Of a stretch of DNA of 37,385 nucleotides, positions 1-37,385 are shown piece by piece (the first letter of the stretch is position 1; each line of letters opens with the position of its first letter). Below the pieces are notes generated by a model. The model was not told where the DNA came from. It did not search any database and was given only the letters and a program-made list of their open reading frames with translations. The position numbers were made by a program, and so were the translations under genes. The stretch is from an uncultured bacterium (GTDB lineage Bacteria; Patescibacteriota; Minisyncoccia; Phycocordibacterales; PALSA-1337), in contig CAINCE010000040.1 in the NCBI GenBank assembly GCA_903846945.1, positions 1 to 37,385 of the forward strand, written 5' to 3'.

Positions 1-5
1 CTCTA

Positions 6-126
6 GCGAACCGTAGGTTCGCGTCCAAGGATTCGAAAAGTCTGAGTATATTTCTAGACAACTACAGGTGGCTAGAAATACGAAGACTGTACCGTTCCCG
101 TAGGGAAAGAATCCTGTATCGCGCAC
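6..126 (+). repeat. Structured REP-like element ending in a tRNA 3'-end fragment (tRNA-Val(GAC)-like); possible att remnant
   Basis: Hairpin GCGAACC-GTA-GGTTCGC (6-22); nested stems GGATTC(29-34)/GAATCC(109-114), AGTCT/AGACT, TATTTCTAG(49-57)/CTAGAAATA(72-80); hairpin TTCCC-GTA-GGGAA (95-107). 109-126 GAATCCTGTATCGCGCAC reads as T-loop end, T-stem, acceptor 3' strand and discriminator of a tRNA beginning GCGCGAT. Confidence 0.6.
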
Positions 127-203
127 AGATGGAACGTTATTGGAACACAATATATATATCGATGTGAAGTTGCTCATTTAATTCACTATGCTAAGATGGT
201 CGC

Positions 204-497
204 ATGATTACACTTCCTACGATAAAGCTGACCGTGAATTTTATCAGGGACCAAAAACAGGTCATTGCATATTCTCCTGCACTAGATATATCCACAGTCG
301 GAAAATCAGAGCCCCACGCCAAAAAGAGGTTTCAAGAATTGGTACATATTTTTTTGAAGGATATTTCCGAGAGAAATGTTGTTGATGAAGTCCTCACTGA
401 ACTAGGTTGGAAAAAGATCTCTACTCTAAATCGCAAATCAGAATGGATACCTCCTAAAGTACATTCTGTCGATCTGCAGGTACCGATGTTTGCCTAA
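204..497 (+). CDS. hicB: HicB-like antitoxin (N-terminal HicB domain)
   Basis: 97 aa with VIAYSPALDISTVGKSEPHAKKRFQELV, a HicB-like pattern; its stop abuts a HicA-like gene. Confidence 0.7.
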   Translation: MITLPTIKLTVNFIRDQKQVIAYSPALDISTVGKSEPHAKKRFQELVHIFLKDISERNVVDEVLTELGWKKISTLNRKSEWIPPKVHSVDLQVPMFA

Positions 498-725
498 ATG
501 AAACTAGCGCGAATACATTGGAAAAAATTTGAGAAATTTCTGCTGTCAGTTGGTTGCAAATTCGTCTCCGAAGAAGGAGATCATCGGAAATATCATAAGC
601 CAGGAATCCTTCGTTCAGTCATAATCCCGCGGGAGAAAGACATTCCGCAGTTTATTATCTTGAATAACCTAAGGACATTGGGTATCTCTCGTGAAGAATA
701 TTTGAAAAAGATTTCAGAGATTTGA
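498..725 (+). CDS. hicA: HicA family mRNA interferase toxin
   Basis: 75 aa basic protein with FL..VGC.FV..EGDH.KY.K...VIIP and ILNNLRTLGISREEY, the HicA dsRBD-like pattern with the conserved G-x-H. Confidence 0.8.
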   Translation: MKLARIHWKKFEKFLLSVGCKFVSEEGDHRKYHKPGILRSVIIPREKDIPQFIILNNLRTLGISREEYLKKISEI

Positions 726-730
726 TATAT

Positions 731-1372
731 ATGACCCCTAATAACGAACACAAAAAATTTCTTTACACCATCAAGATTGAGCTCGTCGGAAGTGAGCCGC
801 TTATATGGCGAAGAATCTTGATACCGTCTGATACGACTTTTTTCGCTCTGCACATTGCCATTCAAGACTCATTTGGCTGGACGGACTCTCATCTTCATCA
901 ATTCCATACCAAGACCCCATATGGTCGGGATAGAGACTACATCATTATTTCTTTCCCATACCCGGATCCAGAATTTAATGACGAGGTGAAACCGAGAGAC
1001 GAACGGTCTGAAAGGGTCTCACAATGGCTCAAAAAAGTAAAGGACGGCGTCTATTATGAGTACGATTTTGGCGACGGATGGATCCATAAGATCACTCTGG
1101 AACAAATCGAGGATTATAAGACCGGAAAATATCCGAAGCTTATCGACGGCAAGAATGCCTGTCCGCCTGAAGATTGTGGTGGACTCGGTGGTTATGGACA
1201 TCTTTTGGAAGTTCTATCAAACCCGAAACATGATGAATATGAAGATATGCTCGAGTGGCTTGATATGGAACCTGAAGAAAGGCTCGATCCGACTAAGTAT
1301 ATTCCGGTAAGGATCAGGTTCTCCGATGCAAAAAAAGAGCTGAAACGATACGAGAAAGGATTTAACTCGTGA
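731..1372 (+). CDS. Plasmid pRiA4b ORF-3 family protein
   Basis: Family motifs IWRRILIP, LHIAIQDSFGWTDSHLHQF, YEYDFGDGWIH and CPPEDCGG; ATG at 731 preferred over TTG at 722. Confidence 0.9.
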   Translation: MTPNNEHKKFLYTIKIELVGSEPLIWRRILIPSDTTFFALHIAIQDSFGWTDSHLHQFHTKTPYGRDRDYIIISFPYPDPEFNDEVKPRDERSERVSQWLKKVKDGVYYEYDFGDGWIHKITLEQIEDYKTGKYPKLIDGKNACPPEDCGGLGGYGHLLEVLSNPKHDEYEDMLEWLDMEPEERLDPTKYIPVRIRFSDAKKELKRYEKGFNS

Positions 1373-1427
1373 TATTTCGAATCAACTCTGTTCCAATATC
1401 GTCCCACAATGCGCACAAGTGGAGCTG

Positions 1428-1455
1428 TTGACATTTACAACTGATTTGCTAATCT
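1428..1455 (+). promoter_or_regulatory. Sigma70-like promoter with no downstream + strand CDS
   Basis: TTGACA (1428-1433), 16 bp spacer, TGc-TAATCT (1447-1455); points at the hairpin and U-tract at 1471-1513. Confidence 0.5.
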
Positions 1456-1470
1456 AATATTGTTTTCCAC

Positions 1471-1513
1471 AAAAGAGACCCTTGTGAGGTTCTGTCCTCA
1501 CCGGGGGCTTTTT
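1471..1513. terminator. Bulged hairpin with U-tracts at the 3' end of the NYN gene (bidirectional terminator or small RNA)
   Basis: AAAAG-AGACCC-TT-GTGAGG-TTCTGT-CCTCAC-C-GGGGG-CTTTTT. Confidence 0.6.
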
Positions 1514-2014
1514 CTAATCCAATCGTACAAAGTCCCTAACATCATTTAGATATGTTATCTTCGCACCCGTATTCATGAGAAGGACAGAACATTTGCTGTT
1601 TGGTGATACTACTGATGACATTTTTCCGATTTCGGCGAAATATTTTACAAGTCCACTAAAATCACCATCACTAGATACCAGTATCGCTTTATCAAATACA
1701 CTTTCATAGACATCTCGGGACGCCCTTAGAACCAAATCTGAATCACAATTTCCCTTTATTTGTCCATTTGATCCAGCAGTAACCTCTTTATACTTTAATA
1801 GGAATCCAGCATTTCTAATCTTATCGTACAACCTATCATACTGTGGCATGTATCCCATAAATATATACGCCCTCTTGATATCAAACTTATCGTAGAGCCA
1901 AGTATAGAGCTTCCTATAATCAACACGCCAACCGAGTCTGGCAGTACCTTTGTCGAGATTGGCAGCATCAATATAGGCATGATTGCATTTCAGTTTTTTC
2001 TTATTAATTGGCAT
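1514..2014 (-). CDS. NYN domain (LabA/DUF88, PIN-like) nuclease
   Basis: AYIDAANL, KGNCDSDLV and LVSSDGDF acidic motifs; ATG at 2014 (alternative GTG at 2032). Confidence 0.9.
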   Translation of the reverse strand: MPINKKKLKCNHAYIDAANLDKGTARLGWRVDYRKLYTWLYDKFDIKRAYIFMGYMPQYDRLYDKIRNAGFLLKYKEVTAGSNGQIKGNCDSDLVLRASRDVYESVFDKAILVSSDGDFSGLVKYFAEIGKMSSVVSPNSKCSVLLMNTGAKITYLNDVRDFVRLD

Positions 2015-2073
2015 TGGTTGATATTGTATCACAGTAAATATTAATTATTTCAAAATATGCTAATCTATACTAT

Positions 2074-3405
2074 ATGATTACCCTCGGCATAGAAACATCG
2101 TGCGATGACACCGCTCTCGCAATCATAGAGACACGACAAATGACCGGAAAATCGGCTGATTTGAACGCGACTGGAAAATTAGAAGGTTTGAATGGCGTCC
2201 AAAACACCGAATGTCGCGTCATCAGCTCCCTAGTGCATTCGCAAGCTGAACTCCATAGTGCATATGGCGGTGTATACCCAAATCTAGCCAAGCGTGAACA
2301 TGGCAAGAACCTCGTACCACTCCTACATAAATTATTGGCAGACTATCCAAACACTTCGAAAACGCCCAATATCATAAGTCCAGAAAAGTTTGCGGAAATA
2401 CTTTCACATTTCAAATCAGATCTAGAAGCACAGAATCCAGATCTCTGGCTATCAATATCTGGTGCTGATTTCCTCCGATCGATTCCAGCGATAGATCGTA
2501 TCGCAGTGACTGAAGGACCAGGACTCGAACCTGCACTCTGGGTCGGCATCATATTTGCACGCGTTCTAGGGGCATTGTGGAATATCCCGATAGTGGCAGT
2601 AAATCATATGGAGGGTCACATCCTCGGTTCACTACTAGAGTCTGATAAGGCGACTGGGACTTGGCATAAACTAAAACCGCTTGAATTCCCTGCTCTAGCA
2701 CTGCTCATAAGTGGTGGGCATACGGAACTAGTGAGGATCGACGAGCAAATATATTATGTGCCCGCCTCCGATGGTGCGAATTTCAGACCGAATGATGTCG
2801 AAATGAATTCACTTGTATACACCATCCTTGGACAAACCCTAGATGACGCAGTCGGTGAAGCTTTCGACAAAGTTGCGCGACTCCTAGGACTGCCATATCC
2901 AGGAGGACCACACATTTCCAAGCTCTCCGAAGAAGCCAGTGAACTCATGACACCATCTCCAGTCAAACTACCTAGACCAATGATGAAAAGTGACAACCTC
3001 AACTTCTCCTTTTCAGGTTTGAAGACAGCTGTCCTCTATGCCGTTCGCGCTGCCGTACAACCGGATGGTCGATTGACAGATGAGTTTAAACGAGGTCTAG
3101 CGCACGAATTTGAGCTAGCAGTCACCGAAACCCTAGACTGGAAGCTACGACGCGCTATAGAGCAGATAGGGGCTAAAACGGTCATTGTAGGAGGCGGTGT
3201 TAGTGCCAATAGCATGCTCAGGGAGCGATTTACCAAGGTTGCGGAGAAATACGATATCCCCATCTATCTACCCTCTCGACATATCTCTGGTGACAACGCT
3301 CTCATGATTGCACTAGCTGGAGCTATGGATCCGTCAGAGCCATATTCAAATACTGATTCAAAACCTTTGAAAGCTGATGGAACGAAGAAGTTGGGTCGCA
3401 AGTGA
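2074..3405 (+). CDS. tsaD: tRNA N6-adenosine threonylcarbamoyltransferase TsaD, with several insertions
   Basis: LGIETSCDDT, YGGVYP, GPGL, NHMEGH, LLISGGHT, TLDDAVGEAFDK, FSFSGLKT, GGGVSAN, DNALMIA. Confidence 0.97.
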   Translation: MITLGIETSCDDTALAIIETRQMTGKSADLNATGKLEGLNGVQNTECRVISSLVHSQAELHSAYGGVYPNLAKREHGKNLVPLLHKLLADYPNTSKTPNIISPEKFAEILSHFKSDLEAQNPDLWLSISGADFLRSIPAIDRIAVTEGPGLEPALWVGIIFARVLGALWNIPIVAVNHMEGHILGSLLESDKATGTWHKLKPLEFPALALLISGGHTELVRIDEQIYYVPASDGANFRPNDVEMNSLVYTILGQTLDDAVGEAFDKVARLLGLPYPGGPHISKLSEEASELMTPSPVKLPRPMMKSDNLNFSFSGLKTAVLYAVRAAVQPDGRLTDEFKRGLAHEFELAVTETLDWKLRRAIEQIGAKTVIVGGGVSANSMLRERFTKVAEKYDIPIYLPSRHISGDNALMIALAGAMDPSEPYSNTDSKPLKADGTKKLGRK

Positions 3406-3431
3406 TTAGTGATTAGTGATCAGTGATTAGT
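3402..3431. repeat. Heptamer tandem repeat (GTGATTA)x~4
   Basis: gtgatta gtgatta gtgatca gtgatta gt; overlaps the tsaD stop codon. Confidence 0.9.
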
Positions 3432-3475
3432 AACAGAAAAGCGCCTGATGATTTCTCACGAGGCGCCTTCTGTTT
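3432..3475. terminator. Probable bidirectional terminator between convergent genes
   Basis: AACAGAA-AA-GCGCCT...AGGCGC-C-TTCTGTT inverted repeat. Confidence 0.65.
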
Positions 3476-3477
3476 AC

Positions 3478-3493
3478 TCCGCCAGCTGGCGGA
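3478..3493. repeat. 16-bp perfect palindrome TCCGCCAGCTGGCGGA
   Basis: Perfect palindrome; a 14/16 copy lies inside gyrB (7691-7706) and related CCGCC/GGCGG units occur near 9709-9738 and in pheT and alaS. Confidence 0.8.
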
Positions 3494-3510
3494 TCTCTGA
3501 TCTCTGTAAT

Positions 3511-4671
3511 CTACCTAAACAAACTCAAGATGAAATCCCAGAATTTTCCGAGTATAGAAGTATTAGCTGCGGCTGCTGTTTGTGAGCCATCCGCACTCAA
3601 ACCAATATCCGTAGAGGTTGAATTTGTGTCAGAACCAATTTCTAGAACTGGACCGGCTTCAGGGTTTGAAATTGATGACCCTTCTTCCGCCAATCGTGCC
3701 TTGTAAGCATCGATGATAGACATCTCATCTGCACTCAATGTGAGAGGACTGTTACATGCCAATTTGTTAATCTGCTTCATGGTCGTGATGTAAACGAAAC
3801 CAGATGATTGAGTTGCACCCCACGGTCCCATGATATCACTCATGTATTTTGTCTGGAAAGCTTTGACAGCATTTTCTGTTGCCTGGTCGAACTGACCATT
3901 CACTGCGAGATTGATAGTGAGGATTTTGTTCAGAAATGCTTGGAGTTTAGATACATCCGATGCGTTGTTGTTTGATCCGAACTTCATTTGTGAACTGATC
4001 AATGGGCAAGATGATGTTCCTGTATAAGCGAGTGCAAACAACGGATTGATGGAACTTCCACCAGAAGAGTAGCTCCCACCACCACCTTGAATAGCGGTGT
4101 TAGTTGTTGAATTGTTATCAACTGGAGCAAATGCTGCCTGTATGTTGATGTTTGCAAAAACTGAAGTCATTATATTACAAACCGTCGTATTTCCCCCGCA
4201 ACCTCCGCTGACATTCGACGCGTCATTCAATACACCATCCTGCGTATAACTCACGATCTTCCATCCAGCATCTGGTGTGATACCAAAATTGATGAAACTA
4301 CCAACTGTTAGTTGTGAAGGGCACACAACCCAGTTGCATGTAACGACGATGCTTCCATTTCCTGTAACAGAAGTTGTAGCTGTGTATGTAGTAGGACTTC
4401 CCTCGTTACCATTGGAACCGCCCATTTTAGGCATAATGATACCGGCATCATTACCATTCGAACCACCAGTTACTGGTAGGGTCGTAGACCCTGCATCGTC
4501 ACTATTGGAACTGGTCGCAGCTGGTACAACTGGCTCAGGGGAATCAGAGCCGACTAGAGATGGTAGAATGACTACATCCTCGGCAAAAACCATAGTAGGA
4601 GATACTCGCATAGCTCCAAATAGGATAACGGCAGAAATAATAACAAAACTGATATAATTTACTTGTTTCAT
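3511..4671 (-). CDS. Secreted low-complexity protein with a C-terminal peptidoglycan-binding domain
   Basis: N-terminal signal peptide, Ser/Gly/Thr-rich linker, small Ig-like repeat with Cys pairs, then GSNNNASDVSKLQAFLN...VNGQFDQATENAVKAFQ (PG_binding_1 pattern). Confidence 0.8.
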   Translation of the reverse strand: MKQVNYISFVIISAVILFGAMRVSPTMVFAEDVVILPSLVGSDSPEPVVPAATSSNSDDAGSTTLPVTGGSNGNDAGIIMPKMGGSNGNEGSPTTYTATTSVTGNGSIVVTCNWVVCPSQLTVGSFINFGITPDAGWKIVSYTQDGVLNDASNVSGGCGGNTTVCNIMTSVFANINIQAAFAPVDNNSTTNTAIQGGGGSYSSGGSSINPLFALAYTGTSSCPLISSQMKFGSNNNASDVSKLQAFLNKILTINLAVNGQFDQATENAVKAFQTKYMSDIMGPWGATQSSGFVYITTMKQINKLACNSPLTLSADEMSIIDAYKARLAEEGSSISNPEAGPVLEIGSDTNSTSTDIGLSADGSQTAAAANTSILGKFWDFILSLFR

Positions 4672-4800
4672 GATAAATTTGAATTAATAATATGATTCTA
4701 ACCCTTGGACTGCAGGGTTATAGGACTATAATAAACGATGACTTGCAAGTTGCGATTCAGACTCGACCCTAGCATATCATTCTATTTCTGTCAACAATAT

Positions 4801-4827
4801 AGGCCCTCTGTATTGAACAGAGGGCCT
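4801..4827. terminator. Hairpin downstream of the 4865-5950 gene
   Basis: AGGCCCTCTGT-ATTGA-ACAGAGGGCCT, 11-bp perfect stem. Confidence 0.65.
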
Positions 4828-4864
4828 TCACAAAACTAACCTGAGAACTCGCTACCACTGGGCG

Positions 4865-5950
4865 TCACTCGGGACCATTGGAGACCACGAAGGTCAACTT
4901 GATAGCTTTTCCGATGACCGCGATATCCTTGGGGGATACGAGTGCCGCAGCAACAGGGTTTCGAACCTGGAATGTACGGTAGAATCCAGTGTCGAGTGAC
5001 CCAGTATTCGCGGGTGTACTAGCGAACTTATACCCGTCGGGCAATCCGCTTGCGGAGATCGTCGTCCAGACAGACCCTTCGATACTCAACTCCGGTGTCC
5101 ATTCGAGTCCGTATGTGAACGGGAGCAGCCGTTGGCCGTAGATGGTCATATTTGCATTCGTTCCGGGCGGGAGCGATGAAACATTTCCGAAAACTGGCCT
5201 GCTCGACAGCGTGTTCGTCACCCCAAAGCCAGCAGTGTAAACTGCGACCTTGAGAACGAACTCCTGCGCCATAAAGGCTCTGAAGTAATTGGCGTTGAGA
5301 TTGACCGCCCCGATGTCGGCACATTGCCAAGTGACGCGAGGCAAGGCCTCTACGCGGTTGATTGGATGACTAGCGATACTCTCGCCGTTGTGATAAGTCG
5401 CAATAATGTTGCCTGCACCGTCCCACAACTCACCTTTCAGTGTGGTTGAGAACGTAAGAGGCATGCCATCTGCTGTATTTATCGCCAGGTTTCCCGAGTA
5501 ACCAAGTGTGTTGTTGTTCGCGTCGTTAGACGAGAACTTGAACCAGATGTCGCTCATGAGGAAAGGAGTGACACTCGACCATGATATGGCCGCGCCCATC
5601 CTTTTGCCGGTCTCATTCACAAACGCTCCAGTGGGTGAATTCGTTCCGTCCCACATCTTGAATGCCGCCGAAGTAGAACTGACGATATCGACGAACCTCA
5701 AGACTGGGGGAATGTTCAATGCTCCAGGGTCGTTGCCGATGTCCGTAGAGATCGACGCCGACGAACCCAGTTCCATGAACGAAAAGACGTTCTGTTGGGC
5801 CGCGGGGTTGTTCGTGCTGTGAGAGGACGGGATAACGACGAAGTTGAGCCCGACATTCGGACTATTCACCGCCACACTCGTACCACCTGAACCGAACCAC
5901 ATGCCCGTCGCGAGGACGAACAACATTACCGACATTTTCATTTTTTTCAT
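4865..5950 (-). CDS. Secreted hypothetical protein
   Basis: Start at MKKMKMSVMLFVLATG (ATG 5950, purine-rich upstream) gives a signal peptide; beta-rich body; visibly more GC-rich than the flanks. Confidence 0.75.
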   Translation of the reverse strand: MKKMKMSVMLFVLATGMWFGSGGTSVAVNSPNVGLNFVVIPSSHSTNNPAAQQNVFSFMELGSSASISTDIGNDPGALNIPPVLRFVDIVSSTSAAFKMWDGTNSPTGAFVNETGKRMGAAISWSSVTPFLMSDIWFKFSSNDANNNTLGYSGNLAINTADGMPLTFSTTLKGELWDGAGNIIATYHNGESIASHPINRVEALPRVTWQCADIGAVNLNANYFRAFMAQEFVLKVAVYTAGFGVTNTLSSRPVFGNVSSLPPGTNANMTIYGQRLLPFTYGLEWTPELSIEGSVWTTISASGLPDGYKFASTPANTGSLDTGFYRTFQVRNPVAAALVSPKDIAVIGKAIKLTFVVSNGPE

Positions 5951-6142
5951 AGTTTCTCTTTCTATTTCCGCATTATTTGATTGTTTCCACCTCCCCATTC
6001 ACGAGTTTAGGCGCTGAAAAGCGACATATTTCATGAATCTTCTGGAGCTGGTTGACTGTTTGTCTACAATTCTTCTACCAAATTCTTGACAAAATGTCAA
6101 TAGGGCTATTTATAAATGTCATTGTGCCTTATAATGTAACCT

Positions 6143-6892
6143 ATGACTCTGAGTTCATTCATTTATGCTCTCTTGGCTGGTATATTGCCATCTCTCATCT
6201 GGTTATGGTTCTGGCTCCGTGAAGATAGCGAGCGCAGTGAACCCAGATGGTTATTGACCGCATCCTTTTTCGGTGGCGTCGTCGCGGTACTGATCGCGAT
6301 ATTTGTCGAGAAATCGATCTCGGATGTAGTCTCTGACAACAATACAAAATACATCCTGTGGGCAGCAACAGAAGAAATACTCAAGTTCGTCGCCGTAACT
6401 GTGATCGTCTTGAAATCCAAATACAACGATGAGCCATTGAAGCCTATGATTTACTGCATCGTCGTGGCACTCGGATTCGCGGCACTGGAAAATGCCCTGT
6501 TCTTGCTCGAACCAGTCCGACTCGGAGCTATCGCTCAGAGCATTGTCACTGGAAATATGAGGTTTATGGGTGCAACGCTCGTCCATGTCGTCTGTTCAGC
6601 CGTTATCGGATTCTCATTGGGTGTCACATTCTACCGAGGTGTGATTTCAAAATTCTTTGCCATAGCCATATCTATTGTGGCAGCCATCACTCTACATTCG
6701 ATATTCAATATCTCCATCGTCAGAGCAGATCCAAATGACATTTTGAAGATATTTGCATGGATATGGCTCGCCGTAGTCATCTTGATCATCCTATTCGAAG
6801 AGGTCAAGGCAGTGAAACCGAGATCAGGTGACTTTTCCCCTTCCATAAAATCCAATACTCGTATAAAATATACCAGTAAGATAAATATCTAA
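6143..6892 (+). CDS. prsW: PrsW family glutamic-type intramembrane protease
   Basis: Multi-TM protein with ATEEILKF, GFAALENA, ATLVH and LHSIFN motifs. Confidence 0.9.
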   Translation: MTLSSFIYALLAGILPSLIWLWFWLREDSERSEPRWLLTASFFGGVVAVLIAIFVEKSISDVVSDNNTKYILWAATEEILKFVAVTVIVLKSKYNDEPLKPMIYCIVVALGFAALENALFLLEPVRLGAIAQSIVTGNMRFMGATLVHVVCSAVIGFSLGVTFYRGVISKFFAIAISIVAAITLHSIFNISIVRADPNDILKIFAWIWLAVVILIILFEEVKAVKPRSGDFSPSIKSNTRIKYTSKINI

Positions 6893-6902
6893 TTAAAACA
6901 TC

Positions 6903-7376
6903 ATGTCAAAAGAAAAAAAATCATTTTTTGAGAGGTTAACTGGAACAGTACGCATGGAAGAAGAAGCGGAACCAAAGCCTACAAAGAAAGGCGGTGACAA
7001 TAACGGTACTGATGTTGCCAATTGGATGGATACCGAGACCGAGCAAGACGGCGAGTTGACCATAGATGTCTACCAGACAACGGATAGTATCGTCATAAAG
7101 TCCATGATAGCTGGTGTTCGACCCGAAGACCTCGATATCTCTATCACTCGTGATATGGTCACGATCAGAGGCAAGCGCGAGGAAGAACGCATCGCACGAG
7201 ATGATGACTATTTTGCTCGCGAACTATATTGGGGATCATTTTCTCGTTCCATCTCCCTACCAGAAGAAATCGACGTCGACGAAGCAGAAGCTATGGAAAA
7301 GCACGGTCTACTCATATTGAAATTACCCAAGTTAGACAAGAAAAGGCAGTCGAAGTTGAAGGTTAGGACGGCGTAG
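6903..7376 (+). CDS. Hsp20/alpha-crystallin small heat shock protein
   Basis: IDVYQT..., AGVRPEDLDI, ELYWGSFSRSISLPEEID, GLLILKLPK. Confidence 0.93.
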   Translation: MSKEKKSFFERLTGTVRMEEEAEPKPTKKGGDNNGTDVANWMDTETEQDGELTIDVYQTTDSIVIKSMIAGVRPEDLDISITRDMVTIRGKREEERIARDDDYFARELYWGSFSRSISLPEEIDVDEAEAMEKHGLLILKLPKLDKKRQSKLKVRTA

Positions 7377-7438
7377 ACACTTTCAGCACGGAGTCAGGAA
7401 AATATCCGTGCCCCTGAATTGATTTTGCTTGCTCTGTG

Positions 7439-9634
7439 TTATATATCCAGTGTCGCCAATTTCGCATTTGACTGAATGAATGACTTTCTGGCAGGGACAT
7501 CATCTCCCATCAGCATATCAAAAACCTTATCAGCCTCTTGTGCATCTTCGATATTAACTTGTTTCAGAATCCTCTTAGCTGGGTCCATAGTTGTCTCCCA
7601 GAGTTCATCCGAGTTCATCTCTCCGAGACCTTTGTAACGCTGGATGGAGATCTTGTTAACTCGTCCTTTCGCCGATGTCACCTCTCCCTCTCCGTCAGCT
7701 GGCGAATCCTCGATAGATGACTCTCGCTGTGTGGATTCAGAAAGACTCCCTCCTTCGAAACCAGCATCAATCAATATTCGGTCCTTATCTTCCTCCAATG
7801 CTGCATCATCTGCTGCCTGACTCTCTATCTCCATGAGTTGTGACTCATGAAAATCCTTACCGAGAGCTTTATCCTTTGCTGCATCATCATAGAAATACAT
7901 GATCTCCTTGCCCCTCTTAACCTTGTAGAGTGGTGGCTGTGCGATGTAGACATGACCCGCATCGACGAGTGGTCGGAAATATCTGTAAAGCAATGTGAGT
8001 ATGAGTGTTCGGATATGTGCACCGTCGACATCAGCATCTGTTGCTAGGATGATCTTGTGATAACGGAGTCTAGAAATATCGAAAGTGTCACCTATAGCAG
8101 TACCGAAAGCTAGAACCAAGTTCTTGATCTGTTCAGAGCCCAACATACGATCGAGTCTGGCGCGCTCTATGTTCAATATCTTTCCGCGGAGTGGCAGGAT
8201 AGCTTGTATGCGACGATCACGCCCTTGTTTCGCTGTACCACCCGCAGAGTCTCCCTCTACGATGAATAGTTCCGACTCAGAAGGACTGTCAGATTGGCAA
8301 TCTGCGAGCTTTCCTGGCAGAGTCATGCCCTCGAGTGCCCCCTTACGAAGAACGCTGTCCTTGGCAGCCTTGGCAGCCTTCCTAGCCTTCATCGCCAATA
8401 TAACCTTGTTGATGATGGACCGTGCATCGTCTGGGTTTTCTTCTAGAAAGGCAGTAAATGCATCGCCGAATACTGTAGCCACAGCACCCTGAGCTTCCAT
8501 ACTGCCGAGTTTTGCTTTCGTCTGACCTTCGAACTGTATCTCACGCAACTTCACGGAGACAACCGCGGTCAATCCCTCGAGTGCATCATCGCCGGTAAAT
8601 GTATCTTCACCATTCTTGGATAGGTTGTTATTCTTCGCATAAGTATTGAGTGTACGAGTGAGAGCAGTCTTGAAACCAGTTATGTGTGTACCACCCTCAG
8701 CTGTATAGATGTTGTTCGCAAATGGCATCACTCTAGCCGATACATCGTCAGCGTACTGCAAGGCGACCTCTACCGACTCGACACCCTCAACTTTCTTTTC
8801 AACATAGAAAATGCTCTTGTGAGATGGTTTCAACATCTGGTTAGTAAACTTTATCAGTGATACCAAGCCACCCTCAAAGAAAAATGTATACGAAGGTGCC
8901 TCAACGCCCGTCTCTCGTAGATAAAATATCTCATCATCAGATCCAAATCCGGCGATCTGCTGGCTGGCATCGATGAGGCTGATACGGAGAGCTGGCACGA
9001 GATACGCCTGTTGACGCATATGAGCCACGATGCGGTTCCACTCAAACTTGATGCCTTCCTTGAAAATCTCTATGTCTGGCTCAAATGTAACTATCGTGCC
9101 GTGTTGTTTGGTTGAGCCGATCTTCTTTACTGCGGCTTTCCTCTTGCCTTGAGAATATTCCTGCATATAGACGCCACCTTCCTTGTGAACGACGACTTTC
9201 ATGTATATAGAGAGAGCATTCACGACTGATGCTCCAACTCCGTGCAAACCTCCAGAAACTTTGTAACCGGTATTTTCACCACCGAACTTTCCTCCTGCAT
9301 GGAGGACTGTCATGATAGTTTCCAATGCGGAAACTTTTGTCTGCTTGTGAACATCGACAGGGATACCACGACCATTGTCTGTGATGCGGACTCGGTTGCC
9401 AGGCAATAGGACTATCTCGATGTCATTGGCAAAGCCACCCATCGCTTCGTCGCGACAGTTGTCAAATATCTCAGTGATGAGGTGATGCAATCCGTCTGGT
9501 CCAGTCGTACCGATGTACATACCAGGACGCTTTCTAACTGGTTCTAGTCCTTCTAGGACGGTGATGGATGAGGCATCATAACTACCTTCGCCTGCGGATT
9601 TCTTACCTTTTGATTTTTTGGTTGAATCTGACAT
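7439..9634 (-). CDS. gyrB: DNA gyrase subunit B (type IIA topoisomerase B)
   Basis: LEGLEPVRKRPGMYIG, DNGRGIP, GGLHGVG, EGDSAGG, PLRGKILN, DADVDG, QRYKGLGEMN; acidic insertion near the C-terminus. Confidence 0.93.
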   Translation of the reverse strand: MSDSTKKSKGKKSAGEGSYDASSITVLEGLEPVRKRPGMYIGTTGPDGLHHLITEIFDNCRDEAMGGFANDIEIVLLPGNRVRITDNGRGIPVDVHKQTKVSALETIMTVLHAGGKFGGENTGYKVSGGLHGVGASVVNALSIYMKVVVHKEGGVYMQEYSQGKRKAAVKKIGSTKQHGTIVTFEPDIEIFKEGIKFEWNRIVAHMRQQAYLVPALRISLIDASQQIAGFGSDDEIFYLRETGVEAPSYTFFFEGGLVSLIKFTNQMLKPSHKSIFYVEKKVEGVESVEVALQYADDVSARVMPFANNIYTAEGGTHITGFKTALTRTLNTYAKNNNLSKNGEDTFTGDDALEGLTAVVSVKLREIQFEGQTKAKLGSMEAQGAVATVFGDAFTAFLEENPDDARSIINKVILAMKARKAAKAAKDSVLRKGALEGMTLPGKLADCQSDSPSESELFIVEGDSAGGTAKQGRDRRIQAILPLRGKILNIERARLDRMLGSEQIKNLVLAFGTAIGDTFDISRLRYHKIILATDADVDGAHIRTLILTLLYRYFRPLVDAGHVYIAQPPLYKVKRGKEIMYFYDDAAKDKALGKDFHESQLMEIESQAADDAALEEDKDRILIDAGFEGGSLSESTQRESSIEDSPADGEGEVTSAKGRVNKISIQRYKGLGEMNSDELWETTMDPAKRILKQVNIEDAQEADKVFDMLMGDDVPARKSFIQSNAKLATLDI

Positions 9635-9646
9635 TATTTTTTAAAC

Positions 9647-9785
9647 TCTAAATATATCCTAATATCTATATTCTAAACACTATTTGAGAACTACATCCTG
9701 ATATCTAATCCACCAACTGCCAACTGGTGGATGGCGGAGTCGAACTAAATACTAAACAAATTCCAAGTCCTAAATCCAAAATAAT
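9647..9785. repeat. Degenerate heptamer-type repeats around a GC palindrome upstream of gyrB
   Basis: ctaaat/ctaata/ctaaac units with CTAAACAAATT (also in the pheS insertion) flanking ATCCACCA...TGGTGGAT-GGCGGA. Confidence 0.55.
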
Positions 9786-9925
9786 AGGCTCAAATACTCA
9801 CTGATTTTGGCCTGATACTGCTTCGAACTTATGCTATGAGTATATCATATTTAGGTATGAAAAAGAAGTGGATATTTGGCGGATTTTGAGGCATGTTTTA
9901 GACCTTATTTGCCATTATAGAGTCA

Positions 9926-9953
9926 TTGACAACTACTCATTTTCATGTAGTAT
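9926..9953 (+). promoter_or_regulatory. Putative sigma70 promoter of the Cys-rich ORF
   Basis: TTGACA (9926-9931), 16 bp spacer, TAGTAT (9948-9953). Confidence 0.45.
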
Positions 9954-9998
9954 AGCAGTAAACAGTTCTATAGTTCCATAAAAAATAAATCTAGAATT

Positions 9999-10487
9999 AT
10001 GAAGAAGGACAAAATAGTCTCATTTCCCTGCAAAGAGAAGGGTTGTAGAGGTATCATCGACCCTAGACGCGTGTCCAGGATACCAATCCGCACAGGGTGT
10101 CAGAGTCATTCGATCGTGCTGGTGTGCCCGACCTGCGGTCGTCTGCATTGGCCGGACAGCGGTCATGCCGTTGAAAGTCTAGGCTACGAAAAAGTATTCC
10201 TCGTACATGGAGCACTGGAAAACAGGCCTCTGAACTCTGTCGAGAAAATAGTATTGATTCGGAATATTCAACATGAATGCATTACTCTTTTGAACACTGG
10301 TGAAAAAGGCGGCATCATAATTGATTTTCTAAAGACTGAACTCGACTTCTTAGGGACACTCGGTCATGCGCCTGATTGTCCCGCGAAAAGAAATGACGGT
10401 TCATGTCTCTGTGGACATTCAGAGGTTTGTAAATGGCTTCTCGAACACGGCGACGAGGAAGAAGATGTCGTGACCGTAGTCGCCTAA
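9999..10487 (+). CDS. Hypothetical Cys/His-rich, probably zinc-binding protein
   Basis: CKEKGC, GC, CPTCGRLH and HAPDC...CLCGH..C; has its own promoter and terminator. Confidence 0.7.
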   Translation: MKKDKIVSFPCKEKGCRGIIDPRRVSRIPIRTGCQSHSIVLVCPTCGRLHWPDSGHAVESLGYEKVFLVHGALENRPLNSVEKIVLIRNIQHECITLLNTGEKGGIIIDFLKTELDFLGTLGHAPDCPAKRNDGSCLCGHSEVCKWLLEHGDEEEDVVTVVA

Positions 10488-10518
10488 CCTGATCTAGCCC
10501 GAAAGTGATACTCCTAAC

Positions 10519-10545
10519 ACACCGTCAAACTTGGCGGTGTTTTTT
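10519..10545 (+). terminator. Rho-independent terminator
   Basis: ACACCGTCAA-AC-TTGGCGGTGT followed by TTTTT. Confidence 0.75.
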
Positions 10546-10717
10546 GCATTGACCGTGAAAGGTGGATTACTTTCCAGTTTCTCACCTGGATTTGATATTG
10601 GATTGAATTGTTCAGGATTTTTCATTTGGATAATATTCGCTTAGCACGATCCAACCTTGACCAATTTTACCAGGATTATTCAGCCACCAATCTCTCAACG
10701 AAAAACAGCCATTCCCT

Positions 10718-11734
10718 TCAATAACTTCCCAATATCTTCAGTATATTTAGCGACAAACTCTCAAACTCCTCTTTGGACTTGTCGATATTTTCTTTGGTAC
10801 CAACATGATGATCCGCTATCTCTCCTGGATTTAGGTTGAATATAGCTGTACCCAATTCCTGACACTTCGCTGGAATCCTGCCATAATCTTGCACTATCTG
10901 TAATGGATTCTTCCAACTACTTTCAACTAACCCATTCCTGCAATGCTTTTCGGACAAATATTCCCTTACTTTGCTAGGGATCTTCTCCATCCAGGCTCTA
11001 TGATCAGCTATCGGTTGCTCACCGTACACATTATATGAATTTACGATATATCCGATAAACAAAGGGTCACCCTGGAGCACGAACTTGGTTTCAGTGTTTC
11101 CTGCTAATGCCTTGGCACTATTCCTCCAACCCGACTTCCATCTCTCATAGATGATGCCTAGATTTTCTATACCTTGGACACTGAATGCGTCAGGCATCAC
11201 TGGTACAACGAAGTAATCAGAACCCAACAATATCATCTGATTCAAGAGTCCCAAACTAGGTGAGGTGTCTATGACAAATATATCGATCTGCTCACTCAAT
11301 CCTTTTTCTCTCAAAAATCGATCTATTGCGCTAGTATTAAAGTAACCTATCTTCTGACCAGATGCCGCCTGACCATACGCTGTAATAAGTAAACTCTCAT
11401 ATACAGATAGATTGATGTCTCCCTTGAGTAGTGACAGATTCTCATTTCCAGAGACCGGCAAAAACTGAACACCCAGATCTATGTCCGCCCCACCCTCAAC
11501 AACGCCTTTCAGAACATTCGCTATAGTCTTCTCGCCCGCAGAAAAAAGATGCTTCAAATAATAATCCTCCCCCATCGCTAGGCGGCTCAGGTTACATTGT
11601 GGGTCGAGATCAACCAATACCGTTTTGTATCCTTTTTCTGCGAACTTCACTGCGCAATTAAAAGCAAGCGTGGTCTTACCAACACCGCCTTTATTATTCG
11701 CAAATATAATCTTCTTTGTTCTAGTGAATTTCAT
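10718..11734 (-). CDS. ParA/Soj family ATPase, orphan
   Basis: Deviant Walker A NNKGGVGKTT, VDLDPQCN, IDTSPSLG; start at 11734 or 11740; no parB adjacent. Confidence 0.9.
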   Translation of the reverse strand: MKFTRTKKIIFANNKGGVGKTTLAFNCAVKFAEKGYKTVLVDLDPQCNLSRLAMGEDYYLKHLFSAGEKTIANVLKGVVEGGADIDLGVQFLPVSGNENLSLLKGDINLSVYESLLITAYGQAASGQKIGYFNTSAIDRFLREKGLSEQIDIFVIDTSPSLGLLNQMILLGSDYFVVPVMPDAFSVQGIENLGIIYERWKSGWRNSAKALAGNTETKFVLQGDPLFIGYIVNSYNVYGEQPIADHRAWMEKIPSKVREYLSEKHCRNGLVESSWKNPLQIVQDYGRIPAKCQELGTAIFNLNPGEIADHHVGTKENIDKSKEEFESLSLNILKILGSY

Positions 11735-11826
11735 AACCATATAATATCAAATAATCGAGCGAAATAATACAGACTGAATAACCACACCCAGTTTTGCACC
11801 CTGTTGGTAATTTGGTGCCACATTCT

Positions 11827-14052
11827 CTACCTCACCTCCCAACCATTCCCCTTCAATGCTTCGTAAATCGCTGTCATTATATTATTTGCTTCATCGTCGG
11901 TGAGCGTCCTCTCCATAGACTGGAATACCATGCGGTACGCGTACGAAACTCTTCCATCCTTCTTAAATGTGTCAAAGAGTGTGTGGCGTGCGAGTAATCG
12001 AATTGCACCAGCGCTCGAATCCAGATCGCTCGGAGAAACATTGCCCACCGCCAGAACTTTCACTGCGGCAATACCATCCTCAATAGTCTTCCAAACCTCC
12101 CCTGCCGTCACGGACTCCGGTACGAATACAGCGACATCACGCACGATGAATGGGTATGACGATATCTTCTGGTAAATATTCGTCGAAGCTGGTCCGAAAC
12201 CAAGGTCATCGTAAGAGGCATCCGCAGGAAGTTTGTAGGATTTCAGCAATTCATTCAGATCGATCTCGATTATTGCAATTGGTCCTTTTTCAATGATTTG
12301 ACTTTGTCCATTTAATTGTTTAATGGTCTTATTGTCTGATTGGTTAATAGTTTCTTTGTCATCCGCTCCGCCGGCCGGTGAATGGCGGATGTCAATACTC
12401 AATTGGTCAATATTCGACTGATCACTTCTCGTTCCAAGCTCTTTGCCAAGAATTTCGATCGCGCTGTCAATCAACTTCTTCCCATTTACACCCTTAACTT
12501 TCCTAACCTGTGCCGCTCCAATGGAAAGCCTGACCGACTCCCCCGCATTACTGAATACATGACCTATCTCAAATACTTTGACAGAGTCTAGTCCGAGTAG
12601 ATCTGCATTCAATATATTTTTCTCCACGCAAGTCATCATGCCGTCGACAAGGGTAGACCTTGCAAAGGCTTTGTCCCTTGCTAGCGGTTTTGCCGTCTCA
12701 ATCTCCCCCTTTGCAACGAGTGAATACAGACTAACCTCGGAATAACCCTGCCCTGTAAGGATATTTTTGATCTTTTCTGCTATATAATAGATCGACAACA
12801 CTCTGATCGTTCCTTCCGGCTTTGGTGGCAATATGCCGACGATATGTTCATAACCGTATATGCGTCCAACTTCTTCTACGATGTCGTCAGGTATTGTTAG
12901 GTCGAGACGATTGAATGGAATGGTGAGTTTCCACATTGATTTATTGTCGACTTTAAGGACTTTACTGACTTGATGGACTTGATGGACTTTACTGACTTTC
13001 GACTCGGCGCTTTCGACCACTATGCCCATACCTTCCAATATCTTCTTTGCCGTCTCAATCGGCACCTCAACTCCGAGTCTCTCATTGATATAATTCGGAT
13101 CCATCTCGATAGTTGTCCGCACAGCCTTGGTCGGATACACATCTACGATGGGACCAAACTTCGCATCAGGGATAGCTTCGAGTATGGTTTCTGACAATTC
13201 ATTCATACCTCCGAGTGCGAGCTCTGGAGTTATCTCATTTTCATATCTCTTTGAAGACTCACTACGTAAATCGTATTTCGTAGAAGTTCTGCGAACAATA
13301 GTTGGATCAAAATTGGCTGACTCAAGTATGAGTCTCTTTGTTTCGCCCGTGATCGCTGCCCTCTTACCACCCTTCACTCCCGCTATAGCGAGCGGGCCTA
13401 TGTCATCAGCGATGACATGGTCAGAATCGCTGAGTTCGATTTCCCTAGCAAGTCCTTCAGATGATTCGAGCAGGGCGATTTTCTCACCTTTCTTCGCAGC
13501 TCGAACGACGATACTACCCTGCACTTTATCTGCATCAAAAGCATGGAGAGGTTGACCGATGTCGAACATAACATAGTTTGTCGCATCGACTATTGAACTG
13601 ATCGTTCGTTGACCTATAGCGTGTAGAGCGGTGCTAACAATTATCGGAGTTTCACCTTTCGAATGTATTTCCACATATCTGCCAACATATCTCCTACAGA
13701 ATCCCTCTGCCCCAATAGTGATCGACGGCTTTTCGATCAAGTCGCCAGAAATTTCAACATTCTTCATCTCCATTCGCGGAGTTTCCGTCATCGAAAATAC
13801 TTCACCTGCAATACCTTTATGACACAATGCATAATGTGCGCGGTCAGGGAGAACTTTCAGATCATAGACGGTATCGACGACCTCGTGCGGTTTTCCATCA
13901 GCAGACTTTCCATTGATCACCGATCCGTCTATACCAATCCTTTCCATACCCTCAACTTCAAATGCATGAAAAGTGAACAACTCATCCAACTTTTCTGGAC
14001 TCGGAAGTGGCTTTGCGAAATATTGTTGTAACCAGTTATGAGATATTTTCAT
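11827..14052 (-). CDS. pheT: Phenylalanine--tRNA ligase beta subunit
   Basis: MKISHNWL, PDRAH, VDATNYVM..IGQPLHAFD, ILESANF, RLDL...DIVEEVGRIYGY, C-terminal FDX-ACB (RDVAV...RTLTD); B2 OB domain appears absent. Confidence 0.96.
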   Translation of the reverse strand: MKISHNWLQQYFAKPLPSPEKLDELFTFHAFEVEGMERIGIDGSVINGKSADGKPHEVVDTVYDLKVLPDRAHYALCHKGIAGEVFSMTETPRMEMKNVEISGDLIEKPSITIGAEGFCRRYVGRYVEIHSKGETPIIVSTALHAIGQRTISSIVDATNYVMFDIGQPLHAFDADKVQGSIVVRAAKKGEKIALLESSEGLAREIELSDSDHVIADDIGPLAIAGVKGGKRAAITGETKRLILESANFDPTIVRRTSTKYDLRSESSKRYENEITPELALGGMNELSETILEAIPDAKFGPIVDVYPTKAVRTTIEMDPNYINERLGVEVPIETAKKILEGMGIVVESAESKVSKVHQVHQVSKVLKVDNKSMWKLTIPFNRLDLTIPDDIVEEVGRIYGYEHIVGILPPKPEGTIRVLSIYYIAEKIKNILTGQGYSEVSLYSLVAKGEIETAKPLARDKAFARSTLVDGMMTCVEKNILNADLLGLDSVKVFEIGHVFSNAGESVRLSIGAAQVRKVKGVNGKKLIDSAIEILGKELGTRSDQSNIDQLSIDIRHSPAGGADDKETINQSDNKTIKQLNGQSQIIEKGPIAIIEIDLNELLKSYKLPADASYDDLGFGPASTNIYQKISSYPFIVRDVAVFVPESVTAGEVWKTIEDGIAAVKVLAVGNVSPSDLDSSAGAIRLLARHTLFDTFKKDGRVSYAYRMVFQSMERTLTDDEANNIMTAIYEALKGNGWEVR

Positions 14053-14087
14053 TTGAAATTATTTTTAGTATTCCACCTTGCTACAAG

Positions 14088-14861
14088 TTAAAACTGATTT
14101 ATCAGTCGGATATCGCCAGTATACAGATGTCTGATATCATCAATGCCAAATTTGAGCATCGCTATCCTATCTGGACTGACACCAAAAGCAAAACCTTGGT
14201 ACACCTCTGGATCGATACCGACAGCCTTGAAGACATTTGGATGTACGAGGCCAGCTCCACCCATCTCGAGCCATTTACCTTTCCATTGCATATCAACCTC
14301 CAGACTCGGTTCAGTAAATGGGAAAAAGCTCGGTCGGAAACGGATGACAACATCGTTGCCAAACACTCGCTTGAACATCGCTTCGAGAACTCCCTTCAGT
14401 TGCGCCAAGGTCACATTTTTATCGATATATAATGCTTCGAGCTGATTAAACTGCGCTTCATGTGTCGCATCAGTTGCTTCATTTCTATAGACCCTTCCTG
14501 GCACGAGTATTCTCAAAGGTGGTTTATTGTTCTCCATGTATCTGATCTGGACGGAAGATGTATGAGTGCGCAATACCATTCGCTCGCCTTTTTCTGGGTG
14601 ATTAATTGAGGCATTTGAATTTAGAATTTGTTTAGAATTTAGGATTTCGGATTTCGGATTTGAATTTGACTTTATCCAAAAAGTATCCTGCATATCTCTA
14701 GCTGGATGATCTTTCGGCACATTCAATGCATCAAAGTTGTGGAATTCATCTTCGAGCTCTGGCCCATCAGCTATCTCGAAACCAAGTTCTTGGAACACTG
14801 GGTATATAGCTCGAATGATCTGCGTTATGGGATGTAGATGGCCTTTCTGGTCCGGTTTCAT
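14088..14861 (-). CDS. pheS: Phenylalanine--tRNA ligase alpha subunit (short form)
   Basis: GHLHP, NFDALN.P.DHPARDMQDTF, LRTHTS, FRPSFFPFTEPS, GFAFG. Confidence 0.97.
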   Translation of the reverse strand: MKPDQKGHLHPITQIIRAIYPVFQELGFEIADGPELEDEFHNFDALNVPKDHPARDMQDTFWIKSNSNPKSEILNSKQILNSNASINHPEKGERMVLRTHTSSVQIRYMENNKPPLRILVPGRVYRNEATDATHEAQFNQLEALYIDKNVTLAQLKGVLEAMFKRVFGNDVVIRFRPSFFPFTEPSLEVDMQWKGKWLEMGGAGLVHPNVFKAVGIDPEVYQGFAFGVSPDRIAMLKFGIDDIRHLYTGDIRLINQF

Positions 14862-14896
14862 ATGAGTATAACTGTAGCAGGAAAACTTTCCATTAT

Positions 14897-14926
14897 CCAG
14901 TATCTAGCCTCTAGTCTCTAGTATCT
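14897..14926. repeat. Degenerate heptamer repeat (TCTAGNN)
   Basis: ccagta tctagcc tctagtc tctagta tct. Confidence 0.6.
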
Positions 14927-14930
14927 CTCC

Positions 14931-16637
14931 TTACTTAAAATACTCCGGCGTATTTGCCTCCATCCAATCCAGCTGCTGACGCATAGCCGCCGCAGCACCG
15001 ATCAGGTTGTGTACTGAACCTTTCTCTAGAGTAACGACAAATGCATACTTCGGTTTATCGTACGGCCAGAAACCGGTGATCCACGAGTTGACTTTATCCT
15101 TTGAGACACCGAGCTCAGCAGTACCAGACTTACCAGCGATCTTTACATATGGAACATTTAGGGCAACACTGGTTCCTATCTGCGTACTGAGACGCATACC
15201 TTCATGAACAACATCAAAATGCTTTTTCGGTATCGGCACTATGGACTCGACATTGACAGCGTCGCCCTTGACTATAGTTGGCGTCAAAACTTTTCCATAA
15301 TTCGCAACGGCAGCAACACCTCGCACGATCTGCATGAGAGTCACCTGGAAACCGTACTGACCGATAGCAGTATGATATGTATCACCTACATACCAACTCT
15401 CGTCAAATGTCTGTTTCTTCCATTCAGGAGTCGGGATCGTTCCAGATTTGTTCATGAGCATAGAATCCGTACCATCCAGAGTCGTAGTTCCAAAACCGAA
15501 CATGCGCAGGTATTTATCTATGTTGATGATACCCATACCTTTCTGATCTTTATACCCACCTCCCACGGTATAGAAATATACATCAGAAGACATAGCTATG
15601 GCATGACGCATATCCAATGCACCTAGATTCTTCCAGTCCCTAAACAGAGTCGATTTTGTGTCGTCATAGGGGTTCGGGATAGAAATAGACCCCATTGTTA
15701 CTATAACGGTACTAGGCTCGATAATACCTTCCGAGAGCGCTCCTAGGGCCATATAAGGCTTTACGATCGACCCTGGGGTATATAGTCCATCTACTGCCCT
15801 ATTCAAAAATGGCAACCTGGAGTCATTGAGCGCCGCCTTCACCGCCCTTTGATCTGTCTTGTCAGACATCATCTGTGAACTATATTCAGGGTAACTAGTC
15901 ATCGCTAAAACCTCTCCAGAATTCACATCCATGATAACCCCTGCACCACCTTCAAATCCTACCCTCTCTGCGATGTCACGAATATTGTTATACAACGCCG
16001 ACTGTACCCTACTATCTATGGACAGATTGACCGACTGACCTTGTTCCGGCGGACGAACGACATTTTCCGAAACAGTATTACCTCTAGCATCGACTTCGAC
16101 GAGCCTCGATCCTGCAGCACCTTTTAGTTGATAATCAAAATTCTTTTCTGAGCCAGATACTCCACGAAAATCCTCCTGGTAATAGAAGCCGTTTGAATCC
16201 TTCGAAGGGTATTGGACATACCCTAGGAGATGAGATAGTCCCGTCGAGGTTGCATACTCTCTAGTTGATACCAGATTTGATGAGTCAGTAGAAGTTGGCG
16301 CGACTGAAGCCGTCGCTGGTGCATTCCAAGCGAGTTCGACTCCATTCCTATCAAATATCACACCCCTTCCTGCAAAGATCGGAACCGGTCGGAGCATATT
16401 TCTCTCACTTCGCGCCACATATTCATCTCCACGAATGATCTGCATGTCGATAGCTTTGATAAAGACGACGACAGCGATCACGGCAAAAACTCCACCCAAT
16501 AGATATAGTGACATTCTAGAGATCGGCTTTTCTATACGTCCTTCAAATTGTGAGGTATCGAAGTTAGGTATGTTACTAGAGTCCAGCATGATCTCATCTG
16601 GATCGATCTCTCTACTCTTTCGGATACGGCGGTTCAT
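14931..16637 (-). CDS. Class B penicillin-binding protein (PBP2/MrdA-like transpeptidase)
   Basis: N-terminal TM, RGVIFDRNG, PGSIVK (SxxK), SSDVYFY (SxD), AIGQ, KSGT. Confidence 0.9.
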   Translation of the reverse strand: MNRRIRKSREIDPDEIMLDSSNIPNFDTSQFEGRIEKPISRMSLYLLGGVFAVIAVVVFIKAIDMQIIRGDEYVARSERNMLRPVPIFAGRGVIFDRNGVELAWNAPATASVAPTSTDSSNLVSTREYATSTGLSHLLGYVQYPSKDSNGFYYQEDFRGVSGSEKNFDYQLKGAAGSRLVEVDARGNTVSENVVRPPEQGQSVNLSIDSRVQSALYNNIRDIAERVGFEGGAGVIMDVNSGEVLAMTSYPEYSSQMMSDKTDQRAVKAALNDSRLPFLNRAVDGLYTPGSIVKPYMALGALSEGIIEPSTVIVTMGSISIPNPYDDTKSTLFRDWKNLGALDMRHAIAMSSDVYFYTVGGGYKDQKGMGIINIDKYLRMFGFGTTTLDGTDSMLMNKSGTIPTPEWKKQTFDESWYVGDTYHTAIGQYGFQVTLMQIVRGVAAVANYGKVLTPTIVKGDAVNVESIVPIPKKHFDVVHEGMRLSTQIGTSVALNVPYVKIAGKSGTAELGVSKDKVNSWITGFWPYDKPKYAFVVTLEKGSVHNLIGAAAAMRQQLDWMEANTPEYFK

Positions 16638-16673
16638 GTAGGTCCAAGTATAGCGCCAAGTGAAAATTTGTAA

Positions 16674-16702
16674 ACAAAAAGAGGCATATCGCCCCTTTTT
16701 GT
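16674..16702 (-). terminator. Rho-independent terminator of the giant gene
   Basis: Minus strand AAAAAGGGGC-GATAT-GCCTCTTTTTGT. Confidence 0.7.
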
Positions 16703-16727
16703 ATCATTGAATTGATCGAATCATAGA

Positions 16728-19700
16728 TTAATACTCGAATGCTCCCCTCGTCCATGTCGTACGAGCTCTGCCACGTGCATCATATCCATACTCTGAACCG
16801 AGAGTTGCTCCGGCAGTCGTGTTTCCGGTCAATGCATAATTCTTCGTCGTCCAATCGATAAATGGTGAAGTATTCGCTGATATCACCACGTCTCCAGTAC
16901 CAGAAGGGGTATTTGTTGTGTAGATATATTCATTATGATGTTCGCCCCCTGAGGCTACCGAACTGACAGTCGCATTTGCACTATATGCAAGATTATTTAC
17001 AAAAGTATTGCCAGACCCAGAGTCAACGCCGGCAAGTCCACCACCCGGCTGTGGTTTCCCGAGTGCCGAATTCAAGAATGTATTGTTGTAAATATATGAG
17101 TTAGATATTGCAGCAAGCCCGCTGGCGACCTGGCCATTTCCACCGATAATAGCGCGTCCTGTCCAACCTTGATCAAAGACATTTCCGTAAATCTTGGAAT
17201 TAGTTATTTGCGACCCGTTAGCTGATATCACTTCGCTCAACCCTCCATCACCATATGTTCCATAGAAGAGAGAATATCTAACAATGAGATTGGTCGCTGG
17301 CGACCAGAGAGCATTGATAGGATTTCCATGGAAGTTATACGTCTGCGACGTATACATCTGCTCATAAACATTGTATTCCCACGTCACATTACTCCAAGTA
17401 CTCCTTCCTGCCATCACCAATGCTTGGCCCCAACCATAGAAGTAACTATGTGAGATTGTTAGATTACTAACTGACTCGTTGGTGTAACCTGCACTATATT
17501 CAGCAAAGAAGTGTCCGCCACCAGCAGTATTCGGAACGGTTACGTCCGTGGCTGCATACACATGTGATATCGATATATTTGTAAGTTGCAAACCATCGCC
17601 TGTAGTGCCGACATTGAACACGGCATATCGATTAGTAAAATTGATACCATAATCTGCACCATTGTTGTCAGGTGGCAAAACACTGAAGCCCGCACCCTTC
17701 TGACCATCGATCGTCCAGTATGAGGTGTTTACATCAAATCCGTCGATATTGGCTTGTCCTGTACCCATAGTAGTTTGATTCCAACCTATATCCGTTCCGT
17801 GACCTGATTGACCTGTTGCTCCTATAGCTTTCACAATGGAAATAGTTTGTGTGCCGTTTGCTGGAGTATCCAATGTTTTTCGTCCATAGGTTCCATCAGC
17901 TAAGTAGTATGTGGTTCCAGATGTTCCACGGCTGAAGGTTGGCCACCCAGCATATGCATTGCTCCAATCAGATCCATTCTTCAATCCGGCACCTGACGGA
18001 GTGATGTAATAGCAAGTACCAGTACAACCACTAGTTCCACCTCCACTCAATGTAAATGTCGCTGAGATCGCATGATTTGTCACTACATTGGAAAACGTAT
18101 AACTAGTCACTGCTCCCACTGATACCCCATCAACTGTGACAGAGGACACTTGATAGCCTCCAGCTGGTGTGATGGTGTATGTCTGTGATTTACCAGAATT
18201 AACTGTAGTTACTCCGACTGGAGAGATGGTGCCGTTCGAGCCCGCCGTGGCTGTGATGCTGTAGGTGACTGGCGCTAGGGTGCTGCCTGTGTATTCGTAG
18301 GCGCCGATGTCCCAGGCAGAGCCTTGAGGACGAGTGGTACCAATTATATCCTTTGCGAAGAATGTGGCATCCGGCGAATAGCCAGCATCGATTGTACCAC
18401 CAGTTGAAATAGTCGGAATCCAAAGACTGGCTTGCGTGTATCCTTGTCCGCTGGCCACCGACAGCGTCTGAACTAAATTATTCTTTCTCGTATAGCCCGC
18501 CGACGGGCCGTTGTCGTCAGTATAAACACTAGTACCGATAACATGATTATTTTCAATAACTATACTTGACGGTTGTGGAGAACCTGCGCGATTAACTACA
18601 TGGACTAGAGGTGTATTCGACAAAATATACGCTGTATTATTAAATATCTTGTATACACCACTTGTTTGATTTGCACCATAGTCATACGGATCTATCTCAA
18701 TAGCACCCTGGGAACTGATTTGCCCATAAAATATGTTATTGTATGCGTATAGAGTTGCACCACGACCATTCAAGTAAGCCATGTTCGCTCCATAATTTAC
18801 GTCATGAAATATTGAGTTACGAATGTACCCAACATTTGCACCCATGGTCATCGCGTCTAAATATACTCCATTAGTATGATAGTTTGGATCAAAACCACCA
18901 TTGGGGTTACTAATGTTATACATAGTATTATGATCATAATCTAGTGTAAATAGAACCGCACTACTATTGTCATGTAGGATACTATTTTTTATAGAACCAA
19001 CCGCTCTTACCATCACTCCATTCCATCTGCTAGAGTTTTCAGCATTTGATATTTCACAATTATCTATTAAATCCGTTGACTGATTTGATGCTGTTGAAGT
19101 GAAAATGACTCCCCCATGTGCACCATCAGATGAAGCTGTTGTTTTCCATCCATGGAGATAGCAGTTGCTAATAGTGATGTACGATGGGGAACCGCCGGAT
19201 ATGAGACCCGTCCCATCAATTGAACCTGTACTTACATGACTCAACTCAAGCCCATCTATCGTTATGTATGATAAACTTCCGAGTGAAAAAATGCTACTAA
19301 CCAGATAGTTTCCATCGAACACCGGCTTTACCCAACTCGTCCCTGTGTACCATGTTTGATCAACTCCATAGTAATCTCTAACAGTATCTGAACTACCGCT
19401 ATATGCTACGGTCAATGGTAGAGCTGCAGCCGGCCACGTAACCCCTCCCTTGAAGATGAACTTGTCTCCTGCTTGGTGTGTGTATGAACCTGTAAATCCG
19501 ACCATGCCAGGAGCTAGTTTCCATGGAGTAGACTTGGATGTTCCGTTGTTAGCATTAGAGCCTGTTGCGTAGTCTATATAGAAGCAACGTCCAGTACAGG
19601 ACGAGACTGAAATAGTAACCGTCACATTAGCACTCTTTGATAGAGAGACATTCCCCGCAGCATCCTTAGCCCAAGCATAGAGAGTGTAGGTACCGTTAGC

Positions 19701-22700
19701 AGAGACTGTGTAGGAGGTGGGAGCAGTAGATGTCCAGCCAGAAGCAGATGATGTAGGGGCTGTAGCTGTGGTAGTTACCATGTAGCCTGTTACATTTATG
19801 TTGTCTGTGGCTGTGAAGGTAGTTATGGGAACAGTTAGAGAGCTAGAGGTTGAGGGAATAGTGAAAGTGGTGACTGTAGGGGCCTGAGTGTCACCTCCTT
19901 GTGTGCCGGTGTATTCGTAAGCACCGATGTCCCAGACACCACCTGTTCCACGAGTGATACCGTCCATATCAGTGCTATAGAGACTAGCAAGTGTGGTTCC
20001 TGAAGTTGTCGGAGCTGCTAGATGGAAATCCCTGCTAGCAAAGCTCTTAAAGACAGAAGTTGTCGTTGTGAGATTCGTTGCTTGTGTTATACCGCTTCCT
20101 CCATTTTCAAAATATATTCCACCAGTATTTACGGAGATATTGTTCTTGATATCTATCCCACTGGTACTCGAATTAGCCATAACCCTAACTGATGCTTGAG
20201 GTAGATCAACAAAGGTATTGTTGTAGATCTTTATGTTCGTAAATGGCGCCGCCGAGCCACTATCTGCCTCACGGAATTCTACCCCGCGGGCACTGCCGAT
20301 ACCATCATAGAATAGGTTTCCGTATATTTCGACACCAGTGTGAGACATTCCCGGTGCCCAACCCAAGAAGATACCTTCGGCTGAGAAGTTATGAGACACA
20401 TTGTAACGGAAGATTGCGTAGGAACTCCCCAACCACCATATATTGTCATGATTGCCCGCATTTGAACTACTAAGATCGGCAAATTCAGAATACTCGACAG
20501 TCATATAATCATTGCCACCAGTGTTGCTATCCTGTATAGCCGTGGCCATTCCATGAAAATAGCAGTGACTAACTAACATATGAGATGTGTTACCTGCCGC
20601 ACTGTTAGCATTGATCCACATACCCAAGGTGTCTGGTGTAGTTAAGTAAGGATATGCACTAGCTCCTGCAGGTCCTGCTATCTCCATATACTTAAAACTA
20701 TTGTATGGGTGATTGCCGCTGGCCCAATAATTAATGCCTATGGAACCATTACCAAAAACAACCTTAATGCCCGCGTTATGTGTTGCTGTTGCACTGTATC
20801 CGTTGAAGTCGTAGTAGCCACTATTGCCGCTAGATGCTGGTTGGAACGAAAGTGATGAAAAGACTGCTTGTCCAACTCCATATGATGATACCCAACCGGC
20901 ACCATTGCCATGATCAGCGTCTGTTGCCTTCTTGATATAGATGTATGTTGATCCACTGGCATTATCTGCAAAGGTATGCGCACCGTATGAACCATCGGCC
21001 AGATAGTAGGTCGTTCCGCGTGTTAATGTTCCCGGTAAGTTTCCTGCCGCATTGCTCCAACTCGAACCATTTCCTGAGGATCCCGAACGGATGTAGTAGC
21101 AAGTCGTAGTAGGACACGCGCCTCCAGCAACAACCGCACTAAACGTCGCCGTAATCGTATGATTGGCTATAACATTGGAGAAGATGTATGAGGTCACTGC
21201 TCCCACTGATACCCCATCAACTGTGACAGAGGACACTTGATAGCCTCCAGCTGGTGTGATGGTGTATGTCTGTGATTTACCAGAATTAACTGTAGTTACT
21301 CCGACTGGAGAGATGGTGCCGTTTGAACCTGCTGTGGCGGTCAAAGTGTAAGTGGTAGGAGAAACGGAGCCGGTGTATTCGTAGGCACCTCTAGTCATAG
21401 TCGTTCTAGCAGCACCCGTTGGATCCGTAGTTGGAGCGCCTGCTACGATTCCGGCAGCAGTATTAGCCACTAGAGTAAAGTCTTCGTTAGTTATGTCTTT
21501 GAATGGATTTGTTGTACCAGTTGTTGCCCCTGTTTGAGAAGGCACCGTATATGGCTTTCCAGGGTAATAACCAACGAAGTGGTTATAACCTTGAGAATCA
21601 AACATTTGAGGATTGATTCCAGAAGAGTTGTAGAATATATTGTTGTACGCCACATTTCCTGTAGACCTATCTCCAATCAAGCCAAATACGTTAAGAATGC
21701 CGATAAAACTATTGTTGTAAACCTTGAAGTTTGAATTTTGTCTATTCGTCCATCCTCCAACAGCTCCGTCAGATCCTTGCCAACCTGTATTTCCGTTAGT
21801 AAAGACGTTACCATATATTTTGAAACTATCTCCGCCTAACATTAGACCTCCTGTGCTTTCCATCCATGTGAATATGGAATTTGCGAAGGTTATATTATTT
21901 ACCGCAACTCCTCCAGCCGGTCCTCCATTAACCAACAAACCTTGCCATATTGAAGCAAGTTCAGTATGTACGCTTGAATCTATTGCACTTGCTCTCCCAA
22001 ATTTTCCTCCATATAGATACTCTACGAACAAATTACTAGAAGAAACTCTGAAAAGGCAATTACCCATGTCGTGGAAGTAAGCATACCTCACAGTGAGATC
22101 ACTGGCATTTGGCCAAGTCTCGACCGCATGATTATATACTGAAGGTAAACCCCAATATCCAGCAATCTCTATATGAGCAAAATTGAAATGATTCAATCCA
22201 TCCACTCCTAGCAAGATACCTGAGCCTGAACTTGAAGTAGTTACATTGATCTTGAATCCAAATGGAGTCGACGCTCCTTTCCAGTTTCCATGTCCTCCAC
22301 CTGTAACCCCGTCAATATTCCAATAGTTTGTGGTGAACGAGAGAGTACCACTAAACGTCGCCTGATTTCCGTATGAAGCCTGCCATCCGGAAACGCTTCC
22401 TGAATTGGCTTGAGTTGCCTTAACTATGTTTACGTATGTTGTAGCAGATGGAGCTGTATTGAATGTCTTTCCTGAATATGATCCGCCTGCAATGTAGTAT
22501 GTAGCTCCACGAGCGAAGTTCGTGTTCCAACTTGCAGCATCAGTCCATGACGTTCCCCCTCCTGTTCCGTTTGGAGTGATATATCTGCATGTTCCAGTAC
22601 AACCTGCTCCTATAATGTTAGAAGTAAAGACTGCCGTTATGGTACCAGCCGCGGAAATTACAGCAGATTTGGTACAAGTCGTTGCATTTAGGGCGCATGT

Positions 22701-24617
22701 TGCTGCAATTCCGTTAACATCGAGTCCTGTAACAGTCGAATTAGAAGCTGCTGTAGCAGTCACTGTAACATTCGTCCCAGAAGGAATCGATGAGCATGAT
22801 ATCGCTCCACACGTGACTGTTCCTGAACCTGTTCCCAAGATTGTGGTGGTTAGAGCGAAATTTGGACTTGAACCCACCGTCACCGTCGCATTCACCACCG
22901 CCGACGTCACACCTGTTGCATTTGAACACGAGATACCATACGTTGTCGTTTGAGTGAGGTTTCCTGTTGATACTGAACCTGATATGGCCTTAGCACCTGC
23001 AAACGTTCCTCCTGTAGCTGTACAAGCTGTGGCGTTGGTTGAGACCCACGTCAGTGTCGAAGGTGATCCTGATGTCACAGAGGTTGGGTTAGCAGAGAGA
23101 GTAGCGGTTGGAGGTGGGGTGACTGTAGATTGTGTCGTCGCAGAGACAGATGATGATTGTAGAGATTCATTGTTTGCTGTATCTCTAGCAGATACAGTGT
23201 AGGAGTAGGTAGTGTTAGGGGTAAGATTAGTGTTCTGGAAGGTAGTACCTGTAATGTTAGGGTCATAGGAGACACCGTTCTTGTAGAGGGTGTACTTCAC
23301 TGTTCCACCAGAATTGTCTGTAGAAGGATTCCATGAGAGGTTAATCTGTGTAGAAGAGACAGCTGTAGCAGTTAGGTTTGTTGGTCTGGTTGGAGCTTGT
23401 GTGTCTGTCGAAGCAGGAGGGATGACGATAGGGACTGTCTTGTAGACGTATGTGCCTGTGATATTAGGAAGCTGGGTAGTATAACAGCCTAGTTGGACAT
23501 ATCCTGTGGTACCCATTCTGTCACCAAGTACTCCTAGGGTAGATGGAACGGTAACAGTGATGCTGTCGTTAGCACCTTTGACTATGCCTAAGGTGGAACC
23601 AAAGATCTTCTGGAGGAAGTTGTTTCCAATAGCTTCGATATTACAGCTCACGATGCCGCCAGAGGTTGTCCAAGTTAGGACGACTGTCTGTGAGCGTTGT
23701 GATGGTGTAGGGGTGGCAGTGAAAGAGGTGATGGCGGGAGTAGCTGATTGTGAGGTGGTGAACTGTTGAGCGATGGTTCCTGTCTGGTTCGATGCGGTAG
23801 ATCTGACCTGGAAGTAGTAGTGGGTGTTAGGTATGAGACCTGTGAGGGTTACAGAGTGAGAGGTGGAGAGAGTTGGGTCTAGAGTAGTATTACTGCCGAA
23901 TGATTGTATCAGACCATAGTAGACCTGTGTGTCAGATGGGATATTGGTTGTCCAGGTGATAGTGGCACCAGTAGAGGAGACTGTGTGGACGGAGACGCCG
24001 GAGACTTGAGGTGGGTAGGTTGGAGCTGGAGGGGTGGAAGGGGTGGTGGTGACGTTGAGGGTCGCATATATAGCTGCGTGACCCGTACCTCCTGTAGATG
24101 ATGGGAAGGTGGCTGGCATGGTTCCATATGTAAATGAAGCAGATTTGTAGGAACCAGAGGTACTCCATGGGAAGTACAGGTTGTTAGAGTTGGTGAGGTA
24201 TGTAAGCCAGTAGGTACCAGCTGTGAGAGATCTGGCGGTTACAGGAGAAGTGTTCCAACCAGATACTGGTGTAATCTCGTTGGTTTCAGCTACTTTGGCA
24301 CCACTAGTATCATATATACCTAGTCGAAGCTTGCCAGAAGGAGTAGTGACGTAGAAAGAGAGGCTCTGTACGGTAGCAGTCTGCCCGAGAGTAAATTGTT
24401 GACCTATGAGGTGGTTAGCATCACCGTGGTCATCTTGCTGAGTTAAGTTAGTACTGGTCTCACCCATGGTGACTGACTGGGTTACCTGTGCCACCTGTGT
24501 TTGTGGTGGTACTGTAGCTATGTTAGTAACTGGGTTTTGAGTAATGATGACAGAGAGTAGTGCTCCTACACCTATGACCGCTGCAAAGAGTGCTAGGGCT
24601 ATTTGGTTGGGTTTCAT
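16728..24617 (-). CDS. Giant (2629 aa) surface protein: N-terminal anchor, FN3/Ig/PKD-like stalk, InlB-B-like repeats and four right-handed beta-helix modules
   Basis: Hydrophobic N-terminus; FN3 patterns (LTGLIPNTHYYFQV, LTPNTTYSYTVSA); four ~400-aa Asn/Gly-rich modules starting CxxxC[RYF]YI and ending GA[YF]EY. Confidence 0.9.
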   Translation of the reverse strand: MKPNQIALALFAAVIGVGALLSVIITQNPVTNIATVPPQTQVAQVTQSVTMGETSTNLTQQDDHGDANHLIGQQFTLGQTATVQSLSFYVTTPSGKLRLGIYDTSGAKVAETNEITPVSGWNTSPVTARSLTAGTYWLTYLTNSNNLYFPWSTSGSYKSASFTYGTMPATFPSSTGGTGHAAIYATLNVTTTPSTPPAPTYPPQVSGVSVHTVSSTGATITWTTNIPSDTQVYYGLIQSFGSNTTLDPTLSTSHSVTLTGLIPNTHYYFQVRSTASNQTGTIAQQFTTSQSATPAITSFTATPTPSQRSQTVVLTWTTSGGIVSCNIEAIGNNFLQKIFGSTLGIVKGANDSITVTVPSTLGVLGDRMGTTGYVQLGCYTTQLPNITGTYVYKTVPIVIPPASTDTQAPTRPTNLTATAVSSTQINLSWNPSTDNSGGTVKYTLYKNGVSYDPNITGTTFQNTNLTPNTTYSYTVSARDTANNESLQSSSVSATTQSTVTPPPTATLSANPTSVTSGSPSTLTWVSTNATACTATGGTFAGAKAISGSVSTGNLTQTTTYGISCSNATGVTSAVVNATVTVGSSPNFALTTTILGTGSGTVTCGAISCSSIPSGTNVTVTATAASNSTVTGLDVNGIAATCALNATTCTKSAVISAAGTITAVFTSNIIGAGCTGTCRYITPNGTGGGTSWTDAASWNTNFARGATYYIAGGSYSGKTFNTAPSATTYVNIVKATQANSGSVSGWQASYGNQATFSGTLSFTTNYWNIDGVTGGGHGNWKGASTPFGFKINVTTSSSGSGILLGVDGLNHFNFAHIEIAGYWGLPSVYNHAVETWPNASDLTVRYAYFHDMGNCLFRVSSSNLFVEYLYGGKFGRASAIDSSVHTELASIWQGLLVNGGPAGGVAVNNITFANSIFTWMESTGGLMLGGDSFKIYGNVFTNGNTGWQGSDGAVGGWTNRQNSNFKVYNNSFIGILNVFGLIGDRSTGNVAYNNIFYNSSGINPQMFDSQGYNHFVGYYPGKPYTVPSQTGATTGTTNPFKDITNEDFTLVANTAAGIVAGAPTTDPTGAARTTMTRGAYEYTGSVSPTTYTLTATAGSNGTISPVGVTTVNSGKSQTYTITPAGGYQVSSVTVDGVSVGAVTSYIFSNVIANHTITATFSAVVAGGACPTTTCYYIRSGSSGNGSSWSNAAGNLPGTLTRGTTYYLADGSYGAHTFADNASGSTYIYIKKATDADHGNGAGWVSSYGVGQAVFSSLSFQPASSGNSGYYDFNGYSATATHNAGIKVVFGNGSIGINYWASGNHPYNSFKYMEIAGPAGASAYPYLTTPDTLGMWINANSAAGNTSHMLVSHCYFHGMATAIQDSNTGGNDYMTVEYSEFADLSSSNAGNHDNIWWLGSSYAIFRYNVSHNFSAEGIFLGWAPGMSHTGVEIYGNLFYDGIGSARGVEFREADSGSAAPFTNIKIYNNTFVDLPQASVRVMANSSTSGIDIKNNISVNTGGIYFENGGSGITQATNLTTTTSVFKSFASRDFHLAAPTTSGTTLASLYSTDMDGITRGTGGVWDIGAYEYTGTQGGDTQAPTVTTFTIPSTSSSLTVPITTFTATDNINVTGYMVTTTATAPTSSASGWTSTAPTSYTVSANGTYTLYAWAKDAAGNVSLSKSANVTVTISVSSCTGRCFYIDYATGSNANNGTSKSTPWKLAPGMVGFTGSYTHQAGDKFIFKGGVTWPAAALPLTVAYSGSSDTVRDYYGVDQTWYTGTSWVKPVFDGNYLVSSIFSLGSLSYITIDGLELSHVSTGSIDGTGLISGGSPSYITISNCYLHGWKTTASSDGAHGGVIFTSTASNQSTDLIDNCEISNAENSSRWNGVMVRAVGSIKNSILHDNSSAVLFTLDYDHNTMYNISNPNGGFDPNYHTNGVYLDAMTMGANVGYIRNSIFHDVNYGANMAYLNGRGATLYAYNNIFYGQISSQGAIEIDPYDYGANQTSGVYKIFNNTAYILSNTPLVHVVNRAGSPQPSSIVIENNHVIGTSVYTDDNGPSAGYTRKNNLVQTLSVASGQGYTQASLWIPTISTGGTIDAGYSPDATFFAKDIIGTTRPQGSAWDIGAYEYTGSTLAPVTYSITATAGSNGTISPVGVTTVNSGKSQTYTITPAGGYQVSSVTVDGVSVGAVTSYTFSNVVTNHAISATFTLSGGGTSGCTGTCYYITPSGAGLKNGSDWSNAYAGWPTFSRGTSGTTYYLADGTYGRKTLDTPANGTQTISIVKAIGATGQSGHGTDIGWNQTTMGTGQANIDGFDVNTSYWTIDGQKGAGFSVLPPDNNGADYGINFTNRYAVFNVGTTGDGLQLTNISISHVYAATDVTVPNTAGGGHFFAEYSAGYTNESVSNLTISHSYFYGWGQALVMAGRSTWSNVTWEYNVYEQMYTSQTYNFHGNPINALWSPATNLIVRYSLFYGTYGDGGLSEVISANGSQITNSKIYGNVFDQGWTGRAIIGGNGQVASGLAAISNSYIYNNTFLNSALGKPQPGGGLAGVDSGSGNTFVNNLAYSANATVSSVASGGEHHNEYIYTTNTPSGTGDVVISANTSPFIDWTTKNYALTGNTTAGATLGSEYGYDARGRARTTWTRGAFEY
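18106..18236. repeat. 131-bp identical direct repeat, copy 1
   Basis: Identical by eye to 21193-21323; encodes NGTISPVGVTTVNSGKSQTYTITPAGGYQVSSVTVDGVSVGAVT. Confidence 0.92.
21193..21323. repeat. 131-bp identical direct repeat, copy 2
   Basis: Identical by eye to 18106-18236. Confidence 0.92.
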
Positions 24618-24780
24618 GTGGTTAGTGTTAAATGAGAAGTCAAAAACGGAAAAACTGTCGCAAATACAACGACATTTTACATTTGTTTCTTCACATTTTG
24701 ACTTATGTTGTTAATAACGGCACCAATTTCCCCTTCCAGGGAGAGAATTGATATGGGTATTATAGCGTCAAGTGAGGATT

Positions 24781-24801
24781 TGTGGAAACTAGTTATCCAC
24801 A
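24781..24801. promoter_or_regulatory. DnaA box pair upstream of the giant gene
   Basis: Perfect TTATCCACA (24793-24801) and an inverted imperfect TGTGGAAAC (24781-24789); minus-strand TATAAT near 24759-24764. Confidence 0.55.
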
Positions 24802-24897
24802 TAATCCGAGCGCGGACGATATATGAGCGAAGCGAATATACCTTGGATGACGGGGGGGCCGCAAGGAATAATGGGATAACTAATTTTTAGGAGAGAC

Positions 24898-24921
24898 AAA
24901 AGAGCCCTTTTGGGGCTCTTT
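24898..24921 (-). terminator. Terminator of the ribosomal protein operon
   Basis: Minus strand AAAGAGCCCC-AAAAA-GGGCTCTTTT just after the rpsI stop. Confidence 0.8.
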
Positions 24922-24943
24922 ATAAAAATCTCAAATAAAAATA

Positions 24944-25354
24944 CTAACGTTTAGACCACTGTGGAGACTTGCGCGCTTTCTTCAAGCCGAACTTCCTGCG
25001 TTCCTTGGCACGGGCATCACGTTTCAAGAACCCAATCTTCTTCAATCGCCCACGAATGGTTATATCATAGACCAGTAATGCACGAGAGATACCATGTCGC
25101 ATAGCTTCTGACTGGGCAGATATACCTCCACCAGAAACTTTGGCTGTTATATGGAACTTTTCTGCGGCCTTACCATGAGTGATGGCATCCGTAACTGTCT
25201 GTTGCATCTCTTTTGTCGCAAAATATTCTTCGAGAGATTTCTCATTTACTTCATAGCTCGACTTTGGAGCAACGAAAAGTCTGACACGAGCAACAGCGGT
25301 CTTTCTGCGTCCTACAGCTTCGAAGTATTTTGTTTTGGTGGTTGTTGGGGTCAT
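24944..25354 (-). CDS. rpsI: 30S ribosomal protein S9
   Basis: GRRKTAVARV, GGGISAQ, ERRKFGLKKARKSPQWSKR. Confidence 0.98.
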   Translation of the reverse strand: MTPTTTKTKYFEAVGRRKTAVARVRLFVAPKSSYEVNEKSLEEYFATKEMQQTVTDAITHGKAAEKFHITAKVSGGGISAQSEAMRHGISRALLVYDITIRGRLKKIGFLKRDARAKERRKFGLKKARKSPQWSKR

Positions 25355-25363
25355 TGTTATGAG

Positions 25364-25473
25364 TTAAAAGTCTGTAAAGTCCTTAAAGTCTTAAAGTGGT
25401 GATTTGAGTGATAAATGACATTTGTTTGATTTATGGACTTTATAAACTTTATAGACTTTCGACTTTATGGACT
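25364..25473. repeat. Inverted array of 9-mer repeats (TAAAGTCNN / GACTTTATN)
   Basis: aaagtc units on the left arm; gactttata/gactttc/gactttatg units on the right arm. Confidence 0.85.
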
Positions 25474-25816
25474 ATTCCTTGATTGATAAATTCTGCATTC
25501 TTTTGTCACGCAACCTATTGTCTGGCAACATCCTGTAGATCGCTCTGCGAAATACTTCACCAAAACCGCGTCGTGCTATGAGTGCGGCCAATGTCTCACT
25601 ATTTAATCCTCCACGGTGACCTGTATAAGTGACATAGACATCCTTGATCTTCTTCTCCGCAGAAATATCCGCCATCGCGACATTGGAAATCTCTACTTTC
25701 GTATCTGCGATTTTGTTCTTCGCAAAAGTTGGTGAATTCTTACCCATGAGAACAGAAGCTGCTTCACTAGCAACTCTTCCCAACTTTCTTCCTTGTGCAT
25801 CGATCTTGTAATTCAT
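25472..25816 (-). CDS. rplM: 50S ribosomal protein L13 (short form)
   Basis: IDAQGRKLGRVAS..A..LMGK, TGHRGGL, AIYRMLP.N.LR. Confidence 0.96.
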   Translation of the reverse strand: MNYKIDAQGRKLGRVASEAASVLMGKNSPTFAKNKIADTKVEISNVAMADISAEKKIKDVYVTYTGHRGGLNSETLAALIARRGFGEVFRRAIYRMLPDNRLRDKRMQNLSIKE

Positions 25817-25845
25817 ATTTATGCTGATTTTTATTAATGGAATTA

Positions 25846-25913
25846 TGATATATGAGATATGAAATATGATTTTTTAATTGATCTTATATCTTATTTCATA
25901 TTTCCTATCTCAT
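25846..25913. repeat. Inverted array of heptamers (ATATGAN / NTCATAT)
   Basis: ttatgat atatgag atatgaa atatga ... tcttata tcttatt tcatatt tcctatc tcat. Confidence 0.8.
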
Positions 25914-26264
25914 CTAAACAAACTCGATAATAGCCATCGCCGCACCATCTAGGACGCGATTGGGCATTTTGATAATCCTAGTGTATCCTCCTGCGCGTTT
26001 CATGTACTTGGGAGCAAGGACATCGAAAAGTTTCTTTGTCTCATCACTACCCTGTATACGAGCATTGACTATGCGTCTACCTGCTACCGTACCAGACTTT
26101 GCAGAAGTAATCAATTTCTCCACAAAAGGACGAACTTCCTTGGCCTTCGCTAGAGTCGTGCGCATCTTGTCATCACGAATGAGGTTGCGCGCCAAAGAAC
26201 GCATGAGAGCATGTCTCTGTGTCTTTTCTCTGCCGAATTTTCTTGTGTTTGAATGGTGTCTCAT
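25914..26264 (-). CDS. rplQ: 50S ribosomal protein L17
   Basis: MRH...RKFGR, TTLAKAKEVR..VEKLIT, R.GGYTRIIK. Confidence 0.98.
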   Translation of the reverse strand: MRHHSNTRKFGREKTQRHALMRSLARNLIRDDKMRTTLAKAKEVRPFVEKLITSAKSGTVAGRRIVNARIQGSDETKKLFDVLAPKYMKRAGGYTRIIKMPNRVLDGAAMAIIEFV

Positions 26265-26269
26265 ATTAG

Positions 26270-26326
26270 TTAAGTCCTTAAAGTCTGAAAGTTTTTAAAG
26301 TCCCTACTTTATGGACTTTCGACTTT
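26270..26326. repeat. Inverted array of AAGTC/GACTTT repeats
   Basis: taagtcct taagtctg aaagtttt taaagtcc ... actttatg gactttc gacttt. Confidence 0.75.
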
Positions 26327-27319
26327 CTACTGTTTTAGTGTAATCCCATGTTGTGCCAATAATTTCTTTATCTCTTGCATTCCCTTTGCTCCCAATCCAT
26401 CAACATCCATGATGTCTGACTCTTTCTTTCGAGCTAGACCTCCTAGAGTGCGGATATTTGCAGCGGTCAAGGCTTTGGCTGTTCGAGCAGAGAATCCGAG
26501 TGAATCGATGCGAGTCTTTAGGAGTTCTGTATCAACTCCCTTTAACATATCAACCGCGACACCCTCTTTCTCAGTCGCGTCCTCTTTCTTGCCCTTGGTT
26601 ACGGCGACTTCTTCTTCAGTAACTTCCTCTTCCTTGAATCCGATGATGGCCTTTAGCTGTGTGATCATGAGAGCGATAGACTTCTCGAGTGCTTCATGAG
26701 GGGTGATAGTACCATCTGTCTCGATAGAGAGACGAAGTCTATTGAAATCTGTTCTGTCACCGACGCGCATATTTTCAACCTCATAGTTAGCTTTCCTTAT
26801 AGGTGTGAAAGCAGCGTCCAATGTGATGGCTCCGATCTCTACACGATCTTTCTGGATGACTTGTTTAGAAACATATCCTAGACCTCTCTCTGCAACCATC
26901 TCTATAGAGATCTCAGCATTCTTGTCGGTGAGTGATGCGATATGTAGATCTGGATTCAATACTTCTGCCTGTCCAGGTACCTCGATATCCTTGGCTGTAA
27001 CATCCTTTATGCCCTTCACCTTCAATGTGAGAGTTTGTGGCTCATCTGTATCTATGCGAATGCGAATCTTCTTTAGGGCTAGCAATATAGCGACAACATC
27101 CTCTTTTACTCCATCGATAGTGGAAAATTCATGTTCCACTCCAGTGATCTTAACTTTGGTGATAGCAGCACCTGGCAATGAAGAGAGGATGATGCGACGC
27201 AATGAATTACCTAAAGTATGCCCATAACCTGGATACAAACCGTCTATCTCATAGACACCACTAGTAGCGTCTTCGCGGATGACTTTTGGTTTTGAAGGTA
27301 AAACAACGTCGTATGTCAT
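26327..27319 (-). CDS. rpoA: RNA polymerase alpha subunit
   Basis: GYGHTLGNSLRRIILSSLPGAA, HEFSTIDGVKEDV, VENMRVG.RTDF, alpha-CTD. Confidence 0.99.
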   Translation of the reverse strand: MTYDVVLPSKPKVIREDATSGVYEIDGLYPGYGHTLGNSLRRIILSSLPGAAITKVKITGVEHEFSTIDGVKEDVVAILLALKKIRIRIDTDEPQTLTLKVKGIKDVTAKDIEVPGQAEVLNPDLHIASLTDKNAEISIEMVAERGLGYVSKQVIQKDRVEIGAITLDAAFTPIRKANYEVENMRVGDRTDFNRLRLSIETDGTITPHEALEKSIALMITQLKAIIGFKEEEVTEEEVAVTKGKKEDATEKEGVAVDMLKGVDTELLKTRIDSLGFSARTAKALTAANIRTLGGLARKKESDIMDVDGLGAKGMQEIKKLLAQHGITLKQ

Positions 27320-27376
27320 AGTTTTTATATTATTATTAAATAAGAGGATTAATTATACATTAAAATCACCAAATGT

Positions 27377-27982
27377 CTAGCGTGTGTAGAACTCTAGAAC
27401 TTGGCGAACATCGAAGAGTAGTTCCGTCATATCTGTGACCGGAATACCATCTACTGTGATCTCACGCTTTTCTGCGTCTACTTTGACCCAAGCTGGGACC
27501 TTCGTTGTCTTTATTTCCTCGTCGAGCTTGGCAAAAATAACCTTGTTCTTGCTACCTTCGCGGATAGCGATCTTGTCCCCTATCTTTACTTGGAGTGAGG
27601 GGATCGTGATCTTCTTTCCATTCACAGTGATATGACCATGTGACACCATCTGCCTGGCTGCCGATCGGGTTGGTGCAAATCCTGCACGAACCATGACGTT
27701 ATCGATGCGTCCTTCTAGGAGCTGCATGAGGTTCTTCGCATTGTCTCCCGTAGACTTCAGTGCTTGCTTCACATAATTTGTGAACTGCTTGCCTCCGACA
27801 CCGTAGCTAAAGCGTGCTTTCTGCTTTTCCATCATCTGACGACCATATTCACTCTTTACACCACGACGACGCACGGTCTTTACCTTGCGTTGTGCGCGCA
27901 TAGCATACTTCTGAGTCTGCGTCTTTCGGAAGATTGGCGCTCCTAGGTATCTTGCTTTTTTGTATCGTGGTCCTATTTTCAT
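27377..27982 (-). CDS. rpsD: 30S ribosomal protein S4
   Basis: SEYG.QM.EKQK, LE.R.DN...R.GFA.TR..ARQMVSHGH; Cys-free form. Confidence 0.98.
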   Translation of the reverse strand: MKIGPRYKKARYLGAPIFRKTQTQKYAMRAQRKVKTVRRRGVKSEYGRQMMEKQKARFSYGVGGKQFTNYVKQALKSTGDNAKNLMQLLEGRIDNVMVRAGFAPTRSAARQMVSHGHITVNGKKITIPSLQVKIGDKIAIREGSKNKVIFAKLDEEIKTTKVPAWVKVDAEKREITVDGIPVTDMTELLFDVRQVLEFYTR

Positions 27983-27993
27983 GTTATTTGAAT

Positions 27994-28073
27994 AGATTTA
28001 TGATTTAAGATTTATGATTTAAGATTCATCGCATTTTTTTCTTCGTAAATCCTAAATCGTAAATCTTAAATCT
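27994..28073. repeat. Inverted array of heptamers (GATTTAW / TAAATCN)
   Basis: gatttat gatttaa gatttat gatttaa gatt ... taaatcc taaatcg taaatct taaatct. Confidence 0.9.
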
Positions 28074-28078
28074 TGTGA

Positions 28079-28510
28079 TTAGACGCGGCGTGGTTTCTTT
28101 GGTTGTGGGCCGTTAAATGGAATAGGGGTTTCATCCTTGATGGATGTAATCATGATACCCTTCGAGACGAATCCTCGAATAGCTGACTCGCGACCTGAGC
28201 CAACACCTTTCACAACTACATCAACTTCCTTAAGGCCGATATTTGCTGCCTTTAGAGCGAGTGTCTCACCAACCTTGGCTGCTGCAAATGGAGTACCTTT
28301 CTTTGCACCACGGAATCCTGCCGCACCTGATGACCCCCACATGAGTGCATTGCCTGACTTGTCTGTTAGCATCACCTTTGTATTGTTATAGGTAGATTGA
28401 ACATGCAAAATACCAGCGTCAACGCGCTTTTTTGAGGACACCATCTGCGACTTCGACTTATCATCGGTTGATTTCGCTCCTTCAGTTGTTGTAATTCGTT
28501 TTTTTCCCAT
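28079..28510 (-). CDS. rpsK: 30S ribosomal protein S11
   Basis: STYNNT, GFRGAKKGTPFAA, G.GSGRESAIR, D.TPIPFNG; ATG at 28510 (MGKKR). Confidence 0.97.
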   Translation of the reverse strand: MGKKRITTTEGAKSTDDKSKSQMVSSKKRVDAGILHVQSTYNNTKVMLTDKSGNALMWGSSGAAGFRGAKKGTPFAAAKVGETLALKAANIGLKEVDVVVKGVGSGRESAIRGFVSKGIMITSIKDETPIPFNGPQPKKPRRV

Positions 28511-28542
28511 TGTTTTAATCTTATTTTTGCGTTTCACTTTTT

Positions 28543-28600
28543 GACTTTATGGACTTTCCGGACTTTATAGACTTTATGGACTTTATGGACTTTCCGACTT
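28543..28600. repeat. Tandem 9-mer repeat (GACTTTATG)x~6
   Basis: gactttatg gactttccg gactttata gactttatg gactttatg gactttcc gactt. Confidence 0.9.
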
Positions 28601-28981
28601 CTATGTCTTCTCCTCCTTTCGTCTTCCAGATCCCATAGTCTTTCTGACATTACCCCTAACTGTACGGGAATTGGTTTTTGTTCTCTGACCTCGAGCTGGG
28701 AGGTGTCTAGCATGTCTGCTACCCCTGTACGCCTTGATATCTTTCAATCTCTTGATATTTCCAGCAACTTCACGGCGGAGATCTCCTTCTATCTTGTGAC
28801 CCTCCACGAGCTTTCGAACAGCATTCTCCTGCTCTACTGTGAGATCTTTTGGCTTCATACTAACAGCTACATTGGCCTGCTTCAAAACTTTGAGTGCTCG
28901 TGAACGACCAACACCATATATCGCCGTTAGGGCGATCTCCATTCTTTTGTTATCGGGTAGTGTTATTCCTAGGATTCTCAT
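28601..28981 (-). CDS. rpsM: 30S ribosomal protein S13
   Basis: ALTAIYGVG, EGDLRR, YRGSRH...LP.RGQRTKTN.RT. Confidence 0.98.
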   Translation of the reverse strand: MRILGITLPDNKRMEIALTAIYGVGRSRALKVLKQANVAVSMKPKDLTVEQENAVRKLVEGHKIEGDLRREVAGNIKRLKDIKAYRGSRHARHLPARGQRTKTNSRTVRGNVRKTMGSGRRKEEKT

Positions 28982-28996
28982 TGATATAATTGATTT

Positions 28997-29113
28997 CTAA
29001 CCTTGCCTCTGTTTATGCCTTGGGTTCGACTTGCAAACTACATAAACATATGACCCTCGACGAACGACGGTGCATTTCGGACATATTTTTCTGACGGCTG
29101 CTTTGACTCTCAT
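28997..29113 (-). CDS. rpmJ: 50S ribosomal protein L36 (not in the ORF track)
   Basis: Manual translation [38 protein letters not shown], zinc-ribbon form; lies between infA and rpsM. Confidence 0.97.
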
Positions 29114-29119
29114 TGTAAT

Positions 29120-29191
29120 TTAGTGATTAGTTGCTAGTGACTAGTGATTAGTTATGCGTTTACTGGTCACTAATCACTAACCCCTAACCAC
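29120..29191. repeat. Inverted array of heptamers (TAGTGAY / RTCACTA)
   Basis: tagtgat tagttgc tagtgac tagtgat tagt ... gtcacta atcacta accccta accact; same family as 3402-3431 and related to the terminal array. Confidence 0.88.
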
Positions 29192-29210
29192 TTTATCAAT
29201 ACTCTAAATA

Positions 29211-29432
29211 TTAAAATCTCCTGGTAATCCTTGCCCTTCCTCCATACGGATCCAACTCGAGTTCGACACGGTCGCCAATGAGAACACGGATGCGATTCAT
29301 CCGCATTTTACCAGCTAGGTAGGCAAGGATGACTTCCTTCGTGCCTTCGAGCTCAACCTTAAACAGCGTGTTCGGCATAGCCTCTATGACTCTGCCAAGT
29401 GCTGGATGTTTAGGTTTAGATGATATATCCAT
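29211..29432 (-). CDS. infA: Translation initiation factor IF-1
   Basis: [40 protein letters not shown]. Confidence 0.97.
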
Positions 29433-29453
29433 TACGTAAAAGGACGCCTGAAG

Positions 29454-29483
29454 ATATTAGCAGAAAAGGGGTATAAAAGTCAA
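29454..29483 (-). promoter_or_regulatory. Promoter of the infA-rpsI operon
   Basis: Minus strand TTGACT, 18 bp spacer, TAATAT with extended TG. Confidence 0.55.
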
Positions 29484-29544
29484 TAGTTCAGATTAGATCT
29501 ACCCATTTAAGTGTAAAATTTCATTTCTATGAATATTACTTTAT

Positions 29545-29574
29545 AACAGAAATCGCAACACAGGGTTGCGATCT
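29545..29574 (-). terminator. Probable terminator downstream of the 29717 gene
   Basis: Minus strand ATCGCAAC-CCTGT-GTTGCGAT followed by TTCTGTT. Confidence 0.55.
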
Positions 29575-29646
29575 CGCGTTCTGCCACCGAAGCAACAGAA
29601 GGTATGAGGTAATAATACTCCTTCAAAATCATTTGTCAAACTAAAG

Positions 29647-29669
29647 TGTGGATAATGTCGTGTGGATAA
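29647..29669. promoter_or_regulatory. Two perfect tandem DnaA boxes
   Basis: TGTGGATAA at 29647-29655 and 29661-29669 (reverse complement of TTATCCACA). Confidence 0.65.
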
Positions 29670-29716
29670 CACATATATTGCACCAAATAGGCCAGCGCCC
29701 AAAGAAAACTCTATGA

Positions 29717-31144
29717 TCACTCCCCCTTCACATTGATCATGATCCTCGAGGTATCTGAAGGTATCTTTGACCAAGGTGGCACGAGCTCGCCATCGGCATT
29801 TTCTATGACTGGGGCAAAGGATTTTAGGACGGTTTGCGACTCGGATAGCGACTTGCCAGCTAGACCTTTCTTTAGAGCATCGACTGGTATAGTGCCGATG
29901 AGCTTCATATCGCCCTTTATATTCAGGATGAGTGTACCTTTCTTTTCCGGAGCAAAGTCCTTCAAGTTGGTTATGTTGAATGATAGACCTTCCAAACCTG
30001 ACGCAGTAAATCCTAGATTGCCAAATGTTGCCACGGCCTGTGAGCCAGACAATTTTGACACCAACTTTGTTCTATCAAAGATGATCCCGTATACAGTACC
30101 TGAAAGTGTGACAGTCGCAGACGAAGGATCGGTACCACCTATAACTGGTGCAGAGTAAGTAACGGTATAAGCATTATCATACATGATATACCCTTCTGGC
30201 ACGGCTGCTCGCGCCTGTGCCAATAGCGAAGCGAGTAATTTTGATTTTAGAGAAGTTACACTGGTAGACAATACGGTGGCATCGACAATCTTTTTTACTC
30301 CGGCCGCACCGCCAGTCAAGTCAGATTTCAGCCGAGCATAGACACCGTCATATTTCGCAGTACCTTTGTAAGCGACCACCTTAAAATCAGAAATGGAGTC
30401 CGATCGAGAAATATTGTATTCAGATCCAACCTGGTCAGCTATAACAGCTGTTGAAACTGTTCCTGGAATGATCGAGCCCGATGGTTTCGTATACCCCGGT
30501 ATAACGATGGAACTCTTTAGTCTATATACCTTACCACTGTCATTGGCTATTCTCGTTCCGGCTATGAGTCGGACGGAGTTAACACTAAATGAATTATACA
30601 TACTAACAGAACCCTCAGCTTTGACAGAAACTGCGGCACCACTCTTTGCTACGACAGACTCGCTGTCTTTTGATTTCATCGTTATTACTTGGTATGAGAT
30701 ATCAGTAGTAACATCAGGCTTTATCACCAAAGGATTATTTACAGTAACGGGGATAACTTTGGGCGTAATAACAAAAACTGCTCTGGAAAAATACGTCGAT
30801 GCAACAAAAGCGGCAACTACCACGAGTACAACTACTCCGAGGGTACCTATTAGCCATATACCTTTCCTCCTAGCTGATCTCTTTTTAGGGCTCGGCGGCG
30901 TCATAGTCATACGACGCAATCCGTTCTTTCCTATCTTTTCAGATTCGACAACATCCTCGACTTCATCTACTTCTATTTTCTCCTCAACTTTATGTATCTT
31001 TACCGTCACCTCATCTCTGCGCCTAGTGACCTTCCTATCACCGACCGATCGAAGTGATGTGGGGGATAACTTTTCCTTGGATACAGGAACATCTCGTATG
31101 GAACGGCGGTCATTTGGAACTATATCTTGAACTCGTCTGGGCAT
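29717..31144 (-). CDS. Single-pass membrane protein with a large beta-rich ectodomain (baseplate-J-like pattern)
   Basis: Charged N-terminus (MPRRVQDIVP), one TM, then KAEGSVSMYN...LIAGTRI...VIPG...V.ADQVGSEYNI...LTGG; start at ATG 31144. The fold resemblance is tentative. Confidence 0.7.
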   Translation of the reverse strand: MPRRVQDIVPNDRRSIRDVPVSKEKLSPTSLRSVGDRKVTRRRDEVTVKIHKVEEKIEVDEVEDVVESEKIGKNGLRRMTMTPPSPKKRSARRKGIWLIGTLGVVVLVVVAAFVASTYFSRAVFVITPKVIPVTVNNPLVIKPDVTTDISYQVITMKSKDSESVVAKSGAAVSVKAEGSVSMYNSFSVNSVRLIAGTRIANDSGKVYRLKSSIVIPGYTKPSGSIIPGTVSTAVIADQVGSEYNISRSDSISDFKVVAYKGTAKYDGVYARLKSDLTGGAAGVKKIVDATVLSTSVTSLKSKLLASLLAQARAAVPEGYIMYDNAYTVTYSAPVIGGTDPSSATVTLSGTVYGIIFDRTKLVSKLSGSQAVATFGNLGFTASGLEGLSFNITNLKDFAPEKKGTLILNIKGDMKLIGTIPVDALKKGLAGKSLSESQTVLKSFAPVIENADGELVPPWSKIPSDTSRIMINVKGE

Positions 31145-31297
31145 GATAGTTAATGTAAAATGTAAATGTTTTTCCTCACGAAGGCGATTCAATAGAATCG
31201 TGTCGTTGGACTAGGGATCAAAATGTAAAAATGTGTGGCAAATCTCATTAATCATACGCGTCTCAAAACTATTTCCTTCATATCATAGCACAAAAAA

Positions 31298-32488
31298 CTA
31301 TTTTCTTCGAAGCTTGCCTAGTGATTCTGCATACAGACTGATCATCACATGTCTTTCTGCTGCGATATCATAAGAGACAAATGTAGACAGGTCATCACCA
31401 TCTAGCATCTCGACACTAACTTTTGGATATTTTTCTCTGAGCAAGCCGACTATACTGTTTAAACGTTCCTTCGATGATACAACGAGGGACATCCCGCCTT
31501 CCATAGACAGAGGCCCAGCCTTCATGGAATTTTCGAACTTTTTGAACCAGTATTCATTTATCTTATTCATTGATTCTGTATTCTTTTCTGATGTCTGAAG
31601 ACTGAGGTGACTGTTGCGGATATTCAACATCGATGCAGCGACCTGCAAATCGGTCTTTGTCTCTTTGGCGAACATACGAAGCATAGTCTCAGTACCTATC
31701 GGAAAGGTAGCAAAATATATGCAAGCATGCTTATCGACTTCGACTATATCTGTCACCTCTCCATGAATATGGATGATCACATAGGTTTCCCTCCTAGGAT
31801 TTACTTCATTTAATGCAATATGTTGCAAGAGCAATGAGGAATGGAAGAATACCTTGTGCCCAAATACAACATGTGAACAAAGGTCTTTGAATCTTCCGAC
31901 CATCTTTGTACCTGAGATACTAGTAACAAAAGATACTGACAATGATCTGGCTTCTCTATTTTGCCAATTGGTCACTGAATAGCCATTTAATTTGACATCA
32001 AATATCTTTTCCTCGACGGGTATGATCTTCCCTTTTGCTCGTGCTTCTTCTGCTAATTTTTCTCTATCCTCACTAACCATCTTCCTGATCATATCTTCCT
32101 TGACCATCTTGTTCGTGTCGAATGATATCTCTATGCGTTTCGCTTCCGACATTATCCATGGTGATGACAGGACATAGTGTACTTCGGATACCCTGTAAGG
32201 GATGATGTCTGAAGCATCTTTCTTTGTATCACTTTTCGCTGCTCTGTTGTGTTTCTGTCGAGACAAGTATTTCAGAGCTTCGCCGATAGAATTCGCAGTA
32301 GCCTTTACCGTGGAGTTGATGACATGTCGACTATCAGTCGAGGATTTATGAGGTATGAGTGTACTATGGACAAATAGTATTTTAGGAATCTGTCCTTCTC
32401 GATACAGAACTAGAGCACTACGCGCTAATCCGCTCTGTACATCGAGTATTAAAACGAGGTCATCATTTTTTCTCTTTGAAAAAAGCAT
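31298..32488 (-). CDS. Degenerate FtsA/PilM-like actin-fold protein
   Basis: LILDVQSGLARSAL and IIHIHGEVTDI resemble phosphate-1 and phosphate-2 motifs; VKLNGY and TFPIG fit FtsA-like proteins. Confidence 0.6.
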   Translation of the reverse strand: MLFSKRKNDDLVLILDVQSGLARSALVLYREGQIPKILFVHSTLIPHKSSTDSRHVINSTVKATANSIGEALKYLSRQKHNRAAKSDTKKDASDIIPYRVSEVHYVLSSPWIMSEAKRIEISFDTNKMVKEDMIRKMVSEDREKLAEEARAKGKIIPVEEKIFDVKLNGYSVTNWQNREARSLSVSFVTSISGTKMVGRFKDLCSHVVFGHKVFFHSSLLLQHIALNEVNPRRETYVIIHIHGEVTDIVEVDKHACIYFATFPIGTETMLRMFAKETKTDLQVAASMLNIRNSHLSLQTSEKNTESMNKINEYWFKKFENSMKAGPLSMEGGMSLVVSSKERLNSIVGLLREKYPKVSVEMLDGDDLSTFVSYDIAAERHVMISLYAESLGKLRRK

Positions 32489-32512
32489 TGTGTATATTAT
32501 AGCGACAAACGA

Positions 32513-32640
32513 GGAATAATGAAAGTTTGACTTTCATATATTCCGAGTGCAGTCGATATGTGTGCGAAGCAATGTAACATACTCAGATGTAGAAAATTGT
32601 GCCTGCGCATGTACGGCAAGGGTAGACCTTGTCGATTGTC
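32513..32640. repeat. Cluster of hairpins (REP-like) downstream of alaS
   Basis: GGAATA-ATGAAAG/CTTTCAT-A-TATTCC (32513-32544), GCGAAGC mini-hairpin (32564-32570), CGGCAAGG-GTAGA-CCTTGTCG (32614-32634). Confidence 0.5.
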
Positions 32641-32643
32641 GAC

Positions 32644-34653
32644 TTACTGCAATACCGCCTTTATCCTGCGTACCCCTTGAGCTACAGCTTCTTCCTTTTG
32701 TATTATAAATCGCCACTTACCTTCTGGGCCAGCGAGCTCAGCGGTATTCATTACATGGGGACCTCCACAGAATTCCTTTGAATATGCGCTAGCCAAGTCC
32801 CCTACTGCCGGCGGATTGGAGACTGGGCCGACGAAGTAGATCGATATCCGATCGCCATATTTCTCGCCAAAGAAGTGCCTGGCGCCAGTCTTCTCTGCCT
32901 CCTCGCGGGTCATCATTATCTGACTCATTGGTAATTTATCCGCAATCTTTAGATTTACTATCTCTTCCACCTTCTTCTTCTCATCATCAGTCATCTTGGC
33001 ACCATGCGCAAAATCGAAGCGAAGTCGTTCCGTTGTAATATTTGAACCCTTCTGCATCACACCATCTCCCAGGACATCATGGAGCGCTTGATGGAGTAAG
33101 TGTGTAGCTGTGTGATATCGAACCACCATCGGATCCGACGCATCAGCGAGACCGCCTTTGAACTTCTTTTCTGCGCCAGTACGAGAAAGCTGTTGATGAG
33201 CGATAAATTTCGTGTCAAAATCTTTCGTGTCTATAGTTATGCCTTTTTCTTTAGCTAATTCCAATGAGAGTTCGAGTGGAAAACCGTAGCTCGAAAACAG
33301 TGTGAACGCATCGACACCTTTTTCAAATTCTCTTAGACCCTGTTTTAGAGTTGCGCGAAATTTTACCTCTTCTTCCTGAATGATATTGCGAATCGATTCG
33401 CCATCAATACCAGTCATGACATTCGGGTAGATTGTTGAATAATGTGTCTGTACGATGCGTGCTATATCTCGCAAACTGGTCACTGTCTCCTCCTCGTCAC
33501 CATTTAGATGCAACTTATCAGAATGTCTAACTGCTCTCCTTATGAGTTTCCTCAAAACATAACCCCTGTCTGTATTACTAGGAATAACGCCGTCTGCAAT
33601 AAGGAATACCGCTGAACGAATATGATCAGCGACTATTCTAGCGGATTTCAATTGTTCGCCTGATGCGCAGGGTAGGCCTGCGCCAGAGCAAATCTTCTCC
33701 ATCACAGGTTTCAATAGATCCGTATCAAAGATGTTATCCACACCCTGCATAGTCATAGCGAGTCTCTCTAGTCCTGCGCCTGTATCTACGGATGGTTTCG
33801 TAAGCTTTCCGACTATTTTGCCATCTTTCTTTTCATATTGCATGAAGACATCATTCCAAACTTCGACAACCTCGCGTTTACTATCAGCCGCAATGAACTG
33901 TTCTTTGGTCAGACCCTTCCCATCAAAATTAGACCGACCAGTAACTGGATCTCCAACATCATAATACATCTCTGTATCTGGACCACATGGACCATTTTCC
34001 CCTGCTTGCCACCAGTTCATCTCTGCCGGCATGTAAAATATCCTACCAGAGTCACCTTTCTGTGTGTCGCCAGAAAAATCAGCAACTTTGTTGCGAGCAT
34101 CCGCAGCGAACACTTCTTTCCAGATATTGACTGCCTCATCATCGCGCGGGACTGGTTCTGAAACAGATTTTTCCGATGGCGGATTAGCCGGACCTATCGG
34201 ATCACCTTCAAAAACAGTGACATATAGTCTGTTTGGATCCAATCCCAAACCTTCCTCTTTCGAAGTCAGGAATTCATAACTCCAGCGAATAGCATCTTCC
34301 TTGAAGTAATCTCCGAGGGACCAGTTGCCTAGCATCTCGAAAAATGTTGCATGGGTCTTGTCGCCAATGTCATCGATATCTACTGTACGCAGACATTTCT
34401 GTGCGTCAGCGAGTCGAGTGACTACTCTACCTGTCGCCGGATCGATGTATGGTTTTCCGAGCAGATATGGGATGAGTGGCTGCATTCCTGCAGTATTGAA
34501 AAGTGTTGGATTGGTTATACCCTTGTCATCTGTTGTAACGAGAGATGCTGACGGTATGACCGTGTGCTGCCGTTTCTCAAAGAATGCCAGAAATCTACTT
34601 CTGATCTCTGCAGCAGACATAAAGTTTCCTTCTGTAGTTACGGGTGAATTCAT
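32644..34653 (-). CDS. alaS: Alanine--tRNA ligase lacking the C-Ala domain
   Basis: FNTAGMQP, H.TFFEMLGNWS.GDYFK, GPCGP, DTGAGLER, editing motifs HTATHLL and EFCGGPH; ends at GVRRIKA. Confidence 0.97.
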   Translation of the reverse strand: MNSPVTTEGNFMSAAEIRSRFLAFFEKRQHTVIPSASLVTTDDKGITNPTLFNTAGMQPLIPYLLGKPYIDPATGRVVTRLADAQKCLRTVDIDDIGDKTHATFFEMLGNWSLGDYFKEDAIRWSYEFLTSKEEGLGLDPNRLYVTVFEGDPIGPANPPSEKSVSEPVPRDDEAVNIWKEVFAADARNKVADFSGDTQKGDSGRIFYMPAEMNWWQAGENGPCGPDTEMYYDVGDPVTGRSNFDGKGLTKEQFIAADSKREVVEVWNDVFMQYEKKDGKIVGKLTKPSVDTGAGLERLAMTMQGVDNIFDTDLLKPVMEKICSGAGLPCASGEQLKSARIVADHIRSAVFLIADGVIPSNTDRGYVLRKLIRRAVRHSDKLHLNGDEEETVTSLRDIARIVQTHYSTIYPNVMTGIDGESIRNIIQEEEVKFRATLKQGLREFEKGVDAFTLFSSYGFPLELSLELAKEKGITIDTKDFDTKFIAHQQLSRTGAEKKFKGGLADASDPMVVRYHTATHLLHQALHDVLGDGVMQKGSNITTERLRFDFAHGAKMTDDEKKKVEEIVNLKIADKLPMSQIMMTREEAEKTGARHFFGEKYGDRISIYFVGPVSNPPAVGDLASAYSKEFCGGPHVMNTAELAGPEGKWRFIIQKEEAVAQGVRRIKAVLQ

Positions 34654-34715
34654 AGGTAAAATGTAACATAAAAAGCGGCAAATCTCAAAAATTGACGGAT
34701 TTAGCCCGACCTAGT

Positions 34716-36593
34716 TTATCGTTTTACCTGCCCCTTCAACCACTTCCTATATTTCTTATCCATATCCTCAAAACTCTTGGAATTGTCAGCAATCTTTTTC
34801 TTTCCATGAACCATGAAGATCTTTGCCCCGAGGTCGATCGGACCAGTATGCATGGGGACTTTTTTTAGCCTCTCTATCTTCTTTTTTGCATTTTCCAAGA
34901 TCTTTTCCAATGGTGCAGTAACCGAACGGATGAATGCGTCGGCACTGAGCGGTTTTCCTGTTGCCATCTTTATGAGTTTCTTTGCCGGATATAGAGATGC
35001 GTATGACCAAATTTTGGTCATCTCTTTGCCAACTTTCGGATTGTCGACGATGTAACCATATTTCTTGAAGAAATATTCGCGCCACTGCGATACGGTGAGA
35101 TCTGCCATACCATAACCATGATAGTACGCCGAACTTTCCCAAGAATATATATGTGGCGTATTCAGGATCGATATAGAATCGTCGGATTTATCAGAATATT
35201 TCTTGAACATTTTCCTAGCTATACCCAAGACGACTTCTCTCGACAGGTTCTTGTGCTCATAAATCTCCTTTTCAAATTGGACAACAAAGCTGACATGCAT
35301 CATGCCCAAAGGTCGTAGAGGAAATACTTTTTTCATTTTTCGCTCAAATATATCAAATGGATATCTATTCCCTTTATCATCATGAGCGTATCTAGTTCGC
35401 CATTCTATACTACTCGAAATAGTGTCCATGAACATGCTATGTGTCTCTGCCCAAGAAACCGTATCAGGTGGATACTCATGATTGATACAGACATCTTCTT
35501 GCGTAGAATTCAACCTATCAGCCGCGTGTCCAGCCTCATGAAATACAGTACGGATCCCATTCACTCCTGCACCTACCTGACCAGGAATTGCATTCGAAGA
35601 AAATCCGCTAGATCCAGGAATCTTCTTGCCATTTATATAACTGACCAATATCGGATAATGACAAAATCCATTGTTATATTTTCCTTTACGATCCAATAAG
35701 TCCACCTTCAATGTTCCTTTTTGATAATCGATCCCGAGAGCGGCAAAAGACCTGCCCCAATATGACAACACTTCCTCAAATTGAAAATACGGATCTTCTT
35801 CTTTGGTAAAGTTACCTGTCAGCATATAGGAAAAGTTCCAAGGTTTCCTCAAACCCACCTTACCCTCCTTAGCAAATCTCTTCTCGAGGTCTCGAACATT
35901 CAAAAATACATATTTGGTCTTCTCATATATACGATCAAAGATATCAAATATCTCTGATTTTTCCATATCTTCGTCAATCCGAGCTTTGTACGCATAGAAG
36001 TCAGAAAAACCTAGTATTCGTGAGAACTCATTTCGTAATTTTACAATTTCTATATAGTCATCCAATGTATCTAGAGGCAATTTCTCCAGGGCATCAAAAC
36101 ACGCCTTTCTCACTGCTTCGTCAGGATTCGTTCTCATCATCACATGCATCTTATTCTCCGACGCCTCGATGAACTTGCCAGTTTTCGGGTCGAGATAACC
36201 TTCCTTGCGAGTAGTTCTAACCTTCATCACTCTTGCTTCCAGAGCATTCACATCATCCTTTATTTTGAAAGCCTCCGGCGGTGTCTGATACAAGCTGAAA
36301 AAATGATCCCAAGTCTTTAATCGACTCTTCAATTTACCTTTTGACTGTTTCAAACACGACTGAACTTCCTTCCGCAGTTCCACATTTGCACGAAAAGCAT
36401 CTCTCTTCTTTTGTGCTTCATTCATTTTATTATCAACACTATGATCTCCCATGTAAGACAACCAGAAAGCATCCTCAAATGCCGTATGAAGTTTGGGGTA
36501 TGCAGTGTTTAGATAGTCCAATAATTGAATAGCTGTGCGAGTTTTCGCCGTCGGATTCTTCAATTTACTAATTGATTTATTTGAATTCTTCAT
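34716..36593 (-). CDS. M3 family oligopeptidase
   Basis: DLLDRKGKY.NGF, TVFHEAGHA (HExxH), downstream AETHSMF, YY.GY. Confidence 0.88.
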   Translation of the reverse strand: MKNSNKSISKLKNPTAKTRTAIQLLDYLNTAYPKLHTAFEDAFWLSYMGDHSVDNKMNEAQKKRDAFRANVELRKEVQSCLKQSKGKLKSRLKTWDHFFSLYQTPPEAFKIKDDVNALEARVMKVRTTRKEGYLDPKTGKFIEASENKMHVMMRTNPDEAVRKACFDALEKLPLDTLDDYIEIVKLRNEFSRILGFSDFYAYKARIDEDMEKSEIFDIFDRIYEKTKYVFLNVRDLEKRFAKEGKVGLRKPWNFSYMLTGNFTKEEDPYFQFEEVLSYWGRSFAALGIDYQKGTLKVDLLDRKGKYNNGFCHYPILVSYINGKKIPGSSGFSSNAIPGQVGAGVNGIRTVFHEAGHAADRLNSTQEDVCINHEYPPDTVSWAETHSMFMDTISSSIEWRTRYAHDDKGNRYPFDIFERKMKKVFPLRPLGMMHVSFVVQFEKEIYEHKNLSREVVLGIARKMFKKYSDKSDDSISILNTPHIYSWESSAYYHGYGMADLTVSQWREYFFKKYGYIVDNPKVGKEMTKIWSYASLYPAKKLIKMATGKPLSADAFIRSVTAPLEKILENAKKKIERLKKVPMHTGPIDLGAKIFMVHGKKKIADNSKSFEDMDKKYRKWLKGQVKR

Positions 36594-36624
36594 AGACCAA
36601 TTCTACACAAATAGCAGATAAAGG

Positions 36625-37272
36625 CTAGTAAGGTTCCACCTCGCTAACCAACCACTTCTTCAACACCTCAAAGTCTTTCTTTAATGTGTCTCGCATACCA
36701 CCGTTATAGAGTGCCGCTGCAGGATGATACAGAGTCACTACAGTCACTGGTTGTGGTGTGTTAGTTTCATCAAAATAGACTGTCTCGAAAGTCTTGCCGT
36801 GTATCTTGCTGATTGCATCCAATTCCGAGTCGAGGTCATACCTGGGCAAAACGTACCCCATGCTATGTCGACCCAGAGTTACGATGACTTTCGGCCGGAT
36901 AATTTGTACCTGCATATCTAGAAATGGTGAGTAGAGCGCGATTTCCTCCGGCGTCGGGTCCCGATTCTCTGGTGGTCGGTCTTTCACAATGTTTGTGATG
37001 TAAACCTGCTCGCGCGTGAGACCGATGGACTCGAGTAATACCGACAAAAACTTCCCCGCCGCTCCACAAAATGGCTTACCGGTCATCGCCTCTGTTTTTC
37101 CAGGTGCCTCACCGACGAATAATATTTTAGCATCGATGCTTCCCTCACCTATAACTGGAAAGTATTTGTTATCTGTGCGGTATTCGAAAAGTGGAGACGC
37201 GCGGAAATCCAACAACTCATCGCTAACTTTCTGCATTTTGTCGTGTTTTCCTAGATTTTCTTGACTTTTCAT
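36625..37272 (-). CDS. Uracil-DNA glycosylase, family 4
   Basis: VGEAPG..E..TGKPF.G.AG, YITNIVKDRPPENRDP, LYHPAAALY. Confidence 0.93.
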   Translation of the reverse strand: MKSQENLGKHDKMQKVSDELLDFRASPLFEYRTDNKYFPVIGEGSIDAKILFVGEAPGKTEAMTGKPFCGAAGKFLSVLLESIGLTREQVYITNIVKDRPPENRDPTPEEIALYSPFLDMQVQIIRPKVIVTLGRHSMGYVLPRYDLDSELDAISKIHGKTFETVYFDETNTPQPVTVVTLYHPAAALYNGGMRDTLKKDFEVLKKWLVSEVEPY

Positions 37273-37296
37273 AAAATTGTTGATGTTCCAAAATTT

Positions 37297-37385
<89 letters not shown>

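Follow-up and report, generated by a model that had tools for sequence, protein, structure and literature searches.

Short repeats at gene boundaries are known from several bacterial groups. Cyanobacterial STRR sequences are heptameric intergenic repeats of a kind similar to those described here, and MITEs and REP sequences are short, non-autonomous elements of intergenic DNA with inverted repeats. The ORF-bearing intervening sequences (IVSs) of rRNA are stem-loops closed by terminal inverted repeats that encode a protein of the four-helix-bundle family S23p/23S_rRNA_IVP (PF05635, TIGR02436), for which we know of no catalytic activity. Such IVSs lie in an rRNA helix and are excised by RNase III with no religation. 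The accessible text on the Coxiella burnetii IVS, in helix 45, describes tandem GACAGAT heptamers in the stem, at which RNase III cuts in vitro (PMC4990558), and that on CPR 16S and 23S rRNAs describes scattered inserts, both IVP-bearing and ORF-less (bioRxiv 10.1101/2024.02.27.582315). Heptameric repeats of Xanthomonas (GGGAATC) and Nostoc are described, in the portion available, as intergenic, degenerate, mostly of four units and often arranged as facing inverted pairs, with 70 such cases in one Xanthomonas genome (PMC4692102).

Here we analyse a window of 37,385 nucleotides from an uncultured patescibacterium (contig CAINCE010000040.1), in which hairpins built of tandem short units occupy the spacers of a ribosomal-protein operon. 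Like the rRNA IVSs, these are stem-loops closed by terminal inverted repeats; tandem stem heptamers with copy-number variation and ORF-less short forms are further common features as far as the accessible IVS texts go, and the full form encodes the same protein family, with sister copies in this genome lying within 23S rRNA. The operon copies differ in being gene-less and in lying in mRNA spacers rather than in an rRNA helix, and related arms occur within coding frames. These traits, the roughly 200 arms per genome, the dozen unrelated unit families (8-9-mers included) and the tie of unit to protein clade that we find here do not appear in the accessible parts of the two rRNA IVS papers (PMC4990558; bioRxiv 10.1101/2024.02.27.582315). 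Compared with the Xanthomonas and Nostoc heptamers, the units here are AT-rich and not G-quadruplex-forming, and the arms are tied to four-helix-bundle genes, whereas the available portion of that paper reports no mobile-element association (PMC4692102). The arrays are short, inverted and intergenic, as MITEs and REP sequences are. Unlike MITEs they show no excess of target duplications and no conserved interior, and their arms are themselves tandem arrays; unlike REP/RAYT systems, the units are no palindromes and do not cluster around the genome's one Y1 gene. The gene that shares their ends encodes a four-helix bundle and not a known transposase, and a search covering the Y1, RT, GIY-YIG and GxxExxY families found no transposase link. 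The Avd protein of DGRs (NF033474) is distantly homologous to the cassette protein (E 8e-5, well short of the cut-off), but the Avd-like matches of this genome lack inverted arms and RT count does not track arrays. A literature search that took in few subscription papers and no supplements turned up no description of the class, the one precedent seen being the Coxiella IVS heptamers.

Arrays in the infA-rpsI operon and elsewhere in the window

Gene identities were verified by NCBIfam. TRF, an inverted-repeat search and a motif search bore out an earlier note on this DNA, which had described 7- or 9-mer arrays in six of the eight spacers, five two-armed and one with a solo arm (Table 1). The rplQ/rpoA pair escaped both TRF and the inverted-repeat search; it was seen in the sequence and recovered by the motif search. 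The hairpin loops of the operon measure 2-45 nt and encode no PF05635/TIGR02436 protein. Folding of the mRNA strand agreed with the proposed inter-cistron hairpins for the five two-armed spacers (z about -3 to -9) and not for the solo-arm spacer (z 0.0), where ACGCA comes next to the arm and the partner arm is absent; the two array-free spacers showed no folding. One of these, rpoA/rpsD, is also array-free in 20/20 congeners (by eye). An Rfam search across the window gave no match, and a terminator role was rejected, the operon spacers having no terminator-like sites. Among the side arrays named previously, those at 3401, 14894 and 37297 were recovered by TRF, and that at 9647 turned out to be a weak degenerate run with no TRF match. 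The run at the contig end is likely a slippage-expanded arm.

Table 1. Repeat arms and the control spacer, by position in the window.
Feature	Positions	Strand	Units or sequence	Placement and remarks	Detection or folding
Solo arm	3401..3431	+	TAGTGAT	at tsaD stop codon	
Arm within pheT open frame	12949..12999	-	AAAGTC	missed by the earlier note	
Run within pheS open frame	14613..14673	+	degenerate heptamers	missed by the earlier note	
Solo arm	14889..14926	-	TRGAKAC	between mrdA-like gene and pheS	
rpsI/rplM left arm	25362..25397	+	AAAGTC-core 7-9-mers		TRF, inverted-repeat search
rpsI/rplM right inverted arm	25430..25473	-		outer end overlaps rplM stop codon	spacer z -5.2
rplM/rplQ left arm	25840..25870	+	ATATGAN heptamers		TRF, inverted-repeat search
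rplM/rplQ right arm	25881..25916	-		abuts rplQ stop codon	spacer z -3.9
rplQ/rpoA left arm	26272..26302	+	AAAGTC-core units		by eye, motif search
rplQ/rpoA right arm	26305..26329	-		2-nt loop; outer end within rpoA stop codon	z -3.1
rpoA/rpsD spacer	27320..27379	-	promoter-like TAGACA-16-TATAAT	array-free internal control	
rpsD/rpsK left arm	27994..28026	+	GATTTAN heptamers		TRF, inverted-repeat search
rpsD/rpsK right arm	28043..28074	-		loop with TGCG (CGCA on other strand)	spacer z -8.3
rpsK/rpsM solo arm	28536..28605	-	AAAGTC 9-mers	from rpsM stop codon	z 0.0
rpmJ/infA left arm	29120..29152	+	TAGTGRY heptamers		TRF, inverted-repeat search
rpmJ/infA right arm	29162..29192	-		mRNA-strand ACGCA in loop	spacer z -9.0
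Perfect run	37297..37385	-	(TAGCCAC)12.7	contig end	TRF

Chance and assembly

The genome-wide scan that the earlier note had called for covered 818 intergenic stretches and found 115 arrays of period 7 and 57 of period 9, where 20 shuffles averaged 0.3 and 0.4; periods 5, 6, 10 and 11 yielded 0-4 arrays. The genome is of about 1 Mb and 94% complete, and its gene calls come from a simple ORF model. Its intergenic heptamers exceed chance (115 vs 0.3) as in the descriptive class of heptameric long SSRs. Contigs from other samples span three of the operon hairpins, which rules out an assembly artefact at contig level: those of run X3, which shares its study with the possible source run, show 0 differences across rplM/rplQ and rpmJ/infA, and the X5 and X6 contigs, from two other studies, show a few across rpsI/rplM. 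The contig of a related strain lacks 25825-25866, at the left arm of rplM/rplQ; the missing 42 nt equal 6 x 7 and are flanked by 8-nt direct repeats.

Three of the operon units recur around four-helix-bundle genes

The suggestion that the arrays are scars of a small mobile element, with four-helix-bundle/IVS genes as a place to look, found support. Inverted arms flank every one of the three TIGR02436/PF05635 genes of the genome, with GATTTAN, ATATGAN and AAAGTC-9mer units, three of the operon's four. These cassettes lie on contigs outside the window, in keeping with the remark that no responsible enzyme is visible within it; for the fourth operon unit, TAGTGRY, and for several other families the genome, at 94% completeness, shows no cassette. 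Because three of the operon units bracket four-helix-bundle genes elsewhere, the operon hairpins probably represent empty versions of a selfish, IVS-related cassette. The genome's own 23S rRNA contains four AAAGTC hairpins, three of them placed at helix tips (model positions ~165, ~282 and ~583), a relative's 16S rRNA holds a cassette, and an RNase III gene is present.

Significant inverted arms were found around 24 of the 28 cassettes in this genome and its relatives. In matching the genome's arrays, its own cassette arms rank 2, 4 and 5 of 29, rank 1 belonging to a sister protein with the same unit. At least four AAAGT cores accompany 64/73 homologues of the C28 protein (52/60 dereplicated) vs 1/80 homologues of the C45 protein; at least five GATT cores accompany 15/21 C45 homologues of at least 64% identity, 4/59 below that identity and 0/73 of the other set. 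Loci L264 and L267-L272 were left out of these counts and of the CGCA count in distant loci below, and L051 and L057 out of the cassette-locus analysis. Downstream neighbours of the homologue loci form 43 clusters among 59 and 16 among 20, and the repeat unit follows the protein clade over many unrelated sites at 54-97% identity. Two protein columns covary with the unit, with only one independent pair on supported branches, so that a residue code for the unit remains a lead. Among solved structures, Xanthomonas XCC0516 (PDB 2GSC, five chains) alone is clearly homologous to the cassette protein.

Since no gene relics were recognisable by eye in the empty-hairpin loops of this genome, descent from cassette to hairpin by deletion is seen only in the relative G014. 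There a full cassette and one with an internal deletion occupy different sites and share an upstream arm identical at 47/47 nt, while their gene parts have drifted apart (overall column identity 74%). That genome has 43 further arm matches, gene-less pairs making up most of those examined, and its arms are a fixed compound sequence of ~45 nt with ordered variants, a more homogeneous family than here.

No partner enzyme for the cassettes was found among the Y1, RT, GIY-YIG and GxxExxY families. The link to GxxExxY genes (TIGR04256) that had been raised found no backing, none being present in the genome. The one Y1-type transposase domain has its nearest array ~0.8 kb off, and six weak Avd-like (NF033474) matches stand without inverted arms (by eye). 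GIY-YIG matches exist in the genome. It also holds four RT loci; reverse transcriptase was rejected as partner, RT count being uncorrelated with array density over 40 genomes.

Turnover among relatives

The view that the hairpins evolved as host processing or stoichiometry signals did not hold up in the same spacers of 20 congeners. The rpmJ/infA spacer is at most 16 nt long in 16/20 and rpsI/rplM at most 12 nt in 11/20, and occupied spacers carry other units; AAAGT-type relics occur at rpoA/rplQ in 5/20 (by eye). Spacer hairpins turn over fast between relatives, and with congener spacers short or differently occupied, the operon hairpins are not conserved regulators: neither position nor structure is conserved as in a regulatory RNA. 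Array density follows cassette count with rho 0.50 over n=40 genomes, which are not independent (G015 left out); 4 cassette-bearing genomes have no array in the sampled region, and among 20 cassette-less genomes 9 have at least one array, 4 of these two or more. Arrays in the operon region of relatives match the genome's own cassette in 20/51 cases vs 11.5 by permutation (p=0.003), the other 31/51 having no such match.

Origin of the hairpins

Host selection for mRNA processing or stoichiometry in a ribosomal-protein operon is a quite improbable origin, even though the spacers fold strongly, RNase III is present, the rpoA/rplQ relics recur in congeners, and arrays occupy 6/8 core-operon spacers vs 73/444 (~16%) of the others. 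Arms are found most often next to genes whose codon usage is of the ribosomal type, occupancy climbing 7, 14, 20, 32 per 111 along a codon-adaptation proxy, which also tracks long residence of genes. Against such selection stand the short or differently occupied rpmJ/infA and rpsI/rplM spacers, the arm absent from a related strain and the lack of an Rfam match; an RNA stem needs no fixed polarity, yet arm polarity is fixed at 56:2, the 3 mixed-family pairs obeying it as well. Facing arms, moreover, show no more pairing at the variable position of the unit than chance would give (0.16 vs 0.29). They are not mirror copies of each other, and fold-back copying of one arm is rejected by this test. 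The same result weighs against replication-slippage microsatellites with fold-back (template-switch) inversion and hitch-hiking four-helix-bundle genes, a very unlikely origin. Long perfect runs, such as that at 37297 and others of up to 37 units, and the one-arm strain difference between direct repeats would suit slippage. Neighbouring units are, however, identical at 0.34 vs 0.28 by chance for GATTTAN and 0.17 vs 0.10 for the 9-mer in short arrays; identity by descent, as in slippage SSRs, is seen in a few long runs and not in short arrays. Copy number peaks at 4 units (118/225 arms), polarity is strict and the unit is tied to the protein clade across many sites, so slippage is largely refuted as origin and persists as a secondary process. 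The two largest families in this genome are AAAGTC (74/225) and GATTTA (49/225).

Arms might also be written de novo and one-sided, through a telomerase-like or terminal-addition activity working on breaks or on the ends of genes, in which case the four-helix-bundle protein would set the unit and the cassette would be merely one product; we regard this as unlikely. It would accommodate the lack of mirroring, the 105/159 one-sided arm clusters with outer ends lying near gene ends (median distance 9.5 vs 55 nt), the mixed-family pairs of kept polarity, and the missing arm of 42 nt. Target-site duplications show no excess (9/61 vs 6.5 expected), and the loops compared (8-90 nt), unrelated in sequence and length, have only CGCA in common (24/61 vs 6.2 expected; relatives 6/18 vs 1.5), although CGCA is not significant in distant loci (2/11). 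RT count, on the other hand, shows no relation to arrays (rho 0.16, p 0.31, 40 genomes); G002 and G003 have arrays with no RT found, G007 and G020 have four RTs each and almost no arrays, and the fixed ~45-nt arms of G014 look more like copies of a defined end than like products of synthesis one unit at a time. An origin as classical MITEs or REP elements that a transposase moves is hardly credible: terminal inverted arms, short length, many copies and the single Y1-type domain recall such elements, but target duplications and loops behave as just described, there are a dozen unrelated unit families, and the Y1 gene lies ~0.8 kb from the nearest array.

The operon hairpins instead probably derive from IVS-type four-helix-bundle cassettes that have lost the gene, and their spread was likely in trans. 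In a scheme that we put forward tentatively, at slightly short of an even chance, the oligomeric protein would be the reader of its own unit array (~4-5 units, PDB 2GSC having five chains) and, aided by repair or recombination enzymes of the host, would spread arms, both in cis and in trans, to transcribed DNA close to CGCA-like sites; recombination between the ~200 arms would afterwards mix units, and solo and long arms would arise through deletion or slippage. By analogy with rRNA IVSs there is about an even chance that RNase III cuts the RNA stems, which would let rRNA tolerate the inserts; splitting of the polycistronic mRNA would then be a by-product and not a selected signal.

Implications

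It is possible, if doubtful, that IVP/Avd-like four-helix-bundle oligomers are sequence-specific readers of 7-9 bases that drive transposase-free mobile DNA with arms seeded in trans; the loop after the NIAEG motif would partly set specificity, and targets would be highly transcribed, CGCA-bearing sites. If true, this would explain the function of a large orphan family and the bacterial heptamer excess, and would amount to a programmable protein-repeat code. The present findings link two puzzles, the unexplained heptamer repeats and a 23S-IVS protein family without known function, through a single element, and three protein-unit pairs, two with heptamers and one with a 9-mer, are available within one genome. 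A long hairpin in a ribosomal-protein operon is not necessarily a regulator, and repeat DNA adds to rRNA and core-gene frames even where the genome is only 1 Mb.

Micro-repeat arrays in the ribosomal protein operon

The minus strand of the window carries the operon infA-rpmJ-rpsM-rpsK-rpsD-rpoA-rplQ-rplM-rpsI, and micro-repeat arrays lie in six of its eight spacers, as the earlier note had reported: five contain a pair of inverted arms, each with 3-5 degenerate units, one (rpsK/rpsM) a single arm, and two none. When folded as mRNA and compared with 200 shuffles, the five two-armed spacers gave z scores between -3.1 and -9.0 and the solo arm 0.0. A scan of the genome (980,515 bases in 77 contigs, 94% complete) returned 115 period-7 and 57 period-9 intergenic arrays, compared with fewer than one in shuffles, and almost none of periods 5, 6, 10 or 11. 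Assembly artefacts are excluded, since contigs of other samples, two from other studies, span three of the hairpins with no or few differences. The operon hairpin arrays are real.

Using a motif-based caller we found 225 arms genome-wide in 12 families of our own definition; 118 of them are four units long, and 23 of the 225 lie inside called genes. The operon itself uses four kinds of unit (AAAGTC-core 7-9-mer, ATATGAN, GATTTAN and TAGTGRY). Arms occupy 6/8 core-operon spacers (the rpsM/infA gap, in which the gene caller missed rpmJ, counted as one) versus 73/444 of the remaining co-directional spacers. In these 444, occupancy climbs along a codon-adaptation proxy, through 7, 14, 20 and 32 per 111; the proxy may reflect expression or long residence of the genes. 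Solo arms have their outer end close to a gene end (median 9.5 versus 55 nt; 46/62) and show no strand bias (20 versus 19).

Cassettes with inverted arms and the coupling of unit to protein

The link to four-helix-bundle genes suggested in the earlier note was borne out: all three TIGR02436 genes of this genome are bracketed by inverted arms, forming cassettes whose units are three of the operon's four. TAGTGRY is without a cassette in this 94%-complete genome; a relative's cassette (G027) is flanked by a similar unit. Significant inverted arms were present in 24/28 cassettes of this genome and its relatives, and among 29 ranked for matching this genome's arrays its own stand at 2, 4 and 5, rank 1 going to the sister protein, which has the same unit but sits elsewhere.

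At least four AAAGT cores accompany 64/73 homologues of the C28 protein versus 1/80 of the C45 protein, and GATT cores accompany 15/21 C45 homologues with at least 64% identity, 4/59 below that and 0/73 of the C28 set, all counts leaving out seven loci. The genes next to the cassettes mostly differ, falling into 43 clusters of 59 and 16 of 20. By these counts the unit follows the protein clade. It also covaries with two residues of the loop that comes after the NIAEG motif; as the tree supports just one independent pair, this is only a lead. In relatives, 20/51 near-operon arrays have a matching cassette in the same genome (11.5 by permutation) and 31 are unmatched; array density rises with the number of cassettes (rho 0.50 over 40 non-independent genomes, exceptions in both directions) and does not correlate with reverse transcriptase (RT) count (rho 0.16). 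One further cassette (L193) has 97% protein identity to C28, far shorter downstream arrays and another neighbour beyond the same arm end.

A relative, G014, has one full cassette and, just after rpsI, a second copy in which the two ends of the gene survive and the interior is deleted; its 47-nt arm is identical to that of the full cassette while the gene parts have diverged. There are 43 arm matches in G014, and gene-less pairs make up most of those examined. The full, deleted and gene-less forms of G014 make up a decay series of the cassette.

Cassettes, arms and other features by location
Feature	Location	Observation
Cassette	C45	unit GATTTAN
Cassette	C7	unit ATATGAN
Cassette	C28	unit AAAGTC 9-mer
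Arm in pheT open frame	window:12949-12999	
Arm in pheS open frame	window:14613-14673	
Operon arm	window:25825-25866	whole 42-nt arm between 8-nt direct repeats; missing from a related-strain contig (one contig)
TAGTGAT arm and short opposite-polarity GATCTCT run	window:3401-3506	enclose GC-rich terminator-like hairpin between convergent genes
TsaD	window:2074-3405	443 aa, model matched in three stretches, implying putative inserts of about 100 residues
ORF	window:16728-24617	2629 aa, minus strand, directly downstream of rpsI
Nested arms of other families in loops	C39:924; C71:2475	
Nested REP-like GC-rich palindrome	L075 (G021 rpsK/rpsD spacer)	in heptamer-hairpin loop
YerC/YecD (TrpR-like) gene	L084:479-841 (C2:1378-1740)	heptamer runs either side
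Further arm hairpins	L081:1905-1984, 6517-6860, 7330-7420 (C63)	upstream of 23S and in 23S-5S spacer
AGAGCT-family hairpin	C9:4641-4728	immediately upstream of RNase III gene; could by chance be an autoregulatory-like stem

Four RT loci and six weak Avd-like hits (contigs C73, C70, C57, C46, C39 and C16) suggest several candidate DGRs in this 1-Mb genome.

Intervening sequences in rRNA

The 23S rRNA of this genome contains four AAAGTC hairpins, three mapped to helix tips at model positions ~165, ~282 and ~583, the last presumably helix 25, a known site of intervening sequences (IVS). The 16S rRNA of G018 houses a full cassette, and an RNase III gene was found in the genome under study. With its 1-Mb genome and cassette-protein homologues mostly from Patescibacteria records, the host looks like a CPR bacterium.

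The Coxiella IVS resembles these cassettes in having tandem heptamers (GACAGAT, variable in number) in its stem beside an S23p-family gene, which lies downstream, and is cleaved in vitro by RNase III at the first heptamer repeat (PMC4990558). CPR rRNAs hold inserts that bear the IVS protein as well as short ORF-less ones, repeats going unmentioned in the available text (bioRxiv 10.1101/2024.02.27.582315). Heptamers of Xanthomonas and Nostoc likewise form four-unit arrays in inverted pairs but, in the portion available, are not linked to mobile elements, whereas the arms here are tied to four-helix-bundle genes (PMC4692102). Our literature search, partial in coverage, found no description of this arm and cassette class; tested here on our own data were the clade/unit coupling including the 9-mer clade, non-mirror arms, CGCA loops, the gradient along the expression proxy and, with a negative outcome, the RT count.

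Origin of the hairpins

Facing arms keep a fixed order within each family: 56 adjacent pairs follow it, and the 2 that are reversed both sit where two tandem elements join. A fold-independent search gave 61 hairpins, their stems having a median of 30 bp and their loops a median of 26 nt, with flanking direct repeats in 9/61 versus 6.5 expected, no excess. The seventh position of GATTTAN is free, and of 74 pairs of facing units 16% share the same base there versus 29% by chance; neighbouring units of short arrays are barely more alike than chance. The arms are not mirror copies of each other, so neither simple slippage nor fold-back copying accounts for them. In GATTTAN hairpins a T at position 7, which creates an ATG, is found less often in the mRNA's upstream arm (3/56 versus 14/61, p 0.008), perhaps through selection against upstream start codons. 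CGCA is the sole feature common to otherwise unrelated loops (24/61 versus 6.2 in shuffles); it is not enriched in ordinary spacers (16/185 versus 20.7), recurs in loops of relatives (6/18 versus 1.5) and falls short of significance in distant loci (2/11). De novo synthesis of arms, one side at a time, is the main rival to descent from cassettes and is rather unlikely.

The earlier note had also read the hairpins as possible processing or stoichiometry signals. This reading finds no support in 20 congeners, whose spacers are mostly short or hold other units: rpmJ/infA is at most 16 nt in 16/20 and rpsI/rplM at most 12 nt in 11/20, and hairpins in the operon spacers of G002, G010, G014, G021 and G022 are mostly built of other units. 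The exception is AAAGT-type relics at rplQ/rpoA in 5/20, perhaps an older insert, perhaps a site that is targeted repeatedly. The rpoA/rpsD spacer, conserved and array-free in all 21 genomes, has a promoter-like site; such sites show no excess across the region as a whole. The operon hairpins are not conserved regulators, and a host regulatory role is improbable.

Probably, then, an IVS-type four-helix-bundle cassette gave rise to the operon hairpins as its gene-less derivatives. The one clear homologue of the cassette protein with a solved structure, PDB 2GSC, has five chains; as an oligomer the cassette protein would recognise about four to five units. Together with host enzymes it may promote arm spread in cis and trans, favouring transcribed DNA, while recombination, deletion and slippage would produce mixed, solo and long arms, and putative RNase III cutting would make the inserts tolerable.
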